Assembly (NCBI GenBank): GCA_022729705.1
Contig: DZAX01000005.1
Coordinates: forward strand, 11,704-75,703
Origin: Helicobacter cetorum
GTDB taxonomy: Bacteria; Campylobacterota; Campylobacteria; Campylobacterales; UBA6016
Direction of reading: 5' to 3'
DNA length: 64,000 bases
A model generated the notes under the pieces. That model was not told the DNA's origin, did not search any database, and was given only the letters and a program-made list of their open reading frames with translations. The first letter of the stretch is position 1. Each line of letters begins with the position of its first letter. Positions 1 through 64,000 of the stretch are shown piece by piece. The position numbers were made by a program, and so were the translations under genes.

Positions 1-7
1 GTTGACT

Positions 8-235
8 TTATTTTTTTATAATTTTGATTTTATCAAGGCTAAGCTCTTCAAAGCTTGAGCTTGCTTCTATATTTTGATCTTTTACTTTTACTAGTAGCTC
101 GTTTCTAAATATAGGCACGTCGATAGGAGCGTCAAAACCCAGTTTAACTTGATTTTGGTCTATTGAGATAATCTTAACGGTTATATTTTTACCGATTGTT
201 ATAGACTCGCCTATTTTTCTAGATAGTAGCAACAT
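8..235 (-). CDS. csrA: carbon storage regulator CsrA (75 aa)
   Basis: Translation MLLLSRKIGESITIG...VKLGFDAP carries the conserved CsrA/RsmA N-terminal signature. The size is typical. Confidence 0.9.
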   Translation of the reverse strand: MLLLSRKIGESITIGKNITVKIISIDQNQVKLGFDAPIDVPIFRNELLVKVKDQNIEASSSFEELSLDKIKIIKK

Positions 236-246
236 AAAAGACGCCT

Positions 247-1068
247 TTAAATTTCTATATTGTTTAGTTTGTAAATAATTTTTTGCTCTTTAATCTCTAT
301 GATAGAAAGAGCGTCTCCTCTGTCTAAATAGTAGACGCCGTCCTCTTGTATTTCAAAGTCGCTTATATCCACTTTTTTACCGTGGATTATATCTGTTTTA
401 TCTTTTTTGTAACGATTTTTTGGGATTTTAAGAGACTCTCTTATGTCAAGCTCTTTTTTGTTTTCATATCTGAATTTGCCCTCCGATAACCTCTCAAGAG
501 AAGAGAGCGCGCCGCATACCCCAAGGTTTTTAGCCGTTATCTCGCCTAGCGTTCTCACATACGCACCCTTTGAGACGCTAACCTCAAACGTTACAAAAGG
601 GTGCGAATACAAAATAAGCTTTGCGTCAAATACCTTTATGGCGCACTCTTTTAGCTTTACCTCTTTATCCGCCCTCGCTAGTTCGTACGCTCTTTTTCCG
701 TCAACTCTTTTTGCGCTATATTTTGGAGGGGTAATTGTTGAAATATCTTTTAGTCCAACAATCGCTTTTTGAATAGTTAACAGCTCAAATATCGGTGTTT
801 CTTCGATTGTTGTGGCTCCCTCTATGTCAAGCGTTTCGCTTTTGGCTCCAAGCCAAAGTGTCGCTCTATATCTTTTTGGCTCCAATTCTACATAGTTAAA
901 GAGTCTGGAGGCACCCTCTGTTGCGATTAGCAGTGTTCCTGTAGCAAATGGGTCTAGCGTGCCGCTATATCCGGCTGATTTTACCTTGAACTCTCTTTTA
1001 ATTCTTGATAGATAGTTGTTTGAGGAGACAAAAAGCGGCTTGTAGCCTACAAATAAACTCCCCCTCAT
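247..1068 (-). CDS. truB: tRNA pseudouridine(55) synthase TruB (273 aa)
   Basis: GYSGTLDPFATGTLLIA motif with the catalytic Asp. 4-nt overlap with the upstream helicase gene. Confidence 0.9.
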   Translation of the reverse strand: MRGSLFVGYKPLFVSSNNYLSRIKREFKVKSAGYSGTLDPFATGTLLIATEGASRLFNYVELEPKRYRATLWLGAKSETLDIEGATTIEETPIFELLTIQKAIVGLKDISTITPPKYSAKRVDGKRAYELARADKEVKLKECAIKVFDAKLILYSHPFVTFEVSVSKGAYVRTLGEITAKNLGVCGALSSLERLSEGKFRYENKKELDIRESLKIPKNRYKKDKTDIIHGKKVDISDFEIQEDGVYYLDRGDALSIIEIKEQKIIYKLNNIEI

Positions 1069-3122
1069 ACCGCTTTTTCCACAAACGACGCCAAAATATC
1101 CCTATACGTTCCGCCAAAATTTATTTTTAGTTTTAACTCTTTGCCAACCTTTGTAATCTCCATTACTCTTCCAAATCCAAATATTTTATGTTTTACCAAA
1201 TCATTTTTACTATACGCAGAGCCGCCGCCTATCGCTATAGGTGCGTCTGTAAGCCCGGCTTCTTTTACAAATCTGCTAATCGGCGGATAATCTCTTTTTC
1301 CATATACAAATCTACTTTTTGAGCTAGCAAGATAGAGCTTATCTTTTGCTCTAGTAAACGCCACATAGCAAAGCCGCCTCTCCTCTTCCATGTCCGTGCG
1401 CTCGTTTGAGACCGGAAAAAACCCCTCTTCCATCGCCGCCACAAAAACTATTTTGTATTCTAGCCCCTTTGAGGCGTGAACGGTCATTATCGGCACATCT
1501 TGCCCAAAGTCCGCATCCACGTCGCTTTGAATGCTAATATCGTTTAGATACTCCTCTATCTCCACCTCGGGACGCTCTTTGAAATACTCTTTTAGCGAGC
1601 CATAAAACTCGTCTAGGTTTGCCGCGCGCTCCTCTTCGCTTGAGAGAGATAAAAAGAATTTTTTTAGCCACGTGATATTTTCAAACTCTTCGAGTAGCGC
1701 AAACGTGGACTCCTCTTTTTTAACTCTTAACGTGTCTACAATTTGCGCGAAGTTTTTTAGTTCCCCAAAGGTTTTTTTGCCGACCGCTTGAAGTACGGCG
1801 TCGCTGTAAAGTTCGTTTGATAATAGTTCGTACGTTTGCACGCCAAGCTTTGCGCATAGAGCCTCTAGCTTTTCCACGCTTGTTTTGCCGATACCTCTTT
1901 TTGGTTTATTGATGACTCTTTTCATCGAAAAGTCATCGTTTGGATTTATCGCCAACCTCAAATATGCGATAGCGTCCCTAATCTCTACTCTCTCATAAAA
2001 CTTCATACCGCCGACAAATACATACCCAAGGTTTTGCGCCCGAAACCCCTCTTCGATAGCCCTTGAAACAGCGTTTATGCGAAAAAATACAGCTATATTG
2101 GACGCCCTTTCACCTTTTTTTACCAGCTCCTTTATTGTTTGAGCTATCCACTTGGCTTCTTCTTTTTCATCTTCAAAGTGTTTGTACTCAACCGCTTCCA
2201 TATTGTCTCTAGTCGGCTTTAGCTTTTTGGCAAATCTATTTTTATTATTTGCAATAACTGAGTTTGCAATCTCTAAGATATTTGCGCTTGAGCGGTAGTT
2301 CTCTTCTAATTTTACAACTTTTGCGCCGTGAAAAGATGATTCAAAAGAGAGAATATTCTCTACCTTTGCACCTCTAAAGCTATATATGCTTTGGTCATCG
2401 TCGCCCACCACGCAAATATTGTTGTGCGAGTAGCAAAGTAGCCGTAATAGCTCAAACTGCAAAGAGTTTGTGTCCTGATACTCGTCAACCATGATGTATT
2501 GATACTTAAGACTAGTCGCCTCCGCAACCTCTTTAAAGGCGCTCAAAATACGATAAGGCAATAGTAGTAAGTCGTCAAAATCCACAAGATTGTTTGCCGC
2601 TATGTACTCCTCGTATTTTGAGTAGACAGCCGCAACCTCTTTTTCAATCTCTGTTTTTGCGATTTTTCGTACGTCTTCGGGACTTAGCAGGGCGTTTTTG
2701 TAGCTTGATATTAGATACGATGCGCTTGAAGTCTGGACATTTTTACAAAAAGGTTTTACTGCCCTATTTTTGTCATCAGTGTCTATTACGTTAAAAGAGC
2801 TATTGCGTCCAAGCTTTGAGATATGAAAACGCAAAAATATAAGCCCAAATTTGTGAAATGTACACAAAAGAGGCGGATAAGGAGCACCCTCTATCATGCT
2901 AAGGGCTCTATTTCGCATCTCCTCGGCGGCTTTGTTTGTGAAGGTGAGCGTAAGGACGCTTCCCGGGTCTATTCCTAGGCTAAGTAGATACGCCAATCTT
3001 GTTGTTATGGTCTTTGTTTTACCGCTTCCCGCTCCTGCCAAAATCAGTAAAGGACCGTCTACTAATGTGGCTGCTTCTCTTTGTGCGGCGTTGAGTTCGT
3101 TTATTTTTTTTTCAATCAGCAT
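1065..3122 (-). CDS. pcrA: UvrD/Rep/PcrA-family SF1 DNA helicase (685 aa)
   Basis: Walker A AGAGSGKTKT, motif II VDEYQDTN, VHASKGLEY and a C-terminal region typical of PcrA/UvrD. Confidence 0.85.
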   Translation of the reverse strand: MLIEKKINELNAAQREAATLVDGPLLILAGAGSGKTKTITTRLAYLLSLGIDPGSVLTLTFTNKAAEEMRNRALSMIEGAPYPPLLCTFHKFGLIFLRFHISKLGRNSSFNVIDTDDKNRAVKPFCKNVQTSSASYLISSYKNALLSPEDVRKIAKTEIEKEVAAVYSKYEEYIAANNLVDFDDLLLLPYRILSAFKEVAEATSLKYQYIMVDEYQDTNSLQFELLRLLCYSHNNICVVGDDDQSIYSFRGAKVENILSFESSFHGAKVVKLEENYRSSANILEIANSVIANNKNRFAKKLKPTRDNMEAVEYKHFEDEKEEAKWIAQTIKELVKKGERASNIAVFFRINAVSRAIEEGFRAQNLGYVFVGGMKFYERVEIRDAIAYLRLAINPNDDFSMKRVINKPKRGIGKTSVEKLEALCAKLGVQTYELLSNELYSDAVLQAVGKKTFGELKNFAQIVDTLRVKKEESTFALLEEFENITWLKKFFLSLSSEEERAANLDEFYGSLKEYFKERPEVEIEEYLNDISIQSDVDADFGQDVPIMTVHASKGLEYKIVFVAAMEEGFFPVSNERTDMEEERRLCYVAFTRAKDKLYLASSKSRFVYGKRDYPPISRFVKEAGLTDAPIAIGGGSAYSKNDLVKHKIFGFGRVMEITKVGKELKLKINFGGTYRDILASFVEKAV

Positions 3123-3289
3123 TAAAACTATTCTAATCTCTTTATCGGTATAAATTTTCTTAATATAATGGGTGAAATTATATAAAAAACAATTTAATTT
3201 TTTAAAATTCTATTTATATCTTGAAATTATAGATAAAAACTTGTTATACTTTTGTAACTTTTTCAAAAAATAAGTGGGAGACTATAAAA

Positions 3290-4201
3290 ATGTTAAAAGA
3301 TTTTGCCAAGGTACTTACCTTTTTAACCGTCGTTAGGGAGCGAAGCTTTTCAAAAGCGAGCGCAAAAATGGGTATATCACAACCAGCCGTTACGCAACAG
3401 ATAAAATTTATCGAAGAGTATATGCAAGTAAAACTTTTGGATAGAAAGAAAAATGGAATACTTCTTACAAAAGAGGGCGACGAGCTTTATAAAATAGCCC
3501 AAAGATTGGAAAAATGTATTCAAAACACAGAAAAAGGGATAGTAAGAATAATCAATAAAGAGCTAAATTTCATTATTTCAAGTTCTTACACCATAGGCAG
3601 TTACATTCTTCCAAGCTATCTAAATGATATTAAAGAGTCCATTGCAAACGAAGTATTTATTAATATCAAAAAATCAAATGAGGCTATTGATGATCTTGTG
3701 AGCGAGAAAGCGGATATAGCTCTTATTGAGAGTCCAAATTTTAGAGATGGCGTAATCTATAGAGAGTGGATGGAAGATGAGCTTGTATTTTTTAGCAATA
3801 TGCTACTTCCAAAATATATAAAACCGTCAGATCTAAAAAAATATGCGTGGGTTTGTAGGGAAGAAAACTCTCATACTAGAAAAGTAATGGCTGAGATTTT
3901 TGGAGAATTGGCTCTTTCGTGCGCTGAAGACTTTGATATGCACTCTGTGCTTAGCGACTCTACGGCGGTTAAGCAGACGATACTCAAGTATCCCACAGAC
4001 GCAAAAAAACAAGTAATAGCCGTAATGTCAAGATTTATTATCGCGGATGAAGTGGAAAGAGGCGTATTATTTGAATCAAGACTAAGGACAAAAAAGATAA
4101 AAAGAAAGCTTTATATAGCTTACCTAAAGCAAGATAAGCATAACGCATATGTGGATAACGTTGTAAAATACCTGCAAGGTATTAAACTGGCTAATAGTTG
4201 A
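3290..4201 (+). CDS. LysR-family transcriptional regulator (303 aa)
   Basis: N-terminal wHTH FSKASAKMGISQPAVTQQIKFIEE followed by a LysR-type substrate-binding region. Confidence 0.85.
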   Translation: MLKDFAKVLTFLTVVRERSFSKASAKMGISQPAVTQQIKFIEEYMQVKLLDRKKNGILLTKEGDELYKIAQRLEKCIQNTEKGIVRIINKELNFIISSSYTIGSYILPSYLNDIKESIANEVFINIKKSNEAIDDLVSEKADIALIESPNFRDGVIYREWMEDELVFFSNMLLPKYIKPSDLKKYAWVCREENSHTRKVMAEIFGELALSCAEDFDMHSVLSDSTAVKQTILKYPTDAKKQVIAVMSRFIIADEVERGVLFESRLRTKKIKRKLYIAYLKQDKHNAYVDNVVKYLQGIKLANS

Positions 4202-4204
4202 CGA

Positions 4205-4376
4205 TATACGCTAAGACGGGCAAAAGCCCGTGTTGGCGGCAAAGGACATAAATGTCCCTTGCGACCCCCTGAAGCTCATTTGATGTTATACGCTAACACG
4301 AGCAAAGCCCGTGTTGGCGGCAAAGGACATAAATGTCCCTTGCGACCCCCTGAAGCTACCCGCATTCGCGGGAGAG
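4205..4376 (+). repeat. mosaic hairpin repeat, two tandem units (4205-4276 and 4287-4357) plus terminal hairpin ACCCGCattcGCGGGAGAG
   Basis: A near-identical ~72-nt unit (tatacgctaaNacgNgcaaagcccgtgttggcggcaaaggacataaatgtcccttgcgaccccctgaagct) occurs twice, 83 nt apart. The same modules recur at 13 other sites. Confidence 0.9.
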
Positions 4377-4401
4377 CGGAGGTTTTATGTACTTAAGGCG
4401 G

Positions 4402-4872
4402 TTACTTTAAGAACCTTTTGTTTTCTGGTCTGCTTAGTAGTTTTTCCATTGATCTCTCAGCGGTTGCCACCTCTTTGTTGGAGTTTTTGGCTTTTCGTTT
4501 TGGCTTTTCTCTTCCGGCGCATATATTGATAAAAATAGGTGTTTCTTCTACTATTATCTGCACAATACCAGAAAGATCGATTGCTACTAGCGAGGCGTAG
4601 TTGTCTGCGCCAAAGCCGGCTTCAAAGTAGAGCGTATCGCCAGAATCGTTAATATAAGCGCTCTCAAAAGAGTAGTTTGATAATACAAAAAGGGCTACTT
4701 GCTTGATATGTTTTTTTATTTCAGGCGGTAATTCCGGCTCAAAGACGACATCGTCGGTGCCGCAGATTACGCCAAACTCCACTTCGTGATCAAGCATAAA
4801 CGAGATAATCTCGCGCGCATTTTCATGCATACTCTCGCAAAATTTTTCATTATTTATTAATTTGTCTAACAT
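4402..4872 (-). CDS. hypothetical protein, possibly SspB-like ClpXP adaptor (156 aa from Met at 4872)
   Basis: The listed ORF runs to 4965, but its first 31 codons read through the repeat copy at 4929-5018, so the start was moved to MLDKLINNEK. The core TLYFEAGFGADNYASLVAIDLSGIVQII and the basic or disordered tail resemble SspB (ARFGG...VPL..V..IY). The resemblance is weak. Confidence 0.45.
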   Translation of the reverse strand: MLDKLINNEKFCESMHENAREIISFMLDHEVEFGVICGTDDVVFEPELPPEIKKHIKQVALFVLSNYSFESAYINDSGDTLYFEAGFGADNYASLVAIDLSGIVQIIVEETPIFINICAGREKPKRKAKNSNKEVATAERSMEKLLSRPENKRFLK

Positions 4873-4928
4873 TGTTTGCCTATAGTTTTGATCTAAACCT
4901 GCACGCTTAAAAGTGTGCAGAGTCCGCA

Positions 4929-5018
4929 ATTCTCCGGCGAAGCCGGTAGCTTCAGGGGGATGCAAGGGGCGAGTAGCCCCTGCCGCAAATGCGGGCTTTG
5001 CTCGTATTTGTGCGTAAC
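4929..5018 (-). repeat. mosaic hairpin repeat (reverse orientation, GGGGC/GCCCC variant of hairpin 2)
   Basis: attctccggcgaagccggtagcttcagggggatgcaaggggcgagtagcccctgccgcaaatgcgggctttgctcgtatttgtgcg. Nearly the same string occurs at 45836-45935. Confidence 0.85.
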
Positions 5019-5116
5019 ATCAATAGCTGGTGTAAATTGTTATGAGTCGGTAAAGTTCTGTCGGATGTATCAATGCACCTATTTTAACAAAAAATTTTAT
5101 AATCTACGCCTTTTGC

Positions 5117-5737
5117 TTATAATCCAAGCAGCAGTACCGAAAAAAGCGCCTCCGCCTCTTTGTCGTTAAATAACATGGTATTGCCGGTTTCAAAGAAGTC
5201 GTTTAGCTTTTGCTTGTTAAATCCCTCTTGAAAAACGCAGTTTTCGTGCGATGGTAAAAATCCTCTACCCAGCGCGACGTTCTCCTCGCCGATTGCGCCG
5301 CCGCAAAAGAAGCATTGATGTAGGTGATGAAAACGTCCCTCGTGTTTAAGTATAGATAAATAACTCTCTACAATAGTTCGTTTTGCGGAGCTTTTTTCTA
5401 GCCTCAAAGCGGCGTTTTGGAGGGCTTCAAAATAAAAACCGCCATGCTCGTTTACCTCTTTTAGATGTGAATAAAGTAGTAGGCAAAAAGATTGCCATAC
5501 AAGCAGTTTGCCCCTGTCTCTGAGCCACCCATATCCAAGATGGGTTACGTCCCTTAGCCTTAAAAGTTGGCGGTTTTGGATAGCCTCAGAGGCAAAATCT
5601 ATCTTGTATCCAAGATTGATAGAGGAGTGTCTGGCTCCGTAAAAGCGGTACATCGTTTTGATTTTGCTCTCTGTAATGACCGTAACTAGCAAATCCTCTT
5701 CTCTTATTTTTCTTATGTTTAGAATAAAACCTTGCAT
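5117..5737 (-). CDS. recO: DNA repair protein RecO (about 206 aa from MQGFIL start)
   Basis: MQGFILNIRKIREEDLLVTVITE..YRFYGARHS N-terminus and a C-terminal CFFCG...C zinc-finger-like motif are typical of epsilonproteobacterial RecO. The upstream 28 codons of the listed ORF lie inside the repeat at 5796-5870. Confidence 0.6.
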   Translation of the reverse strand: MQGFILNIRKIREEDLLVTVITESKIKTMYRFYGARHSSINLGYKIDFASEAIQNRQLLRLRDVTHLGYGWLRDRGKLLVWQSFCLLLYSHLKEVNEHGGFYFEALQNAALRLEKSSAKRTIVESYLSILKHEGRFHHLHQCFFCGGAIGEENVALGRGFLPSHENCVFQEGFNKQKLNDFFETGNTMLFNDKEAEALFSVLLLGL

Positions 5738-5795
5738 TAGCCTAAAAACTTCAATTATAGTTCCACCTTGCGCGCTTTTGCGCATAAAACCCACA

Positions 5796-5870
5796 CTCTC
5801 CCACAAATGGGGAAGCTTCAAGGGACATTCATATCCATGCCGCCAATACGAGCTTTGCCTGTATTGGCGT
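5796..5870 (-). repeat. degenerate mosaic hairpin repeat
   Basis: ctctcccacaaatggggaagcttca-agggacattcatatccatgc-cgccaatacgagctttgcctgtattggcg. All three modules are recognisable in reverse orientation. Confidence 0.7.
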
Positions 5871-5979
5871 GTAATATCAAAACGTCCTTACGCCTAATTT
5901 ATTAGGATTTTACCAGTTTTTTAGTAAGCTTACAAATTTGATTTTCCAAAAAATTTGGAATAAGTCTTAAGGAACATAG

Positions 5980-8900
5980 ATGGATTTACTCTCTTCATTT
6001 AAAGACAATTGCGGTTTCGGCGCATTGGTCAGCATAAAAAATATACCGGATCATAAAATAGTTGAAGACTCTATAACAGCGCTAGAGCGCATGATGCACA
6101 GAGGCGCAATAGCCGCTGATGGCAAAAGCGGGGACGGTAGCGGGCTTTTGTTTGCTATGCCTAGAGAATTTATGAGCTATGCGGCAAAAAATGCTGGATA
6201 CGATTTGCCTGAACAGTTTGCGGTGGCGCAAGTATTTTTCACGGATGAAAAACAAAAAGATGTTTTCAAAGCTAAATGCGAAGCAAACGATTTAAATATA
6301 TTGTTTTATAGAAAAGTTCCGGTTAATACGGAGGCTTTGGGTAGTCAAGCTCTTGAGGCTTTGCCTAGCATAGAACAAGTGTTTGTCGTCTCAAACTCGC
6401 TTATGTCTGCAAAAAGATTTGACGCTTTGCTTTATCTGACTAGAAAAGAGATAGAGCATGCGATAGAAGATGACGATTTTTATATCTGCTCTTTTTCAAG
6501 TAGCCTTATAAGCTATAAAGGGCTTGTGATGCCTACGCATATTAGGGAGTTTTTTAAAGATCTTGCAAGTAAAAAATTTAAAGCCTCTTTTGTGCTATTT
6601 CATCAAAGATTTTCTACTAATACACTTCCAAAGTGGAGATTGGCGCAACCTTTTAGGGCTCTTGCGCATAACGGCGAAATAAACTCCGTTGAAGCAAATA
6701 GATACAACGTCATAGCAAAAAGCGAATCTCTAAAGAGTGAAGTTTTTACGGATGAAGAGATAAAAAGAATATTGCCAATATTGCAAGAGGGCGTTTCGGA
6801 CTCCGCTAGCCTTGACAACTTCTTTGAGTTTTTGACAATAAACGGTTATGATTTTTTCAAAGCGGCAAGAGCTCTTATTCCTGCTCCTTGGCAAAATGCG
6901 CCGTATCTTGATGCAGGACTTAGAAGCTTTTATGAGTACAGTTCAACCTGTTTTGAAGCGTGGGATGGTCCAGCGGCGGTTACGCTCACAAATGGTAGAT
7001 ATATCGGGTGTGTGCTTGATAGAAATGGGCTTAGACCTGCAAAATATATTATTACCAAAGACGCAAAAATACTTATCGCAAGCGAATACGGCGTGCTTGA
7101 TATAGACGAGAGCGAGATAGTGGAGAGGGGCAGACTTCAAGGCGGGCAGATGATAGGCGTAGACTTAAAGTTTGGCAAAGTGCTAAAAAACGACGACATC
7201 AACGAATATCTTAAAAACTCAAAACCGTACGCCAAGTGGCTAAATAGACATATGCTTCATATGCAAGAGTTTTTGGACTCTTCGGCTGAGCGTTCCGCTT
7301 ATGAGTGTGACAAGCTTGCGCAAAAACAACTCTATTTTGGCTACAACTATGAGCTAATCGACATGGTCGTGCGCCCGATGATGGAAGAGGGCAAAGAAAA
7401 CACAGGCTCCATGGGCGACGACACGCCATTAGCCGCTTTTAGTAAAGAGTTTAGACCGTTTGGAGATTACTTCAAGCAAAAATTCGCTCAAGTGACCAAT
7501 CCGCCTATAGATCCGATAAGAGAAAGGGTTGTTATGAGCCTAAATACAGGCTTTGGCGAGATACACAATATTCTTAGCGAAACGGAAGAGAACGCAAAAA
7601 GAATAAAAACATTCTCGCCGCTTCTTAGCCACGATAAACTAAGCGTACTTCTTAGTTTTGGGGATGAGAGTAATCCTAGATATGAGACGTGCTACAAAAA
7701 TCAAACTTTTTACACCGTTTATGAAAACGACCTTGAAACCGAACTTGACGCGCTTGCATATGAGGCGGCGAGAGCTATCAAGGAAAACGGCGTAAGAGTT
7801 ATTGTTTTGGATGATAGAGCCGTTTGCGAGGATAAAAAGTTTATTCCAATGGCAATGGTTGTCGGACGGCTCAACTCTGTGTTTTTGGAAGTGGGAGTTA
7901 GACATCTTGCCTCGATAGTTTGTATAAGTGCCGAGGCGTTTGATTCGCATACCTCCGCCGTGCTAGTGGCGTATGGAGCCAGCGCCATCTATCCGTATCT
8001 ATTCTATGCGACTGTTTGTGATATTTGCAAGTCAAAAGAGCTAAGCGACTACCAAACAAAAAAATCCCTCAAAAACGCCCATCACGCTATAGATTTGGGC
8101 TTTCAAAAGATACTCTCAAAAATGGGTATAGCTACGATAGCTTCTTATAGAAATTCAGGCTTATTTGATTGTCTTGGACTTTCCAAAAATGTTGTGCAAA
8201 AATGCTTCACCGTCTCTTACACGCCTATCGGCGGTCTAGACTTTGCCGATATAGCCGCCAAAATAGAAGAAAAACACGCCTCTGTTTTCAAAAAACACAC
8301 CGTAGCAAAAATTTTTCCTCTCGAAATAGGCGGTTTTTATAAGTTTAGCTTGGGAGGCGAGTATCACGACTACTCTCCATCTGTTGTATACGCTATGCAA
8401 AAAATGGTAGAAACCGGCGCAAAAGAGGATTTTTTGCGCTATAAAACTCTTGTTAACGGTAGAAATCAGAAGATGATAAGAGACTTTTTAGCGCTCTCTT
8501 CTGATAGGGCGCCTATTGATTTAGGGCAAGTAGAACCAAAAGAAGCGATATTTAAAAGATTTGCGACAGCCGCCATGAGCCTTGGCTCTATAAGCCCTGA
8601 AGCACACGAAGCGATGGCTGAGGCGATGAATAGAATTGGCGGTATGTCAAACTCAGGAGAGGGTGGCGAGAGTCCTGAGAGGCTTAAATCATCCAAAAAC
8701 TCAAAGATAAAACAAGTAGCCTCCGGAAGATTTGGCGTGACTCCGGCGTATCTAAGAAGCGCCACAGAGATTCAAATCAAACTAGCTCAGGGCGCAAAAC
8801 CAGGCGAGGGTGGACAGCTTCCGGGGCATAAAGTAACCCCGCTTATCGCAAAACTAAGATTTACAGTTCCCGGCGTAACTCTTATATCCCCGCCGCCTCA

Positions 8901-10395
8901 CCATGATATTTACTCTATCGAAGATTTGGCACAACTGATATTTGACTTAAAACAGGTAAATCCAAAAGCTAGAATCTCCGTCAAACTTGTTTCAACGGTT
9001 GGCGTAGGAACTATCGCAGCCGGCGTGGCAAAAGCGTATGCGGACAAAATTATCATCTCCGGCGGCGACGGCGGTACGGGTGCGGCTCCGCTAACCTCTA
9101 TCAAATTTGCCGGAAACCCTTGGGAGATAGGTCTTGTGGAAGCGCACAACGCCCTTAAGGTTAACCACCTAAGAGAGTTTGTAAGGCTGGAGACTGACGG
9201 CGGACTAAAAACAGGTCTTGACGTCGTAAAAGCGACAATGCTAGGCGCCGAATCGTATGCGTTTGGCACCTCTTCATTGGCTATATTGGGGTGTAAGATA
9301 CTTAGAGTTTGCCACCTAAATAGATGTACCGAGGGAATCGCCACACAAGAGCCGGAGCTTAGAGGTAACTTTAGGGGAACGGCTGAGAAGATAGTACAGT
9401 TTTTTGAGTTTTTGGCTGAGGACGTAAGAGAGATACTCGCAAGTATCGGCTATACGAGTCTTGATGAGATAGTCGGCAAATCAGAGCTTCTAAAAGTAGT
9501 TGACGATGAGTTTGCCGCCAAATTTGACTTTAGTAGAATATTGCAAAAAGTTGACGGTTTTGACAAATGTCAAAGAGCGACAAACACTCCGTTTGATAAC
9601 AATGAGTTTGAAAAAGAGATGCTTGAGAAGATAAGACCGACAATCAAAAACACAGACAACAGCGTAATAATAGAAAAAGAGATAACAAATCTAAATAGAA
9701 GCTTTGGCGCTCTTTTGAGCGGCGAAATAGCTCAATACTACGGTGACAATGGACTGAAAGAGGGCGCTATATCTATTAAATTAAAAGGTATAGCTGGACA
9801 GTCGCTTGGCGCGTTTTTGAACAATGGAATTTCCATCTATCTTGACGGTTACGCAAACGACTATGTTTGCAAAGGTATGCACGGCGGAAAAGTGGTTATA
9901 ACTCCAAAACTCTCAGGCGAAGAGTTTGCGGCGGCGGGTAACACTTGCCTTTATGGGGCGACTGGAGGAGAGCTTTTTATCTCCGGTTTGGTGGGCGAGA
10001 GATTTGGCGTTAGAAACTCCGGCGCACTCGCCGTCATAGAGGGAAGCGGAGATCACGCTTGCGAATATATGACAAGAGGCGTAGTTGTAATACTGGGTCG
10101 CACCGGCATCAACTTTGGAGCGGGTATGACGGGTGGAATAGCTTTTGTGCATGATAAAGAAAAAGAGTTTATTGATAAGCTAAACGGCGAACTGGTGTTT
10201 GCCCAAAGAATAGACACAGACGATAGCGACGAGGTAAGGCAATACCTAAAAAAGATACTCAAAAAACACTACGCTGAAACTAAGAGCGAAAAGGCGATAA
10301 GCATACTTAACGCATTTAGACAAGAGGTGAGATATTTTTGGCTTGTAATGCCAAAAGATATGAAGTCCCCTCTAAATCCAGAGGAGGGCAACTAA
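5980..10395 (+). CDS. gltB: glutamate synthase large subunit (1471 aa)
   Basis: N-terminal ...CGFGALV Ntn-amidotransferase Cys, central SPPPHHDIYSIEDLAQLI FMN-domain motif and a C-terminal GXGXG beta-helix region. Confidence 0.95.
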   Translation: MDLLSSFKDNCGFGALVSIKNIPDHKIVEDSITALERMMHRGAIAADGKSGDGSGLLFAMPREFMSYAAKNAGYDLPEQFAVAQVFFTDEKQKDVFKAKCEANDLNILFYRKVPVNTEALGSQALEALPSIEQVFVVSNSLMSAKRFDALLYLTRKEIEHAIEDDDFYICSFSSSLISYKGLVMPTHIREFFKDLASKKFKASFVLFHQRFSTNTLPKWRLAQPFRALAHNGEINSVEANRYNVIAKSESLKSEVFTDEEIKRILPILQEGVSDSASLDNFFEFLTINGYDFFKAARALIPAPWQNAPYLDAGLRSFYEYSSTCFEAWDGPAAVTLTNGRYIGCVLDRNGLRPAKYIITKDAKILIASEYGVLDIDESEIVERGRLQGGQMIGVDLKFGKVLKNDDINEYLKNSKPYAKWLNRHMLHMQEFLDSSAERSAYECDKLAQKQLYFGYNYELIDMVVRPMMEEGKENTGSMGDDTPLAAFSKEFRPFGDYFKQKFAQVTNPPIDPIRERVVMSLNTGFGEIHNILSETEENAKRIKTFSPLLSHDKLSVLLSFGDESNPRYETCYKNQTFYTVYENDLETELDALAYEAARAIKENGVRVIVLDDRAVCEDKKFIPMAMVVGRLNSVFLEVGVRHLASIVCISAEAFDSHTSAVLVAYGASAIYPYLFYATVCDICKSKELSDYQTKKSLKNAHHAIDLGFQKILSKMGIATIASYRNSGLFDCLGLSKNVVQKCFTVSYTPIGGLDFADIAAKIEEKHASVFKKHTVAKIFPLEIGGFYKFSLGGEYHDYSPSVVYAMQKMVETGAKEDFLRYKTLVNGRNQKMIRDFLALSSDRAPIDLGQVEPKEAIFKRFATAAMSLGSISPEAHEAMAEAMNRIGGMSNSGEGGESPERLKSSKNSKIKQVASGRFGVTPAYLRSATEIQIKLAQGAKPGEGGQLPGHKVTPLIAKLRFTVPGVTLISPPPHHDIYSIEDLAQLIFDLKQVNPKARISVKLVSTVGVGTIAAGVAKAYADKIIISGGDGGTGAAPLTSIKFAGNPWEIGLVEAHNALKVNHLREFVRLETDGGLKTGLDVVKATMLGAESYAFGTSSLAILGCKILRVCHLNRCTEGIATQEPELRGNFRGTAEKIVQFFEFLAEDVREILASIGYTSLDEIVGKSELLKVVDDEFAAKFDFSRILQKVDGFDKCQRATNTPFDNNEFEKEMLEKIRPTIKNTDNSVIIEKEITNLNRSFGALLSGEIAQYYGDNGLKEGAISIKLKGIAGQSLGAFLNNGISIYLDGYANDYVCKGMHGGKVVITPKLSGEEFAAAGNTCLYGATGGELFISGLVGERFGVRNSGALAVIEGSGDHACEYMTRGVVVILGRTGINFGAGMTGGIAFVHDKEKEFIDKLNGELVFAQRIDTDDSDEVRQYLKKILKKHYAETKSEKAISILNAFRQEVRYFWLVMPKDMKSPLNPEEGN

Positions 10396-10396
10396 T

Positions 10397-11770
10397 ATGC
10401 AAAACTTTTTGAAAAATAAACGATTAGAGCCAAACAAAAAAAACGTTCTTGAGAGACTAAAAAATTTTAATGAAATTTATGAGAGATACGACTCCTCATC
10501 CGCCAAAACGCAATCCGATAGATGCGTGCAGTGCGGCATACCGTATTGCCACAACGGTTGTCCGCTAGACAACTACATTCCACAATGGCTAAAACTTGTG
10601 GCCGGAAATGATTTAAAACTCGCCTTTAAGATGAGTAACGAGTCTTCGCCTTTTCCTGAGATAATGGGCAGGGTTTGCCCGCAAGATAGGCTTTGCGAGG
10701 GTTCTTGTACACTAAATAAAGATTTTGGCGCAATTACAATAGGCTCTATAGAGACTTTTATTACAGAAGAGGGGTTTAAAAACGGATTTAACCTCGAGTT
10801 TCCCGGCGTTACGCAAGACACAAGAGTCGCGGTTATCGGCGGCGGTCCCGCCGGTCTATCGGCGGCTACGTTTTTACTTAGACATGGAATCGGCGTTGAT
10901 TTGTATGAAAAAGAGGCTTTTGCGGGCGGTCTTTTGGTATGGGGAATCCCTGGTTTTAAGCTAAACAAGGAGAGTGTTTTTAGAAGAGTAGAGATACTTA
11001 AAAGCGCCGGTATGAAGCTTTTGACCGGTAGTGAAATCGGACGAAATGTAAGTTTTGACGAGTTAAGAAACAAATATGACGCTATATTTTTGGGCATAGG
11101 CGCAAAACGAGGCAATAAAGCTGGCATCGGCGGCGAAGAGTTTGGCGGCGTATATCAGGCTATGGAGTTTTTGGGTGCGTCTCAGAAAAAATATATAGAT
11201 TTACCGCATATCAAAGATATAACCGTTAAAGACAAAAAAGTCATCGTAATAGGCGGAGGTGACACCGCTATGGACTGCGTGAGAACCGCCATAAGAGAAG
11301 GCGCAAAATCGGTATTGTGTGTCTATAGACGTGGCGAAGAGGGTATGCCGGGAAGCCGCAAGGAGTATAAAAACGCCCTTGAAGAGGGAGCGGAGTTTAA
11401 ATTTTTTGCCGCTCCAAAAGAGATTATAGGTGAAAACTCACAGGTTAAAGCTATAAAAGTCGTAAAGATGGAAGTCCTAAAAGACGGAGGTAGAGGCTCC
11501 CTTGTGGAGACGCCAAATAGCGAAGAGAGTATCGAGGCGGATATTGTGGTTATGGCTCTCGGTTTTTCTATGGAGTTGCCGACTTTTGTGCCCTCAAGCG
11601 GGATAAAGACAAAAGAGTCGGGGCAAATAATTGTAAATAAAGAGTATGAGACAAGCCTAAAAGGCGTATATGCCGGAGGCGACTGCTTTAGAGGTGCCAA
11701 CCTTGTAGTAAATGCGGCTCTTGACGGCAGAGAGGCCGCCAACGCAATAGCCGCTTCTTTACTTAGGTAG
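10397..11770 (+). CDS. gltD: glutamate synthase small subunit, NAD(P)H-dependent (457 aa)
   Basis: CVQCGIPYCHNGCP Fe-S motif and VAVIGGGPAGLSAA dinucleotide fold. Starts 1 nt after the gltB stop. Confidence 0.95.
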   Translation: MQNFLKNKRLEPNKKNVLERLKNFNEIYERYDSSSAKTQSDRCVQCGIPYCHNGCPLDNYIPQWLKLVAGNDLKLAFKMSNESSPFPEIMGRVCPQDRLCEGSCTLNKDFGAITIGSIETFITEEGFKNGFNLEFPGVTQDTRVAVIGGGPAGLSAATFLLRHGIGVDLYEKEAFAGGLLVWGIPGFKLNKESVFRRVEILKSAGMKLLTGSEIGRNVSFDELRNKYDAIFLGIGAKRGNKAGIGGEEFGGVYQAMEFLGASQKKYIDLPHIKDITVKDKKVIVIGGGDTAMDCVRTAIREGAKSVLCVYRRGEEGMPGSRKEYKNALEEGAEFKFFAAPKEIIGENSQVKAIKVVKMEVLKDGGRGSLVETPNSEESIEADIVVMALGFSMELPTFVPSSGIKTKESGQIIVNKEYETSLKGVYAGGDCFRGANLVVNAALDGREAANAIAASLLR

Positions 11771-12079
11771 CTATGGATTATGAGATGCCAAATCTTTGAC
11801 GGCTCCAAGGCTTCAAAACAAAATTTGGCACTCAATAAAGACGCAAGAAGTCTATTGATTACATCGATGATAGGTAAAAAAAGAGACGTTGGCGGCGTTA
11901 AAAATAGGAGTAAAAAAAATACTGCAAAAACAGATTACCCTGGATAATTTGTCAACCGCGATTACAGAAATTAAATGACTCGCTTCTTTCGCAATTTCTA
12001 AGAGAGGTAAGCCGCCGAGAGCCCTCACAGCGTAAAGAGCGTTTCAAAATATGAGGACTAAGCAGAGGGCTCAATTGGC

Positions 12080-12952
12080 TTATGCTTTGGCTATAACTAA
12101 AGAAGCATACTCGTTTTCGTCTTCATTTGAATTTATGAGGACTTTACCTAGTTGTTTACTTTTGTTTGCATATGCAAAACTAATTTCATTGGTGAAAGAG
12201 TGCTCCAAAAAAGAGCTTGCAGGGACTATCCCCTCCAAAAGAGCCTTTGCGGCCACTATAAGACTAAGAAGTGAAGAGGCTCCAAAGGAGTATCCCGTAA
12301 GCCCTTTTGAGCTCGACACTATTGGTTTTTGGGCAAACATTTTTGCCAAAGCTTCCGCTTCCGCTTTGTCCTCGTCAGGTATTCCAACCGCCGCCGCTTC
12401 AATATAGTCTATATCGCTTGCCGTAACCTGAGCGTTTTTGAGCGCCGCATCCATGGCTGAGTAAAAATCAGCGCCAAGACCAAATCCAACCAACTCAATA
12501 TCAGTTTTTTCTGTAGTCAGCAATATAGATGTTACAGTTTCAGCAACGTTTAACCCGTCTGTCTCATAATCAAATGGCTTTGCGATATTTTGAGAGTACT
12601 CGCCCTCATCAATAAGCTTTAAAATATCCTCTCTTTTTAGCCTATAAGAGTCAAGCACTAGCGCTTCCGTGGCTTTTCCGCCTTGCAGTTCTTCGATTGC
12701 GGCTCCAAGAGCGCTTATGGCGCTCTCCGACTCAAACACTGATACGCCCTCGTGAGCGATAGCTCCACAAAACTCTATCGCCTTGTCAAAGTCGAGTATC
12801 GTACCCATATAAAGCCCGCCGTCTTCGGTCATATAATCAAAGTCTTTTATAAATAAACACTTTTTATTTAGCAGGTTTTTAAATATCTGGTCTATGCCAT
12901 GCCCTGCAACGCTTACCGCTTCATAAGATTTTATATAAACTTTTGTCGGCAT
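12080..12952 (-). CDS. beta-ketoacyl-synthase-like protein lacking the catalytic triad (290 aa)
   Basis: Aligns by eye to KAS I/II blocks (PFDYETDGLNVAE, IDYIEAAAVG, VSSSKGLTGYSFGASS), but the Cys, His and His positions read S/E, A and Y. Confidence 0.5.
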   Translation of the reverse strand: MPTKVYIKSYEAVSVAGHGIDQIFKNLLNKKCLFIKDFDYMTEDGGLYMGTILDFDKAIEFCGAIAHEGVSVFESESAISALGAAIEELQGGKATEALVLDSYRLKREDILKLIDEGEYSQNIAKPFDYETDGLNVAETVTSILLTTEKTDIELVGFGLGADFYSAMDAALKNAQVTASDIDYIEAAAVGIPDEDKAEAEALAKMFAQKPIVSSSKGLTGYSFGASSLLSLIVAAKALLEGIVPASSFLEHSFTNEISFAYANKSKQLGKVLINSNEDENEYASLVIAKA

Positions 12953-13050
12953 CTGCTACCTTAATCTATTTTTTGCTCATTATAGCAAAATAGACTGTTT
13001 ATTTTGGTTTTAAAATCCAAATTTGTATAATGTGCTTCAAAATTTTATGA

Positions 13051-13120
13051 GAGCGGCTAGCCGCGAGAGCTGTCTGCTGAAGACTTAATTTACGGCTTTG
13101 CCGGAAATTTGAGAATTAAT
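13051..13120. repeat. mosaic repeat module (gcggctagccgc-gagagctgtctgctgaagac-hairpin-gagaattaat) forming the htrA leader
   Basis: Near-identical module at 52436-52500 upstream of murA. A related copy at 51424-51487 lies upstream of proC. Confidence 0.8.
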
Positions 13121-13135
13121 AAAAAAGGAGATGTG

Positions 13136-14575
13136 ATGAGTAGATTTAAAGCGACTATATCGTCTATTGCGGCGGCGGCACTGCTTGCCGGAGGCGTGAG
13201 TATTTTTGCCGTAAACGCTTCCGCTATTACTTTTAAAGAGTCAAATTCGCAAGATTTAAAACGAAAAATGCCTGAAGGAGAGGGCGTTCTTCTTTCATAC
13301 TACGATGCGGTCAAAGACGCCAAAAAGTGCGTTGTAAATATCTTTACGCAAAAGACTGTCAAACAAAACGCACACACAAACCCTTTTATGAACGACCCGT
13401 TTTTTAAAGAGTTTTTTGGCAAAAATTTTAACGGTGCAGCGCCAAAAGATAGGGTGGAGCGCTCTCTTGGCTCCGGCGTAATCGTAAGCTCTGATGGGTA
13501 TATAGTCACAAACAACCATGTTATCGCCGGAGCTGATACGGTGATGGTACTCCTTGCCGATGAGAAAAAAGAGTATAAAGCAAAAGTGATAGGCGTAGAC
13601 CCAAAAACAGACCTCGCCGTAATTAAGATAGAGGCAAAAAATCTGCCGACAATAGCGTTTTCGGATTCCTCAAAGGTGAGAGAGGGGGATGTGGTGTTTG
13701 CAATAGGCAACCCTTTTGGTATTGGCGAGACTATCACGCAAGGCATTGTGTCGGCTCTAAATAAGAGCGGTATTGGAATCAACGAATATGAAAACTTTAT
13801 TCAGACCGACGCGTCGATAAATCCAGGAAACTCCGGCGGAGCTTTGATTGACAGTAGGGGCGGGCTTGTCGGCGTCAATACCGCGATTATCTCTCCAACT
13901 GGGCAAAATAACGGTATAGGTTTTGCGATTCCGGCGAATATGACAAAAAATATTGCAAAAACGCTAATTGAAAAAGGCAAAATCGAAAGAGGCTTTATCG
14001 GTATATCGATGCGAGACCTTGACGCACAAAGCAGAAAGTTTTATGCAAGAGAGAGCGGCGCCGTAGTAATGGATGTGGTTAGTCCATCCCCAGCTGAAAA
14101 AGCGGGATTGGCGCGCGGCGACCTTATCGTCGCAGCAAACGGCAAAGCGATAGCGGACTCAAGCGAACTTAAAAATTTAGTTGGAGGGCTTGAGCCGAGG
14201 GCGCAGATTGTTTTGGGGATTATTAGAGATAAAAAACTGATAAACGTGACGCTAAAAATAGAAAAATTGGACGCAAGAGAGGTAAAAAGCGGACATATAG
14301 AGCTTCTTGAGGGGTTGGCGATTAGTCAGTTAACAGACGAGATGAGAAAAAAACAGAACATTCGCTCAAATGTTAAAGGCGTCATTGTGATGAGTGTAAA
14401 AGAGGGCTCTTTGGCGGCTAGACTCGGCTTTTTGGAGGGGGATGTAATTGTTCAGATAGAAAATAAAGCGATAAGCTCGCTAGAAGAGGCAAAGGCTGTA
14501 GGCTCTATAGAGGGCAAAAGAGTGTTTGTAAATAGAAAAGGCACGATTTATATGATGATAGCTGCTACCGAATAG
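13136..14575 (+). CDS. htrA: Do/HtrA-family periplasmic serine protease with two PDZ domains (479 aa from MSRFK)
   Basis: Signal peptide, catalytic-site motifs TNNHV, DLAVIK and GNSGGAL, and two PDZ-like regions. RBS AAGGAG lies 6 nt upstream of the ATG at 13136. Confidence 0.9.
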   Translation: MSRFKATISSIAAAALLAGGVSIFAVNASAITFKESNSQDLKRKMPEGEGVLLSYYDAVKDAKKCVVNIFTQKTVKQNAHTNPFMNDPFFKEFFGKNFNGAAPKDRVERSLGSGVIVSSDGYIVTNNHVIAGADTVMVLLADEKKEYKAKVIGVDPKTDLAVIKIEAKNLPTIAFSDSSKVREGDVVFAIGNPFGIGETITQGIVSALNKSGIGINEYENFIQTDASINPGNSGGALIDSRGGLVGVNTAIISPTGQNNGIGFAIPANMTKNIAKTLIEKGKIERGFIGISMRDLDAQSRKFYARESGAVVMDVVSPSPAEKAGLARGDLIVAANGKAIADSSELKNLVGGLEPRAQIVLGIIRDKKLINVTLKIEKLDAREVKSGHIELLEGLAISQLTDEMRKKQNIRSNVKGVIVMSVKEGSLAARLGFLEGDVIVQIENKAISSLEEAKAVGSIEGKRVFVNRKGTIYMMIAATE

Positions 14576-14812
14576 TACGCCGCAATGAGCAAAGCCCATT
14601 GCGGCTACGCTAGGCGCTGAGCCGCTAAAGCTAGCCGCCGTAGGCGGCAGAGGGGGAAAGTTTCCGCTCTTTTTGGAATAAATATACTAATCTTATAAAC
14701 TTACTCTCCCGCGAATGCGGGTAGCTAGAGCCACCCATCGCCTGTCGGTGATGAGACCCGGCAGGGGGTGCAGGGACATTTATGTCCTTGCCGCTATGTT
14801 TGAACTTGCGGG
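14576..14812. repeat. composite cluster of mosaic hairpin repeats
   Basis: Contains acgccgcaatgagcaaagcccattgcggc, gcgctgagccgctaaagctagc (reverse of the module at 26349 and 49636), ctctcccgcgaatgcgggtagct, ccacccatcgcctgtcggtgatg (reverse of 45750-45772) and gcagggacatttatgtccttgc. Confidence 0.8.
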
Positions 14813-14897
14813 GGCTTATGGTAAAACGCATATTCAAATAAAAGAGATAGCGAAAAAGCGGCTTCAAATATCGTTTATTATATTTAAGGAGCCTACG

Positions 14898-15818
14898 ATG
14901 AGAGTGGCAAAAAGCGTAGAAGAGCTGATTGGTAAAACGCCGATTCTTAGACTAAATGAACTATCAAAACAAAGCGGAGCTGAGATTTTTGGTAAGTGCG
15001 AGTTTATGAATCCTAACGGCTCCGTAAAAGACAGAATAGGCGCAAGCTTGATTAACGCCGGACTAAAAGAGGGGCTTATCAAAGAAGACACTTTGATTAT
15101 CGAACCCACAAGCGGCAATACGGGAATAGCTCTTGCGAGTATTTGCGCCGTTAAGGGGCTGAAACTTATTCTTACAATGCCCTCATCAATGAGTATAGAG
15201 CGTCAAAAACTGCTTAAAGCTTTTGGAGCCCAAATACTGCTCACTCCAGCGGAAAAAGGTATGCGCGGCGCCGTAGAGGCGGCGGACGCTCTTGCAAAAG
15301 AGCATAAAAACAGTTTTATCCCGGGGCAGTTTGACAATCGCGCAAACCCTGACGCTCATAGACGCACTACGGCTCTTGAGATTTTGGAGGATATGGACGC
15401 CGATATAGATATTTTTGTAGCGGCGATAGGTACGGGCGGTACGATAACAGGAGTTGGCGAGATACTAAAAGAGAGGCTCCCAAATATAAAAATAGTAGCC
15501 GTCGAGCCGCAAGACTCTCCGGTATTATCAGGCAAAGCGCCGGGAGCGCATAAGATACAAGGCATTGGAGCCGGATTTGTGCCAAGTGTGCTAAATAAAA
15601 GTGTGTATGATGAGATAATCACAGTCTCAAACGAAGACGCTTTCGCTACGGCTAAAGGCGTCGCCAGAAGCGAGGGTGTACTAGTAGGTATATCGGCGGG
15701 CGCAAATGCGTATGCGGCAAGTATCGTGGCGGCAAGAGCCGAGAATAAGGGCAAAAATATAGTGACGGTGCTGTGCGATACAGGTGAGAGATACCTAAGT
15801 ACCGCCTTATTTGACTGA
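14898..15818 (+). CDS. cysK: cysteine synthase A / O-acetylserine sulfhydrylase (306 aa)
   Basis: PLP-Lys motif NPNGSVKDRIG and GTGGTITG. RBS AAGGAG lies before the ATG at 14898. The longer listed ORF (from 14715) reads through the repeat cluster. Confidence 0.9.
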   Translation: MRVAKSVEELIGKTPILRLNELSKQSGAEIFGKCEFMNPNGSVKDRIGASLINAGLKEGLIKEDTLIIEPTSGNTGIALASICAVKGLKLILTMPSSMSIERQKLLKAFGAQILLTPAEKGMRGAVEAADALAKEHKNSFIPGQFDNRANPDAHRRTTALEILEDMDADIDIFVAAIGTGGTITGVGEILKERLPNIKIVAVEPQDSPVLSGKAPGAHKIQGIGAGFVPSVLNKSVYDEIITVSNEDAFATAKGVARSEGVLVGISAGANAYAASIVAARAENKGKNIVTVLCDTGERYLSTALFD

Positions 15819-15830
15819 GCAAATAAAACA

Positions 15831-15890
15831 TCTGCCGCCTTGGCGGCTAGCGTAGCAGAGACGGGCTTTGCCTGTTTTTGCGTACTATAT
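15831..15890. repeat. mosaic hairpin repeat (short form of the 49621-49692 copy)
   Basis: tctgccgccttggcggctagcgtagcagagacgggctttgcctgtttttgcgtactat compared with tctgccgcttcatgcggctagc...gcgtagccaagacgggctttgctcgtcttggcgtactat. Confidence 0.75.
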
Positions 15891-15908
15891 AATACAAAGG
15901 AAATGATA

Positions 15909-17177
15909 ATGAACAACGAAACAATAGCGATTCACGCCGGATACGACAAACACGCTGGTGAAAAAACAATGGCTGTGCCAATCTATCAAAGCACCGCATA
16001 TGCGTTTGACGGAGCCGAGCATGCGGCAAATCTGTTTAGTTTAAAAGAGCTTGGCAATATATACACAAGACTAATGAACCCGACAAGTACGGTGTTGGAG
16101 GCTAGATTTGCGGCATTAGAGGGCGGAGCTAGTGCAGCGGCTACGGCTAGCGGTTCGTCTGCTATATTTTATGCGATTATCAATCTTGCGGCGGCGGGTG
16201 AAAACTTTATCGCCGCAAACAATCTATACGGCGGCTCTATGACTCTTTTTGCCCATACGCTAAAGAGATTTGGAATAGAAGCGCGCTTTTTTGACCCAAA
16301 AAAACCGGAGACGATAGAGGCTCTTATTGACGATAAAACAAGAGCGATATTTTTTGAGAGTTTGTCAAATCCTAGTATCGATATAGTCGATTTTGAGGCA
16401 ATCGTAGCTATTGCAGACAAGCACGGCATAGTCACTGTATGCGACAACACCGTAGCGACTCCAGCACTGTTTAAGCCTTTATCCGTGGGTATAGACGTTG
16501 CGGTGTATTCCACGAGCAAGTACATAGGCGGACAAGGGCAGGGAATAGGTGGCATCATCGTAGATAGCGAAAAATCAACGACAAAAATCAAAGACAACCC
16601 AAGATACGCTCACTTCAACGAGCCGGACGCAAGCTATCACGGGCTTGTCTACTCGTCGCTACCTTTTCCATCGTTTGTTCTTAGGGTAAGACTCGCTCTT
16701 CTTAGAGATATTGGCGCGGCTCCTAGTCCGTTTAATAGTTGGCTGTTTATCCAAGGATTAGAGACTCTGACGATTAGAATGAAAGCGCATAGTGAAAAAG
16801 CGTTGGCGGTAGCGAAGTTTTTGGAGTCTCACCCGAAAGTAAAATCTGTCAAATATCCGGGGCTAAATAGCCACAGAGACCATGAATTGTTGAAAAAATA
16901 CTTTACAGGTGCGCAGGCTGGCGGGCTTATGAGCTTTGAAGCAGAAAACTTTGAAGCGGCAAAATCTGTTGTGAATAGCGTCAAGATATTTACGCCCGTG
17001 GTAAACATCGGCGATAGTAAATCCCTAGTGACTCATCCCGCAAGCACGACGCATTCTCAAATGACAAAAGAGGAGCTAAAAAATGCGGGAATTAGCGATA
17101 CGCTTGTGAGGCTTAGCATCGGACTTGAAGACGAGAGGGATTTGATAGCGGATTTGACAGCGGCGTTGGCTTTTTAA
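15909..17177 (+). CDS. metY: O-acetylhomoserine sulfhydrylase (PLP-dependent Cys/Met metabolism family, about 422 aa)
   Basis: ETIAIHAGY N-terminus and STSKYIGGQG PLP-Lys motif. The start could be the ATG at 15903 or 15909, and 15909 has the better RBS spacing. Confidence 0.85.
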   Translation: MNNETIAIHAGYDKHAGEKTMAVPIYQSTAYAFDGAEHAANLFSLKELGNIYTRLMNPTSTVLEARFAALEGGASAAATASGSSAIFYAIINLAAAGENFIAANNLYGGSMTLFAHTLKRFGIEARFFDPKKPETIEALIDDKTRAIFFESLSNPSIDIVDFEAIVAIADKHGIVTVCDNTVATPALFKPLSVGIDVAVYSTSKYIGGQGQGIGGIIVDSEKSTTKIKDNPRYAHFNEPDASYHGLVYSSLPFPSFVLRVRLALLRDIGAAPSPFNSWLFIQGLETLTIRMKAHSEKALAVAKFLESHPKVKSVKYPGLNSHRDHELLKKYFTGAQAGGLMSFEAENFEAAKSVVNSVKIFTPVVNIGDSKSLVTHPASTTHSQMTKEELKNAGISDTLVRLSIGLEDERDLIADLTAALAF

Positions 17178-17237
17178 TATAAATGTGGCATGGGTTAGAA
17201 TTAGAACATTAAATGCAAAAGTGAGAGTTGATATACG

Positions 17238-19904
17238 ATGACAGTTGGGCAGATAGAAAACAATCTTAATATCCTTATCGAAAAAATATCAAATGATTCG
17301 TTTGTATTTGACCTACTACTTGCTTTTGGTTTCCCCAATGCCACCATAAAGAGACTGCAAAACAGCGAACATAATCAACTGCTTTTTTTAGGGGAGTTGG
17401 CGCTTAGAAAGCATCTGTTTTTTAAGGTATCGACGGCGGATGAGCTGTATTCCACACTGGAAACATTATCCGCAGACCCAAGGGTAGTCAAGCACTCTTC
17501 ACGGTTTATCATCGTTACAGATTTCAATCAACTGCTTGCACTTGACACCAAGACAAAAGACACCCTTGACATCGTGATGACCGACATAGCCAAGCGCTAT
17601 GATTTTTTCTTACCGTGGGCTGGCATGGAAAAAGCCACATATCAGGACGAAAACCCTGCCGATGTCAAAGCATCTCTCAAGATGGCGAAGCTATACGACG
17701 AGCTACAAAAAAACAACTCTTTCAAGACAAAAGACGAGATACACTCGCTAAATGTGTTTTTGACGAGGCTACTGTTTTGCTATTTCGCAGAAGATACAAA
17801 TATCTTTGCCGATAATGTATTTACCGAGTCAATCGCATCGCATACGGCTGTTGATGGAAGCGACCTAGATACATATCTCTCACGACTATTTGAAATATTT
17901 AACACACCAGAAAAAGACAGAGACAAAGGCATCCCAGCCTATCTAAATGCCTTTCCATATGTGAACGGCGGACTCTTTAGCCAGAGTCACCCAGTACCGA
18001 AGTTTACCGCCAAGTCAAGAGCCGTGATGATAGAAGTCGGCGGGCTAAACTGGTCGGAGATAAACCCGGATATATTTGGCTCTATGATACAAGCGGTGGT
18101 AACACCGGAGCACCGTGGCACTATGGGCATGCACTACACAAGTATGCCAAATATCATGAAAGTCATTGAGCCGCTGTTTTTGGACGAACTGTACGACGAG
18201 CTCAAAAGAAGCTTTGACAACAAAACAAAACTCCTCGCTCTTCACAAACGCATAGCCAAAATCAAAATCTTTGACCCAGCTTGCGGAAGCGGAAACTTCC
18301 TCATTATCTCTTACAAAAAACTCCGAGAACTGGAAATAAGCATCTTAAAAAGAATCGATACCTTGTCAGCTCAACCAAGCTTCACATTTAGCGAAATCAA
18401 ACTCACACAGTTTTACGGCATAGAGCTAGACGACTTCGCCCACGAGGTGGCTATGCTCTCGCTATGGCTTGCCGAACATCAGATGAATCTGGAGTTTTAT
18501 AAGGCGTTTGACAGGACTACTCCGAGTTTGCCGCTACAAGAGGGCGGGAATATCGTTTGCGGAAACGCTACAAGGCTAGATTGGAGCGATGTTTGCCCAA
18601 AAAATGAGGGTGATGAGATTTATGTTTTGGGTAATCCGCCGTATTTGGGAGCAAGTATTCAAGCAAAAATACACAAAGAAGATATGGCAACAGTTTTTAA
18701 GGGCATTAAAAATTATAAAAACTTAGACTATATATCTTGTTGGTTTTATATTGGCTCACACTATATTCAAAATATAAATGCAAAAGTGGCTTTTGTTACT
18801 ACAAACTCAATTTGTCAAGGCGAACAAATTGAATATTTATGGACTCATTTATTAAAAAATTCAGAAATATTTTTTGCCCATCAATCTTTTAAATGGAAGA
18901 ACAGTGCAAAAGATAACGCAGGCGTTATAGTTGCAATTATTGGTTTAGCGAATAAAAGCAACATAACAAAAAAATGGCTTTTTAGGGAAAGCGTCAAGCA
19001 AGAAGTTGGTTTTATTAATGCGTATTTAGCAAACTCTAGTGTATCAATTATTGCAAAAAAAACCAAACCAATTTCTAAATTGTCAAAAATGGTTTTGGGC
19101 GATGCTCCAAAAGATGGTGGTAATTTAATTTTGTCCGCATTAGAAAAAGACGAGCTAATTTTTAAATATTCGGATATAGCAAAAATAATTTATAAATATA
19201 TTGGAGCTAGCGAATTTATAAGAGGACAAAAGAGATGGTGTTTATGGATTGAGGATTCAAATTTAGAACTAGCAACTTCAATACCGGAGGTTAGACACAG
19301 AATAGAAAAAGTAAGAACTATGAGGTTGAACAGCAAAAAAGAAGCTACGCAAGAGTATGCAAAAATGCCTCATAGGTTCGTAGAGATTCGATACAGAAAA
19401 ACTGAATCTACAATTATAATTCCAAATGTGTCTTCTGAGCGTAGAGAATATATTCCTATTGGTTTTTTGAATAGTGAAACAATTATTGCAAATTCTGCAA
19501 GTGCTATTTACGGTGGTTCTATTATTGATTTTGGAGTATTAACATCAAAAATGCACATGGTATGGATGCGAACAGTCGCAGGAAGATTAAAAACAGATTA
19601 CCGTTATTCATCGGCTCTAGTTTACAACACATTCCCATTTCCAAATATCTCACAAACCCAAAAAGACGAGCTAACAGAATTTGCATTTGGCGTTTTAGAC
19701 GAACGAGAATATCACAGCGAAAAAACACTAGCCCAGCTCTACGACCCGAACAAAATGCCGGAGGGCTTACGCAAAGCACATCATGCGCTAGATATTGCCA
19801 TAGAAAAATGCTACCGCCAAAAACCGTTTGAAAGCGACGAAGAACGCCTCGAATATCTTTTTAAGATGTATGAAGAGATGACGGGGAAGGAGAATAAAAG
19901 ATGA
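17238..19904 (+). CDS. MmeI-family (type IIL / BREX PglX-like) N6-adenine DNA methyltransferase with TRD; N-terminal nuclease motif apparently degenerate (888 aa)
   Basis: Collinear with MmeI as I recall it: LTRLLFCYFAEDTNIF, AFPYVNGGLF, MHYTS, motif I FDPACGSGNFLI (18273-), motif IV GNPPY (NPPY 18633-18644), SICQGEQ, YRYSSALVYNTFPFP, LAQLYDP..MPEGLRKAHHALD. Where MmeI has D..EMK, this protein reads LGELALRKH (17394-17414). Confidence 0.85.
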   Translation: MTVGQIENNLNILIEKISNDSFVFDLLLAFGFPNATIKRLQNSEHNQLLFLGELALRKHLFFKVSTADELYSTLETLSADPRVVKHSSRFIIVTDFNQLLALDTKTKDTLDIVMTDIAKRYDFFLPWAGMEKATYQDENPADVKASLKMAKLYDELQKNNSFKTKDEIHSLNVFLTRLLFCYFAEDTNIFADNVFTESIASHTAVDGSDLDTYLSRLFEIFNTPEKDRDKGIPAYLNAFPYVNGGLFSQSHPVPKFTAKSRAVMIEVGGLNWSEINPDIFGSMIQAVVTPEHRGTMGMHYTSMPNIMKVIEPLFLDELYDELKRSFDNKTKLLALHKRIAKIKIFDPACGSGNFLIISYKKLRELEISILKRIDTLSAQPSFTFSEIKLTQFYGIELDDFAHEVAMLSLWLAEHQMNLEFYKAFDRTTPSLPLQEGGNIVCGNATRLDWSDVCPKNEGDEIYVLGNPPYLGASIQAKIHKEDMATVFKGIKNYKNLDYISCWFYIGSHYIQNINAKVAFVTTNSICQGEQIEYLWTHLLKNSEIFFAHQSFKWKNSAKDNAGVIVAIIGLANKSNITKKWLFRESVKQEVGFINAYLANSSVSIIAKKTKPISKLSKMVLGDAPKDGGNLILSALEKDELIFKYSDIAKIIYKYIGASEFIRGQKRWCLWIEDSNLELATSIPEVRHRIEKVRTMRLNSKKEATQEYAKMPHRFVEIRYRKTESTIIIPNVSSERREYIPIGFLNSETIIANSASAIYGGSIIDFGVLTSKMHMVWMRTVAGRLKTDYRYSSALVYNTFPFPNISQTQKDELTEFAFGVLDEREYHSEKTLAQLYDPNKMPEGLRKAHHALDIAIEKCYRQKPFESDEERLEYLFKMYEEMTGKENKR

Positions 19905-20293
19905 GTAATTTAACATTTTCGGCATTTCAGTTAATAGTTGATGAAAAAGTTCCAAATATAAGTAATTTTATCGAATATAGAAATGAACAGTATGATACTA
20001 AAGATAATATTTATAGGGTCACTACTAAACAAATTAAAAATAAATATTATTGGATTTATATGGAATATGGTGGGGAATTGCCTTATGGTGAAAAGGTATA
20101 TGACAAGGAAAAATCAGAAATATTGAATAATCCAAGAACAAAAAGTCAAGCTGAGTTAAATAAGCAACTTTTCTGTCTTTATGATTTTGAACAACATACT
20201 TTTTATATTTCAGATGGCAGGAAAAAAGGCTTTCTTGAAGAATATTTAAAATACAAATTATCAAAAGATATAGTGATTAAGAGATTTTTTTAA
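19901..20293 (+). CDS. hypothetical protein, 5' part of a probably frameshifted gene (130 aa as read)
   Basis: ATGA overlap with the methyltransferase stop. Very AT-rich. The ORF ends in a T7 tract (20285-20291) and a stop-free continuation runs in the +1 frame over 20292-20492. Confidence 0.5.
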   Translation: MSNLTFSAFQLIVDEKVPNISNFIEYRNEQYDTKDNIYRVTTKQIKNKYYWIYMEYGGELPYGEKVYDKEKSEILNNPRTKSQAELNKQLFCLYDFEQHTFYISDGRKKGFLEEYLKYKLSKDIVIKRFF

Positions 20294-20540
20294 AAGTCCA
20301 GAACAATTTCTTGAACATGTTAAAACAATCGAAAGTATAAGTTTTACTTCAAAACACAATCTTTTTTCTAACCTAAAAGATATATTTGGAGAACCGAATG
20401 ATATATTTGGCTTAGGACAGCCAGAAAATTTTAAAATGGATATTACCTACAATGAAAGAAAAATGACGGAAAGTTTTAAAACAAAATTTTAGGAAGATAC
20501 GAACAAAGTGCAGTACAAGAAAATTTATTAAACATATTAG

Positions 20541-21002
20541 ATGGATTACAAAATGTATAGTGAACATATAAAAATTTTATTTTTAACAACTATAGGTATT
20601 TTTATAATATGCTTTTCTATTGATGTTTCCATTAGTGAATCATTAATGCAAAACTTTATCACTTTTCTTTCAATTACATTCGGTTTTTATATGACAAGTC
20701 TATCAGTTTTGTACGATTCAAAATATATTAAAAAACTATATGATGAAATTGACCCTAAAAAACCAACTCAACGAAAAATACATACCTTAAAAAGTTATTT
20801 TAAAGCTAGTGCTTATTGGTCTTTGTTTTCTATTGGCTTATTAATGATTTATTCCTTAGCTACAAAAGTTGAAAGCAATATTTTGGTTTTAAGTACTTTT
20901 TTTGAGAGTCTTTTGGTTTTTATTGTTTTTGTAAATTTTGTCTTTATGTTTCTGTTGTTTAATGTATTTATTAATGGCTTGGTTGAAGAGGCGGCAAAAT
21001 GA
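20541..21002 (+). CDS. small integral membrane protein, about 4 TM segments (153 aa)
   Basis: Four hydrophobic stretches (ILFLTTIGIFIICFSI, FITFLSITFGFYMTSLSVL, YWSLFSIGLLMIYSLA, LLVFIVFVNFVFMFLLFNVFI). ATGA overlap with the next gene. No family recognised. Confidence 0.55.
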   Translation: MDYKMYSEHIKILFLTTIGIFIICFSIDVSISESLMQNFITFLSITFGFYMTSLSVLYDSKYIKKLYDEIDPKKPTQRKIHTLKSYFKASAYWSLFSIGLLMIYSLATKVESNILVLSTFFESLLVFIVFVNFVFMFLLFNVFINGLVEEAAK

Positions 21003-21985
21003 CAGAAAATAGCAATATCCTAATCTACCAAAACGAAAGCGGCAATATCAAAGTCGATGTGAGTTTTGTTGACGGCTCCGTATGGCTATCGCAAGCACAA
21101 ATTTGTGAACTATTTGGCAAAGCAAAATCAACGATTAGTGAGCATATTAGTGCTATTTTTGAAGATGGTGAGCTGGATAGAGAGTCAGTTGTTCGGAATT
21201 ACCGAACAACTGCGAGTGACGGCAAGAGCTACGGTGTAGATTACTACAATCTCGATATGATAATCGCTATAGGCTTTAGGGTAAGGTCATCAACAGGAAC
21301 AAAATTTAGAATCTGGGCAAATGAAAAGCTACGAGAGTACATCACAAAAGGTTTTGTGCTAAACGATGAACGATTTAAAAACGGTACTTCTATGAGCTAC
21401 TTCGACGAACTTCAACAGCGTCTGCGTGAAATCAGGCTTTCAGAACGATTTTTTTATCAAAAAATCAAAGACATCTATATGACAAGTAAAGACTATGACT
21501 CAAAAAATGAAAAGACCATAGAGTTTTTCAAAATCGTACAAAACAAACTACTATGGGCTGTATCTTCTCAAACTGCCGCAGAATTAGTCCATAATAGAGT
21601 GGATATGAGCAAACCTCTTTTGGGGATGAACTCTTTTGATAAAGACTCTAAAAATGTAACAAAAAAAGATGTGAGTATCGCCAAAAATTATCTGGATGCA
21701 GAGGAAATAAAGCTACTTGGTCTTTTGGTTGAGCAGTATTTGGCATTTGCGGAAACTATGGCGATGCAGCAAAGACCGATGTACATGAAAGACTGGATAA
21801 CGAGGCTGGATATGGTTATATCGCTAAACGGCAGGGAGCTTTTGACCCATGCGGGGAAAATCAGCCACGAAATTGCAAAAGCAAAAAGCGAACTAGAGTA
21901 TGGCAAATACAAAGATGTACAGAAAGAACAACAAAAGATTCAGAGCATCAAAGAGCTTGAAGAGGACATAAAGAGGCTAAAATGA
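20999..21985 (+). CDS. RhuM-family (virulence/RhuM) protein (328 aa)
   Basis: N-terminal ILIYQNESGNIKVDV...VWLSQAQICELFGKAKSTISEHI..IFEDGELD..SVVRNYRTTASDGKSY.VDYYNLDMIIAIGFRV.S..GT.FRIWA is the characteristic RhuM signature, seen frequently inside R-M and defence loci. Confidence 0.8.
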   Translation: MTENSNILIYQNESGNIKVDVSFVDGSVWLSQAQICELFGKAKSTISEHISAIFEDGELDRESVVRNYRTTASDGKSYGVDYYNLDMIIAIGFRVRSSTGTKFRIWANEKLREYITKGFVLNDERFKNGTSMSYFDELQQRLREIRLSERFFYQKIKDIYMTSKDYDSKNEKTIEFFKIVQNKLLWAVSSQTAAELVHNRVDMSKPLLGMNSFDKDSKNVTKKDVSIAKNYLDAEEIKLLGLLVEQYLAFAETMAMQQRPMYMKDWITRLDMVISLNGRELLTHAGKISHEIAKAKSELEYGKYKDVQKEQQKIQSIKELEEDIKRLK

Positions 21986-23898
21986 CAAATTTGATAGAAG
22001 TAGAATACCACCAAACAGGCGAGAGCAAAAAGACAAATAGATACGGCATGAGGGAAATGCAGGAAAAAGCATTTGCCGCAAGAGCCGTGCAGTATCTGCT
22101 ACTCAAAGCCCCTCCGGCCTCAGGCAAATCAAGAGCCTTGATGTTTATAGTGCTTGATAAACTAGAGAATCAGGGCATAGACAAAGCAATCGTAGCTGTA
22201 CCAGAACGGTCTATCGGCGGTTCATTTGCCGATACAGACCTAAAAGCAGATGGATTTTTCGCCTCATGGGAACCAAATCCTCATTACAACCTCTGTACGG
22301 GCGGAGGCGAGACAAGCAAAGTTCATACATTCAAAAAATTCCTCTCAAGCGATGAGAAGATACTTATCTGCACCCATGCTACGCTTAGATTTGCGTTCAA
22401 AGAGCTTGAAGACTCACGGTTTGATAATATTTTGCTTGCTATTGACGAATTTCATCATGTATCAGCCGACGGTGACAATCAACTCGGTGAAGTCATCAGA
22501 ACCGTAATGCAAAACTCGAATGCGCATATCATAGCGATGACCGGCTCATATTTTAGGGGTGATAGTATACCTGTTTTGCTTCCAGAAGATGAGGCAAGGT
22601 TTACAAAAGTGACCTACAACTACTACGACCAGCTAAATGGCTATGAATATCTAAAATCTCTCGGTATAGGCTATCACTTTTATCAAGGCAAATATACGAG
22701 TGCGATAAATGAAATATTGGACACAGACAAAAAAACAATACTACACATTCCAAATGTAAACTCCGGCGAATCCACAAAAGATAAACACAAAGAGGTAGAT
22801 ACTATTCTTGATATTATCGGGGAAGTTCAAGAAGTTACAACGGACGGCGTTATACTTGTCAAAAGACATGACGACGGTAAGATTGTAAAAGTAGCCGACT
22901 TGGTTGACGATGACCAAAAGCGACGAGATAAAATAGTCGCTTATCTGCGAAATACCAAGAACGAAGAAGATATGGATCTCATCATCGCCCTTGGTATGGC
23001 AAAAGAGGGGTTTGACTGGTCATTTTGCGAGCATGCTCTTACCGTAGGATACAGAAGCTCATTGACTGAAATCATCCAAATCATAGGGCGAGCAACAAGG
23101 GATAGCAAAAATAAAACCCATGCACAATTTACAAACCTAATCGCCCAGCCGGATGCAGAGGATTTGCAAGTAAAACTATCGGTAAATAATATGCTCAAAG
23201 CGATAACCGCTTCACTGCTGATGGAGCAAGTTTTGGCTCCAAACTTCAAGTTCAAACCAAAATTTGATGATGATAATGAACCACTTCAAAAAGGCGAGCT
23301 AAAAATCAGGGGGTTCAAGAAGCCCTCAAGCAAAAGAGTAGAAGATATACTAGAATCAGACCTCAACGACCTCAAAGCCACAATCTTGCAAGATGAACAA
23401 ATGATAAAAGCAATACCCGGAAATGTTGACCCAGAGGTTATAAACAAGGTACTTATTCCAAAAATTATCAAAGTGAAATATCCTGATTTGAATGACAACG
23501 AAATAGAAGAGATTCGCCAGCATGTAGTCGTTGATAGTGTTATAAAAAACGGTCATATTATTGACCAAGGCGGCAAAAAATTTATCAAAATGGCAAACAA
23601 ATTTGTAAATATTGATGATTTGCGCATCGACCTTATAGATCAAGTAAATCCATTCCAAAGAGCCTTTGAGATTTTGTCAAAATCAGTGACAACGCAAGTG
23701 CTAAAGCTTATACAAGAAAGCATTGAGTCTACGAGAATAGAGATGACGCCTGAAGAGGCAGTGATTTTATATAGGAAAATTCCAGCTTTCAAAAGCGAAC
23801 ACGGCAGGATGCCGGATATTAATGCAAACGACTTTCAAGAAAAAAGAATGGCAGAAGCAATAATATATTTGAATAAACTCAAAAGAGAAAGAGCCTAA
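21982..23898 (+). CDS. SF2 DEAD/DEAH-box (ResIII-like) helicase with about 240-aa C-terminal extension (638 aa)
   Basis: Walker A KAPPASGKS, motif II AIDEFHH (DExH), motif III MTGS, motif VI QIIGRATRD. ATGA overlap with the RhuM gene. 1-nt overlap (TAATG) with the next gene. Confidence 0.8.
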   Translation: MTNLIEVEYHQTGESKKTNRYGMREMQEKAFAARAVQYLLLKAPPASGKSRALMFIVLDKLENQGIDKAIVAVPERSIGGSFADTDLKADGFFASWEPNPHYNLCTGGGETSKVHTFKKFLSSDEKILICTHATLRFAFKELEDSRFDNILLAIDEFHHVSADGDNQLGEVIRTVMQNSNAHIIAMTGSYFRGDSIPVLLPEDEARFTKVTYNYYDQLNGYEYLKSLGIGYHFYQGKYTSAINEILDTDKKTILHIPNVNSGESTKDKHKEVDTILDIIGEVQEVTTDGVILVKRHDDGKIVKVADLVDDDQKRRDKIVAYLRNTKNEEDMDLIIALGMAKEGFDWSFCEHALTVGYRSSLTEIIQIIGRATRDSKNKTHAQFTNLIAQPDAEDLQVKLSVNNMLKAITASLLMEQVLAPNFKFKPKFDDDNEPLQKGELKIRGFKKPSSKRVEDILESDLNDLKATILQDEQMIKAIPGNVDPEVINKVLIPKIIKVKYPDLNDNEIEEIRQHVVVDSVIKNGHIIDQGGKKFIKMANKFVNIDDLRIDLIDQVNPFQRAFEILSKSVTTQVLKLIQESIESTRIEMTPEEAVILYRKIPAFKSEHGRMPDINANDFQEKRMAEAIIYLNKLKRERA

Positions 23899-25049
23899 TG
23901 CTTTCGCTTGAAGAAATACTTAAGAGTGACCCGCTGGGGCTTTTGGGTGAGGTAAAAGCTCAAAATAGGGCGGCAACCGAAGATGAGAGACTTGTAGCCT
24001 CATTTAACGAAATAAATGATTTTATTGATATGCATGGCATGGAGCCGGCAAAATCAACGGATATGAATGAAAGGACACTTTTTTCTAGACTTCAAGGGTT
24101 AAGAGAGCATCCTGACAAGACAAAAGCCTTGAAGCCATATGACCGCTACAATCTTCTGCAAGAAGTAGAAAGTAACTCCATTGATGACATCCTAAACAAC
24201 GATGCTTTCGGTCTGCTTAGTGATGATGCAGATACCGTTTTTGAACTAAAGCATGTTCCAAAGCATAAAGAAATTGCTCAGGCCGACTTTATCGCTTCGA
24301 GAAAACCGTGCAAAGAGTTTGATAAATATGAAATACTATTTAAAGAGTGCCAGCAGGATTTGAGAGATGGCAAAAGAAGGCTTGTAAGATTCAATGAAAA
24401 ATTCATGGAAGAAGGAAGTTTTTTTATTCTTAAAGGGGTAATGGTCTATCTTGAAAAAATAGTTTCAGCCGCCAAAGATAAACACAATAAGATGGATGGT
24501 AGAACATATTGTGTATTTGAAAATGGCACAGAGTCAAATATGCTTATGAGATCTCTTGGAAGGGGGCTTTATGAGGATGGCTATTTCGTAAGCAAACACG
24601 AAGACAGGCTTCTCGATAAATTTGCAAATATAGCAGATGCAGACAAGCGAAGCGGTTTTATATATATCTTAAAATCAAAAAGTACATCTGAAAAAATACA
24701 ATCCATCAAAAATCTATACAAAATAGGCTACTCCACAATAGAAGTTAAGGAGCGAATAAAAAATGCCGAAAACGAACCAACATACTTAATGGCTCCCGTT
24801 TCAGTTGTAAGTATCTATGAATGCTACAATATGAACACTCAGAAGTTTGAACAGTTGATTCATAAATTTTTTGGTAAAGTTTGTCTCAATATAGATATTT
24901 TTGGAAATGATGGACAAAGATATAGCCCAAGAGAATGGTTTGTAGCGCCATTGGACATCATCGAGCAGGCTATTGAGCTAATAATCAGCGAGGAAATAAT
25001 ACATTATCGTTATGACGAGATTGCCAATGGGATTAGGGTTGCAAAATAG
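23898..25049 (+). CDS. T5orf172/MUG113-domain (GIY-YIG superfamily) protein with unrecognised about 240-aa N-terminal region (383 aa)
   Basis: C-terminal GFIYILKSKS...LYKIGYSTIEVKERIKN...REWFVAPLDIIEQAIELI fits the T5orf172 pattern (GxhYhL, KIGxT, R, EWF). Confidence 0.7.
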   Translation: MLSLEEILKSDPLGLLGEVKAQNRAATEDERLVASFNEINDFIDMHGMEPAKSTDMNERTLFSRLQGLREHPDKTKALKPYDRYNLLQEVESNSIDDILNNDAFGLLSDDADTVFELKHVPKHKEIAQADFIASRKPCKEFDKYEILFKECQQDLRDGKRRLVRFNEKFMEEGSFFILKGVMVYLEKIVSAAKDKHNKMDGRTYCVFENGTESNMLMRSLGRGLYEDGYFVSKHEDRLLDKFANIADADKRSGFIYILKSKSTSEKIQSIKNLYKIGYSTIEVKERIKNAENEPTYLMAPVSVVSIYECYNMNTQKFEQLIHKFFGKVCLNIDIFGNDGQRYSPREWFVAPLDIIEQAIELIISEEIIHYRYDEIANGIRVAK

Positions 25050-25074
25050 ACTTTTGACACATGAAGTTTATTTG

Positions 25075-25422
25075 CTAGTTCTTAAAATTCAAACACAAAC
25101 ACTCAATCAACTCTTCATATTCCACACTCGACAGTGTCGCTATTTTCTCGCCGATACGCTTTTTTGAGATAGCTCTGACATGGTTTATCAAAATATCGGA
25201 GTTTTCTTTGAGTTTTTCTCTACTTTTTAGCCTCATTCGGTACGGCTTCATGTCGTCCATAAGCGAAGTTGAGAGCGGCATGACTACGACGGTGTCTAAT
25301 ACGGAGTTTTCATCGTCGCCGGAGATAATGACGGCGTGGCGAATTTTACCTACTTCGTCGCCTTTTTTTGGGTTGAAGTTGATGGTGACTATATCGCCTC
25401 TTTTATAGCCCATCATCCACAC
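25075..25422 (-). CDS. MazF/PemK-family type II toxin (115 aa; start may be Met4 at 25413)
   Basis: KRGDIVTINFNP.KGDE.GKIRHAVIIS...VVVMPLSTS matches the PemK/MazF N-terminal pattern. Overlaps the upstream antitoxin gene. Confidence 0.8.
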   Translation of the reverse strand: MWMMGYKRGDIVTINFNPKKGDEVGKIRHAVIISGDDENSVLDTVVVMPLSTSLMDDMKPYRMRLKSREKLKENSDILINHVRAISKKRIGEKIATLSSVEYEELIECLCLNFKN

Positions 25423-25648
25423 CTAGTTCGCAAAATTCGATGTCTTGATGAGCTTTGAGCTTGTGCAGTTTTTCTAACTTCTCTTTTTTTTCTATCGCAT
25501 CAATAGCGGGCTTTATCAGCGCTTCGTATTTTGAAGATATGAAATATCCCAAACTTTTATTTGCCCGTTTGTCTACTATCTCGCCGATTGCGGTATCCTT
25601 GAGCAAGGATGGTTTATTTTGGATTGCTGTTACGCCAAGCGTTGTCAT
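25403..25648 (-). CDS. antitoxin, Phd/YefM-like (81 aa)
   Basis: Small ORF overlapping the toxin start. The N-terminus (VTAIQNKPSLLKD....EIVDKRANKSLGYFIS.KYEALI) resembles Phd/YefM. Confidence 0.6.
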   Translation of the reverse strand: MTTLGVTAIQNKPSLLKDTAIGEIVDKRANKSLGYFISSKYEALIKPAIDAIEKKEKLEKLHKLKAHQDIEFCELGVDDGL

Positions 25649-25755
25649 TTTTTATTCCCCATAGAGCATTCTATGATGATTATATCACCATTTATGAAAT
25701 TAAATAGCTATATGTCCAGTTTCACCATACTATAGTCGCTATTTCACTTACAAAA

Positions 25756-25941
25756 GTGCTAGGTCACGCCCTCTCTCGCCCGACGATATTCCCAGTTCCA
25801 GAATTTGCACTTCGACTACTCTACTCAGAAGGCGCAAAAGTATTAACAAGCTGGCAAAAGGTCTACCCAAAAAAGCTTTTGGAAGCTGGGTTTGCTTTTG
25901 AGTACAGCAAAATTGAAGAAGCCATTAAAGACGCTATTTAA
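25756..25941 (+). pseudogene. 3' relic of a TIGR01777/YfcH-type epimerase gene (DUF1731 C-terminal end only)
   Basis: LGHALSRPTIFPVPEFALRLLYSEGAKVLTSWQKVYPKKLLEAGFAFEY..IEEAIKD corresponds to the last ~60 residues of about 300-aa YfcH-like proteins. No upstream coding sequence remains. Confidence 0.7.
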
Positions 25942-25970
25942 CTACTTTAGTCAAACAGGCTCAAAACTCC

Positions 25971-25999
25971 TTGACATAATAGATAAAAGTTTGTATAAT
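25971..25999 (+). promoter_or_regulatory. sigma70-type promoter of groESL (TTGACA-17 nt-TATAAT)
   Basis: ttgaca at 25971-25976 and tataat at 25994-25999, preceded by TG. Lies immediately upstream of the CIRCE element. Confidence 0.7.
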
Positions 26000-26000
26000 T

Positions 26001-26027
26001 TTAGCGCTCATGTTTTTAGAGCGCTAA
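26001..26027 (+). promoter_or_regulatory. CIRCE operator (HrcA binding site)
   Basis: TTAGCGCTC-N9-GAGCGCTAA is a perfect inverted repeat matching the CIRCE consensus TTAGCACTC-N9-GAGTGCTAA. It lies about 30 nt upstream of groES. Confidence 0.9.
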
Positions 26028-26057
26028 AAACTAACGAAATTTAATAAAGGAGCTACC

Positions 26058-26324
26058 ATGAACTTCAAGCCACTAGGTAAGAGAATTCTTGTAGAGAGAA
26101 CAGAAGAGGTCACAAAAACGGCAAGCGGTATCATAATCCCAGACAGCGCAAAAGAGAAACCACAAATGGGTACAGTCGTAGCGATGGCTAAAAAAGTGGA
26201 AGAGAGAGGCGAAATCAAAGCCGGCAATACCGTACTTTTTGGCAAATATGCGGGTACAGAAATCACGGTTGACGGCAAAGAGTACCTTGTAATGAGCATT
26301 GACGACATCCTAGGCGTAATGTAA
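26058..26324 (+). CDS. groES: co-chaperonin GroES (88 aa)
   Basis: [14 protein letters not shown]...[16 protein letters not shown] is the canonical Cpn10 sequence. Confidence 0.97.
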
Positions 26325-26348
26325 TTTAGACCTCTGCTCCGACAAGGA

Positions 26349-26407
26349 GCTAGCTTTAGCGGCACAGCACCCAGCGTAGCCGAAGCGGACTAGTTCGTTT
26401 TGGCGTA
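26349..26407. repeat. mosaic repeat module inside the groES-groEL spacer
   Basis: gctagctttagcggcacagcacccagcgtagccgaagcggactagttcgttttggcgta compared with gctagctttagcggctcagtgccagcgtagccaagacgggctttgctcgtcttggcgta at 49636-49692. Confidence 0.75.
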
Positions 26408-26431
26408 TAAATTAAAATATACAGGAGATAA

Positions 26432-28069
<1,638 letters not shown>

Positions 28070-28091
28070 TATCTCGCATTTCTTCTCTCTT

Positions 28092-28114
28092 CCGAAAGGT
28101 GCCTTGCCTTTCGG
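28092..28114 (+). terminator. possible groEL terminator hairpin
   Basis: ccgaaagg-tgccttg-cctttcgg has an 8-bp stem and sits 23 nt after the groEL stop. The T-run is weak and displaced, so confidence is low. Confidence 0.35.
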
Positions 28115-28262
28115 GGCTTCACCTCTTTTGACAATAGACCTCTCCTAAAACCTATTCGTTTTTAGTGGCGTTTGCATCGTTACGATATATGCTACTGCTT
28201 TAAAAAGAATAGTACAATGTGGTGAAACTTGACAAGAATAGATTTAGAAATAGTAGATTTGA

Positions 28263-28338
28263 TGGTGGCCACGATTGGACTCGAACCAACGACCACTACC
28301 ATGTCAAGGTAGTGCTCTACCAACTGAGCTACGCGACC
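28263..28338 (-). tRNA. tRNA-Val (anticodon GAC), 76 nt including CCA
   Basis: The reverse complement GGTCGCGTAGCTCAGTTGGTAGAGCACTACCTTGACATGGTAGTGGTCGTTGGTTCGAGTCCAATCGTGGCCACCA folds as a cloverleaf. The acceptor 1-7/66-72 pairs with two G-U pairs, and the anticodon loop is TTGACAT. Confidence 0.9.
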
Positions 28339-28474
28339 ATCAAATGCAGGGCAAGATTGTACAAGAAAATATATTATTTTTCCTTTAAACGCCCCTCAAT
28401 AGTCCGCCTGTTTTAACCGTCAAAATTATATAATCCGAAAAAATATATAGAGGTCTAATAAAGAGGGGGATATA

Positions 28475-29605
28475 TTGAGCTACGATTTGAGTGCGGTTGA
28501 ACTGCTAAAAAAACTTATAAATTTTGTCTCTCTTACGCCTGATGAGGCCGGAAGTTTTGAATTTATCAAATCTTATTTAAGCGATTTTGAGACGATTGAG
28601 ACCGAAAAAGAGGGCGTAAAAAATCTCTTTTTGTACAAAAAATTTGGCGATGGGAAACATATATGCTTTGCGGGACACGTAGACGTGGTTCCGGCTGGTG
28701 GCGGCTGGAGCAGCGACCCATTTGCGGCGACCGAAAAAGACGGGGTAATTTACGGCAGAGGAGCCGCCGATATGAAAGGCGGGGTAGCCGCGTTTTTGTA
28801 TGCGATGAGACATGCAAAAGAGTTTGACGGAACGCTTTCGGCTCTGCTTACAAGCGATGAGGAGGGGGATGCGATATATGGAACCGACCTTATGTTGGGC
28901 GAGTTAAAAGAGTGCGGCATACTGCCTGATTTTTGCCTCGTAGCGGAACCGACAAGCGAAAAAGAGTTTGGAGATGCTATCAAAGTTGGGCGTAGAGGCT
29001 CAATCAACGGGCGACTCAAAATCATCGGCAGAGGCGGACACGCCGCATATCCTGAAAAGAGCGACAGCCCGATAGTCGCTCTTTCAAGACTATTGCCTAT
29101 GATTGCGGACGCTCTTTTGGATGATGGAGATAAGTATTTTGCGCCAAGCAGACTAGTAATCACCGACATAAAAGGCGGCTATGGCAAACACAACGTCATA
29201 CCTAGCGAACTAGAGTTGTTGTTTAACATAAGAAACGGCGTATCAACGAGCGTGGAGAGCGCGAGAAGCTTTATAGAGTCGGCACTTAATGAGTCAAATA
29301 TCCATGAGTTTGAACTCCAAATGGCGCAAAGCTCAAACTCTTTTGTATTGCAAACAGACGAGAAGTCAAAAAAGTATTTCGACGCCCTCTCCTCTTGCGT
29401 CATAGACGTTTGCGGCGTAATGCCAAAAGCCTCCACGGCGGGCGGCACAAGCGATGCTAGATTTATCGCCAAATATGAAGTAACAGTATTGGAGTTTGGC
29501 GTAAAAAACGAAACAATCCACGCTCCAAACGAGTGCGTAGCCATAGATGAGATAGAAAAATTAACAAAAATTTTTGAAAAATTCATAGAGGCGGCAAAGG
29601 GCTAA
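28475..29605 (+). CDS. dapE: succinyl-diaminopimelate desuccinylase, M20 peptidase family (376 aa, TTG start)
   Basis: AVELLKKLINF.S.TPDEAG and GHVDVVPAG, LTSDEEG metal-ligand blocks. The length is typical of DapE. Confidence 0.8.
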   Translation: MSYDLSAVELLKKLINFVSLTPDEAGSFEFIKSYLSDFETIETEKEGVKNLFLYKKFGDGKHICFAGHVDVVPAGGGWSSDPFAATEKDGVIYGRGAADMKGGVAAFLYAMRHAKEFDGTLSALLTSDEEGDAIYGTDLMLGELKECGILPDFCLVAEPTSEKEFGDAIKVGRRGSINGRLKIIGRGGHAAYPEKSDSPIVALSRLLPMIADALLDDGDKYFAPSRLVITDIKGGYGKHNVIPSELELLFNIRNGVSTSVESARSFIESALNESNIHEFELQMAQSSNSFVLQTDEKSKKYFDALSSCVIDVCGVMPKASTAGGTSDARFIAKYEVTVLEFGVKNETIHAPNECVAIDEIEKLTKIFEKFIEAAKG

Positions 29606-29632
29606 TATTTTTTTGCTATAATTTCGCCCGCT

Positions 29633-29709
29633 GTCCCGGTAGCTCAGATGGATAGAGCGCAGAATTCCTAATTCTGAGGCCATTGGTTCGAATCCACTCC
29701 GGGGCACCA
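29633..29709 (+). tRNA. tRNA-Arg (anticodon CCU), 77 nt including CCA
   Basis: GTCCCGGTAGCTCAGATGGATAGAGCGCAGAATTCCTAATTCTGAGGCCATTGGTTCGAATCCACTCCGGGGCACCA. Anticodon loop TTCCTAA. The acceptor stem pairs 7/7 with one G-U. Confidence 0.9.
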
Positions 29710-29863
29710 CTGATAAAATCCACGAAGTACCAAAAAGACCCAAAACCCCTTTAAATATATATCTTCAAAGCTTTTTTTATAATTCATAACGTTTCATAGT
29801 ATTTCATAAAATATTATTTTTTTTGGTACACTTTAAGGTACATTATCGAGCAAGTACCAAAAA

Positions 29864-29932
29864 ATGCCGAAAATAATCAAGCCGCTATCGGATACACAGA
29901 TTAAAAATGCAAAGACTGTAGTGAGACCTTAG
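29864..29932 (+). pseudogene. 22-codon stub of a tyrosine-recombinase (P4-type integrase) N-terminus
   Basis: MPKIIKPLSDTQIKNAKTVVRP* lies 155 nt downstream of tRNA-Arg. The L(S/T)DTQIKNAK motif is the usual integrase DUF4102-type N-terminus. It is flanked by agtaccaaaaa repeats. Confidence 0.55.
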
Positions 29933-29992
29933 CGAATAAATAGAGGGTTTTGCAAGAAGTCTGCTCCTTAAAAAACTAAATGGATAAATAAA

Positions 29993-30841
29993 ATGCAAAA
30001 AAAAGTAGAAACAGCAAAAACCCTCTTAAATGCGCTTCCATACATCAAAGAGTTTAACGGACAAGCGATAGTCATCAAATACGGCGGTGCGGCGCAAATA
30101 TCAGATGAATTAAAAACCTCGTTTGCAAGAGATATTTTACTACTCACGCTTGTTGGAATTAAGCCTATAGTCGTGCATGGCGGAGGCAAAGAGATAAATA
30201 AACTCCTTGAAAAACTAGACATCAAACCAAACTTTATTGACGGCGTACGAGTAACGGATGAAGCCACAATGGAGGTAGTAGAGATGGTGCTTTGCGGAGC
30301 CATCAACAATGAGATAGTCTCTTTGCTTTGCGGTCACGGAGCAAAAGCGATAGGACTAAACGGCAAAAGTTCATCATTTTTTAAGGCAAAGCCTCTAAGC
30401 GGCGAGATGGGTCTAACCGGAGAGGTGACGGAAGTTGACGCAAGTATAGTAGAGAGGCTGTTGGATGAAAAATTTGTACCCGTAATAGCCTCTGTAGCCG
30501 AAGGCGATGCGCTAGGACACCCCGGATATAACATAAACGCCGATACATTGGCAAGTGCCATAGCAGTAGCGGTAAAAGCAAAAAAAGTAATTTTTATGAC
30601 CGATACAGCCGGAGTGCTAAACAAAGAGAGACATCTGCTAGCAAGCCTCGACAAGGTGCTGATAGACGCTTTTATAGAAGACGGCACAATAGCGGGCGGC
30701 ATGATACCAAAAGTTGAGGCGTGTTTAAAGGCTGTTGACGGAGGCGTAGAAAAAGCACATATTATAGACGGCAGGATAATGCACTCTATTTTATTAGAAC
30801 TATTCACCGTAGACGGCATAGGAACTGAAATATCACTTTGA
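29993..30841 (+). CDS. argB: acetylglutamate kinase (282 aa)
   Basis: VIKYGGAA, VVHGGG and amino-acid-kinase fold motifs. Confidence 0.93.
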   Translation: MQKKVETAKTLLNALPYIKEFNGQAIVIKYGGAAQISDELKTSFARDILLLTLVGIKPIVVHGGGKEINKLLEKLDIKPNFIDGVRVTDEATMEVVEMVLCGAINNEIVSLLCGHGAKAIGLNGKSSSFFKAKPLSGEMGLTGEVTEVDASIVERLLDEKFVPVIASVAEGDALGHPGYNINADTLASAIAVAVKAKKVIFMTDTAGVLNKERHLLASLDKVLIDAFIEDGTIAGGMIPKVEACLKAVDGGVEKAHIIDGRIMHSILLELFTVDGIGTEISL

Positions 30842-30846
30842 TGGTA

Positions 30847-30937
30847 TGCGCCAACACCGGCAAAGCCGGTGTTGGCGGCAGGGACATAAATGTCCCTTGC
30901 AACCCCCTGAAGCTACCCACTACGTGGGAGAGTGGGT
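30847..30937 (+). repeat. mosaic hairpin repeat (full unit: H1-H2-linker-H3)
   Basis: atgcgccaacaccggcaaagccggtgttggcggcagggacataaatgtcccttgcaaccccctgaagctacccactacgtgggagag. Confidence 0.9.
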
Positions 30938-31022
30938 AGTATGTGTCGGCTCAGTTAACGGAGTTTAGGATATAATCGTCACATTTTTTTAAAAACATAC
31001 AGACTTAAGAGAGTACAAAGAA

Positions 31023-33566
31023 ATGGATATTAGAAAATCGTTTTTAGATTACTTTGCCGCACGCAACCACCGCATTGTTGAAAGCTCGTATTTGGTTCCA
31101 GACGACGCTACGCTACTCTTTACAAACGCCGGTATGGTACAGTTTAAGAGCGTATTTACAGGCGAAACACCCGTGCCAAACTCGCCTCGCGCAACAAGCT
31201 CGCAGACGTGTATCAGGGCGGGCGGAAAGCATAATGACCTTGAAAATGTTGGTTTTACGGCTAGACACCACACTTTTTTTGAGATGCTCGGCAACTTCAG
31301 CTTTGGCGACTATTTCAAAGAGGACGCTATTAAATATGCGTGGGAGTTTATCGCAGAGGTTATGAGCTTGCCAAAAGAAAAACTATGGATAACAATACAC
31401 GACTCCGACGATGAAGCGGGCGCAATATGGGAGAAGTATGTTCCAAAAGAGCGTATCGTAAAGATGGGCGACAAAGACAACTTCTGGCAGATGGGCGATA
31501 CGGGACCTTGCGGGCCTTGCTCTGAGATACACTTTGACCAAGGCGCGGAAAACTTTGGCTCTGATGAGGACTATCTAGGCGGAGATGGCGATAGATTTTT
31601 GGAGATTTGGAATCTTGTGTTTATGCAGTACCAGAGATTTGAAGACGGCTCAATGGTCGCATTGCCAAAACCATCAATCGACACAGGCATGGGGCTTGAA
31701 CGTATCACAGCGATAAAAGAGGGCAAGACCTCAAACTACGACTGCTCTCTTTTTATGCCGCTTATAGACGCAATAGAGGCAAAAGTAGGCAAAAAATATG
31801 AGTACGCAAGCGGAGCTAGCTACAGGGTCATCGCCGACCACCTAAGGGCTGTTAGCTTTCTTGTAGCGCAAGGCGTGACGTTTGACAAAGAGGGGCGCGG
31901 CTATGTGCTTAGAAGAATCCTTAGAAGAGCGGTAAGACACGGGTATAAGCTAGGGTTTAAAGCTCCGTTTCTATACTCTTTTTATGACACTCTAGCCTCT
32001 TTAATGAGCGAGGGATACCCATATCTAGCCGAAAAAGCCGAATACGCCAAAGAGAGTATAAAAGCTGAAGAGGAGAGGTTTTTTGCTACGCTATTTTCAG
32101 GAATGGAACTTTTTGAAAAAGAGATGGCGTTGAATCCGGAAATCTTTAGCGGCGAAACGGCGTTTAAACTCTACGACACATTTGGTTTTCCCCTCGACCT
32201 TACAGAGGATATGCTAAAAGAGAGAGGCGTGGCGCTAGATACCGACGGCTTTGACGCAAAGATGAAAGAGCAAAGAGAGAGAGCAAAAGCGGCTTGGAAA
32301 GGTAGCGGAGACACGGCAAACGAGGGTGATTTTAAAGAGCTTTTGGAAAAATTTGGCAAAAACGAGTTTGTCGGGTATGACTCATTTGAGAGTGAAGCGC
32401 TCGTTTTGGCGCTGCTTGACAATGAGTTTAAACTTGTAGACTCCCTTGAGGGCGGCGGGTGGATTATGCTTGACAAAACCCCTTTTTACGCCGCAAGCGG
32501 AGGACAGGCTGGAGATACGGGCTCTATTGAGGGCGTGGCTGAAGTGTTGGACACTAGAAAGTTCTTTGATCTTAACCTCTCAAAAGTTCAGGTAAGCTCT
32601 AAAATCTCAGTCAACGACAAAGTAAAAGCCGTAGTCTCAGACGCCAGAAGAGAAACCGCAAAGCACCACTCCGCAACGCATCTACTTCACGCCGTCTTAA
32701 GAGAGACGCTTGGAAATACGGTGACGCAAGCCGGAAGCGACGTTGACGATAAAAGGCTAAGATTTGACTTTACGGCTCCAAAGGCGATGAGTGACGAGCA
32801 AGTGGCGTTTGTAGAGAGCAGAGTAAACGCTCTTATAGCGCAAAATATCGGCGGTGAAACCAAAGTAATGGATATAGAAGAGGCAAAAAACAGCGGGGCT
32901 ATGGCTCTTTTTGGCGAAAAATACGGTGATAAAGTGCGTGTAGTCAGTTTTGGCGACGCTTCCGTGGAGCTTTGCGGCGGATGCCATACATCAAGTTCTG
33001 GTGAAATAGGAAGCTTTTATATCCTAAAAGAGAGCGGCGTATCGGCGGGAGTCAGACGTATCGAAGCGGTTGCGGGACTAGCCGCCGTTGAGTATGCAAA
33101 AAACTTTAGAGCGCAACTATCAGAGGTTGAAGCGGAGCTTAAAAACAAAGACGTTAAAGCCGGAATCAACAGGCTAAAGCAAGAGATAAAAGAGCTAAAG
33201 GAAAAACTATCAAAAGCGCAAAGCGGCACCAATAAAGAGCTTGAAACGCTAGAGATAAACGGCGTAAACGTTGTTTGCGACTTTATAGACGGCATAGACG
33301 CAAAGATGATGGTAGACGAATACAAAAACAAATTTGCAAAAGCCGCCATCATGCTTTTTGAAGCCTCAGAGGATAAAATATCAGCCGTTTGCGGCGTAAA
33401 AGGTGCGGACATAAACGCCGGAGAATGGCTCAAAGCGACTCTTGCGGCGGCGGATGGAAAAGGCGGCGGAAGAGCGGACTTTGCAAGCGGAAGTGCAAAA
33501 GATATATCAAAAAAAGACGCCCTAAAAGAAGCGGCTCTGGAATTTGTAAAGGCTAGGCTAAAATGA
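31023..33566 (+). CDS. alaS: alanine--tRNA ligase (847 aa)
   Basis: [28 protein letters not shown], editing-domain HSATHLLH...CGGCH and a C-terminal DHHA1-like region. Confidence 0.97.
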
Positions 33567-34045
33567 GCAATTTTTTTGCAGAGCACGCAAGGCTGATAGT
33601 TTTTATCCATGTACTCTCCGTAGTCGTTTGGGTCGGCGGAATGATAGCTATTCGTTTTGCGCTCCACCCATCGCTTACAGTTATAGACGATACGTCAAAA
33701 AAGCAAGAGCTGATGATTGGTGTATTAAATAGATTTTTTCTTATGGTCTCCACCGCCATTGTTTTCGCTGGTTTAACCGGAATCACCATGATGGTTGGCA
33801 TAGGCTTCAAAGGCGTTCCGGATTTATACGTCGCCGTTCACATCAAAACACAAATATGGATAGTGATGGCTATTGTCTACGGAGTTATCTATTATAGATT
33901 TGTAAAAGCCAAAAAAATTTTTGAGGCCGGCAATAACGAAATGACCGCAAAATACTTAGCCCCGCTGGCTAAAGTATTAATACCTATCAATATCTTTTTG
34001 GGAGTCGTTGCGATAATGCTAGGCGTAGTACTGCGAGGCTACTAG
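33563..34045 (+). CDS. integral membrane protein, about 4 TM, function not recognised (160 aa)
   Basis: Hydrophobic helices with conserved-looking His/Trp in TM1 ([14 protein letters not shown]). ATGA overlap with the alaS stop. Confidence 0.55.
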
Positions 34046-34590
34046 TGTTATATCTAATCTCCTCCTCCGCCACAAGGGCAAAAATACTCCAAGAGTTTGG
34101 AGCTCTGTTTTTACAAAAAACGTGCGATTATGACGAAGAGAGCATAGTCGCAACCTCTCCGGCAGAGTTTGTCTACAAAGCCGCAATGGGTAAATTTGAG
34201 TGGGCAAAAAGAGAGTATGGACTAAATACGCCGCTACTCTGCGCCGACACAGTCGTAACAGCAGGCGACGAAATCCTCAGAAAACCAAAAAATCGAGACG
34301 ACGCAAAGCGGATACTAACAAAACAAAGCGCCAGCAGCGTCGCTATTCTCACATGCACCGCCTACGCCTCTAATCGTCTAAGCTTTGTAGACCTCTCTAT
34401 TACCGAGTATTTTTTTGCGGAATTTGATGAAATAGAGTTGGAAAAATACTTAGAGTCGAGAGAATGGGAGGGCAAAGCGGGCGGTTGCATGGTTGAGGGG
34501 TTTTGCAAAAAATATATTACCGCTCAAAAAGGGCTTGAGAGTTGTGCAATGGGGCTTACGATAGAGAAGTTAGCTCCTTTTTTAGACTAG
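34045..34590 (+). CDS. maf: Maf-like nucleoside-triphosphate pyrophosphatase (181 aa, GTG start)
   Basis: LISSSATRAKIL....., CADTVV....ILRKP....A..IL, GKAG.Y... pattern of the Maf family. Confidence 0.7.
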   Translation: MLYLISSSATRAKILQEFGALFLQKTCDYDEESIVATSPAEFVYKAAMGKFEWAKREYGLNTPLLCADTVVTAGDEILRKPKNRDDAKRILTKQSASSVAILTCTAYASNRLSFVDLSITEYFFAEFDEIELEKYLESREWEGKAGGCMVEGFCKKYITAQKGLESCAMGLTIEKLAPFLD

Positions 34591-34598
34591 CCCGCTAA

Positions 34599-35684
34599 AT
34601 GAATGAATTTGAAAAATCGCTTTTTGCATTAGAGAAAAAAGGCAGATTAAGAAGTAAAAAGCTTTTGCCAACAAACGCCGTTGATTTTGCCTCAAACGAC
34701 TATTTAGGATTCAAAAAAGATACTAAAAGCTTTGAAAAAGCGGTAAAGTCCGCACAAAAACACGGCGTATTCGCACCATCCGCCTCGCAACTCGTATACG
34801 GCTACCAAGAACCTCATAGAAGATTAGAAAACACCCTCAAAAAACTTCACGCCTTTGAAGACGCCCTCATTGTAGGAAGCGGCTTTTTGGCAAACAGCGC
34901 ATTAGTATCCGCCCTCCCCTCTCATCACGACCTTATTTTGATGGACGAGGAGTATCACGCTAGCGGAATAGCCGCCCTAGCTCTCTCAAAAGCCCCGCAT
35001 CAACTCTTTTTGCACAACAACCCGCAAGATTTAGAAGCGAGATTAAAAAAAAGCGACGCCAAACGTGTATTTATTTTTGCGGAGTCGGTCTATTCGATGA
35101 TAGGCGATATACTCTCCCAAAAAATTATAGAGCTCGCCGATAAGTACGACGCATATCTTGTCATCGACGAAGCGCACGCTTATGGAGTAATCGGCAAAAA
35201 CCTTGGCGGCATATATGATTATTACGGCTTATCGCCAAAACCAAAGCACATAAAAATGGGTACGCTATCAAAGGCGATAGGTGGTTATGGCTCTTATATA
35301 TTAGCCCAAAAAGAGGTTATTTTATTTTTGGTTAACCGCGCAAAACAGATTATATACTCAACCGCCCTCTCGCCGATAGATGCGCTTATCGCAAATGAGA
35401 GAATCAAAAAAATATCAAAAAACTCTTTTTCGTTGCGCAAAAAAATAGATAGACGACTGCTAGCTTGCGAAGAGATTTTGGAAAAAAAGATAGAGACGCC
35501 AATTATTATGTTAGAGTCAAAAAACGCAGAGAATATACACAAAAAACTAGCAAAAATGAATATAATTACCGGATTTATAAGACCGCCAACCACGCCCAAA
35601 GCGTCCATAAGGGTTATTGCGAGACTTGGCGAAAAAGAGGAGAATCTTATTAAAACGCTAAAAATTATAAAGAGTTTAGCTTGA
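34599..35684 (+). CDS. bioF: BioF-family PLP-dependent acyltransferase (8-amino-7-oxononanoate synthase-like, 361 aa)
   Basis: SNDYLGF, IDEAHAYGV and TLSKAIGGYG (PLP-Lys) blocks. Confidence 0.6.
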   Translation: MNEFEKSLFALEKKGRLRSKKLLPTNAVDFASNDYLGFKKDTKSFEKAVKSAQKHGVFAPSASQLVYGYQEPHRRLENTLKKLHAFEDALIVGSGFLANSALVSALPSHHDLILMDEEYHASGIAALALSKAPHQLFLHNNPQDLEARLKKSDAKRVFIFAESVYSMIGDILSQKIIELADKYDAYLVIDEAHAYGVIGKNLGGIYDYYGLSPKPKHIKMGTLSKAIGGYGSYILAQKEVILFLVNRAKQIIYSTALSPIDALIANERIKKISKNSFSLRKKIDRRLLACEEILEKKIETPIIMLESKNAENIHKKLAKMNIITGFIRPPTTPKASIRVIARLGEKEENLIKTLKIIKSLA

Positions 35685-36376
35685 TAAACTTTGAAAAGAT
35701 ACTCGTAAGAGACGGAGCGCATACTCTTGTAGATATAGATTTTAGCTTTCAAAGCTCTATGGCGATAGTGGGTGAAAGCGGCAGCGGAAAGTCTCTTACC
35801 CTTAAGGCGATAATGGGAATTTTACCAAAAGAGTTAAGCTCTGAAGTAAAAATCTCTGGAGTGGAGGCGCTAAAAAGAGGGGAAAATATCGCTTTTGCGC
35901 CGCAAAACCCTTTTACAGCCCTCTCACCTATGAGCAAAATAAAAAAACAGTTTTGGGGCGTAGAGAAGCAAAAAGCGGAGCTTCTTTTGAAGCAAACAGG
36001 GCTTGACGCCTCATGCCTAGATAGATTCCCATCAGAACTTAGCGGAGGTCAGCTTCAACGGGTTATAATAGCCTTATCGCTTAGTCAAAACCCAAAAGTT
36101 TTATTGATGGACGAGCCGACAACCGCGCTTGATAGCGAGACAAAATCTGAGATAATAAAGCTTATAAGAGAGCTAAGAGAGACATTAGGATTTTATTTGA
36201 TATTTGTAACGCATGAGATTTTTTTGGCAAAAGAGCTTTGTATGGAAATCATGGTGATAAAAGATGGAAAAAAAATAGAGTTTGGCGACTCTAGCCATAT
36301 TTTCAAGGCTCCAAAAGAAGAGTACACAAGACAACTCTTGGCGGCGGACTTTAGCGCAAGGGCGTTTAGACGATGA
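35681..36376 (+). CDS. ABC transporter ATP-binding protein (231 aa, TTG start)
   Basis: Walker A GESGSGKS, signature LSGGQLQRV, Walker B LLLMDEPT. Confidence 0.85.
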   Translation: MINFEKILVRDGAHTLVDIDFSFQSSMAIVGESGSGKSLTLKAIMGILPKELSSEVKISGVEALKRGENIAFAPQNPFTALSPMSKIKKQFWGVEKQKAELLLKQTGLDASCLDRFPSELSGGQLQRVIIALSLSQNPKVLLMDEPTTALDSETKSEIIKLIRELRETLGFYLIFVTHEIFLAKELCMEIMVIKDGKKIEFGDSSHIFKAPKEEYTRQLLAADFSARAFRR

Positions 36377-38271
36377 AAAGATATCTTGTTGCGATTGCGC
36401 TTTTGACTACGGCGTTTATAACGGCTATGGTAATATATTTTTACCGCTCTTTTAGCTACGACCTTGATAAACTAATCCATTTTAACCCGCCGCTGAGCAC
36501 TCAAGTATTTGACACAAACGGCAAATTGGTGGCATATCTTTATGATTTTGAAAACAGGACATACGCAAGATATGACGAGATACCTAATCTTCTTATTGAG
36601 TCTTTGATAGCGACCGAAGATACGGCGTTCTTTGAGCATAAAGGGATAAGTTTTGAGGCTATTTTAAGAGCTATTGTAAAAGACGTTATAGCCGGAAAGG
36701 CTGTCGAGGGCGCAAGCACAATTACCCAGCAACTTGTCAAAACAACGCTTTTAACTAGAGAAAAAACAGTCGCTAGAAAAATAAAAGAGGCGTTTATCTC
36801 TTTTAAGATAGAAGAGAAGCTAACCAAGCAGCAGATTTTGGAGAGATACCTTAATCAGATATATTTTGGGCACGGTTATTATGGCGTCAAAACGGCGACA
36901 TGGGGATATTTTCGTAAGAACTTAGATCAGCTAACACTCAAGGAGGCGGCAATACTTGTAGGGCTACCTAGAGCTCCAAGCCATTATGATCCTGTAAAAA
37001 ACTTTGATGGAGCAAGCCAAAGAGCAAATACCGTCATCAACAGAATGAGATATTTGGGTTGGATTGACGACGCCTCATATCAAGCGGCAATCGCCGAACA
37101 ACCAAAAGTTTACAGCGAACCGATAGTATACAACAAAGCCCCATACGCCGTAGATGCAGCTATACGCTCGCTTATATCGCAGTATCCAGATATTAAAAAC
37201 GGCGGCTACAAGATAGATTTGACAATAGATTTAGGGTTGCAAGAAGCTGCAGATAGAGCCCTAATAGAACAATACAATGAGTCGGTAAGGACATACGCCG
37301 CAAAAACAGATATGTCAAGCTTTAACGGAGCGCTAATCTCTATAGAGCAATCGACTGGTAATATATTAGCGTTATCGGGGGGCGTAAGCTTTAGTAAAAG
37401 CCCATTTAATAGAGTGGTACAGGCAAAAAGACAAGCTGGGTCTAGCTTTAAGCCCTTTATATACCTAATAGGCGTAAATACGGGCTCTTTCACGTCCAGA
37501 AGCCTACTGTCGGATACGCCAAAAAGCTATACATTTGGAGGAAGGGCTTGGAATCCGCAAAACTACGACCTTAAATATGACGGTATGATAACAATGAGGG
37601 AAGCGCTTATACACTCAAAAAACCTTGCCACTATAGATTTGGTTGAGAGGATTGGAATGAGTGCCGTCAAAAAAGAGCTTATACGATACGGCTTTTCGGG
37701 AGTTCAAAGCGACCTCTCCGTGGCGCTTGGAAGCTATACAATCTCGCCTTACGAGCTTAGCGAAGCCTATACCATAATATCAAACTATGGGGTAAAAGTT
37801 ACTCAAAATATAGTCAAAAGTATTAAAACCAGAAACGGTCAAAGCGTTTCATTTGAATCCAAAAAAGAGCGAATGGTTGACCCAAAATATGCTTACGCTG
37901 TTATAGACATAATGAAAGACGTCGTAACAAGAGGCACTGGCGCAAGAGCCGCAACGCCAGGCACGGAAGTAGCCGGCAAAACCGGAACTACAAACGACTA
38001 TAGAGACGCTTGGTTTTGCGGTTTTACCCCAGGGGTGCAAACGGTAATTTGGTTTGGCAACGACAATAACAAACCGCTTCCCGGCAAAATGACCGGCGGA
38101 GTAGTTGCGGCTCCTGTGTTTGCTAAATACACAACAGAGCTCTTATTGCGCAGACCCGGATTAAGGCGAGAGTTTTTTAATCCCGGGGGACTTGTAGAAG
38201 AAACGCCGCCTGAAAACAACGCAACAACACTTGACGGCGGAGCGTCTGATGATACAAACAGTAGCGATTAG
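36373..38271 (+). CDS. class A penicillin-binding protein (glycosyltransferase + transpeptidase, 632 aa)
   Basis: GT51 motifs EDTAFFEHKGI and RKIKEA. Transpeptidase motifs SSFKP, SKN and KTGTT. The stop codon lies inside a repeat copy. Confidence 0.9.
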   Translation: MKRYLVAIALLTTAFITAMVIYFYRSFSYDLDKLIHFNPPLSTQVFDTNGKLVAYLYDFENRTYARYDEIPNLLIESLIATEDTAFFEHKGISFEAILRAIVKDVIAGKAVEGASTITQQLVKTTLLTREKTVARKIKEAFISFKIEEKLTKQQILERYLNQIYFGHGYYGVKTATWGYFRKNLDQLTLKEAAILVGLPRAPSHYDPVKNFDGASQRANTVINRMRYLGWIDDASYQAAIAEQPKVYSEPIVYNKAPYAVDAAIRSLISQYPDIKNGGYKIDLTIDLGLQEAADRALIEQYNESVRTYAAKTDMSSFNGALISIEQSTGNILALSGGVSFSKSPFNRVVQAKRQAGSSFKPFIYLIGVNTGSFTSRSLLSDTPKSYTFGGRAWNPQNYDLKYDGMITMREALIHSKNLATIDLVERIGMSAVKKELIRYGFSGVQSDLSVALGSYTISPYELSEAYTIISNYGVKVTQNIVKSIKTRNGQSVSFESKKERMVDPKYAYAVIDIMKDVVTRGTGARAATPGTEVAGKTGTTNDYRDAWFCGFTPGVQTVIWFGNDNNKPLPGKMTGGVVAAPVFAKYTTELLLRRPGLRREFFNPGGLVEETPPENNATTLDGGASDDTNSSD

Positions 38272-38312
38272 CCCCTGCCGCAAATACGGGCTTTGCTCGT
38301 GTTTGCACGTAA
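38266..38312 (-). repeat. partial mosaic hairpin repeat overlapping the PBP stop codon
   Basis: cgattagcccctgccgcaaatacgggctttgctcgtgtttgcacgtaac compared with ggggcgattagcccctgctgcaaatacgggcgttgcgcgtgtttgcgcgtaac at 45873-45935. Confidence 0.8.
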
Positions 38313-38389
38313 CTTCAGTTTCTTAAAACCATTTTTGGCTAAAATCAAGTTAATGTAGCAAAAGATAAAAAAGCAGAAAAAGGGAAAGA

Positions 38390-38809
38390 TTGAAGTATTT
38401 TATAGCTAGCGACCATGCGGGAAAAAATTTAAGGGCGTTTACAAAAAAACTTTTAGAAGAAAAGGGTATTGAAGTTATTGATTTGGGATGTGAAGAGGAT
38501 AGAGTTGACTATCCTGACTTTGCAAATAAACTATGCGACTCTGTGCTTGCAAGCGAAGACTCAAAAGGTGTTTTAATATGCGGAAGTGGTATTGGCATGA
38601 GTATGTCCGCAAATAGACGCGTGGGCATTCGAGCGGCGCTTTGCCATGACGCATATACGGCGGCGGCGGCTAGAGCGCACAATGACGCAAATGTGCTTTG
38701 TATGGGCGAGAGAGCCATTGGTTTTGGGGTTGTCGAATCTATCATGGACGCATGGCTTAAGACTAGCTTTGAGGGCGGCAGACATGCGGATAGAATTGCA
38801 AAGTTTTGA
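38390..38809 (+). CDS. rpiB: ribose-5-phosphate isomerase B (139 aa, TTG start)
   Basis: IASDHAG, LICGSGIGMSMSANR and the RHA..R tail typical of RpiB/LacAB. Confidence 0.88.
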   Translation: MKYFIASDHAGKNLRAFTKKLLEEKGIEVIDLGCEEDRVDYPDFANKLCDSVLASEDSKGVLICGSGIGMSMSANRRVGIRAALCHDAYTAAAARAHNDANVLCMGERAIGFGVVESIMDAWLKTSFEGGRHADRIAKF

Positions 38810-38854
38810 TAACAACACCACTACGTCTTTTGGCGATTTCAGAGGAGATATAAA

Positions 38855-39184
38855 ATGTTAAATTGGCTCTTACTAAGCGCAAACTTTCTTCTTATGGGTT
38901 TTTTGGCGTTTAGAATGTACTACTACAAAAGCTTGTCCGAAAAAGAGAAAAACTCCACGGGCGCCACAAAAACGACTTTAGAAGAAGCAGAACACCTAAT
39001 TAGAAAATATCAGCTTCAATTTCAAAGAAGCCTTGGAGATATTGATATGTTAAACGAAGAGCTAAGCAAGCTTAGAAACGACGTTAAGACCATAAAAGGG
39101 CGAAATAGTCAGTTTAGAATAGAAAACGATAGGCTAAGAGGAAGAATAAAAGAGCTTGAAAATAAAATAGAGGCTTTGATTTGA
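38855..39184 (+). CDS. membrane-anchored coiled-coil protein (109 aa)
   Basis: One N-terminal TM followed by heptad-rich LNEELSKLRNDVKTIKG...RLRGRIKELENKIEAL. No family assigned. Confidence 0.5.
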   Translation: MLNWLLLSANFLLMGFLAFRMYYYKSLSEKEKNSTGATKTTLEEAEHLIRKYQLQFQRSLGDIDMLNEELSKLRNDVKTIKGRNSQFRIENDRLRGRIKELENKIEALI

Positions 39185-39185
39185 T

Positions 39186-39277
39186 GTTATACGCCAATAC
39201 GAGCAAAAGCTCGTATTGGCGGCAGGGACATAAATGTCCCTTGCAACCCCCTGAAGCTACCCGCATTCGCGGGAGAG
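39186..39277 (+). repeat. mosaic hairpin repeat (full unit)
   Basis: gttatacgccaatacgagcaaaagctcgtattggcggcagggacataaatgtcccttgcaaccccctgaagctacccgcattcgcgggagag. Confidence 0.9.
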
Positions 39278-39327
39278 TAGAAAAAAGGGATTCGGTTAGT
39301 TATTTAATTAATTACTAAGGATATGTG

Positions 39328-39876
39328 ATGAAAGTATTGAGCGAAGAGAAAAGAAATATTATAGTCTCGTCTATACGTGATGTGCCTGATTTTCCAAAAC
39401 CGGGCATAATGTTTAAAGATATTAGTACGCTTTTGAATAACAAAGAGGCGTATTCGGCTTTGATGGGGCATTTAAACGATAGATATAGCGACTTTAACCT
39501 TGACTTTATCGCTGGTATCGAAAGCAGAGGCTTTATATTTGGCTCTGCGCTTGCCGCCTCCCTTGGGCTTGGTTTTGTGCCTATAAGAAAACCGGGGAAA
39601 CTGCCTAGTACCGTAGTAAGCGAAAAATACTCTCTTGAGTACGGGGTGGACGAAGTTCAGATACATATTGACGCTTTTAGGGGCATAGATGGCGCAAGAG
39701 TGCTTTTGGTGGACGACCTTATAGCCACGGGCGGCACAGCTGTAGCCGCAACAAACCTCATCAATAAAGCCGGCGGCAAGTGCATTGAGGCTTGTTTTGT
39801 AGTAGAGCTTGGGTTTTTACCGGGCAGAGGCAAGCTAGAGAGCCTTACCGATGTTTATTCTATTTTGACGGTATAG
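39328..39876 (+). CDS. apt: adenine phosphoribosyltransferase (182 aa)
   Basis: [10 protein letters not shown] and the PRPP motif [14 protein letters not shown]. Confidence 0.9.
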
Positions 39877-39883
39877 GGGATTT

Positions 39884-40486
39884 ATGGAAGAGGCTCTTGT
39901 AACATTACTAAGCGAGTACGGCTATCCTATTTTGTTTGTGTGGAGCATGATGGAGGGCGAACTTGGGCTTGTCATGGCTGGGCTTCTTTCTCATACCGGG
40001 CATATGAATCTATTTATTGCGATTTTTATCGCCGGAGTGGGCGGTTTTTTTGGTGATCAATTTTGGTTTTATATTGGTAGATACAACAAAAAATACACCC
40101 TCAACTACTTTAGATCACACCGTAGAAAAGTCGCCCTAGCGCATCTTTTGCTAAAAAAACACGGTTGGCCTATTATATTTATCCAACGCTACCTTTACGG
40201 TTTGCGCTCCATCATACCGATGGCGATAGGCACTACAAAATACGATAAAAAAAAGTTTGCTATTATAAATCTTATTAGCGCGTTTATCTGGGCGGCTATT
40301 ACAATACTTCTTACATACTATTTTGGCGAACCAATACTGCATGGGTTGCAATATATCAAAAGCCACTGGTATTTCGCTGTACCGTTTGCGGCTCTTTTTA
40401 TAAGCGCATTTTATTACTACCTTCACAGAGTTTCAAGACAAAAACCAAAGACAACAGGAGTCGCCATCAATGACAATAACATTTAG
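39884..40486 (+). CDS. DedA-family membrane protein (200 aa)
   Basis: YGYPILFVWSMMEGE...G and a RY.YG.R motif typical of DedA/SNARE-associated proteins. Confidence 0.75.
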   Translation: MEEALVTLLSEYGYPILFVWSMMEGELGLVMAGLLSHTGHMNLFIAIFIAGVGGFFGDQFWFYIGRYNKKYTLNYFRSHRRKVALAHLLLKKHGWPIIFIQRYLYGLRSIIPMAIGTTKYDKKKFAIINLISAFIWAAITILLTYYFGEPILHGLQYIKSHWYFAVPFAALFISAFYYYLHRVSRQKPKTTGVAINDNNI

Positions 40487-41933
40487 TAACGAACAAATAT
40501 CGACGCTAAAAGCGGATATACAAATAGTTTTTATAGATAAAAAAGGCTGCGAAGACAAGACAGAACTAGAATGCGACATAGAAGCCCTAAAAGAGTCCGG
40601 CTTTTTTAAAGAAGCGGTAGAATCATGCTTTGCGAGCGGCTCAAAAACTCTATATATAAAACTAAAAGAGTTTAGTAGCGAAGAGATAAAAGTAGCCGCG
40701 TCAAAAGCGTATTTGGCTCTAAAAAACTTCACATTTACAAGCGCTAAGATAGAAGCCAATATCGACGCAAAACTGTTTTCACCTGCTTTTGCAGAAGGCG
40801 TTATCCTTGGTGGATACACGTTTGAGCGTTATAAAAGCGAAAAAACAGAGTTCTTATTGCAAACTATCCACATAACAAGCAAAAACCAATCTGAAAGCTG
40901 TGAAGAGGTAAATAAGATCATAGAAGAGGCGAGCGTTATCGCAAATAGCGTCAACTTCGTGCGAGACATCGTAAACTCAGCCCCGGATGACAGCACGCCG
41001 ATACATGTCGCCGATATAGCGGAGAGCGTCGCCAAAGAGGGCGGATTTGAATGTGCGCTCTACGATGAAAAGTTTTTAAAAGCTGAGTCCATGGGGGCGT
41101 TTTTGTCTGTAGCCAGAGCCTCCGCACACCCGCCAAGATTTGTACACCTAAGCTATACTCCAAAATTAGGGGCACCGACAAAGCGAATAGCCTTAATCGG
41201 CAAAGGCTTAACGTATGACAGCGGCGGTCTTAGCTTAAAACCAGCGGACTATATGGTAACAATGAAATCCGATAAAGCCGGAGCTTGCGCAGTAATCGGA
41301 ATCATGCAAGCGGTCGCAAAACTAAACCTAAATGTTGAAATACACGGCTTTTTGGGACTTTGTGAAAATATGATAGGCGGCAACGCATACAAACCAGACG
41401 ATGTCTTAAAAGCCAAAAACGGTAAAACTATAGAGATCAGAAACACCGACGCAGAGGGAAGACTAGTGCTAGCCGACGTGCTTTGCTACGCTCAAGAGTA
41501 CGCCAAAAAGTCATCACAACCATTTGACTATATGATAGATATGGCGACTCTTACAGGGGCGTGCGTAGTGGCTTTGGGCGAATACACAAGCGGTGTCATG
41601 GGTCACAGCGAAGAGCTAAAAAATATGCTATTAGACGCGGCAAACGAAGCCGATGATTTGATAGCTCCGCTACCGTTTAACAAACACCTAAAAAAACTTA
41701 TAAAAAGCGAAATAGCCGACATATCCAACTGCTCAAGCTCTCGCTACGGCGGCGCTATAACGGCGGCTATGTTTTTGGATGAGTTTGTAGAGGAAGAAAA
41801 TAAGCAAAAGTGGGCGCATCTGGATATAGCGGGTCCCTCATATGTAGAGAAAAGCTGGGGATACAATCCACATGGAGCCACGGGCGCACCTGTGAGAACT
41901 ATTGTTAGGTTTTTGATAAAGCTTCAAGGATAG
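40470..41933 (+). CDS. pepA: leucyl aminopeptidase, M17 family (487 aa)
   Basis: GKGLTYDSGGLSLKP and NTDAEGRLVLAD signature. Confidence 0.9.
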   Translation: MTITFSNEQISTLKADIQIVFIDKKGCEDKTELECDIEALKESGFFKEAVESCFASGSKTLYIKLKEFSSEEIKVAASKAYLALKNFTFTSAKIEANIDAKLFSPAFAEGVILGGYTFERYKSEKTEFLLQTIHITSKNQSESCEEVNKIIEEASVIANSVNFVRDIVNSAPDDSTPIHVADIAESVAKEGGFECALYDEKFLKAESMGAFLSVARASAHPPRFVHLSYTPKLGAPTKRIALIGKGLTYDSGGLSLKPADYMVTMKSDKAGACAVIGIMQAVAKLNLNVEIHGFLGLCENMIGGNAYKPDDVLKAKNGKTIEIRNTDAEGRLVLADVLCYAQEYAKKSSQPFDYMIDMATLTGACVVALGEYTSGVMGHSEELKNMLLDAANEADDLIAPLPFNKHLKKLIKSEIADISNCSSSRYGGAITAAMFLDEFVEEENKQKWAHLDIAGPSYVEKSWGYNPHGATGAPVRTIVRFLIKLQG

Positions 41934-42250
41934 TTGCTTGCACCACCATTGACTTAAGAAAATCGTCATTTTAGAGAAAGCGGGAATGACGAAATTTGGT
42001 GCCGATATGTTTAAACCAATGGTGCTAGACTCCTCTCGCCCTTATTGATCATGCACCGATCACGTTGAGAACAAGTATCTAAGCGTTAGAAGCTACGTGG
42101 TCTTGCATGTTGCAAGTAGCCGCTCCATTTGCGATATTACGTCGTTCTATGCGGCTACTCTCTTCTGGGTAAAAAAAGAAATAATGACTAAGCTATGCAC
42201 TTAAATAAAATCCGTTTGTTGGAAATTGGTTGCCCGTCATTAATGGTAAA

Positions 42251-42278
42251 AGCTCGGATTTTATCCCGAGCTTTTTTT
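42251..42278 (+). terminator. rho-independent terminator in an otherwise unannotated spacer
   Basis: agctcgg-attttatc-ccgagct followed by T7. No listed ORF ends upstream of it except pepA, 320 nt away. Confidence 0.6.
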
Positions 42279-42542
42279 AAGGAAAATAGGGAAAATAGGT
42301 GTCAGGCACTCTTTTGTTAAGACTCCTTATACTATACCGCTAGAAAAGTTTGACTCCAGCCCTGAACTTTTTAAAGGGTACCTCTAAAAACTATGTTTTT
42401 TCATAATGTGTTCAGTAGCAAAGCCAATGATTATAGGCTTTGTATAATTTAAAAAAGTGAAAAATAAGAGTTTTTAGAGGTGTCCTAAAGATAATCCGTA
42501 CCTGAAGTTTAGGGGGCTAAACATGGTACAACGTGGTGAAAC

Positions 42543-43667
42543 TTGACATCTATTGCTTTTAGCATATTTATAATTCTTGTTACGATTGTTTTATTTGTTG
42601 CAAATAAGCGTTTTATGCAAAATTCTACAGTTCAAATTTTAGATGGACTTTTGGAGTTTTTCGATTTTCTTACCCATAAACGCAAAGATGCTACAAAAAT
42701 TGATATTAACACAACAGATGAATTTGGCAAAATGGCAAAGGTTATTAACGAAAATATTGCCAAAATAGAGCATGATACAATTATGGACGCCGAACTTTTA
42801 AAAGATATTGCAAGATTTTGCTCTGAGCTTGGCAATGGTGACTTTTTATCTCAAATTAATAAAGATTCCAATACGTCAGACTTAATTACCCTTAAAAATC
42901 TACTTATCGAACTTCAGTATAAGCTTGAGCACAATATTTGCAATGATTTAAGAGTATTAGAAAATATCCTTACAAGCTATAAAAAATACGACTTTACACC
43001 AAGATTTCCTGATGCATATGGCAAAGTAGCCGTCGCTATAAATGAGCTTGGCGAAGAGATTTGTATAATGCTTAAATCAAGTTTACAAAATGGCAATATG
43101 CTAAAAGAAAAATCAGATATTTTAAAAGAGCAAATTACAATTTTATCTGACGCAACATCACACCAAGCTGCAACTTTAGAAGAAACGGCAGCGGCAATGG
43201 AAGGGATGGTGCATGCCATCACTGAAAATGCTTCAAAAACAGAAACCGTTATTGCTCAATCAGAAAACATCAAAGCAATTGTTGGCATTATTAATGATAT
43301 TGCAGACCAAACAAACCTTTTAGCTCTAAATGCAGCAATAGAGGCGGCAAGGGCTGGAGATCATGGGCGAGGCTTTGCCGTTGTTGCAGATGAGGTTAGA
43401 AAATTAGCAGAACGCACACAAAAAAGCTTATCTGAAATAAATGCAAATATAAGTATGCTAACGCAATCAATTCAAGATATTGGTGAAGCAACATCAGAGC
43501 AATCTAATGCCATTACTCAAATTACAATTGGCGTTACAGAGATTGATTCTGCTATGCAAAATAATGCAATGCTTGCAAATGAAGTAAGTGATGTTGCAAA
43601 AGCTGTTGCCGACATGTCTAATAAAATGCTAGAAGAAGCTGGGAACAAAAAATTTAGTTTCATTTGA
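42543..43667 (+). CDS. methyl-accepting chemotaxis protein, short form with one N-terminal TM and no periplasmic domain (374 aa, TTG start uncertain)
   Basis: Signalling hairpin [44 protein letters not shown]-like [14 protein letters not shown] after the TM. Confidence 0.8.
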
Positions 43668-43716
43668 TGTATAATCTTTAAGGACAACAAAATCAGGAGC
43701 TTGCTATGGGCGGCGT

Positions 43717-43797
43717 AGCAATGACGAGGCTACTAAATATCTAAGCCAGCTTGGGTTGAATGCTAGCGAAGCGACTAGACTGTTTTTATATGGTGTT
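43717..43797 (+). pseudogene. possible relic of a RelB/DinJ-family antitoxin gene
   Basis: A stop-free frame reads SNDEATKYLSQLGLNASEATRLFLYGV, resembling the DinJ core (..A..vL..lGL..S.A...fL..V). It has no start codon and runs into the dprA 3' end. Confidence 0.3.
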
Positions 43798-43813
43798 GTT
43801 TTGCTTGAGGGTT

Positions 43814-44596
43814 CTATATTGTTTTTACAATGCCGTTTTTTATCTCCACTTTTCCATCTAGTTCAAGCTCATAAAGCTTTTCGCCGTATCTTGCAAAAAA
43901 ATCAGCGACGCTTGGTGCGCTCTTTGCAAATATCGCCCACTCTTTGGTTGGCTCTTCGGTAGATACACTTCCGCCAAGCGATTTGACAAAATCTTCGACG
44001 CCAAATATTGGCTTTGCAACGCCTTGCCTTAAAAGTCTGTTTGTTCCAAGGCTCTCGTCTATTCTATGCGCCAAGACAAAAAGAGGTATGTCATATTTTA
44101 GTGCGTATTCGGCGGAGCGCATAGAGCCGCTTTTTTCGTCCGCTTCGGCTATTACAAGCGCTTCGCTCATACCGACAACAAGCCTATTTCTATGTACAAA
44201 AGTGTAGTTGCGAGGTTTTTCATCGACATCGTATTCGCTAACGGCGAGAGAGTTTTGATATATTTGCTGTATAAGATTTTTGTTTGCCTCGGGGTAATAT
44301 ATATTTAGACCGCAAGGCATGACGGCTATTGTGGATGGCAAAGCTCCCTCATGTGCGCATGCGTCTATGCCCTCAGCCGCTCCGCTGACGACTGCAAAGC
44401 CGGAATTTGATAGTTGTTTTGCCAGTAAAAACGCTTGAGTTTTGGAGTATTTTGAGGCGCATCTTGCGCCGACTATTGCAATTTTTCGTTTTTCAAAAAT
44501 CGATTTGTCGCCTCTATAGTAGAGCTGCTTTGGTTTCTCTTTTGCAGGAATTTTATAAAAAACTTCTTCTAGTGTATCGTCAGTTAGTTTTTGCAA
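43814..44596 (-). CDS. dprA: DNA-processing protein DprA (260 aa)
   Basis: VSGAAEGIDACAHEGAL, YYPEANKNL, F..RNRLVVGMS..LVIAEADEKSGS..SAEYA. Confidence 0.85.
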   Translation of the reverse strand: MQKLTDDTLEEVFYKIPAKEKPKQLYYRGDKSIFEKRKIAIVGARCASKYSKTQAFLLAKQLSNSGFAVVSGAAEGIDACAHEGALPSTIAVMPCGLNIYYPEANKNLIQQIYQNSLAVSEYDVDEKPRNYTFVHRNRLVVGMSEALVIAEADEKSGSMRSAEYALKYDIPLFVLAHRIDESLGTNRLLRQGVAKPIFGVEDFVKSLGGSVSTEEPTKEWAIFAKSAPSVADFFARYGEKLYELELDGKVEIKNGIVKTI

Positions 44597-44843
44597 GATA
44601 CGAATCTTTGTCTAAGAAAATTTCAACCTCAAGCATTTCTATGTTTTTTTTATTTTCAGACTTTATTTTTATATCTTTGACTTTAGTGTATTTCTTGATG
44701 ACTTCCAAAATCTCCTGTTTCATCTCTTCCATTTGGGGCAAAAAATGTGCGCTTCTCTCAACCGCAAGCATTACCGTTAGACGGTCTTTTGCGATATTTG
44801 CGCTAGCCGATTTTTTGCCTAGCATCATATCGATTAGACTCAT
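44580..44843 (-). CDS. minE: cell division topological specificity factor MinE (87 aa)
   Basis: SA.IAKDRL.V.LA.ER N-terminal pattern. 4-nt overlap with minD. Confidence 0.85.
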
Positions 44844-45649
44844 TTAAACAATCCCTTAATCTTTGATAAAAACCCAGCTTTTTCGCTCAAATTAAGATAC
44901 TCAACGTCTTCACCCAATACTCTTTTTGCGATACGTCTATACGCTTCGCCAGATTTTGAGGTTAAATCGTGAATTACGGGTACGCCGGTATTTGTGGATG
45001 AAATGACTTTTTCATCATCCGGCACTACGCCTATGAGCCTTATGGCGAGTATTTGGAGTATGTCTTCTATTGAGAGCATATCGCCTCTCTCCATGAGATC
45101 CGGTTTTACGCGATTGACGATGAGCAATTTTTCTATCTCTTCGCCGTTTATCGCTTTTTCGCTTTTTGCGTCCATAATGCCTATCACTCTATCGGCATCT
45201 CTTACCGCCGACACGTCGGGCGTGGATATGACAAGAGCTTTATCCGCCAAAAATATAGCGTGTTCAAAACCGCTCTCTATTCCTGCGGGAGAGTCGATTA
45301 GGACGTAATCAAACTCTTTTTTTAGCTCCTCAAGCAGCTTTCTGACCTTCTCTTTTTCCAAGATGTTTTTGTCTTTTATCTGGCTTGCGGGCAAAAAGTA
45401 GAGCCCTTGAGTCTTTTTATCGGCGATAAGGGCTTGCGATAAGTTGCAATCACCCTCCATTACATTCACGACGTCGTAGACTATACGGTTTTCAAGTCCA
45501 AGTATCATGTCGAGGTTTCTAAGACCTATGTCAAAATCTATCGCTACGACTTTTTTGCCCTCTTTGGCAAGACCCGTAGCTACATTTGCGGTTGTCGTTG
45601 ACTTGCCAACCCCACCTTTTCCGCTCGTTACTGTAAGGATGACGCCCAT
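44840..45649 (-). CDS. minD: septum site-determining ATPase MinD (269 aa)
   Basis: Deviant Walker [26 protein letters not shown] and a C-terminal amphipathic helix. Confidence 0.95.
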
Positions 45650-45666
45650 AAAAAGCCTTTAGAATT

Positions 45667-45935
45667 TGATGTTAACGCTAGTTTGAGCAAAGCTCAATCT
45701 AGCGGTAGGGTCACGAGTGTCCCTACGACCCCTCTCGGGTCCCATCGCCAACAGGCGATGGGTGGCTCTAGCTACCCACTAAAGCGGGAGAGTGAAAAAG
45801 AGCGTAAGACTATTAACTGACCTTGCATCCTAAAAATTCTCCGGCAAAGCCGGTAGCATAAGGAGGATGTAAGGGGCGATTAGCCCCTGCTGCAAATACG
45901 GGCGTTGCGCGTGTTTGCGCGTGTTTGCGCGTAAC
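45667..45935. repeat. about 270-bp composite of mosaic repeats (one forward unit, one reverse unit, 10-bp tandem duplication gcgtgtttgc x2)
   Basis: Forward unit: cgctagtttgagcaaagctcaatctagcg-gtagggtcacgagtgtccctacg-...-agctacccactaaagcgggagag. Reverse unit: attctccggcaaagccggtagc...gtaaggggcgattagcccctgc-tgcaaatacgggcgttgcgcgtgtttgcgcgtgtttgcgcg. Confidence 0.85.
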
Positions 45936-46988
<1,053 letters not shown>

Positions 46989-47134
46989 CTAAGTGTACTA
47001 AAGAGAAGCTTATAAAGGCGTTTGCAAAAGGCGCGTTGCGTATATTTTATAAAAACGCTTTTCGGGGCTGTTTGGTCCGCTATTTTTTAAAAACGCCTCA
47101 TGAGCCATAACCATCAAAACGTTATCGCCAAACG

Positions 47135-49540
47135 CTAGATAAGTGCATACTTCAACACCTCATCAATCGTTTTAACCGGAATTATCTTCATATTCTCTTT
47201 CACCTCATCGGGTATATCCGGCAAATCTCTATCATAGTTTTTTTGCGGAATCAGCGCTGTTTTGATTTTTGATTTATACGCCGCTATCAGCTTCTCTTTT
47301 AGCCCGCCTATCGCCGTTACTCTGCCCGTCAGCGTAATCTCTCCCGTCATCGCCACCGAGGAGTCTACTTCTCGCTCGCTGATGATAGAGGATATGACCG
47401 TAGCCATCGCTATACCAGCGCTTGGGCCGTCTTTTGGCGTGGCTCCGTCAGGGACGTGTATGTGTAGGTTATAGCAGTCGTAGGTGCTTGGTTTTTCGCC
47501 TTTTTCATCCGATATGTGCGCTCTTTCGACTATTTTTTCGTCTATTTGCAGTTTGCCTGTGTCTATTAGCGTTTTTACTACACTGTAGGCTATTTTTGCC
47601 GACTCTTTCATCACATCACCAAGGCTTCCCGTTAGCTCTACGGCGCCTTTGCCTCTCATCTTGACCGCTTCTATTTTGAGCACGTCGCCGCCGACAGATG
47701 TCCATGCTAGACCGTTTACTACGCCTATCTGGTTTTCTTTGTCTGCCTCTTCGTACTCAAAGACGGTTTTGTCGAGAAAGTCTTTGATGTTTTTGGAGCT
47801 TATCGTTACTTTTGCTACTTTCTCTTCTAGTATGATTTTTGCCGTTTTTCTGGCTATTGTCGCTATTTGCCTTCTTAGACTTCTTACTCCAGCTTCTCTG
47901 GTGTATTTTTCTATCACCTCTTTCAATACGGCTGTTGGCATTGAGAGTTCGTTTGCTTTTAATCCGTGTTTTTTTAGCTCTTGCGGAACTAGGTATTTTT
48001 TTGCTATCTCATACTTTTCTTGCGGCGTATACGAGCCTACTTCGATAAACTCCATTCTATCTCTCAGCGGTGCCGGAATAGTTGAAGCGTCGTTTGCCGT
48101 GGCTATGAAGACTGCGCTTGAGAGGTTGATATTGAAGTTTAGATAGTAGTCTCTGAATTTATCGTTTTGCTCAGGGTCTAGTATTTCAAGAAGCGCCGCC
48201 GTTGGGTCGCCTCTCATGTTTCTACCCACTTTGTCTATCTCATCTAGCACTATCACCGGATTCATCTGCTTTGCATTGATAAGCCCCTGCACGATTCTGC
48301 CGGGCATTGCTCCGACGTATGTGCGTCTGTGACCCCTTAGCTCGTTTACGTCTTCGAGTCCGCCGAGAGCTACTCGCACTAGCTCCCTTTTTAGCGCTTT
48401 TGCTATGGAGTTTGCAAGGCTAGTTTTACCAACCCCTGGAGGACCTATGAAGCAGAGTATGGCTCCTTTTGCGTCTTTTTGGCTTGTGCCTCTAAGCTCC
48501 AATAGTTCTTTGACGGCAAAAAACTCTACTATTCTTTTTTTCGGTTTTTCAAGCGAAAAGTGGTCTTCATTTAGCGTCTTTTCTACTTTGCCTATCTCCA
48601 TTTTTGCTTTTGAGATTTTGCCATACGGGATTTCCAGCACATACTCTACATACGTCTGAAGCACGTTTGCATCGCCGCTATCTGGGTGCATACGTCCTAG
48701 CTTGTCGAGCTGTTTTTTTGTCTCTTTGTATGCGTCTTCGTACATAAACGGCTTTATCGCTTCAAGCTTTTTGCTATACTCTCCAAGCTCCTCTTGTCTG
48801 CTTGTATCCTCTCCAAGCTCTTTTCGTATCTGCTTTAGCTGCTCTTTTAGAAAATACTCTTTGTTGGCTTTGTCCATTTTGTCATGCACTTTTGCCCGTA
48901 TCTCTTTTTGCAGTTTTGCCGCCTCAGTTTCGTCTATGATGTGCTCTATAAGCTTCATCAACCGCTTTTCCACGTCTTGCTCTACAAATAGCAAATGAGC
49001 GTCGTTTTTTTGTAGCTTTATCGAACTGCTGATTAGGTCGGCTATACGATTTGGCTCGTGGTTTTCATATATCGTTTTCAAAAGATCAGGGGGAAAGTAT
49101 CCAGCCACGGCGGATAGAGCTTTGACGTGTTCTCGCAAGTTTACCAGTATCGCCTCTACTTTTTGCTCGTTGTACGGATGAGTCTTTATCGTATCCACCA
49201 CGGCAAGCATCGGGTCGTCACCGAGATGTTCCACGATGTGACCGCGCGCTAGCCCCTGAAACAGTACTTTTACTCTACCGTCCGGTAGTACTATTTTTCT
49301 GATGACAGAGCCTATTACCCCAGATTCGTATATGGAGTCAAACGTATGCTCGCCCTCTTTGCCGCTTTGCGAGTGACAGACAAGAATAAGAGAATTATTC
49401 TCAACGGCAAAACTAGCCGCTTTTATCATCTTTTCATCGGACAAAAAGAGCGGAGCAATCATAAAGGGGTATAAAAAGATGTCGTCTTCTACTATTATTG
49501 GTAGATTGGTAGGAAAAGAACCGTAATTGGCGAGTTGCAT
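47135..49540 (-). CDS. lon: ATP-dependent Lon protease (801 aa)
   Basis: LON N-domain, Walker A GPPGVGKTSL and catalytic PKDGPSAGIAM. Confidence 0.95.
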   Translation of the reverse strand: MQLANYGSFPTNLPIIVEDDIFLYPFMIAPLFLSDEKMIKAASFAVENNSLILVCHSQSGKEGEHTFDSIYESGVIGSVIRKIVLPDGRVKVLFQGLARGHIVEHLGDDPMLAVVDTIKTHPYNEQKVEAILVNLREHVKALSAVAGYFPPDLLKTIYENHEPNRIADLISSSIKLQKNDAHLLFVEQDVEKRLMKLIEHIIDETEAAKLQKEIRAKVHDKMDKANKEYFLKEQLKQIRKELGEDTSRQEELGEYSKKLEAIKPFMYEDAYKETKKQLDKLGRMHPDSGDANVLQTYVEYVLEIPYGKISKAKMEIGKVEKTLNEDHFSLEKPKKRIVEFFAVKELLELRGTSQKDAKGAILCFIGPPGVGKTSLANSIAKALKRELVRVALGGLEDVNELRGHRRTYVGAMPGRIVQGLINAKQMNPVIVLDEIDKVGRNMRGDPTAALLEILDPEQNDKFRDYYLNFNINLSSAVFIATANDASTIPAPLRDRMEFIEVGSYTPQEKYEIAKKYLVPQELKKHGLKANELSMPTAVLKEVIEKYTREAGVRSLRRQIATIARKTAKIILEEKVAKVTISSKNIKDFLDKTVFEYEEADKENQIGVVNGLAWTSVGGDVLKIEAVKMRGKGAVELTGSLGDVMKESAKIAYSVVKTLIDTGKLQIDEKIVERAHISDEKGEKPSTYDCYNLHIHVPDGATPKDGPSAGIAMATVISSIISEREVDSSVAMTGEITLTGRVTAIGGLKEKLIAAYKSKIKTALIPQKNYDRDLPDIPDEVKENMKIIPVKTIDEVLKYALI

Positions 49541-49620
49541 TTAATGGGACTCCAGTGAAAGTAGTGTGTTATTTATAATTTATTCTCAAATTTTTAGCGC
49601 AAGCGGTAAGCGCTTTTAAA

Positions 49621-49692
49621 TCTGCCGCTTCATGCGGCTAGCTTTAGCGGCTCAGTGCCAGCGTAGCCAAGACGGGCTTTGCTCGTCTTGGC
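49621..49692. repeat. mosaic hairpin repeat
   Basis: tctgccgcttcatgcggctagctttagcggctcagtgccagcgtagccaagacgggctttgctcgtcttggcgtactat. Confidence 0.85.
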
Positions 49693-49699
49693 GTACTAT

Positions 49700-50371
49700 C
49701 TACTGCAACCACGACTCAAACAAGCTTCTATACCAAGCGCTATTTGGCTTTTCATATTTGATACCGTCAAGCCAGCTTATGTTTGCGTCCGCCATATATT
49801 TTTTTGCGGCTTCGGGCTTATCTACTCTTTTGTATAGTCCGGCTATGTTTTCGTTTATCATTTTGTTTGCGAGGGCTAGTTTTAGAGCCATTGTTTGCGC
49901 GTACGGTTTGTATGGCGAGTTTGGATAATCTTTTATGAACTCCTCAAACTCTTTTTGCGTCTCCAAAATAAGCTGTTGGTCTCTAAAAGGCTTCTTGAAC
50001 GCCAAAAAGTTAGCTTTTAGTTTTAGGTATCTCATGAGTTCCATATTTTTTTTGTCGCCGTATCTTTTGGAGTACTCGTCAAGATAGTAGTTTGCAAGGA
50101 TATACTCCTCACTGTCCATGTGCGCCTCAGCCAGTATAAGCATAGCCTCGGCAATCAGCGGAGAGCGTATATGCTCGCTTTGCAAAGAGGTAAAATCTTT
50201 ATCCGCTTGGTCAAGCTCGCCCCTCATCGTCTCTTTGGTCAATTTTTTGTACCAATAATCCGCCGGCTTGTTGTACTCTTCTTGATTTTTTGCCGAACAT
50301 CCGACAAATAGTATAGACGCACCTATTGCGAGGGCTGTTGCTTTGATGGTAAAAATGTTGTTATTTTTCAT
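49700..50371 (-). CDS. bamD: outer-membrane assembly lipoprotein BamD/YfiO-like (TPR, 223 aa)
   Basis: Lipobox LFVGC, followed by TPR-like helices with the BamD-like N-terminus EEYNKPADYWYKK. Confidence 0.7.
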   Translation of the reverse strand: MKNNNIFTIKATALAIGASILFVGCSAKNQEEYNKPADYWYKKLTKETMRGELDQADKDFTSLQSEHIRSPLIAEAMLILAEAHMDSEEYILANYYLDEYSKRYGDKKNMELMRYLKLKANFLAFKKPFRDQQLILETQKEFEEFIKDYPNSPYKPYAQTMALKLALANKMINENIAGLYKRVDKPEAAKKYMADANISWLDGIKYEKPNSAWYRSLFESWLQ

Positions 50372-50499
50372 GTTTATGTAGTAATCCCGCCCTAAATATT
50401 ATGCTTATTAATGTTAACTTATTTTCAATTAAAGAGGGTAAAACGCAACCGACGACAGGAAAACAACCAAACGCCTGAGTGTAAAATCATCAACCGTGA

Positions 50500-51405
50500 G
50501 AAGCAAGAAAAAGATTAAGGCGTACAAGACTATTATGCTTAATACAATATGACACCCTTGACCTACAAATCATTTTTTCAGGCTCTTCGGCTTTATATTT
50601 GGAGCATGCTAAAGGCGATTTGTCTCGTCGCGCCGTCGTGCACAGGATGGTTGGGCTCTCATTTAGGGAGTTTTTGGAGCTTGAGTGCAAAGAGAGCTTT
50701 GAGCCTGTCAGTTTGGCGGAACTGTTGAAAAATCACATGGAAATAGCCTCAAGCGTGACAAACAAAATCAAACCGCTGGAGATGTTCAAAAACTATTTGC
50801 AATATGGCTACTATCCATTTTATCTACAATCAAAAAAACACTATCCGCTAAAACTACAAGAGACCATAAATTTAGCTCTTGAGGTTGATATTAGCTCTAT
50901 ATTTGGTATATCTTTTGACAAAGTATCAAAGTTCAAAAAACTGCTCATTGGGCTATGCCAGTCGTCGCCCTCACAGATAAATATCGCCAAACTAGCCACA
51001 ATGTGCGAGCTAAACAGAAATACAGTCTATACCTATCTGGACTGTATGCAAAAATCACAGCTTATCAATATGCTTAGATGTGCAGGTAGCAGCGCCTCGG
51101 CTATGAGTAAGCCGGACAAGCTATATCTTGGCAATCCAAATATCTCCAATCTACTTTGTGATGAACCAAATATAGGAACTTTGCGAGAGCTTTTCTTTTT
51201 GAATCAGCTATCGGTTGGGCATATCGTGGAGTATCCAAAAGCCGGGGATTTCGTGATTGACGGCAAGCATACCATCGAAGTGGGCGGCAAAAACAAGAGC
51301 TTTGAACAGATAAAGAATTTGGACGATTCATATCTCGCCGTAGATGAAATCGAAGTCGGATTTGACAACAAAATCCCGCTTTGGGTGTTTGGATTTTTGT
51401 ATTAG
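50500..51405 (+). pseudogene. 5'-truncated AAA-ATPase/DUF4143-family gene (COG1373-like)
   Basis: The open frame reads ..LIQYDTLDLQIIFSGSSALYLEHAKGDLSRRAVVHRMVGLSFREFLE.., which is the sensor and C-terminal half of this family. Walker A/B regions are absent, and the frame opens just after a TGA with no plausible ATG. Confidence 0.6.
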
Positions 51406-51423
51406 CGCCAATACTAAACAGTT

Positions 51424-51487
51424 GGTCGCGAGAGCCCTTTGCCGATGAGCTAATTTTTGGCTCTGCCGGAAATTTGATGGCATTGTC
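51424..51487. repeat. mosaic repeat module (variant of the htrA/murA leader module)
   Basis: ggtcgcgagagccctttgccgatgagctaatttttggctctgccggaaatttga. Confidence 0.65.
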
Positions 51488-51558
51488 AAATAAGATGACA
51501 AAAACTCTAAAAAATAAGCTAAAATTGCAAAAACAGAGAAAAGTCATACGAGGGTGAA

Positions 51559-52335
51559 ATGCGATATATAGATAATAAAGAGTCTTCAATCATTCTTATA
51601 GGCGCCGGAAATATGGGCGAGGCGTTGCTAGATGGTATGCTAAAAAAAAATATTGACGTATCTGTGTTTACTAGAACAGAAGAAAAAGCTCAAAAGCTTG
51701 AAGAGTATTATCCTTTTGTGAGAGTGGAGATTTCAAATGGAATAGTAGATGTAGAGGGTAAAACGGTAATTTTGGCTGTTAAGCCAAATAGTTTTGACTC
51801 CATAAAGTTCAAAGGAAAAGCGAAGGTTTTTATCTCTGTGATGGCGAAAGTGTACATAGACGAGATTAAAAAAAATGTAGAAGCTGAGAACTATATAAGA
51901 GCTATGCCAAATATTGCGGCGAGATGTGAGAAGTCGATGACGACTGTGACTGGAAGTCTTGCATATAAAGATGAAGCTTTGGCTCTTTTTGAGTCTATTG
52001 GCAAAAGCGTTTGGGTTGATACGGAGGATGAGCTGAATATCGCTACCGCTTTGGCTGGAAGCGCTCCGGCGTTTTTGGCTCTTGTGGCTGAGTCTTTGAC
52101 TGATGGGGCTGTGATGGCTGGATTAAAAAGGGGTGTTGCGGTGGAGATGACAAAAGGGCTTTTTGATGGATTTGCGGCTCTTTTGGACGGCTCATCCCCG
52201 ACAAAAATAAAAGAAGAGGTGATGAGCCCAAAAGGCACTACGGCGGCGGGGCTTCTTGAGCTTGAACGCGCAAGCGTTAGAGCGGCGTTTATGAGTGCTA
52301 TCGACGCGGCTTATCGTAAAGCTTCAAAGCTTTGA
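51559..52335 (+). CDS. proC: pyrroline-5-carboxylate reductase (258 aa)
   Basis: IGAGNMG, GSAPAF and SPKGTTAAGL blocks. Confidence 0.85.
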   Translation: MRYIDNKESSIILIGAGNMGEALLDGMLKKNIDVSVFTRTEEKAQKLEEYYPFVRVEISNGIVDVEGKTVILAVKPNSFDSIKFKGKAKVFISVMAKVYIDEIKKNVEAENYIRAMPNIAARCEKSMTTVTGSLAYKDEALALFESIGKSVWVDTEDELNIATALAGSAPAFLALVAESLTDGAVMAGLKRGVAVEMTKGLFDGFAALLDGSSPTKIKEEVMSPKGTTAAGLLELERASVRAAFMSAIDAAYRKASKL

Positions 52336-52339
52336 TGTT

Positions 52340-52500
52340 ACGCATAAATAGCAGCAAAGCTACTATTTATGGTAGGGACATAAATGTCCCTACGACCCCC
52401 TAAAGCTACCCGCATGAAGCGGGAGAGGAATTATAAGGAGCGACTAGTCGCGAGAGCTGTCTGCTGAAGACCTCGTTTTGGGCTTTGCTCAAAACGTGAG
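52340..52500. repeat. mosaic hairpin repeat (full unit 52340-52425) plus leader module (52436-52500)
   Basis: cgcataaatagcagcaaagctactatttatgg-tagggacataaatgtccctacg-accccctaaagct-acccgcatgaagcgggagag, then gcgactagtcgcgagagctgtctgctgaagacctcgttttgggctttgctcaaaacgtgagaattaat. Confidence 0.9.
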
Positions 52501-52543
52501 AATTAATTCAAATGGCAAAAATCAAATTTATAGGAAAAATCTA

Positions 52544-53806
52544 ATGTACTATCTTGATATTTACGGCGGAAAAAAACTATCCGGCGAAGTGACCATATCC
52601 GGCGCCAAAAACTCTTCATTGCCGCTTATCGCCTCAACAATACTATCAAAAACTCCTGTGACTATTACTAATATGCCGCGAGTAGCCGATATTAAGACGA
52701 TGTTAAAGCTTATGACAAATCTTGGCGCCGAGGCTGAGTTTGAGGGTAATACCTTGAAAATTGACGCCCAAAAGCTAAACGGCACAGTGGCAACGTATGA
52801 CATTGTAAAGACGATGAGGGCTTCTATCCTTGTTTTAGGCCCTCTTCTCTCCAGATTTGGCAAGTGCGATGTGAGCTTGCCGGGGGGTTGCGCTATAGGA
52901 CAAAGACCTGTGGATCTGCACCTAAAGGCTCTTGAGGCGATGGGCGCTGAGATAGAGATAAAAAACGGATATGTGGAGGCAAGGGCTCCTAGAGGGCTTA
53001 CGGGAACCACGATAGTTTTTGACAAAATCACGGTAACCGGCACGGAAAACATCATCATGGCGGCGGCTTTGGCAAAAGGAACCACAAGACTGATAAACGC
53101 CGCAAAAGAGCCGGAGGTAACGCAACTATGCGAAGTATTAAGGCATGCGGGAGCCAATATAGCCGGTATTGGAACTGATGAGATAATTATAGACGGAAGC
53201 GGCGGCGAACTTTATAGTTTTAAGGATATAGAGGTGATTCCCGATAGAATAGAGGCGGGAACTTATCTATGTGCGGCGGCTATCACAAATTCGACGATAA
53301 CGCTCAAAAAAGTGGTAATGAGCCACATGGAAAGCTTCATATCAAAGCTCCAATCCATGGGGTATTCGTTTGATTATGGCAAAGACGAGCTAACTATCAA
53401 GCCCGCCAAAAAAATAAAGCCAGTAGAGATAATAACCACAGAGTTTCCGGGGTTTCCCACCGATATGCAGGCTCAGTTTATGGCTCTTGCGACTCAGGCA
53501 AACGGCGTTAGCGAGATAGAGGAGAGGCTATTTGAAAACCGCTTTATGCACGCAAGCGAGCTTACAAGGCTTGGAGCCTCGTTGCAGCTAAAGCACAATA
53601 CGGCGACAGTAGAGGGTCCAACGGAGCTAACAGGTGCCGATGTGATGGCGACCGACCTTAGAGCCTCATCGGCGCTTGTAATAGCGGCGCTTGCAGCTAG
53701 CGGTAAAACTAGAATACATAGAATCTATCACCTATATCGAGGTTATGAAGATTTGGAACAAAAGCTTCTTTCGCTTGGCGCCGAGCTTGAGAGAGGCGAT
53801 GAGTAG
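52544..53806 (+). CDS. murA: UDP-N-acetylglucosamine 1-carboxyvinyltransferase (420 aa from MYYLDI)
   Basis: ISGAKNS.LP and [16 protein letters not shown] (active-site Cys). The listed longer ORF (from 52478) starts inside the repeat. Confidence 0.93.
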
Positions 53807-53809
53807 AGT

Positions 53810-55162
53810 TTGGAGGAGAAAGTTTTGGATGAGCTACTTGAAAAGCTAGACTGGTTAGAACAAAAAGTAGAAAAAGAGAGAAAGGCAAAAGAAGCCGCTG
53901 AGAAGTTTTTGGAAGATAGGACTCTTGAGCTTTATTCTGCAAATCAAGAGCTTTTAGATGCGGCGTTGCAACTTGAAGACGAGGTGAGACAGCGAACCGT
54001 AGAATTAGAGATGGCTTTGGAGAGAGCAAACGCCGCTACAAAAGCCAAAAGCGAGTTTTTGGCGACTATGAGTCATGAGATTAGAACTCCCCTAAACGGC
54101 GTGCTGGGTATGGCAAGTCTGCTCTCGCAAACGGATTTGGACGAAGAGCAAAGAGAGTATGTCGACGTTATAGAGTCTAGCGGTAAAGCCCTGCTTTGTC
54201 TTATCAGTGATATTTTAGATCTATCCAAAATAGAGTTTGGCGCTTTGGAGCTTGAAAATAGAGCTTTTTGTGTGTCGTCTCTTTTTATGGAGTGTATAAA
54301 AATTTTTGACGTTCAGGCAAAGCAAAAAGGCATAAAGCTGGAGGCTGATATTTGCGACGACGCTCCGGCGACTGTGATAGGAGACTCTACAAGGCTAAGG
54401 CAGATACTAGTAAACCTACTAAGCAACGCTATTAAGTTTACGCAAAAAGGGTTTGTCTCTTTAACTCTTAGGATAACGTCAAAAACGGATAGCTCAGTGT
54501 CGTTTGAGGCGTGTGTCCGTGATAGCGGAATCGGCATATCTGACGATAAGATGGATAGGTTATTTAAGCCTTTTTCGCAACTGGACGGCTCCACCACTAG
54601 AGAGTATGGCGGCACTGGGCTCGGTCTTGCTATTTGCGCAAAGCTTGCGGCTTTGATGGGCGGCGATATTTGGGTTGAGAGTGAAAAAGGGTGCGGCTCT
54701 AAGTTCTTTTTTACATGGAGTTGTAAAGTTCAGGCGACAGAGCAAAAACCACAGGCAAAAGCGCAAAACGCAGAGCCTTCAAGCTCTCTATCGGTGCTTG
54801 CGGCGGAGGATAACCTCGTAAACCAAAAAGTCTTAGACGCTCATCTAAAAAAACTTGGCATAAAAGCTGTAATCGTCGGGGACGGCTTGCGGTGCATAGA
54901 AGCGGCGGCGGATGGTTCGTATGACCTTATTTTGATGGATATGCAGATGCCAAATATGGATGGTATAGACGCCGCCAAAATCATAAGAAGCCTTGAACTA
55001 CCTAAGCGCCCGTTTATCGCAGCTCTTACCGCAAACGCTTTTGAGGAGGATGCTAGGGTTTGCATGGAGGCGGGAATGGATGATTTTTTGTCAAAGCCGC
55101 TTACTACGGAGGGGCTAAGACGTATTATTGATAAGGCGATGGAGAGTAAGGCGCAAAAATAG
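53810..55162 (+). CDS. soluble hybrid sensor histidine kinase / response regulator (450 aa, TTG start)
   Basis: Coiled-coil N-terminus, H-box [13 protein letters not shown] boxes ([18 protein letters not shown]) and a receiver domain with [14 protein letters not shown]. No TM segment. Confidence 0.85.
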
Positions 55163-55181
55163 CGCCTTACCTTAAGCCCTT

Positions 55182-57050
55182 TTAATTCTCTATATAACTT
55201 TTAAGAGCCCTGCCCACTTTTGGGTGTTTTAATTTTTTGATTGCGCTTGACTCTATCTGTCTTACTCTCTCTCTTGTTACGCTAAGCTCTTTGCCTATCT
55301 CTTCAAGAGTTCTATCCGACTCGTCGTCAAGAAGTCCAAATCTCATCTTAATAACCGCTCTCTCTCTATCTGAGAGCTGTTCTAGTACATTGTCGATTTG
55401 ACCTTTTAGGTCTTGCTTCATGACGCTATCCATCGGGCTTACAAGGTTTCTATCCTCTACAAAGTCTCCAAATTTACCATCGTCTTCATTTCCAATAGGA
55501 GCTTCAAGGCTTATTGGCTCTTTTGTTATCTTGATGATATTTTTTACTTTCTCAACTGAGAGTTGTACCTCTTCGGCTATAGCTTCTACATCTGGTTCTT
55601 GCCCCGTCTCTTGTATCTGCTTTCTGATAACTTTGTTGATTCTGTTGATAGACTCAATCATGTGTATCGGAATACGGATAGTTCTGGCTTGGTCGGCGAT
55701 AGAGCGGCTGATGGCTTGTCTTATCCACCAAGTGGCGTAAGTTGAGAATTTATACCCTTTTTTGTACTCAAACTTATCAACCGCTTTCATAAGACCGATG
55801 TTGCCCTCTTGAATAAGGTCAAGAAAAGGCAAGCCTCTATTGGTGTATCTTTTTGCGATTGACACAACGAGTCTTAGGTTTGATTTTGCCATTCTGGTTT
55901 TTGCGTCGTCGGAGATTTTTTTACCCCTTTTGATCTGCTCCAAAACCTCTTTTAGCTCTTCTGGTTGCATATTGAAGCTGTCTTTTCCGGCTTCAAAGTT
56001 TTCAAACAGCTTTTTGATTTCCATATATGTGGATACCATCGTCTGCTCAGGCACACTTGCGGCTATCTCCTCTTTGGACATAGTCACGATAACTTCAAGC
56101 ATCTTTTTGTGTTTATCTTTTAACTGCTCGTTAAATAAAGGGAGTCTGTATTCAAGTTTTTTTAGCTCCTTGTCAAAATCCCCCTCGCTTTTTAAGCTCG
56201 TCTCCATAGCGCGCACAAGTTCGCTTATCAGCTTGCTGGTAGGTCCTAGCTCCAAAAGAGCCTCTTTTACCATTCTTTTTTTAAAAGCGTTTGTAAGAAT
56301 ATTTAGTATATTTTCAGGGGATAGCGGGTCGCCCTCTATGTCAAACTTATGTGTTTTTTCCCACTCTTTTTTTGCTTTTTCAAGCGTCTTAAACGCCTCT
56401 AGTACTTTATCGACCCTTTTTTGGTCTTTTTTTGATATAGCCTTATCCTCTTCGGTGCCCTCTTCTAGTTCGCCCTCAGCTTCGTCTTCAAAGTCGCCGT
56501 CGGCGTCGTCGCTCTCCTCTTCGTCGTCGCCAAAGCTTTTGAAGAGCTCTTTTACTCTTCTTTCTCTATTGATAAGAGCCTCTTTGTAGTTGATGATAAA
56601 TTGGATAAGGTATCCAACCGAGCAGATAGAGTCAAGGATCATATCCTCGCCTTGCTCTATCTTGATGGAAAGCTCCACCTCTTCCTCTTTGGTTAGAAGC
56701 GGGATTTGTCCCATTTCGCGTAGGTACATACGAACCGGACTATCAGACCTTGACCACTCCAAAAGCTCTTTGTCTTTTGTAAAGTCAATCATATCCATCT
56801 GATGTTCGCTTTTCATTTGCAAAAACGCTTCTTTGCTTCTCTCCGCGTCGGCGATATTCATAAGCTTTGCCGCCTCTGCTGAGGAACAGAGGAATAGTTG
56901 ATGCTTTTTTGCCATTTCTGATATTTTTTTTGAGACGGTCGCCGTCGGTAGTTTGTCCATAGCCTCAACTATTTTCTCATACGTCAAGGTTCCGTTTTTG
57001 CTTTCTTTGAATAGATCTTCTAATTGTGTTGCGGTAGATTTTGTAGACAC
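55182..57050 (-). CDS. rpoD: RNA polymerase sigma factor RpoD (622 aa)
   Basis: Region 2 [10 protein letters not shown], region 4.2 [20 protein letters not shown] and an acidic spacer. Confidence 0.95.
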
Positions 57051-57214
57051 GTCTGGCTTCCTCTTTGTGAGAGTTTTATAAGGGGATTAATTTTTAATCG
57101 TTTAAGTAATTTATCATTATACAGTAAAGTATATTAAGGAGAGTCCTGAGCATTCGTTCCTGTTTAGCCCCCGTCTTACGGTATAATACACAAACACCCA
57201 ATAGAAGCTAATTT

Positions 57215-57286
57215 ATGGGAAATTTATTGCACGCTAATGCCAAGACTACGCCTTGAGTTCGAAAAGTATTGATATTACGCAAGTAA
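57215..57286 (+). pseudogene. stub of an IS481-family transposase N-terminus with in-frame stops
   Basis: MGNLLHANAKTTP*VRKVLILRK* resembles the ..LH.NA.TTP..R..IQ.. start of IS481-type transposases. TATAAT at 57182-57187. Nothing further of the IS remains. Confidence 0.4.
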
Positions 57287-57315
57287 TCATTTGGTGCCTA
57301 TATTCAATATGTGGT

Positions 57316-58146
57316 CTAAAATTTATATGTAACTGTAATTGAAGATGTTTTTGTGTTCACATCTTTTTTATTTTCTGGCAACTCTATCCCGTTTTGATAC
57401 GAATATTTTGCCGTCACATCAAAGCTTCCAAATTTTTTACCGAAGCCTAAAAAATATGTTTTGTCTTGCTCTACCGCATGGTGTTGCACTTTTGCACCAT
57501 TTTCCAAAACAGCAAACAATCTTTTGCCAAACATAACGCCAATATTTGCCATATAGCCATTGTAATTTGTATTTAATGACACTAATGACGTCATGTAATC
57601 TTTATCTTTGAAAGTATAATTGCCATATTTATTACCGTCTATATCAATCTTTTTCACACCTATTGTAGCTTTTGATTTTATATCGCCTATCATAAAATTT
57701 TTGACCAAAGTAATATCAACTTGTCTCACATCAAATTGTTTGTAATCACTTTTATACACATCAGTTGCTAGTATAAAACCTTCAGCAATAGAGTAACCAA
57801 CACCAACACCATATACTTTTCCATCATCTGTTGGGACAATATTATCATTGATACTTAAATAGCTTAGTTTTGCATTTAGCTCTTTTGAGATTTTGTGCAT
57901 ATAGTTTAAATTTACTTTTTGCACCTCAAGGGTTGGATTTGTCCCTATCCTATCAACTGCACTCTCTTCATACCCAAAACCAAAAATTCCTACCCCAAAA
58001 TCATGACACAGTCCAACCTCATAACCTGTACCATCAATTCTTGTTTTTGAATTATCAAAATCAGTTACAACATATGACAACTTTAAATCAGTCTGTGCAA
58101 AAAGTACAGAGCTTGTAATAAGACTTAATACAAATATTTTTTTCAT
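57316..58146 (-). CDS. outer-membrane beta-barrel protein (276 aa from MKKIFVLSL)
   Basis: Signal peptide MKKIFVLSLITSSVLFA, alternating beta-strand pattern and a C-terminal ..TVTYKF. RBS AGGAGC lies upstream of the ATG at 58146. Confidence 0.7.
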   Translation of the reverse strand: MKKIFVLSLITSSVLFAQTDLKLSYVVTDFDNSKTRIDGTGYEVGLCHDFGVGIFGFGYEESAVDRIGTNPTLEVQKVNLNYMHKISKELNAKLSYLSINDNIVPTDDGKVYGVGVGYSIAEGFILATDVYKSDYKQFDVRQVDITLVKNFMIGDIKSKATIGVKKIDIDGNKYGNYTFKDKDYMTSLVSLNTNYNGYMANIGVMFGKRLFAVLENGAKVQHHAVEQDKTYFLGFGKKFGSFDVTAKYSYQNGIELPENKKDVNTKTSSITVTYKF

Positions 58147-58390
58147 AATGCTCCTATTTGCCAAGACAACTCTTTGACTTTTTAGGTGTTCAATGGATTG
58201 TTTACGGTAAAATGATTTTACTGAAAATATCAGAAAACTCAGCTTTAATGAGCTTTTTTCACATGCCCTATATGGTATAAACTTCAAAAAACCTTAAATT
58301 AAGAGGTGGATTTGAGGATTTTTGATGTTGGTTTGTCTATCGCTTGTATTTATGAAACTAGACAACCAAACGAAAGTGAAACTGGACAGT

Positions 58391-59533
58391 TTAGGAGTTG
58401 TTTATGGTTCTTGCCGCCGATACAGCTGAGGCAAACGCCCAATGGAAGTTGTAGCCGCCAAGCTCGCCGTTTACATCCAGTACCTCTCCTATAAAATAAA
58501 GTGATTTTCTCAGCTTGCTTCCCATTGTGGACGGGTCTATATACTCAGTCGATACGCCGCCTTTTGTGATTTCCGCTTTTGAAAACCCAAACGTTCCGGC
58601 GGGAGCAAACTCATAGCTTTTTAAGCGAGAAAGCCTCTCTTTATCCTCTTTTGTCAGTTTATCCACTATTTTATCAGCTAGATCTACGGAGTCCAAAAAA
58701 GCTTTTGAAAATCTCTTTGGAACCCCAAGCTGCGTTGTTATCTGTTTTGAGCCGCCGCTAAAGATGTCGTCCAACTCTGCATCCGGTAAAAAATCAATCG
58801 TTATAGACCCTTTTTCCCAGTACAATGAAGCGTTTAAAATAGCAGGACCGCTAACGCCTTTATGGGCAAATAGCACGCTCTCTTTAAAGCTTTTGGAGCC
58901 TACTCTTACATTTGCCGCAACCGATACGCCGGAGAGCTCCTTAAACCAAAACTCGCTTGGTTGCACCGTGAAGCCGACAAGAGCCGGTTTTGGCGTATTG
59001 ACGCTATGCCCAAAGCTTTGAGCCACCTTATAACCAATATCTGTTGCACCAAGGAGTGGATAGCTTACTCCGCCGCTTGCGATAACGAGCTTATTGCATT
59101 CAAAAACGCCGTTTGTCGTATTGAGGATAAAAGTGTTTTTTTCAAAAGATACATCTACAATTTTGGTATTTAAAGCGATTTTTCCTTTTGAAGCTTGAAG
59201 CAGAGCTGAGACTATCTCTTGCGCTGAGTTTTTACAAAAAAGTTGCCGATTTTTTCGAATCTCAAAAGCAATCTTCCAGCGGTTGACAAACTTTATCATC
59301 TCTTCATATCCGAAAATATCAAGAACAGAGGTTATAAACTCTTTGTCTCCGGTGTAGTTATCAACAGATATTTGCTCATTTGTAAAGTTGCACTTTCCGC
59401 CGCCTGAGACGCTCATCTTTTTCGCCGCTTTCTCGGAGCCCTCCAAAATCAAAAACTCTTTTTTTAGGTGCGCTCCACACATAAGAGCCGCAGCGCCGCC
59501 GCCAACAATTATCACATCGTAGAAATTTTTCAT
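58391..59533 (-). CDS. HI0933/BaiN-family NAD(P)/FAD-dependent flavoprotein (380 aa)
   Basis: YDVIIVGGGAAAL dinucleotide fold, SGGGKCNFTN and a C-terminal GE.LDV.G..GGYN block. Confidence 0.8.
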   Translation of the reverse strand: MKNFYDVIIVGGGAAALMCGAHLKKEFLILEGSEKAAKKMSVSGGGKCNFTNEQISVDNYTGDKEFITSVLDIFGYEEMIKFVNRWKIAFEIRKNRQLFCKNSAQEIVSALLQASKGKIALNTKIVDVSFEKNTFILNTTNGVFECNKLVIASGGVSYPLLGATDIGYKVAQSFGHSVNTPKPALVGFTVQPSEFWFKELSGVSVAANVRVGSKSFKESVLFAHKGVSGPAILNASLYWEKGSITIDFLPDAELDDIFSGGSKQITTQLGVPKRFSKAFLDSVDLADKIVDKLTKEDKERLSRLKSYEFAPAGTFGFSKAEITKGGVSTEYIDPSTMGSKLRKSLYFIGEVLDVNGELGGYNFHWAFASAVSAARTINNS

Positions 59534-60300
59534 CTTAACTTCTCATAAAGCCCTACATATAGACCAAAGCGCTTATCCATGACGCTGTTTGGCTCTCTAT
59601 CTAAAACCTCTTTTTTATTAATCTCAAAAATATCCAACTCCTCACTCGCAAATAGCGGCTCCTCAATAGAACCATCGTTTTTTGCGACAAGAGAGAGCTT
59701 TTCATACTCCTCGCCTCGCCAATTTACGCCTACCATGGAGAGTCTGTTTTCAAGAGCTCTCGCTCGCAAAAGAAGCCGAAAATCAGCCGCTCTTTTTTTT
59801 GCCCAAGCGGATGGACACAGCACGGCGTCGCACGTTTTGGAGTAAATAGAGAAAATCTCAGGAAATCTTAGGTCATAGCAGATACAAAGTCCAAAACGAA
59901 CCCCATCAATCTCAAAACTCGCCAATTTGTCGCCACCGTCAAATATTCGCTCTTCGCCACCAAATGAAAAAATGTGGATTTTATCGTATAAAGCTATTAC
60001 CTCGCCGCTTTTTGAGGCTATAAGATATGAGTTTTTATATCTACCGTTGTGTGGTTTTGCGACGCCAAAGCCTATATTTATCTCATATTTTTTTGCTAAA
60101 GCACAAAAAAGACGCACGCCCTCATCAAAAGAGTATTTGGCGATTTTGTCTATGTCTGTAGAGTAGCCGCAATATGATAGCTCTGGGAGCAAAAGTAGTT
60201 TTGTATCATGCACAACGCTTAATTTGATAAGTTCTTCTATCTTTTCAGCCCTCTCCTCAAAACACAAAGAGAAGTCGATAGACAAAAGCGCCGTCTTCAC
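59530..60300 (-). CDS. carbon-nitrogen hydrolase (nitrilase superfamily) protein (256 aa)
   Basis: LPEL (Glu), a conserved Lys region and the catalytic Cys motif LCICYDLRFPE. Confidence 0.8.
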   Translation of the reverse strand: MKTALLSIDFSLCFEERAEKIEELIKLSVVHDTKLLLLPELSYCGYSTDIDKIAKYSFDEGVRLFCALAKKYEINIGFGVAKPHNGRYKNSYLIASKSGEVIALYDKIHIFSFGGEERIFDGGDKLASFEIDGVRFGLCICYDLRFPEIFSIYSKTCDAVLCPSAWAKKRAADFRLLLRARALENRLSMVGVNWRGEEYEKLSLVAKNDGSIEEPLFASEELDIFEINKKEVLDREPNSVMDKRFGLYVGLYEKLR

Positions 60301-61322
60301 TGCACAACTACTCTGTTAATTGACGGATTTAGTCTTGTTATTATCTCATAGCTAATCGTATTGTATCGTTTTGCTAGGTTCTCGGCATTCTCAAATACGC
60401 AAACGCACTTTTCTTCGCTCTCCACGCAGATATTATCCATTGACACCCTGCCGATAAGCCTTGAGCCGTTTGGAAGTATATATTCGCCATCGCATTTTAC
60501 GCGCATAAAACCATCGGCATACCCTATGTCATACACCGATACAACGGAGTCGCGATTTATTTTGCCAATCGCCCCATAACCTATCGCTTGTCCGGCTTTG
60601 AGGGTTCTTGATGAGATTTTATCCGCCCATAGAGACAAAACAGGGGTTAAATTTGGTTTTTCAAAAGCTTTTGGCATATCCAAATAGCCATATAGAGCAA
60701 TACCGACTCTAGCTACGTCAAACTCGCCTAAAGAGCCGCTACGAAATAATCCGGCGGAATTTTGAAGATGAAATATTGGGATTTTTATCCCCTTAGCATT
60801 GCAAAACTCTACAATGATTTTTTTTAACTCTAAAAACTTTTTTTCTTGCCAAAAACTCTCAGATGAGAGCTCATCCGCGCTTCTAAAGTGAGAAAAAACG
60901 CCGTAAATATTAATATTTCTAGCGTAAGCAAGCTCTAGGGCGGCGATTAGCTCATTTGGAGCAACACCGTTTCTGTGCATACCAGAATCGACTTTAAGGT
61001 GTATTTTGGATCTACTCGGCATCTCTTTTAATAAGGCAAAAGAGTTTACGGCAAAGTGGATATTTTCGTAGGCGTCAAACTCTTGCGGTTCGGCTAGACA
61101 TAAAATATTTTGAAAACTTGTAGAGAGTCGGAGAGCCTCATTTTTGTCTCTAACAATCGCATTTTTCATACCGCCCCTAGCGCACATTTCGCCAAATTGT
61201 AAAAGACCGTGTCCATATGCGTTGTCTTTTAGGACGGCGTAGATTTTTTCTATAGGCGCTTTTTTTGAAATCTCTTTAATATTTGCATTTAACGCGCTTT
61301 GGCTAAGTTTAATTAGGGACAT
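60297..61322 (-). CDS. alr: alanine racemase (341 aa)
   Basis: PLP-Lys motif AVLKDNAYGHG and the C-terminal beta-domain. Confidence 0.88.
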   Translation of the reverse strand: MSLIKLSQSALNANIKEISKKAPIEKIYAVLKDNAYGHGLLQFGEMCARGGMKNAIVRDKNEALRLSTSFQNILCLAEPQEFDAYENIHFAVNSFALLKEMPSRSKIHLKVDSGMHRNGVAPNELIAALELAYARNINIYGVFSHFRSADELSSESFWQEKKFLELKKIIVEFCNAKGIKIPIFHLQNSAGLFRSGSLGEFDVARVGIALYGYLDMPKAFEKPNLTPVLSLWADKISSRTLKAGQAIGYGAIGKINRDSVVSVYDIGYADGFMRVKCDGEYILPNGSRLIGRVSMDNICVESEEKCVCVFENAENLAKRYNTISYEIITRLNPSINRVVVQ

Positions 61323-61335
61323 TATAGATTATTTG

Positions 61336-61827
61336 CTATTTTGACTTATCTACAAACGTTTCAAGATCTACAAATTTTTGCAACCCGCCAACTTCAACTT
61401 TGTACATAACTTTCCACCTACCCTCTAACCCCACGCTAAAAGGTTTTGATAAATAGCTTATGGCTGTTTTGTTGAATTCGTTGATTGTAATATCATGCTT
61501 TGAAGTGTCCGGTCTTGTAACTATAGCGGTAATATTAGCATCCACCTCTTTACCTGTTTTGTCGCTAACGTTGAGCTCTAAAGAGGTTGGCATATTTTTT
61601 GATAGAGTAAAATGTGAGGTTTGGACGACATACTTCTCATCAAATTTTTTTTCAGACTCTATGATTTGATTGTAATTTGCGTCTACATAGCGATATGGAG
61701 CCATTTTTGCGCCGTCAAACTCTACCGGATACTGTATGGCTACTCCAACCATTGACGCAAGACCGACAACCAAAGCTACGCCAAATACGGCTAAACCTAA
61801 AGGCCAATAATTTTTTTCGATTTTCAC
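61336..61827 (-). CDS. FixH-like membrane-anchored protein (163 aa)
   Basis: N-terminal TM (YWPLGLAVFGVALVV) plus a beta-rich domain. Position downstream of ccoNOQP is as in other Campylobacterota. Confidence 0.45.
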   Translation of the reverse strand: MKIEKNYWPLGLAVFGVALVVGLASMVGVAIQYPVEFDGAKMAPYRYVDANYNQIIESEKKFDEKYVVQTSHFTLSKNMPTSLELNVSDKTGKEVDANITAIVTRPDTSKHDITINEFNKTAISYLSKPFSVGLEGRWKVMYKVEVGGLQKFVDLETFVDKSK

Positions 61828-62414
61828 GCTTTACTACCCCTTCTTTTAAAAACGCCGTAGATATAAAAACCTACCGCAAAAATAATAGTTCCGTAGAAAA
61901 AAATTCTTATAGCCTGCATAAAATCTCTACTGCCCGACCCTATACTTGATTCTAATTCAATATTTTTACTCTTTGCGACTTCGTCCGCAATTTCAGCAAC
62001 TCCGTTTAATGCGGCCGCCGAATATTTAGCTTCAAGAGAATTTTTATCTTGTACCGCCAAAAGCGGAATTATATAGGTATTTAGTATGTTGTTTTTGTCC
62101 ACTATAGATTTCAAGTCATCAGAGACAACCATATCTACTTTTTGTTCTTTAGCAGACAACACAACAAGCACGTAAGGGGCTTTGAGCGAAGAAGATATAT
62201 TTTTTTCATACTCCAAAATACCGCCGTTAGCTTGCTCGACTAAGTGTGTTACTATTGATATTCCAGTTTTTGTGTATAACTCTTGCGACAACTGAGTGAT
62301 TTTATCTGCTGTGTCTTTTTTTATGATATTTTGATTTATGAGATCTGGTCTTGCAAATGCAAGAGACGCTAGTAGTGGAAGTAAAATTAAGCTTCTGCGG
62401 ATTATTGTTTTCAT
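61824..62414 (-). CDS. TPM-domain protein with signal peptide and C-terminal TM (196 aa)
   Basis: Signal peptide, a TPM-like core (ISIVTHLVE..., YVLVVLSAKEQKVDMVVSDDL) and the C-terminal helix IFFYGTIIFAVGFYIYGVF. Confidence 0.5.
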   Translation of the reverse strand: MKTIIRRSLILLPLLASLAFARPDLINQNIIKKDTADKITQLSQELYTKTGISIVTHLVEQANGGILEYEKNISSSLKAPYVLVVLSAKEQKVDMVVSDDLKSIVDKNNILNTYIIPLLAVQDKNSLEAKYSAAALNGVAEIADEVAKSKNIELESSIGSGSRDFMQAIRIFFYGTIIFAVGFYIYGVFKRRGSKA

Positions 62415-62445
62415 CCGCAGAAGTGTAGCGCTAAAAAACTTTAAA

Positions 62446-62541
62446 TCAACCTACATAAAGGTGATTTGGGGTCAAAACGGACCACAGTGTAATAGCGGCC
62501 ATTATAACGAGGCCTATCGTAAGAATTAAATTTTTATCCAT
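62446..62541 (-). CDS. unlisted 31-aa single-TM ORF (MDKNLILTIGLVIMAAITLWSVLTPNHLYVG)
   Basis: ATG at 62541 is preceded by GGAGGG 5 nt upstream. The sequence is hydrophobic and packed between two cbb3-associated genes. It falls below the ORF-track size cutoff. Confidence 0.4.
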   Translation of the reverse strand: MDKNLILTIGLVIMAAITLWSVLTPNHLYVG

Positions 62542-62551
62542 ACCGCCCTCC

Positions 62552-62743
62552 TTATTTGGCGTCTACGATTTTAGTCGCATTATTTTTATCAATCATCTTG
62601 ATCTCTTTTTCGCCCTCAATCTTGTAATGGTTTGTGGCTTCTTTTTGTTGAACAAGAATAGCATTAATACCCAAAAAGCCTACACTAGAAAGAAGCAAAA
62701 CTACAGCGATAAGCATTCCGCCAATTCCGTTTAATCCAAACAT
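62552..62743 (-). CDS. small membrane protein (DUF4006-like, 63 aa)
   Basis: A single TM (GGMLIAVVLLLSSVGFLGI) immediately downstream of ccoP, as in Campylobacter cco clusters. Confidence 0.5.
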   Translation of the reverse strand: MFGLNGIGGMLIAVVLLLSSVGFLGINAILVQQKEATNHYKIEGEKEIKMIDKNNATKIVDAK

Positions 62744-62759
62744 ATTTTATCTCCTTTTC

Positions 62760-63653
62760 TTACTTTTTCGGTTTGCTCATCTCAGCATTGATGTAAGTTG
62801 CAACCGCCATAAACTGAGTTTTATTAAGAAGACCTGATTTTTCAAAAGAAGGCATAGTTCCTATGTGCCCTTTTTTGCCTTTTACAAGAACAGTCTCAGC
62901 TATAAATTTAGGCGTACCATATGTACTAAGATCAGGCGACATGCCGCCCATACCTTTTCCATCTTCACCGTGACAACTTGCGCATGCCGTGGCAAATGCG
63001 ACTTTACCTTCGGCTACCACTGTAGCGTCGGCAGCTTTTTTAACTGTTGAAATTTCAGCCAAAACAAACGCGGCTATCTTCTTAGCAGTTGCCTCGTCCG
63101 CAAGACCAGCAGGCATTTCGCCCATTTGAAAGGCTAGACCTTTTGCTCCACTTTTGATTGCTGTCAAGATACCAGCTTCATTGCCCCATTTTGACAAGTC
63201 AGTCGCTTTGCCGCCCATACCGTCTCCGGTTTGACCATGGCACTGTACGCAGTTAGCCAAAAAGACGCTCTCACCCATAGCTTTCAAAGTAGTCTCATCG
63301 GCGTTTGCAAATTTATCTGTAAACTTTACATTATGAGCGGCTACTTCATCGTTATACTCGCCTATTTGCGAATAAGCGTTTAGCGGGTAACCTGCAAACC
63401 AGTACCACACACCCCAAATGATAGTCAGTAGATAGATAACAAACCAACCGGTTGGAACATCATTTTTATACTCTCCGATACCATCCCAATTCTCATCACA
63501 CAAAGGAGCCTCGGAAACCGATTGCTCTTTCATTTTTTTCATATATATAGCAACAACATAAGCTGTTACAACAACGACTACGAAAAACGCTAAACCGCCA
63601 AGCATGGCGATTAGGTCAGAGCCGAAGTCTATTTTTCCTAGAAAATCTAGCAT
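62760..63653 (-). CDS. ccoP: cbb3-type cytochrome c oxidase subunit III, dihaem (297 aa)
   Basis: N-terminal TM and two CxxCH motifs (CVQCH, CASCH). Confidence 0.9.
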   Translation of the reverse strand: MLDFLGKIDFGSDLIAMLGGLAFFVVVVVTAYVVAIYMKKMKEQSVSEAPLCDENWDGIGEYKNDVPTGWFVIYLLTIIWGVWYWFAGYPLNAYSQIGEYNDEVAAHNVKFTDKFANADETTLKAMGESVFLANCVQCHGQTGDGMGGKATDLSKWGNEAGILTAIKSGAKGLAFQMGEMPAGLADEATAKKIAAFVLAEISTVKKAADATVVAEGKVAFATACASCHGEDGKGMGGMSPDLSTYGTPKFIAETVLVKGKKGHIGTMPSFEKSGLLNKTQFMAVATYINAEMSKPKK

Positions 63654-63671
63654 ATTATTAGCTCCTTAAAT

Positions 63672-63875
63672 TTAGCTTTTTGCAGAGTTTAATTTTTCAA
63701 CAGGCGCATCGTAGATGCCGTCATGAAGAACCATATCAGAGTATCTCTCATAATCCTTACCTTCTCTCTTTTTTGACGTATAGAGATGATACCCATACGC
63801 ACACATTAAGAAAGTAAGCAACGCCGTGGTGAAAAAATATGCGTAAGCCTGCACAAGACCTATATCCATCGCCAT
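63672..63875 (-). CDS. ccoQ: cbb3-type oxidase subunit CcoQ (67 aa)
   Basis: Small single-TM protein between ccoO and ccoP. Confidence 0.65.
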   Translation of the reverse strand: MAMDIGLVQAYAYFFTTALLTFLMCAYGYHLYTSKKREGKDYERYSDMVLHDGIYDAPVEKLNSAKS

Positions 63876-63878
63876 ACC

Positions 63879-64000
63879 CTATTTAAGTTTGTTCATATAA
63901 GCTATCAAGGCTACGATTTCTTTTATCTCGCCTTTTTCGTAAGCTTCTTTAACATCCTTATCTTTCATATCAGCAACAACCTCTTTTGCCTGAGCCATCA
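63879..64000 (-). CDS. ccoO: cbb3-type oxidase subunit II (CcoO), C-terminal end only; the gene continues beyond the window
   Basis: The reverse frame reads ..MAQAKEVVADMKDKDVKEAYEKGEIKEIVALIAYMNKLK*. The position and the ALIAY tail are typical of CcoO. Confidence 0.6.
   Translation of the reverse strand, partial: MAQAKEVVADMKDKDVKEAYEKGEIKEIVALIAYMNKLK

Follow-up and report, generated by a model that had tools for sequence, protein, structure and literature searches.

A probable YeeA(DnmA)-YeeB-YeeC locus with passenger genes embedded between methyltransferase and helicase

Described relatives and layout of the locus

The closest described relatives of this locus are the MmeI homologues without a PD-ExK domain, flanked by YeeB and YeeC homologues, that Morgan et al. 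2009 termed the 'second set' (PMC2731913). These authors proposed split restriction, in which the methyltransferase provides specificity and self-marking and the helicase and GIY-YIG protein carry out scission (PMC2731913). The dnmA-yeeB-yeeC genes have been studied genetically in B. subtilis: DnmA is the only homologue for which methylation activity has been shown, deletion of dnmA, yeeB or yeeC leaves growth, transformation and plaquing of three phages unchanged, and the DnmA site is not depleted in phage genomes (PMC7261158, PMC9973331). In Vibrio crassostreae, yeeAB gives phage resistance (bioRxiv 10.1101/2021.05.05.442762). Authors writing in mBio noted that B. subtilis YeeB and YeeC lack C-terminal stretches found in the Vibrio proteins, and called T5orf172 a largely uncharacterised domain for which roles in DNA binding are predicted. 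Type I restriction-modification (R-M) operons host embedded PrrC, RhuM and Fic/DOC genes (PMC3710099), and a preprint on 'guilt by embedding' reports 96.7% co-orientation of embedded genes; as hosts of embedded genes, the text searched mentions Hma, BREX, DISARM and type I R-M and no others (bioRxiv 10.1101/2024.01.29.577857).

We analyzed a 64-kb stretch of DNA (the window; all coordinates are positions within it) that encodes the three proteins of B. subtilis DnmA(YeeA)-YeeB-YeeC, the 'second set' and V. crassostreae yeeAB, with gene order and orientation unchanged, the likeness to B. subtilis being by description. The locus is, in our judgment, quite probably a YeeA(DnmA)-YeeB-YeeC system into which passenger genes have been inserted. 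A sequence-only reading of the same DNA had proposed an undescribed defence system, a claim that falls because both the triad and the same mechanistic idea appear in Morgan et al. 2009 (PMC2731913): the triad has been a known kind since then, is mechanistically uncharacterised, and gains another member here.

The ORF listing contains all six same-strand ORFs that had been reported, 17238-19904 (888 aa), 19901-20293 (130 aa), 20541-21002 (153 aa), 20999-21985 (328 aa), 21982-23898 (638 aa) and 23898-25049 (383 aa), and the junction sequences read as ATGA overlaps at 19901-19904, 20999-21002 and 21982-21985 and as TAATG at 23896-23900, again as given. The overlapping stop/start codons, together with the orientation shared by all genes, imply co-transcription and coupling. 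The features are:

17238..19904 (+): core gene 1, YeeA/DnmA-type N6-adenine DNA methyltransferase; domains of MmeI type (spacer, MTase, TRD, C-terminal)
19901..20540 (+): cargo 1, decayed gene without family; 130-aa ORF (19901-20293) plus ~90 codons in two other frames
20541..21002 (+): cargo 2, small multi-pass membrane protein, 153 aa, by hydropathy; family unknown
20999..21985 (+): cargo 3, RhuM-family protein (Pfam Virulence_RhuM 5.4e-97; PADLOC candidate PDC-S05)
21982..23898 (+): core gene 2, YeeB-type SF2 DExH helicase/translocase (Pfam DEAD, ResIII, Helicase_C)
23898..25049 (+): core gene 3, YeeC-type protein, presumed nuclease, with C-terminal T5orf172 (GIY-YIG superfamily) domain
25075-25422 (-): MazF/PemK toxin (PemK_toxin 1.5e-24), an island neighbour outside the system
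25403-25648 (-): putative antitoxin, 81 aa, assigned by position alone; no family match
25740..25941 (+): island border, 3' remnant (~65 codons) of a yfcH-type housekeeping gene (DUF1731)

Pfam searches bore out the domain content proposed from the sequence and found MmeI domains, RhuM, DEAD/ResIII/Helicase_C, T5orf172/MUG113 and PemK/MazF.

The three core proteins

The methyltransferase carries all five MmeI domains (Pfam MmeI_N, MmeI_hel, MmeI_Mtase, MmeI_TRD and MmeI_C), matches PADLOC REase_MTase_IIG with 1036 bits, and has homologues named 'YeeA' by JGI. Motif I (FDPACGSGNFL) and motif IV (NPPY) are conserved, with the NPPY tyrosine at Y469, compared with Y465 in DnmA. The match to MmeI (5hr4) is strong (1.6e-184 over residues 87-883) and begins only at residue 87; the first 132 aa, searched alone, gave no MmeI match at E<=10, and no conserved D...ExK was found in residues 1-90 among 59 homologues. 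The N-terminal domain is therefore devoid of the PD-ExK nuclease motif, as the sequence-only reading had suspected; attempted fold assignment of this domain yielded none. The presence of all MmeI domains, an N-terminus unlike that of MmeI and the lack of a conserved D...ExK together match the 'second set'; an MmeI-like methyltransferase/TRD without PD-ExK and with divergent first ~100 aa is common to the window and to B. subtilis and the 'second set'.

Homology to type IIL MmeI (5hr4) extends over the spacer, the gamma-class N6A methyltransferase, the TRD and the C-terminal domain, and a further likely likeness is that an asymmetric site is modified on a single strand. In contrast to type IIL enzymes, the methyltransferase has no PD-ExK domain and comes in every case with a helicase gene and a GIY-YIG gene that are separate from it, and the system would be expected to need ATP.

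A DEAD/DExH helicase followed by a T5orf172/GIY-YIG protein is likewise common to the window and the B. subtilis-type triad. In the helicase, the Walker A motif PPASGKSR and the motifs DEFHH, TGSYFRGD and QIIGRxTRD are conserved (77 sequences), as is a C-terminal region (about 430-638) without known function; a sequence-profile search found no relative in the PDB. Helicase identity is 62-83% across phyla, indicating strong purifying selection.

The YeeC-type protein, whose homologues NCBI calls 'GIY-YIG nuclease family protein', matches Pfam T5orf172 (6e-13) and MUG113 (3e-14) over residues 253-362. This domain follows an uncharacterised N-terminal region of ~250 aa, for which fold assignment was tried and none obtained. 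Invariant residues are G253, I255, Y256, Y274-K-I-G277, R286, N313, E318 and H322. The window copy retains every one of the methyltransferase, helicase and GIY-YIG motifs intact.

These residues bear on whether the triad cleaves DNA at all. It might instead defend by BREX-like exclusion: the methyltransferase would sense sites that lack methylation, and replication would be blocked, or DNA bound but left uncut, by helicase and T5orf172 protein. Alternatively, the complex might set off an abortive response. Such a reading would accommodate the undepleted DnmA motif in phages and the harmless dnmA deletion (both unlike type II R-M), the predicted DNA-binding character of T5orf172, and the homology of the methyltransferase to PglX and DrmMI (PADLOC). 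However, invariance of Y256, Y274, R286, N313 and E318 is what an active GIY-YIG-type nuclease would be predicted to show, a type-I-like methyltransferase-dependent nuclease also predicts that deleting the methyltransferase is harmless, and BREX or DISARM partner genes are absent. We therefore give defence without classical cleavage a minor but appreciable probability.

Linkage of the core genes and a variable slot

To compare this locus with others, we took a census of 80 loci, obtained by a helicase-profile search of species-representative genomes from many phyla that gave at least 598 matching stretches. A T5orf172 gene lies <=300 bp downstream of the helicase in all 70 loci with room for it, and insertions sought at this junction in the surveyed loci were not found. 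In 70/80 loci the upstream DNA carries an MmeI-like gene on the same strand; the contigs of the other 10 extend <2.4 kb upstream. Across loci, the three core proteins diverge from their window copies in a correlated manner (Spearman 0.75-0.86). Co-occurrence of the three genes is far beyond chance, and the conserved neighbourhood that the sequence-only reading had put forward for checking is real: linkage in 70/70 and 70/80 loci, with correlated divergence, indicates that methyltransferase, helicase and T5orf172 protein form a functional unit. Merely coincidental adjacency of the methyltransferase and the helicase/T5orf172 pair in a defence island might be suspected from the 2.1 kb of other genes that separate methyltransferase and helicase in the window, but it is refuted by this co-occurrence in fixed order and strand across many phyla, together with the correlated divergence, and retains a negligible probability. 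The adjacent triad is also present on Bacillus and Vibrio plasmids, and the triad is spread on conjugative plasmids; the helicase occurs on 233 plasmids, and phage records give only 3 partial matches.

The position between methyltransferase and helicase behaves differently. Three embedded genes split the two in the window, whereas the B. subtilis genes yeeB and yeeC are described as following directly after dnmA. Methyltransferase and helicase stand <=200 bp apart in 42/70 loci and 0.6-6.2 kb apart in the remaining 28/70, where 69/71 inserted ORFs are co-oriented. Slot contents elsewhere include RhuM, AlbA_2/HATPase_c_4, Fic, YhcG, PIN, AAA_13, HamA, nSTAND3, TIR, SIR2 and AbiJ. RhuM is the commonest passenger (9/69 cargo ORFs by Pfam RhuM, 11/69 by PADLOC PDC-S05), and tblastn placed full-length homologues immediately before the helicase gene in 8 loci; the window protein matches PDC-S05 over its full length (2.7e-129). 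Contig L004 matches the window at 99.8% identity from position 20997 on and carries different genes upstream of RhuM.

The first cargo gene has decayed. Its 130-aa ORF ends in a T7A4 run, with a frameshift near 20286-20296, and the gap 20293-20541 is, as had been noticed, filled by frameshifted coding sequence in two further frames (~68 codons in the +1 frame, then ~23 in the third). The reconstructed 219-aa protein matched nothing in Pfam or PADLOC, and the gene was found only in same-strain contigs and in none of the other surveyed loci. The 153-aa protein has 3-5 hydrophobic segments by hydropathy, making the earlier count of four transmembrane segments plausible; it gave no significant family matches (Pfam, PADLOC), and its gene is missing from L004 and from 80 other loci.

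Because the slot is empty in 42/70 loci, holds varied defence-type genes in 28/70 and differs in L004, the 130-aa pseudogene, the membrane protein and RhuM are exchangeable passengers in a variable slot, not parts of the system. Of the six- or seven-gene system first proposed, the methyltransferase, helicase and T5orf172 protein stand as a unit; the 130-aa gene, membrane protein and RhuM do not. A single, previously undescribed multi-component defence system made up of all six or seven genes could still be argued from the co-orientation and overlapping codons of every gene and from the recurrence of RhuM in the slot of 9-11 other loci. Direct abutment of methyltransferase and helicase in most loci, unrelated genes such as SIR2, TIR, AAA_13 and Fic in others, the frameshift in the 130-aa gene, the restriction of that gene and the membrane-protein gene to this locus with their replacement in a 99.8% identical backbone, and the description of the triad in 2009 make it very improbable. 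Family assignment and cargo reading, taken jointly, are held with high confidence. The embedded genes may serve as independent or back-up defence or toxin modules, co-expressed with the host operon.

The hosts named in the preprint, Hma, BREX, DISARM and type I R-M, are likewise multi-gene methylase/helicase systems with a co-oriented cassette slot, and type I systems host the same kinds of passenger (RhuM, Fic, AAA_13/ABC ATPases; PMC3710099). Apart from generic methyltransferase homology, the three core proteins matched no Hma, BREX-specific or DISARM-specific PADLOC model. Domain and PADLOC content ruled out BREX, DISARM, Hma, type I and type III identities, with BREX/DISARM partner genes absent, in agreement with the sequence-only reading on BREX, DISARM, type I and type III.

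Proposed mechanism and island setting

Restriction after Morgan et al. 2009 is our tentative reading of the triad, at somewhat less than even probability. The methyltransferase would read a short asymmetric site and methylate one adenine as self-marking; at unmethylated sites it would recruit or license the helicase for translocation and the GIY-YIG subunit for cutting. If it recruits or licenses motor and nuclease in this way, restriction would require the methyltransferase, as it does in type I systems (HsdMSR), in which modification/specificity is likewise separate from motor/nuclease and with which methyltransferase-dependent restriction is a probable likeness. Unlike type I R-M, the triad has neither HsdS nor HsdR, its TRD is fused to the methyltransferase, its helicase and nuclease are separate polypeptides, and the nuclease is GIY-YIG-type, not PD-(D/E)xK.

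The locus could alternatively be a relic, as concluded for B. subtilis, in which helicase and T5orf172 protein no longer restrict and an orphan methyltransferase is kept for epigenetic regulation. The missing phage, transformation and growth phenotypes in B. subtilis and the lack of motif avoidance by phages fit this account, as does the pseudogene, which implies some decay at the window locus. Against it, the window copy keeps the catalytic motifs of all three core proteins intact, helicase conservation implies strong purifying selection, the triad has spread on conjugative plasmids, yeeAB is active against Vibrio phages, and B. subtilis YeeB/YeeC lack the C-terminal stretches of the Vibrio proteins. 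We consider a relic unlikely.

Observations touching on a defence role lie on both sides: yeeAB phage resistance in V. crassostreae and a helicase that is plasmid-borne and nearly absent from phage records on the one, the B. subtilis null phenotypes and the decayed cargo gene in the window on the other.

The genes occupy an island, an ~8.5-kb block plus MazEF flanked by metY and groES. Its GC content is below that of the flanks (0.43-0.47), as the sequence-only reading had claimed, but unevenly so: 0.26-0.34 in the TRD and cargo and 0.38-0.42 in the helicase. A low-GC island adjoining a toxin-antitoxin pair is a feature shared with B. subtilis. The reported toxin-antitoxin cap holds for MazF, identified by PemK_toxin; its partner is placed by position only, and the pair was found only in same-strain contigs. 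At the border, the replaced 5' end of a housekeeping gene is borne out: ORF 25756-25938 encodes the C-terminal DUF1731 domain of a YfcH-type protein (Pfam 6.8e-17, profile positions 1-47 of 47), with an in-frame stop just 5' of it and the 5' part of the gene missing, which may have been removed by arrival of the island or by a later deletion.

Identity of the locus

The block between metY and groES/groEL contains six co-oriented ORFs, confirmed by the ORF map at the coordinates assigned in the sequence-only reading, together with a toxin gene on the opposite strand. Inspection of the sequence also bore out the overlapping junctions (ATGA at 19901, 20999 and 21982; TAATG at 23896).

Genes of the block and its flanks (window coordinates, strand where assigned, description and evidence)
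15840-17177: metY, left flank of the block
17238-19904, +: MmeI-like methyltransferase ORF; all five MmeI Pfam domains
19901-20293, +: 130-aa ORF, decayed; ORF map
20541-21002, +: transmembrane (TM) protein ORF; ORF map
20999-21985, +: RhuM ORF; Pfam RhuM 5.4e-97, PADLOC PDC-S05 2.7e-129 over residues 1-325
21982-23898, +: helicase ORF; DEAD/ResIII/Helicase_C
23898-25049, +: T5orf172 protein ORF; T5orf172/MUG113 at residues 253-362
25075-25422, -: PemK/MazF ORF; family scan
26058 onwards: groES/groEL, right flank of the block

The methyltransferase is homologous to MmeI over the spacer, methyltransferase, target-recognition (TRD) and C-terminal domains, has no PD-ExK nuclease, and differs from MmeI in its first ~100 residues; it is followed on the same strand by a DEAD/DExH (YeeB-like) helicase, with a GIY-YIG/T5orf172 (YeeC-like) protein encoded right behind the helicase. 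MmeI homologues have been divided into two sets, the second of which lacks PD-ExK, differs in the first ~100 residues, and is "invariably" flanked by a YeeB-like DEAD helicase and a YeeC-like protein with a GIY-YIG motif (Morgan et al. 2009, PMC2731913). Homologues of the methyltransferase N-terminus carry the JGI name "YeeA", and the catalytic tyrosine of the window protein is residue 469, compared with Y465 in DnmA. Judged by sequence, with the B. subtilis proteins compared by description, the locus is a member of the known three-gene YeeA/DnmA-YeeB-YeeC kind (YeeABC, or the triad). The system had been proposed as undescribed, a claim that falls because the same triad was published in 2009 (PMC2731913); the core of that interpretation, a division of labor among methyltransferase, helicase and GIY-YIG protein, stands and coincides with the proposal of Morgan et al., while its gene count does not hold (see below). 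What is new here is the embedded-cargo architecture, a modest addition to a system already known. Our scan with PADLOC-DB v2 did not recognize the triad and labeled the methyltransferase as ordinary type IIG, so annotation pipelines and readers may mistake the triad for a new system or for a classical MmeI enzyme. Beyond the papers cited here, we found no newer name or biochemical characterization of the triad in the literature.

Other defense systems were compared with the locus and rejected. A single-chain type IIL enzyme (the MmeI family proper) would carry an N-terminal PD-ExK domain in the same polypeptide, which is lacking here. PglZ, BrxC and BrxL domains are absent from all ORFs at 15.8-28 kb, which excludes BREX, and PglX models match the generic methyltransferase core only (31 bits vs an NCBIfam cut-off of 500). 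DISARM and ARMADA, which would have a DrmA or YprA-type helicase with DUF1998 together with DrmB and DrmC (PLD), are rejected because neither DrmA nor DUF1998 is matched by the helicase; DrmMI matches are confined to the methyltransferase/TRD region, and ARMADA combines a YeeA-related methyltransferase with different helicases. The scanned proteins gave no match to HmaA, HmaB or HmaC models in PADLOC-DB v2 (E<=0.01), and none to HsdS, HsdR or Mod models of type I and type III restriction-modification (R-M), the ResIII and N6_Mtase matches being weak and generic. The results with PADLOC, Pfam and NCBIfam also led us to reject MADS, and none of the PADLOC Hma, BREX, DISARM or MADS models fits the helicase or the T5orf172 protein.

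Sequence motifs and the proposed split mechanism

We aligned the methyltransferase with MmeI (PDB 5hr4). The alignment (E=1.6e-184) covers query residues 87-883 and begins where query residue 87 meets MmeI residue 107; the N-terminal 132 residues alone give no MmeI match at E<=10. Conservation in residues 1-90, evaluated over 59 homologues taken from linked loci plus 36 protein-database homologues of the N-terminal region, is confined to F22, F62, K63, R89 and F90, with no conserved D...ExK. By eye, against what we take to be the MmeI N-terminal sequence, F61-F62-K63 occupies the position of E-x-K in MmeI. The alignment start and the lack of a conserved D...ExK uphold the earlier impression that the nuclease motif is lost. 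An AlphaFold2 model of residues 1-260 is confident (pLDDT 88.6), and its significant Foldseek matches fall in the spacer half only (MmeI, 5hr4). For the N-domain, searched for a retained nuclease scaffold, Foldseek returned no significant nuclease match; the weak similarities that it listed were with DrdV (E=0.012) and with aaRS anticodon-binding-like domains. The N-domain may be a dead nuclease scaffold or a new domain. Motif I (FDPACGSGNFL) and motif IV (NPPY, Y469) are conserved in the homologue alignment, and for this reason the methyltransferase is probably active. Of the triad, its N-domain and TRD are the most variable (mean identities 44-45%). GC content falls to ~0.33 in the TRD-coding segment (19045-19650) of the methyltransferase gene, whose 5' part stands at 0.42-0.44; this drop, together with the low conservation of the TRD (mean 45% identity), suggests TRD exchange and a change of specificity.

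The helicase retains intact motifs (PPASGKSR, DEFHH, TGSYFRGD and QIIGRxTRD), and in the T5orf172 protein the GIY-YIG-type residues are intact and invariant (G253, I255, Y256, Y274-K-I-G277, R286, N313, E318 and H322). The window adds a clean Campylobacterota-type example of the triad. The C-terminal ~200 residues of the helicase have no known domain, and PDB sequence-profile searches with the helicase and T5orf172 alignments matched nothing. The model of the T5orf172 protein (pLDDT 69, pTM 0.36) gave no significant PDB fold match, the eIF5A/EF-P-like matches having TM ~0.14. Among the homologues, one helicase of 1181 residues (P0153) aligns with the query through residue ~617 and has ~560 extra C-terminal residues, possibly a fusion; another protein (P0124, 838 residues) has an N-terminal extension of ~155 residues, and at locus L053 the MmeI-like match extends over 3.8 kb (5940-9741).

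How could such a triad operate? In the proposal of Morgan et al., the MmeI-like subunit determines specificity and modifies the host, and the helicase and endonuclease subunits are engaged by its altered N-terminus; they reported that YeeA and a Moraxella member lack endonuclease activity (PMC2731913). YeeA (DnmA) makes m6A at GACGAG and is inactivated by Y465A, and cells deleted for dnmA grow and transform as before (Nye et al. 2020, PMC7261158). The synteny of dnmA, yeeB and yeeC is conserved (2023 mBio, PMC9973331). We consider it nearly an even chance that the triad works as a split restriction system, in which restriction would depend on the methyltransferase in a type I-like manner, the helicase would translocate, and the GIY-YIG subunit would cut. 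The harmless dnmA deletion would be expected of such a type I-like, methyltransferase-dependent system; it also fits a relic that no longer restricts, a reading that we regard as improbable. The window methyltransferase has kept its SAM-binding and NPPY motifs intact. The two published genetic tests of the triad disagree: deletion of yeeB or yeeC had no effect on three phages, and the locus was termed a relic (PMC9973331), whereas yeeAB of Vibrio crassostreae confers resistance against one phage subclade (bioRxiv 10.1101/2021.05.05.442762). A defense that acts through a non-cleaving or abortive variant of the triad seems to us unlikely, although less so than the relic. The triad family merits biochemical study.

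Linkage, spread and the methyltransferase-helicase junction

We scanned one genome per species with a helicase profile (A1), which matched at least 598 stretches, and analyzed the best 80 loci (L010-L089), seeking partner genes by tblastn with the window proteins. They come from Campylobacterota, Bacteroidota, Pseudomonadota, Bacillota, Actinomycetota, Planctomycetota, Chlamydiota, CPR and other groups. In all 70 loci with room for one, a T5orf172 homologue begins no more than 300 bp from where the helicase stops, and 70/80 loci have an upstream MmeI-like gene in the same orientation; the ten loci without it have 0-2.3 kb of upstream sequence, shorter than the gene. Identity to the window copy is correlated among the three proteins (Spearman 0.75-0.86), as would be predicted for a jointly inherited unit. 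Of the three, the helicase varies least (62-83% identity to the window copy). YeeB-type helicases keep 62-83% between phyla as distant as Campylobacterota and Actinomycetota or CPR, while their methyltransferase and T5orf172 partners stand at 35-68%; such conservation is unusually strong for a defense gene.

The triad is very widespread: besides the stretches above, the helicase occurs on 233 plasmids, 118 of them conjugative, and in phage records as three partial matches only. The three genes are adjacent on plasmids of Bacillus sp. BD59S and Vibrio parahaemolyticus, with the annotations DNA methyltransferase, helicase and GIY-YIG nuclease family protein; the helicase of the Bacillus plasmid is 71.5% identical to that of the window. 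On many Acinetobacter baumannii plasmids (H7, NC_017848.1; H8, CP097879.1; also H13-H15) the match to the helicase is broken up or incomplete and adjoins ISAba1, and the triad there appears to be IS-disrupted.

The distance between methyltransferase and helicase is bimodal: in the 70 loci it is <=200 bp in 42, 0.2-1 kb in 3, 1-2.5 kb in 19 and >2.5 kb in 6. In the window it is 2.1 kb because the 130-aa, TM and RhuM genes lie between. Since the two genes are within 200 bp of each other in most loci, these three are cargo rather than components, which overturns the earlier description of a six- or seven-gene system. The 130-aa gene, the TM gene and the MazEF pair (the MazF/PemK toxin with an upstream putative antitoxin ORF of 81 aa) were found on same-strain contigs only, and among contigs with an identical helicase the whole block is present in one MAG (GCA_022730395.1). 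Sulfurospirillum diekertiae and Aliarcobacter cryaerophilus, whose helicases are ~83% identical to that of the window, both have the MmeI-like gene 5' and helicase-T5orf172 3', with wholly different genes between: AAA_13, Mrr-nSTAND3 and Fic in one, and SIR2, DUF8370/8371, TIR and YhcG in the other.

Inserts are present in 28/70 loci, and 69/71 inserted ORFs are co-oriented with the operon. Bulk annotation, which covered 69 inserted ORFs, identified RhuM (9 by Pfam, 11 by PDC-S05), AlbA_2/HATPase_c_4 (7), Fic (4), and YhcG, PDDEXK_3 and PIN (2 each), with single cases of AAA_13, HamA, nSTAND3, TIR, SIR2 and AbiJ, among others. In contrast to this junction, the helicase-T5orf172 junction has no insert in any locus examined (the best 80 of at least 598). 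The methyltransferase-helicase junction is thus a recurrent insertion slot for other defense genes.

A comparison with a JGI contig (L004, from 3300000228) captures one such replacement. The two are 99.8% identical over 20997-25285, starting two bases before the RhuM start codon, while at L004 1-1798, set against window 19901-20997, a 161-aa ORF, a 72-aa ORF and an ORF6N/Rha-like gene (294 aa) take the place of the window TM gene, so that the breakpoint is a gene junction. A 99.8% identical backbone joined to different upstream genes shows a recent cassette exchange at that junction.

The window RhuM is full-length, co-oriented and embedded in an R-M-type operon. RhuM genes beside PrrC-like and Fic/DOC genes within R-M operons were described in 2013 (PMC3710099), and a 2024 preprint describes co-oriented defense genes embedded within Hma, BREX, DISARM and type I R-M systems (bioRxiv 10.1101/2024.01.29.577857). 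The simplest view of the embedded RhuM is that of a toxin module, independent or in a back-up role, that is expressed together with the operon. A bolder reading, which we hold as a doubtful one, is that the junction is a dedicated and often reloaded docking slot, occupied in ~40% of loci and never situated between helicase and nuclease, with embedded toxins such as RhuM possibly wired to the host system. By analogy with PrrC and EcoprrI, the YeeABC complex could keep RhuM inactive until a phage anti-restriction factor disables that complex, a conceivable guard-type coupling of RhuM to its host system. If the docking-slot reading were true, YeeABC would be a fifth "embedding host" beyond current catalogues and a source of defense candidates. 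The insertion slot itself offers a simple way to mine such candidates and to probe guard-type coupling between R-M systems and toxins.

Composition and borders of the block

The block was described as AT-rich, and GC content is indeed 0.26-0.34 at 18.5-21.5 kb vs 0.43-0.47 in the flanks. The frameshifted coding reported in the gap at 20293-20541 is also present: the +1 frame continues for ~68 codons and a third frame for ~23. The stop of the 130-aa ORF falls within a T7A4 homopolymer run (20286-20296), and the gene is a pseudogene. The same frameshift is shared by the near-identical contigs L001 and L003; it could reflect simple decay or a slippage-prone tract. No family match was found for the 130-aa gene after repair of its frameshift, for the putative antitoxin of 81 aa or for the small ORFs of L004, and promoter and terminator scans within the operon were at background level.

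At the right border, a housekeeping gene has lost its 5' end, as had been noticed: 25756-25938 encodes a complete C-terminal DUF1731 domain (7e-17). YfcH-type proteins normally have ~250 residues N-terminal to this domain; here an in-frame stop lies immediately 5' of the ORF and nothing is left of the residues that should precede it. The inserted island has its right border at this YfcH-type 3' remnant (25740-25941, ~65 codons). A search for flanking direct repeats or att sites returned short chance-level repeats alone.

Downstream of the remnant is a perfect sigma-70-type promoter (TTGACA-17-TATAAT, 12/12) at 25971-25999, directly followed at 26001-26027, ~30 bp 5' of groES, by the inverted repeat TTAGCGCTC-N9-GAGCGCTAA. 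Compared with what we take to be the CIRCE consensus, this repeat looks like a putative CIRCE/HrcA operator. Contig L002 is identical to the window through groEL and then diverges (L002 6995-8451 vs the window beyond 28137), carrying genes for HTH_11 and HicB; strain-level variation also extends past groEL.

Follow-up and report, generated by a model that had tools for sequence, protein, structure and literature searches.

The gene at positions 17238..19904 (+ strand) of the window, the 64,000-nucleotide stretch of DNA analysed here, encodes an 888-aa protein that, from Pfam matches and comparison with PDB 5HR4, is predicted to be a YeeA/DnmA-type, MmeI-family N6-adenine DNA methyltransferase that carries a target recognition domain of its own. 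The nuclease domain at its N-terminus appears to be dead, and the protein very probably belongs to a three-component RM-like system together with an SF2 helicase (21982-23898) and a T5orf172/GIY-YIG protein (23898-25049). Because the YeeA/DnmA-YeeB-YeeC arrangement was described in 2009, neither the motif loss nor the partnership with helicase and GIY-YIG genes is new in concept; the observation itself, as made in the initial annotation of this DNA, is correct.

Degeneration of the N-terminal nuclease domain

The first 135 residues (17238..17642, + strand) constitute a homologue of the MmeI PD-(D/E)XK nuclease domain from which the catalytic triad is gone. Pfam MmeI_N matched residues 16-158, equivalent to profile positions 19-180 of 181 and thus ~19 positions short of the profile, and the domain is 20 residues shorter than that of MmeI. 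Alignment of the N-terminal domain with a canonical MmeI_N profile by hhalign gave a probability of 98.1-98.8% (E 1e-15 to 7e-14); the profile was built from a search with MmeI residues 1-180 and contained fragments of canonical enzymes only, MmeI itself being absent. The MmeI residues 1-264 used for comparison matched PDB 5HR4 exactly. With phmmer and the single sequence, only residues 87-883 aligned, to MmeI 107-904 (PDB 5HR4; E 1.6e-184), and the first ~86 residues are therefore too diverged for pairwise alignment. The strings RFIIVTDFNQLLALD (residues 89-103) and LTRLLFCYFAEDTNIF (residues 175-190), quoted in the initial annotation as similar to MmeI, are present.

The hhalign register, identical across four runs, placed E53, K63 and S65 opposite MmeI D70, E80 and K82, the stretch E53-S65 (ELALRKHLFFKVS; 17394..17432, + strand) being the counterpart of MmeI D70-K82. 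MAFFT instead aligned E80 with R57 and K82 with H59, which are the Arg and His substitutions originally proposed, and the conclusion is the same: an acidic-x-Lys motif is absent from both registers. The segment QLLFLGELALRKHLFFK, earlier assigned to 17394-17414, in fact comprises residues 47-63 at 17376-17426, the former span covering only E53-H59. Where the segment that carries the aspartate had been described as ~15 residues shorter, hhalign puts 10 missing residues just before the D70 strand and another 8 in the first helix region.

An AF2 model of residues 1-130 (pLDDT 84-92) has the order H22-29, H34-41, E53-56, E60-64, H67-78 and E90-94, consistent with the aligned strands of the domain. 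When the N-terminal AF2 model (pLDDT 80) was compared with the PDB by Foldseek, no match was significant, and the best hits, to tRNA synthetases (E 3e-3, TM ~0.26), were uninformative. PDB 5HR4, in which the nuclease domain of MmeI is disordered, offers no counterpart for the superposition proposed in the initial annotation.

Each of the three residues D70, E80 and K82 is essential in MmeI. Because all three are invariant in the canonical MmeI_N sequences (121/121), and the equivalent columns differ in the 102 relatives of the 888-aa protein, every one of which is missing the triad, its absence from this protein and its relatives is not due to chance, and the earlier claim that the D..EXK motif had been lost is borne out. 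This domain type was present in 392 cluster representatives. Two further sequences were set aside, namely P0390, whose seeming 18-fold repeat match to residues 28-73 proved to be a repetitive artefact sequence, and P0491, a chimeric or frameshifted prediction.

Variant PD-(D/E)XK sites occur in other nucleases, and E53, the counterpart of MmeI D70, shows at least 90% conservation inside the Campylobacterota clade; these features would be consistent with a domain that still cuts like MmeI through a non-canonical site, such as E53 in combination with other acidic residues. However, among the 102 relatives the column equivalent to D70 is Glu in only 59, that equivalent to E80 is Lys or Arg in 89, and that equivalent to K82 holds small or hydrophobic residues (Ala, Val or Thr). 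The conserved residues within the first 100 positions are likewise basic or hydrophobic (R39, K/R57, R89) and form no acidic cluster. Furthermore, YeeA and MslORFHP had no endonuclease activity when expressed alone (Morgan et al. 2009, PMC2731913). A surviving nuclease of this kind is largely refuted, and we consider it extremely improbable. The domain would instead be a descendant of the MmeI PD-(D/E)XK nuclease domain that is predicted to be catalytically dead.

The methyltransferase and its conserved partners

All five Pfam MmeI domains (MmeI_N, MmeI_hel, MmeI_Mtase, MmeI_TRD and MmeI_C) were detected above threshold in the 888-aa protein, reproducing the MmeI layout of N-terminal domain, helical spacer, gamma N6A-MTase, TRD and C-terminal bundle. 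More than 120 homologues of the methylase were found in Campylobacterota, at 63-76% identity. Methyltransferase motif I (DPACGSG, residues 346-352; 18273..18293, + strand) is invariant in the clade alignment, and catalytic motif IV (NPPY, residues 466-469; 18633..18644, + strand) carries the Tyr equivalent to DnmA Y465, which DnmA requires for activity. The protein is thus an active-looking gamma-class N6-adenine methyltransferase as judged from its motifs, and with DPACGSG and NPPY intact and PD-ExK absent, its initial description as a methyltransferase-only MmeI homologue is upheld.

Morgan et al. (2009, PMC2731913) recognized a 'second set' of MmeI homologues without the PD-ExK motif, whose genes 'invariably' adjoin those of a DEAD helicase and a GIY-YIG protein, and compared this set with Type I systems. 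The 888-aa protein has the same combination of a missing PD-ExK motif, diverged first ~100 residues and high similarity over the rest, and its gene is accompanied by those of a YeeB-like DEAD helicase and a YeeC-like GIY-YIG/T5orf172 protein; these features place it among the YeeA/DnmA-type homologues. Strand and gene order also agree with YeeABC, the methylase being followed by a helicase of ~640 aa and then by a T5orf172/GIY-YIG protein of ~380 aa. Here, however, three genes spanning 2.1 kb lie between methylase and helicase.

The YeeB-like SF2 helicase (638 aa; 21982..23898, + strand; Pfam DEAD, ResIII and Helicase_C) carries the motifs PASGKS (45-50), DEFH (155-158), TGS (187-189) and QIIGRATR (366-373), all invariant in 26 diverse sequences. 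It is the best conserved of the three proteins, at 49-83% identity to the helicases encoded after the methylase in related loci, and at 62-64% to those directly after the methylase in the Bacillaceae loci L004-L010. Searches of PDB sequences by phmmer and by profile gave nothing for the helicase beyond a marginal match to DHX58 (E 3e-4).

The YeeC-like T5orf172/GIY-YIG-type protein (383 aa; 23898..25049, + strand; Pfam T5orf172 and MUG113) is a predicted nuclease. Its GFIY (253-256), YKIG (274-277), R286 and E346 are invariant in 24 diverse homologues, and it has the GIY and YIG strands, the helix 1 Arg and the metal-binding Glu of the GIY-YIG superfamily; between residues 251 and 349, the AF2 model has the order E251-260, E273-279, H283-292, E301-310 and H314-328. 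The spacing from the GIY to the YIG motif is 18 residues, longer than the typical ~10-11. The protein is 41-44% identical to the product of the third gene in the Bacillaceae loci, and its homologues are labelled 'GIY-YIG nuclease family protein' by NCBI. Foldseek with the whole AF2 model (pTM 0.36) gave no PDB match at E <= 0.001 and only weak eIF5A/SH3-like hits, and searches of PDB sequences by phmmer and profile returned no match to this protein.

By tblastn, the helicase and T5orf172 genes both followed the methylase in nearly all of the ~70 related loci with enough flanking sequence, which span Bacillota, Bacteroidota, Proteobacteria, Chlamydiota, Actinomycetota and others. This near-universal synteny identifies the two proteins as conserved partners of the methylase. 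The 75 related loci were retrieved with an inexact YeeA sequence as query, the best match being 88% (Aneurinibacillus) and B. subtilis not among them. In the Bacillaceae loci retrieved with this query, the NPPY Tyr lies at residue 465, as does DnmA Y465, and the methylases share 45-48% identity with the 888-aa protein. Exact look-up of the Bacillaceae orthologues returned generic names only.

In B. subtilis, YeeA is DnmA, a site-specific m6A methylase that affects gene expression, and deletion of dnmA, yeeB or yeeC left plasmid transformation and infection by three phages unchanged; phage genomes show no depletion of the DnmA site, and the authors spoke of an RM relic. These results, along with the distance of 2.1 kb and the unrelated genes that separate the partners from the methylase in the window, would be consistent with a functionally orphan methyltransferase of regulatory or epigenetic role; the helicase and T5orf172 genes would then be a remnant, or a separate module, and would not act with it in restriction. 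Yet the three genes are kept together across phyla, the helicase is well conserved, and the motifs of both the helicase and the GIY-YIG protein are invariant; we take this to argue for purifying selection on activity. Moreover, inactivation of yeeAB sensitized Vibrio crassostreae to some phages, resistance to a phage group being lost, and B. subtilis YeeB and YeeC lack stretches found in the Vibrio proteins, as the same authors noted. We therefore regard an orphan methylase as rather unlikely.

YeeABC is a widespread RM-like gene set for which the tests in B. subtilis were negative whereas the genetics in Vibrio were positive. The Campylobacterota clade, which is well conserved and has its motifs intact in all three proteins, could be better suited to experiments than the B. 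subtilis copy, which appears to be inactive.

Under the favoured reading of a three-component RM-like system, the methylase would mark one strand of an asymmetric site and read its modification state, and the degenerate nuclease domain may serve as an interface, or docking module, through which the helicase and nuclease are recruited or licensed. As Type III, Type ISP and Type I enzymes do, the system would let its sites communicate along the DNA, here by means of the ATP-driven helicase, and this communication would solve the self/non-self problem posed by hemi-methylated asymmetric sites, with the GIY-YIG protein, the predicted nuclease, presumably cutting the DNA. The initial annotation had likewise named the helicase and GIY-YIG protein as the likely effector, a reading that agrees with the conclusion of Morgan et al. 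(2009, PMC2731913) on homologues without the endonuclease motif; their conservation as partners in the ~70 loci is observed, and their role as effector would agree with the genetic support from Vibrio crassostreae, although the effect was not seen in B. subtilis.

A variable gene slot between methylase and helicase

The 2.1 kb that part the helicase and nuclease genes from the methylase hold three unrelated genes. The first is a 130-aa ORF (19901..20293, + strand) that overlaps the methylase stop codon by 4 nt and is annotated as a gene in the public record; it had no family match, and no homologue in the other related loci. It is followed by a 153-aa hydrophobic, membrane-like ORF (20541..21002, + strand) in a stretch of 25.5% GC, and by a RhuM-family protein (20999..21985, + strand) that matched Pfam Virulence_RhuM (E 5e-97) and PADLOC PDC-S05 (E 3e-129). 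The gap between methylase and helicase reaches ~7 kb in other Campylobacterota loci, and the defence-type genes found in Campylobacterota slots include RhuM, Fic, ApeA, HEPN-ApeA, SIR2-HerA, and AAA_13 with nSTAND/Mrr and Schlafen-like genes.

Overlapping start and stop codons join the genes in the window into one transcription unit; promoter and terminator scans gave no signal above shuffled expectation. In Campylobacterota, the operon has a variable, defence-type cargo in addition to its three core components. More tentatively, and with the odds against it, the YeeA-YeeB-YeeC operon of Campylobacterota may be a carrier with an internal, translationally coupled and fast-turnover slot for defence genes. 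These genes would be expressed along with a restriction mechanism, and perhaps linked to it in function; in this mechanism the dead PD-(D/E)XK domain would recruit the helicase and GIY-YIG nuclease, and two short, conserved acidic motifs in the N-terminal part of the YeeC-like protein (residues 3-16 and 94-107) would act as docking peptides. No earlier description of a defence-gene slot in the YeeABC operon was found in a limited literature search. Such a variable slot inside the operon offers a practical hunting ground for new accessory defence genes.

Comparison with known restriction and defence systems

The 888-aa protein shares its five-domain layout with MmeI (Type IIL/IIG, PDB 5HR4), and the N-terminal domains of the two are homologous by profile comparison, but E53/K63/S65 stand in place of D70/E80/K82, and the PD-ExK catalytic residues typical of the MmeI family proper are absent. 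Members of that family proper are single polypeptides that cut DNA ~20 nt from their site; MmeI needs no partner genes, whereas the YeeA/DnmA-type subfamily has two partners.

PglX of BREX is similarly an MmeI-related N6-adenine methylase without nuclease activity that acts together with partner proteins and modifies a single strand of its asymmetric site, and the initial annotation had drawn this parallel. In addition, PADLOC gave weak matches to PglX (best E 1.2e-6) and a partial match to DrmMI (E 3.6e-37), as would be expected of a methyltransferase from a BREX-like or DISARM-like system that blocks phage replication without cleavage. However, the NCBIfam BREX-1 PglX model scored 31.5 bits against a cut-off of 500, whereas the best PADLOC model was Type IIG REase-MTase, with an end-to-end match of 1036 bits. 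Genes for PglZ, BrxC and BrxL were absent from 5980-33566 and from the related loci, as were those for DrmA and DrmB from the neighbourhood and the related loci; the partners here are instead a helicase and a GIY-YIG-type protein. Given these scores and the missing core genes, we reject membership of BREX (PglX) or DISARM, and a blocking system of similar design seems highly implausible. The BREX parallel holds as a loose analogy, the exact precedent being YeeA/DnmA-YeeB-YeeC.

The proposed three-component RM-like system also resembles Type ISP (LlaGI, LlaBIII), Type III (EcoP15I) and Type I enzymes in uniting a nuclease and an SF2 helicase-like ATPase with a site-specific adenine methylase and TRD. 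Of these enzymes, Type ISP and Type III, in contrast to Type I, recognize asymmetric sites that are methylated on one strand, and therefore need communication along DNA; by analogy, such communication may serve as a working model for YeeABC. The three functions reside here in separate polypeptides, as opposed to one in Type ISP or Mod/Res in Type III, and the predicted nuclease belongs to the GIY-YIG/T5orf172 type and not to Mrr or PD-(D/E)XK. The helicase also differs from those of the Type ISP, III and I enzymes in that, save for the marginal DHX58 match, sequence searches detected no relative of it among solved structures. Finally, the insertion of genes between modification and restriction functions is shared with Type I RM and BREX loci, where accessory defence genes are embedded in the same manner (PADLOC 'PDC' candidates, e.g., RhuM/PDC-S05), the difference being that the host operon here is YeeABC.

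Loss of the nuclease motif in the methylase

The methylase of the window (17238-19904, + strand; 888 aa) contains all five Pfam domains of the MmeI family, and its methyltransferase motifs are intact (DPACGSG, residues 346-352; NPPY, 466-469). Its MmeI_N domain is about 19 positions short, because residues 16-158 align to positions 19-180 of the 181-position Pfam profile. MmeI (5HR4) was the sole match among solved structures (E 1.6e-184), with the alignment limited to methylase residues 87-883 and MmeI residues 107-904. A methylase of the BREX or DISARM type would be a less likely reading: PADLOC matches to PglX and DrmMI were found, weak or partial, and the top PADLOC model was a Type IIG REase-MTase, matched end to end at 1036 bits.

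The initial annotation had proposed that the N-terminal domain lost the D..EXK nuclease motif. The MmeI residues 1-264 used here match 5HR4 exactly, and the catalytic residues are thus D70, E80 and K82 in ..GFVDLFWPGILLIEMKSRGK..; each of these is essential, and residues 1-155, which form the nuclease domain, are disordered in the crystal (Callahan et al. 2016). The strings cited in the annotation were found in the methylase, including the stretch QLLFLGELALRKHLFFK, although this lies at 17376-17426, and the interval first assigned to it, 17394-17414, spans only E53-H59. The register proposed there (E80 to R57, K82 to H59) was recovered by MAFFT with MmeI and 120 close homologues, with a 13-residue gap, but not by hhalign. 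The latter compared a profile of 102 relatives of the methylase (the window, 71 loci of many phyla and 30 clade members) with one of 121 canonical MmeI_N sequences, MmeI included, and aligned them with a probability of 98.1-98.8% (E 1e-15 to 7e-14), pairing E53 with D70, K63 with E80 and S65 with K82. The same pairing was obtained in global mode, in local mode, with a diverse-only subset and in a low-MAC-threshold run; it places deletions of 10 residues immediately ahead of the D70 strand and of 8 residues near helix 1.

D70, E80 and K82 are invariant in the canonical set (121/121), whereas the equivalent columns of the relatives hold E (59/102), K or R (89/102) and A/V/T, respectively; this profile-profile comparison confirmed the loss of the motif. 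The conserved residues within positions 1-100 of the diverse set are R39, K/R57, R89 and hydrophobic positions, with no acidic cluster among them, and residual nuclease activity of this domain is a less likely explanation. An AF2 model of residues 1-170 (mean pLDDT 80; 84-92 over residues 1-130) predicts two strands (53-56 and 60-64), then a helix (67-78) and a further strand (90-94), an order that would be expected if the 'D' strand begins at E53 and the 'ExK' strand ends with K63-S65; a Foldseek search of the model against the PDB gave no significant match. The N-terminal domain is homologous to the nuclease domain of MmeI but has lost the triad, and this loss is a trait of the entire subfamily, not a private mutation. 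The domain type comprises 392 representatives of 50%-identity clusters.

Conserved partners and a possible division of labour

More than 120 homologues of the methylase, all of 880-900 aa, occur at 63-76% identity in Sulfurospirillum, Sulfurimonas and Arcobacter, and a genome scan identified 75 related loci in many taxa, including Bacillaceae, lactobacilli, streptococci, Bacteroidota, Acinetobacter, Psychrobacter, Chlamydiota, Actinomycetales, Eremiobacterota and others. Wherever the flank was long enough, tblastn almost always recovered the methylase, then an SF2 helicase, then a T5orf172 protein. The helicase of the window (21982-23898, +; DEAD, ResIII and Helicase_C domains) matched no solved structure in sequence, apart from a marginal hit to DHX58; it is followed by the T5orf172/MUG113 protein (23898-25049, +). 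Identities to the window proteins in tblastn were 49-83% for the helicase and 27-69% for the T5orf172 protein; across related loci L004-L078, the helicase was consistently the most conserved of the three, the methylase reaching 36-64%. Walker A (PASGKS), DEFH, TGS and QxxGRxxR are invariant among 26 diverse helicases, as are G253, Y256, K275, G277, R286 and E346 among 24 diverse T5orf172 proteins, a pattern that would be expected of active enzymes.

The arrangement has been described before. Morgan et al. (2009) distinguished two sets of MmeI homologues, the first with a PD-ExK motif and the second without it, differing over the first 100 residues and 'invariably' adjoining a YeeB-like helicase of the DEAD family and a YeeC-like GIY-YIG protein. 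They obtained no endonuclease activity from YeeA or MslORFHP, and proposed a Type I-like system, modifying a single strand, in which the altered N-terminal domain contacts a helicase and a nuclease that are distinct subunits. Both the initial observation and its interpretation, that the helicase and GIY-YIG protein are the likely effector, thus independently reproduce a published description; the interpretation is supported by synteny, intact partner motifs and that study. The window adds a member to this known group. Later work identified YeeA as DnmA, which places m6A in GACGAG. The alternative of an orphan methylase whose partners are relics would agree with Bacillus subtilis, where a restriction or anti-phage phenotype was not found and the locus was termed a relic; this is less likely here, given the conserved partner motifs, and inactivation of yeeAB in Vibrio crassostreae abolished resistance to one phage group.

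Homology, triad loss, intact partner motifs and synteny are what the sequence comparisons show. In a working YeeABC system, the methylase, through its TRD, would recognise an asymmetric site and methylate it on one strand, and the inactive nuclease domain might serve as an interface for the helicase and nuclease partners. Sites would communicate along DNA through the ATP-driven helicase, such that cutting, presumably by the GIY-YIG-type protein, would be triggered only by arrays of unmodified sites. The same logic explains how Type III and Type ISP enzymes cope with asymmetric sites that are hemi-methylated.

The T5orf172 protein also carries two copies of an acidic-hydrophobic motif, S-[LI]-[DE]-[DE]-I-[LF]-x-D-D-x-[FL]-G-[LI]-L, at 23904-23945 (residues 3-16) and 24177-24218 (residues 94-107). 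Both lie within low-confidence AF2 segments, the motif is kept in homologues of several phyla, and the copies could act as peptides onto which the helicase or methylase docks. Residues ~160-235 are conserved and predicted to form a small beta-rich domain (strands within 162-231) with invariant R202, N209, T211 and G228; Foldseek gave only weak, non-significant resemblance to SH3-like barrels (eIF5A, SAWADEE/Tudor).

Variable genes between methylase and helicase

Defence-type genes of variable content, spanning 1-7 kb, separate methylase from helicase in each of the seven Campylobacterota loci examined: the window (19901-21985), L001/L002 (L001, 12655-19255), L003 (12649-17629), L080 (12661-13797), L081 (12661-15979), L082 (12656-15454) and L083 (12658-17369). 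A 4-nt overlap with the methylase stop codon is usual for the first of these genes. The sets comprise Fic alone; ApeA-like, unknown and RhuM; HEPN-ApeA, DUF2513 and Fic; AAA_13, nSTAND3/Mrr and Schlafen/AlbA; and SIR2 and DUF87/HerA with Fic, joined by an unknown gene in L003 and a DSPc phosphatase-like gene in L083. The window carries a 130-aa ORF without family match (19901-20293, +), a 153-aa hydrophobic, membrane-like ORF (20541-21002, +) and RhuM (20999-21985, +). From the methylase to the T5orf172 gene all genes are co-directional, and each start codon overlaps the preceding stop codon save at a 247-bp gap before the 153-aa ORF; within this slot, the GC content drops to 25.5% at 20000-20999. 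Directly after the T5orf172 gene stands a MazF/PemK-family toxin gene (25075-25422, - strand; Pfam E 1.5e-24), overlapped upstream by an 81-aa ORF without family match, a likely antitoxin (25403-25648, -). The island is bounded by a Cys/Met-metabolism PLP enzyme gene and groES-groEL, with housekeeping genes on the flanks.

The gap was scored in 64 loci. In 36/64 the helicase begins no more than 100 bp after the methylase, and 10/64 hold more than 1 kb; the latter class takes in the three Campylobacterota loci scored, and Schlafen-like, Fic, DUF3800 and PemK genes are among its insertions. In L037 a PemK-like gene fills the slot. A single gene of ~190-250 aa, belonging to no family and recurrent in lactobacilli and streptococci, occupies the gap in 16/64. 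The recurrent protein of ~226-254 aa encoded in the gap in these lineages and their relatives, likewise without a Pfam family (L019, L020, L026, L028, L030, L031, L035, L039, L057 and L058; e.g., L020, 12683-13447), may be a fourth system component there. No description of such a slot was found in the YeeABC literature cited here; similar accessory genes lie inside Type I RM and BREX operons.

What the first reader, a model, noticed from the sequence alone, without database searches (positions are those of the whole stretch)
21982..25049. DExH helicase and T5orf172 (GIY-YIG) protein form a tight pair and share a short helicase-associated-like motif
The helicase core (Walker A KAPPASGKS, DEFH, QIIGRATRD) ends near residue 400. 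An unassigned ~240-aa tail follows and terminates in ..IPAFKSEHGRMPDINANDFQEKRMAEAIIYLNKLK. The next protein begins with a similar element, ..INDFIDMHGMEPAKSTDMNERTLFSRLQGLRE, with the pattern hG+xP, acidic, E+, hydrophobic, L+. This resembles the helicase-associated (HA) repeat. The second protein ends in a T5orf172 domain (GFIYIL..., YKIGYS, REWF), a GIY-YIG-superfamily module. The genes overlap by 1 nt. A helicase paired with a separate GIY-YIG partner sharing an interaction-like motif would be an unusual motor-nuclease arrangement. Type I/III/ISP systems use PD-(D/E)XK nucleases.
Basis: partly seen in the sequence, partly recalled or inferred. Interest (0 to 1): 0.7.

Follow-up and report, generated by a model that had tools for sequence, protein, structure and literature searches.

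The report
YeeB helicase and YeeC nuclease pair
The helicase and T5orf172 nuclease genes are real and tightly coupled, but they are the already described YeeB/YeeC partners of an MmeI-like methyltransferase (YeeA/DnmA) that lies 2 kb upstream, so this is one more copy of a known, poorly characterised type I-like restriction system.

Summary
ORF 21982-23898 is an SF2 DEAH helicase. ORF 23898-25049 ends in a T5orf172/MUG113 (GIY-YIG superfamily) domain. The two overlap by 1 nt (TAATG).

The pair is not a new arrangement. The helicase is 64% identical to B. subtilis YeeB and 54% to V. crassostreae YeeB. The nuclease is 41% and 34% identical to the two YeeC proteins.

It is an MmeI-family methyltransferase/TRD at 17238-19904 that lacks the PD-ExK motif (YeeA/DnmA type). 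Morgan et al. 2009 described this trio and proposed a type I-like restriction system.

In 80 genomes from many phyla and archaea, the helicase sits directly upstream of YeeC in 78. The methyltransferase is upstream in 56 of 60 informative loci. In 32 of those it is separated by co-directional cargo genes, as here (RhuM, a membrane protein, a frameshifted gene).

The shared motif is real: hhalign gives 86-91% probability, and column-shuffled controls reach at most 4%. It is not the HA domain. Its weak Pfam match is the PMBR repeat.

B. subtilis YeeB, which showed no defence, lacks the helicase copy of this motif. Whether the motif is an assembly interface is inferred, not shown.

The parts
17238..19904 (+). 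YeeA/DnmA-type MmeI-family N6-adenine methyltransferase with its own target recognition domain (888 aa); no PD-ExK nuclease motif
   Evidence: Pfam MmeI_N, MmeI_hel, MmeI_Mtase (2e-106), MmeI_TRD (9e-83) and MmeI_C. PADLOC REase_MTase_IIG. phmmer aligns it to MmeI (5hr4) only from residue 87. In the profile alignment, MmeI D70/E80/K82 fall on E53/K63/S65, so there is no ExK. FDPACGSGNF and GNPPYLG are intact.
19901..20557 (+). Decayed cargo gene. ORF 19901-20293 (130 aa) is the N-terminal half of a 268-aa protein, and the rest is frameshifted.
   Evidence: tblastn of the intact L018 homologue (268 aa) hits the window in frames 3, 1 and 3 (86%, 68%, 61% identity). No Pfam, PADLOC or NCBIfam match.
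20541..21002 (+). Cargo: 153-aa predicted membrane protein that travels with the 268-aa gene
   Evidence: 74% identical homologue follows the 268-aa gene in L018. No significant family hit.
20999..21985 (+). Cargo: RhuM-family protein (328 aa); overlaps the helicase start by 4 nt
   Evidence: Pfam Virulence_RhuM 5e-97. PADLOC PDC-S05 3e-129. RhuM sits at the same position in other loci, with 6 of 68 gap proteins matching RhuM.
21982..23898 (+). YeeB-family SF2 DEAH helicase (638 aa): motor core about residues 20-400, conserved helical tail 400-638
   Evidence: Pfam DEAD, ResIII and Helicase_C. 63.7% identity to B. subtilis YeeB over residues 1-600 and 53.6% to V. crassostreae YeeB over the full length. 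Motifs I, II, III and VI invariant in 73/73 homologues.
23746..23883 (+). Helicase copy of the shared helix-loop(G-R/K-x-P)-helix motif (residues about 589-634)
   Evidence: hhalign to the YeeC N-terminus. Weak PMBR match at tail-slice residues 20-43. P611 and E620 are 73/73. AF2 helices 590-607 and 618-637 have pLDDT about 83. Absent from B. subtilis YeeB.
23898..25049 (+). YeeC-family protein (383 aa): N-terminal three-helix module, disordered linker, beta-rich middle domain, C-terminal T5orf172 nuclease domain
   Evidence: Pfam T5orf172 and MUG113. 41% identity to B. subtilis YeeC and 34% to V. crassostreae YeeC over the full length. AF2 model with pLDDT 72.
23988..24107 (+). YeeC copy of the shared motif (residues about 31-70)
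   Evidence: hhalign. PMBR hits in 25 of 39 family members. P50 and L65 are 84/84; F36, E58 and R64 are 83/84. AF2 helices 28-46 and 56-70.
23904..23948 (+). Short repeat 1 in YeeC (SLEEILKSDPLGLLG)
   Evidence: Self-hhalign aligns residues 2-19 with 93-110, score 36, E 2e-4, probability 48%. Conservation.
24177..24221 (+). Short repeat 2 in YeeC (SIDDILNNDAFGLLS), inside the disordered linker
   Evidence: Linker residues 91-132 have pLDDT below 50.
24645..24992 (+). T5orf172 (GIY-YIG superfamily) catalytic domain (residues about 250-365)
   Evidence: G253, Y256, K275, I276, G277, R286, E318, E346, W347 and F348 are invariant in 84/84 homologues. An Arg and a Glu are the conserved catalytic residues of the T5orf172 nuclease Odn, where E180A abolishes cleavage (PMC8263062). 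Which YeeC residues correspond to them was not aligned here.

Best explanation
The two genes are the YeeB helicase and YeeC nuclease of a three-component YeeA(DnmA)-YeeB-YeeC system.

Proposed mechanism:
- The MmeI-like protein at 17238-19904 recognises an asymmetric DNA site through its own TRD. It methylates one adenine to mark self DNA. It has no nuclease of its own.
- On unmethylated foreign DNA it recruits or licenses the SF2 motor YeeB, which uses ATP to translocate or remodel DNA.
- YeeB brings in YeeC, whose T5orf172/GIY-YIG domain cuts the DNA.
- YeeB plus YeeC thus act as a split equivalent of a type I HsdR subunit.
- The homologous helix-loop-helix modules (YeeB C-terminus, YeeC N-terminus) and the two ILxxDxxGLL peptides on YeeC's flexible linkers are the likely assembly elements.

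The three genes between the methyltransferase and the helicase are passenger defence genes, of the kind also found embedded in type I operons.

Shown here: family membership, synteny, absence of PD-ExK, invariance of the active-site residues, and homology of the two motif copies.

Taken from the literature: DnmA methylates one strand, a T5orf172 domain can be an active nuclease, and yeeAB protect V. crassostreae from some phages.

Inferred: the order of events, the physical complex, and the role of the motif.
For: Membership. The helicase is 63.7% identical to BsYeeB and 53.6% to VcYeeB. The nuclease is 41% identical to BsYeeC and 34% to VcYeeC, all essentially full length (sequences from FIG S5 of PMC9973331).

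Methyltransferase. All five MmeI Pfam domains are present. MmeI D70/E80/K82 align to E/K/S here, and to E/K/V-type residues in 52 family members.

Synteny in 80 genome loci from many bacterial phyla and Methanosarcinales. The helicase is directly upstream of YeeC in 78, mostly overlapping. The methyltransferase is upstream on the same strand in 56 of 60 informative loci (24 adjacent, 32 with a 0.6-7.6 kb gap). The same trio occurs on Arthrobacter, Ligilactobacillus and Synechococcus plasmids.

Cargo. All 68 gap ORFs are co-directional. They include RhuM, Fic/DOC, YhcG/DUF1016, AlbA_2/HATPase_c_4, AAA_13, AAA_21, Mrr_cat, TIR and Abi_C.

Selection. Helicase motifs I, II, III and VI are 73/73. 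YeeC Y256, K275-I-G277, R286 and E346 are 84/84.

Motif. hhalign gives 91% and 86% probability against at most 4% in shuffles.

Literature. Morgan 2009 proposed this model. yeeAB inactivation restores phage sensitivity in V. crassostreae. Odn shows that a T5orf172 domain cleaves DNA.
Against: - In B. subtilis, deleting dnmA, yeeB or yeeC changed neither transformation efficiency nor infection by three phages. DnmA sites are also not depleted in phage genomes (PMC7261158, PMC9973331).
- No biochemistry or structure exists for YeeB or YeeC. No PDB relative was found by sequence.
- PADLOC v2 has no model for the pair.
- The Vibrio study tested yeeA and yeeB, not yeeC.
- In this window a neighbouring cargo gene is frameshifted, so some local decay has occurred.
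- No multimer prediction was possible, so the complex and the motif's role remain untested.
Confidence: 0.6

Rival explanations
1. The locus is a relic. The methyltransferase acts as an orphan epigenetic regulator, and YeeB/YeeC no longer restrict anything, as concluded for B. subtilis.
For: B. subtilis experiments found no restriction and no phage protection. A cargo gene inside the window's operon is frameshifted. Truncated remnants occur on Klebsiella, Acinetobacter and Pseudomonas plasmids.
Against: All three window ORFs are intact and full length. Every helicase and nuclease catalytic residue is invariant across 73-84 homologues from distant phyla, which implies purifying selection on activity. 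B. subtilis YeeB is an atypical C-terminally truncated form, whereas the window protein has the full tail. The Vibrio homologues do defend.
Confidence: 0.2
2. YeeB and YeeC form a self-contained two-gene helicase-nuclease defence module that senses DNA structures or phage proteins. The methyltransferase is only a frequent neighbour.
For: Four of 60 informative loci have no MmeI-like gene within 8 kb upstream. In many loci the methyltransferase is several kb away. Helicase-nuclease pairs without methylases are common defence systems (titles listed).
Against: The methyltransferase is present on the same strand in 56 of 60 informative loci. This subgroup of MmeI homologues has specifically lost its own nuclease, which makes sense only if a partner nuclease replaces it. 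Morgan 2009 reports the association as invariable.
Confidence: 0.1
3. YeeC is not a nuclease.
For: T5orf172 was first predicted to be a DNA-binding domain (cited). DnmA sites are not avoided by Bacillus phages. The motif position reads KIG rather than YIG.
Against: The Arg and Glu that are conserved catalytic residues in GIY-YIG enzymes and in the active T5orf172 nuclease Odn have invariant candidate counterparts here, R286 and E346, 84/84. Their equivalence rests on motif position, not on an alignment made here.
Confidence: 0.1

Closest known systems
B. subtilis DnmA(YeeA)-YeeB-YeeC cluster and its V. crassostreae homologue (Morgan 2009; Nye 2020; Fernandez 2023; Piel 2021 preprint)
   Same: The same three protein families in the same order and orientation. 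The helicase is 64% and 54% identical, and the nuclease 41% and 34% identical. The methyltransferase lacks PD-ExK, as described for YeeA.
   Different: Three cargo genes (2 kb) separate the methyltransferase from the helicase here. The window helicase keeps the C-terminal 38 residues that B. subtilis YeeB lacks.
Type I restriction-modification (HsdM/HsdS/HsdR)
   Same: Separate modification/specificity and motor-nuclease parts. An SF2 DEAD/ResIII-type motor. Operons that host the same embedded passenger genes, such as RhuM, Fic, DUF1016, PrrC-like AAA_13 and toxin-antitoxin pairs. An example of an hsd operon split by prrC and relBE appears in PMC13081822.
   Different: Specificity lies in a TRD fused to the methyltransferase, and there is no HsdS. 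Methylation is presumably on one strand, as in MmeI. The nuclease is a separate GIY-YIG superfamily protein rather than a PD-(D/E)XK domain fused to the motor.
MmeI (type IIG/IIL single-chain enzyme, PDB 5hr4)
   Same: Residues 87-883 align to MmeI 107-904 with E 1.6e-184. All five MmeI Pfam domains are present.
   Different: The N-terminal domain has lost the catalytic ExK; the residues aligned to E80 and K82 are K63 and S65. Cleavage must therefore come from elsewhere.
ICP1 Odn (Gp88) and T5orf172 homing-endonuclease-like proteins
   Same: C-terminal T5orf172 domain with a conserved Arg and Glu. An N-terminal targeting part joined to the nuclease.
   Different: Odn targets DNA through a RepA-like DNA-binding domain and acts alone. 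YeeC has a PMBR-like helical module, disordered linkers and a beta-rich domain, and is always paired with a helicase. PHROGs gives no hit for YeeC.

Membership tests
YeeA/DnmA-YeeB-YeeC system | Helicase homologous to B. subtilis YeeB over its full length | tested here: met
   BLASTP gives 63.7% identity over window residues 1-600 against YeeB 1-603 (OCR copy), and 53.6% to V. crassostreae YeeB over 3-637.
YeeA/DnmA-YeeB-YeeC system | T5orf172 protein homologous to YeeC over its full length | tested here: met
   41% identity to B. subtilis YeeC (E 1e-86) and 34% to V. crassostreae YeeC (E 5e-68). 44% identity to the A. baumannii plasmid gene next to OXA-23, whose Tn2009 context carries genes named yeeC and yeeB in PMC9258068.
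YeeA/DnmA-YeeB-YeeC system | MmeI-family methyltransferase/TRD in the same operon that lacks the PD-ExK motif | tested here: met
   Present at 17238-19904 on the same strand. MmeI D70/E80/K82 align to E53/K63/S65. The family-wide pattern is E/K/V.
YeeA/DnmA-YeeB-YeeC system | Gene order MTase > helicase > nuclease, immediately adjacent | tested here: inconclusive
   The order and strand are kept, but three cargo ORFs intervene. The same interruption occurs in 32 of 56 loci, so strict adjacency is not a true family requirement.
YeeA/DnmA-YeeB-YeeC system | Restriction or anti-phage activity | not testable with these tools
   Literature only: positive for yeeAB in V. crassostreae, negative in B. 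subtilis.
GIY-YIG nuclease superfamily (T5orf172 branch) | Profile match to T5orf172/MUG113 above the curated cut-off | tested here: met
   T5orf172 scores 49.5 bits (cut-off 20) and MUG113 scores 53.7 bits (cut-off 22.3).
GIY-YIG nuclease superfamily (T5orf172 branch) | Conserved first-motif Tyr and the catalytic Arg and Glu | tested here: met
   Y256, R286 and E346 are invariant in 84/84. The second motif reads Y/F-K-I-G. A Glu is the catalytic residue mutated in Odn (E180A); its equivalence to E346 is by motif position and was not aligned here.
Helicase-associated (HA) domain, PF03457 | Profile match of the shared motif to the HA model | tested here: not met
   No PF03457 hit at E<=1 in 39 YeeC N-termini or 35 helicase tails, and none in the full proteins at E<=0.01.
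Pseudomurein-binding repeat (PMBR), PF09373 | Profile match above the gathering score | tested here: inconclusive
   25 of 39 YeeC N-termini (best E 1.5e-4) and 9 of 35 helicase tails (best E 0.015) match. The window tail scores 13.5 bits against a cut-off of 24.9. This is a resemblance, not membership.
Type I restriction-modification | HsdS specificity subunit and an HsdR with a fused PD-(D/E)XK nuclease | tested here: not met
   No HsdS or HsdR family hit. The TRD is fused to the methyltransferase, and the nuclease is a separate T5orf172 protein. The system may work like type I but is not a member.

The most novel reading that the evidence does not exclude
The homologous helix-loop(G-R/K-x-P)-helix modules at the YeeB C-terminus and the YeeC N-terminus, together with the duplicated ILxxDxxGLL peptides on YeeC's disordered linkers, form the assembly code. 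Through them the motor and the nuclease dock on each other or on the nuclease-less N-terminal domain of the methyltransferase. Loss of the helicase copy would then explain why the B. subtilis system is inert. I found no mention of this in the papers read.
Probability: 0.35. Interest if true: 0.5.

Novelty: new member of a known kind. Interest (0 to 1): 0.3.

Why it matters
The YeeABC trio is widespread. The YeeC family has 437 clusters at 50% identity with E<=1e-30. It occurs in many bacterial phyla, on conjugative plasmids and in Methanosarcinales archaea. It still has no biochemistry, no structure and no entry in PADLOC v2.

It would be the clearest natural case of a type I-like restriction machine in which the motor and a GIY-YIG superfamily nuclease are separate proteins.

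This window adds no new kind of system. The analysis does give three testable leads:
- a conserved motif shared by motor and nuclease;
- its absence from the inactive B. subtilis YeeB;
- the methyltransferase-helicase junction as a hot spot for passenger defence genes.

It also shows that the finding as written (a two-gene unit, an HA-like motif, an unusual arrangement) needs correcting.

Tried and rejected
- **HA domain:** rejected, with no PF03457 match in 74 family members.
- **Named defence systems:** PADLOC gives only weak partial hits (PbeA, Cas3 and DpdF for the helicase; PDC-S57 for the nuclease). NCBIfam gives nothing above cut-off. PHROGs gives a generic DNA helicase for YeeB and nothing for YeeC.
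- **Solved structures by sequence:** none for YeeB or YeeC.
- **AF2 model of the helicase:** too poor to use (mean pLDDT 50), because the alignment was restricted to sequences at least 81% identical. Only the C-terminal helices are confident.
- **Foldseek of the full YeeC model against the PDB:** only weak eIF5A/EF-P-like matches (E about 0.01, TM 0.13-0.14). I do not interpret them.
- **Third copy of the motif in the methyltransferase N-terminal domain:** none found (hhalign probability 0.1-0.2%).
- **Reaching B. subtilis YeeC through a homologue search seeded with a Paenibacillus protein:** failed. The sequences came instead from FIG S5 of PMC9973331.
- **Promoter and terminator scan:** no enrichment over shuffles.

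Full report
**1. What is in the sequence**

Between a Cys/Met-metabolism gene (15840-17177) and groES/groEL (26058 onward) lies a run of co-directional ORFs with lower G+C (0.32-0.40, against 0.43-0.47 on either side).

| Coordinates | Strand | Size | Identity |
|---|---|---|---|
| 17238-19904 | + | 888 aa | MmeI-family protein |
| 19901-20293 | + | 130 aa | no family match |
| 20541-21002 | + | 153 aa | hydrophobic protein |
| 20999-21985 | + | 328 aa | RhuM-family protein |
| 21982-23898 | + | 638 aa | helicase |
| 23898-25049 | + | 383 aa | T5orf172 protein |
| 25075-25648 | - | 115 + 81 aa | MazF-like toxin and small upstream partner |

The junctions are ATGA or TAATG overlaps, apart from one 247-nt gap.

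- helicase: DEAD, ResIII and Helicase_C;
- second protein: T5orf172 and MUG113 at residues 253-362.

The quoted motifs and the 1-nt overlap are correct.

**2. What the pair is**

The literature search led directly to the B. subtilis dnmA(yeeA)-yeeB-yeeC cluster.

- Morgan et al. 2009 (PMC2731913) split the MmeI homologues into two sets. One set carries an N-terminal PD-ExK nuclease. The other lacks it and is 'invariably' next to a YeeB-like DEAD helicase and a YeeC-like protein with GIY-YIG motifs. They proposed that the MmeI-like subunit gives specificity and host methylation, and that the helicase and endonuclease subunits cut. In their words the architecture is similar to type I systems.
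- Fernandez et al. 2023 (PMC9973331) confirmed the synteny bioinformatically. They found no restriction or phage protection in B. subtilis.
- Piel et al. (bioRxiv 10.1101/2021.05.05.442762) found that yeeAB mediate resistance to one group of phages in Vibrio crassostreae.

I tested membership directly. FIG S5 of PMC9973331 holds the B. subtilis and V. crassostreae sequences (machine-read with some OCR noise).

| Window protein | Compared with | Identity | Extent |
|---|---|---|---|
| Helicase | B. subtilis YeeB | 63.7% | window residues 1-600 |
| Helicase | V. crassostreae YeeB | 53.6% | window residues 3-637 |
| T5orf172 protein | B. subtilis YeeC | 41% | nearly full length |
| T5orf172 protein | V. 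crassostreae YeeC | 34% | nearly full length |

The upstream 888-aa protein has all five MmeI Pfam domains. It aligns to MmeI (PDB 5hr4) at E 1.6e-184, but only from its residue 87. A profile of 45 N-termini aligns further into MmeI. That alignment places MmeI D70, E80 and K82 on E53, K63 and S65 of the window protein. Across 52 family members these positions read E, K and V/T/I. The ExK catalytic pair is therefore absent, as described for YeeA. The methyltransferase motifs (FDPACGSGNF, GNPPYLG) are intact.

**3. Synteny survey**

A scan of one genome per species returned 80 loci. They come from Campylobacterota, Bacteroidota, Bacillota, Alpha-, Beta- and Gammaproteobacteria, Verrucomicrobiota, Chlamydiota, Saccharibacteria, Bdellovibrionota and Methanosarcinales. 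ORF calling plus phmmer with the window proteins shows:

- The helicase lies directly upstream of YeeC in 78 of 80 loci, nearly always overlapping or within 15 nt.
- The MmeI-like gene is upstream on the same strand in 56 of the 60 loci that have enough upstream sequence.
- It is adjacent in 24 of these and separated by 0.6-7.6 kb in 32.

Annotated plasmids from Arthrobacter, Ligilactobacillus and Synechococcus show the same trio. In Synechococcus a RelE/ParE toxin-antitoxin pair sits between the methyltransferase and the helicase.

The YeeC family has 437 clusters at 50% identity with E<=1e-30.

The conserved unit is three genes, not two.

**4. The intervening genes are cargo**

All 68 ORFs found in the methyltransferase-helicase gaps are co-directional. 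Their Pfam families are:
- Schlafen AlbA_2 / HATPase_c_4
- RhuM
- Fic/DOC
- YhcG/DUF1016
- AAA_21
- Mrr_cat
- AAA_13
- PDDEXK_3
- ORF6N
- TIR
- nSTAND3
- Abi_C
- 23S_rRNA_IVP

From general knowledge, this is the repertoire also found embedded in type I hsd operons. One example, prrC and relBE between hsdMS and hsdR, appears in PMC13081822.

In the window the cargo is RhuM, a 153-aa membrane protein, and a gene that has decayed. The 130-aa ORF is the N-terminal half of a 268-aa protein that is intact in locus L018. The remainder is frameshifted, which accounts for the 247-nt gap.

**5. The shared motif**

I built family alignments of the helicase tail (residues 575-638) and the YeeC N-terminus (residues 1-100).

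- hhalign gives probability 91%, E 1e-6 and score 35.8. It aligns LYRKIPAFKSEHGRMPDINANDFQEKRMAEAIIYLNK with SFNEINDFIDMHGMEPAKS-TDMNERTLFSRLQGLRE.
- Sixty column-shuffled controls reach at most score 17 and probability 4%. The reversed profile scores 9.
- Independent alignments run through the session's hhalign tool give 86%.
- In a comparison of the whole tail (400-638) with YeeC 1-250, this is the only match.

The key residues are conserved:

| Copy | Residue | Conservation |
|---|---|---|
| Helicase (73 sequences) | F603 | 72/73 |
| Helicase | P611 | 73/73 |
| Helicase | E620 | 73/73 |
| Helicase | R622 | 72/73 |
| YeeC (84 sequences) | F42 | 82/84 |
| YeeC | P50 | 84/84 |
| YeeC | E58 | 83/84 |
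| YeeC | R64 | 83/84 |
| YeeC | L65 | 84/84 |

AF2 places both copies in helix-loop-helix elements of good local confidence.

The HA domain (PF03457) is not detected in any of 74 family members at E<=1. Both copies independently give weak hits to PF09373, the pseudomurein-binding repeat: 25 of 39 YeeC N-termini and 9 of 35 helicase tails, all below the gathering score.

No third copy was found in the methyltransferase N-terminal domain.

YeeC also contains a short internal repeat, residues 2-19 and 93-110 (consensus ILxxDxxGLL). It flanks the helical module, and the second copy lies in a linker predicted to be disordered.

One correlation stands out. B. subtilis YeeB ends at ...VFIWPKV (599 aa). 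It therefore lacks exactly the loop and second helix of the helicase copy. The defence-active V. crassostreae YeeB and the window protein both keep them. Fernandez et al. noted missing C-terminal stretches without defining them. This is a single case and does not prove function.

**6. Is YeeC a nuclease?**

G253, Y256, K275-I276-G277, R286, E318 and E346-W347-F348 are invariant in 84 of 84 homologues.

The ICP1 protein Odn shows that a T5orf172 domain is an active DNA endonuclease. It retains the catalytic Arg and Glu, and E180A abolishes cleavage (PMC8263062).

Helicase motifs I, II, III and VI are invariant in 73 of 73. These patterns argue for selection on ATPase and nuclease activity. They argue against a purely relic or purely DNA-binding role.

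**7. Mechanism and confidence**

The best-supported reading is Morgan's model. The methyltransferase/TRD marks self DNA and recognises unmarked sites. YeeB is the ATP-driven motor. YeeC is the nuclease, tethered by flexible linkers.

- I put membership in the YeeABC family at about 0.9.
- I put the full mechanistic statement at about 0.6, because no biochemistry exists and the B. subtilis data are negative.
- The motif as an assembly interface is an inference, at about 0.35.

**8. Novelty**

The arrangement has been in the literature since 2009, with later genetic tests. The window holds a further, intact member in a Sulfurimonas-like genome; exact copies are found in GCA_022730395.1 and three other assemblies.

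As far as I could find, three points have not been reported:
- the homology of the two motif copies;
- the absence of the helicase copy from B. subtilis YeeB;
- the cargo hot spot between the methyltransferase and the helicase.

These are modest additions, and the interest score is low to moderate.

Noticed in passing
window 19905-21981; loci L010-L087 (gaps between the MTase and the helicase): The junction between the MmeI-like methyltransferase and the helicase is a hot spot for co-directional passenger genes in 32 of 56 loci. They include RhuM, Fic/DOC, YhcG/DUF1016, AlbA_2/HATPase_c_4, AAA_13, AAA_21, Mrr_cat, TIR, nSTAND3 and Abi_C. This is the same repertoire seen embedded in type I hsd operons.
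   Followed up: partly
window 19901-20557: The 130-aa ORF is the N-terminal half of a 268-aa protein of unknown function that is intact in L018 (4019-4825). In the window the rest is broken by frameshifts. In L018 the gene is followed by a homologue of the 153-aa membrane protein, so the two look like a mobile pair.
   Followed up: partly
window 25075-25648 (- strand): A PemK/MazF-like toxin (115 aa, 1.5e-24) with an overlapping 81-aa upstream partner lies just downstream of the YeeC gene and convergent with it. It is conserved in the four assemblies that carry the identical YeeC.
   Followed up: no
FIG S5 of PMC9973331, compared with window 23746-23883: B. subtilis YeeB (599 aa) stops just before the loop and second helix of the motif shared with YeeC. 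V. crassostreae YeeB (674 aa) and 73 of 73 surveyed helicases keep it. This is a possible reason for the inactivity of the B. subtilis system.
   Followed up: partly
window 23904-23948 and 24177-24221: YeeC carries a duplicated short peptide (consensus ILxxDxxGLL). One copy is at the extreme N-terminus and one is in the disordered linker. Both are conserved across 84 homologues and look like short linear docking motifs.
   Followed up: partly
L090 (A. baumannii plasmid CP061542.1), L006 (K. pneumoniae plasmid), L005 (Pseudomonas pPHE101): Fragments and orphan copies of yeeC and yeeB ride on resistance plasmids. In A. baumannii the yeeC homologue lies between OXA-23-like genes, the Tn2009 context described in PMC9258068. 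In K. pneumoniae, yeeC stands alone beside IS elements. The pPHE101 helicase lacks its N-terminal 66 residues, including the Walker A motif.
   Followed up: partly
L074, L085; protein P0322: Full trios, or full-length YeeC, occur in archaea (Methanococcoides, Methanosarcinaceae, Methanosarcina mazei) at about 50-60% identity to bacterial copies. This indicates inter-domain transfer.
   Followed up: no
L026: In one Sulfurimonas MAG the MmeI-like gene lies immediately downstream of YeeC (order helicase-YeeC-MTase) instead of upstream.
   Followed up: no
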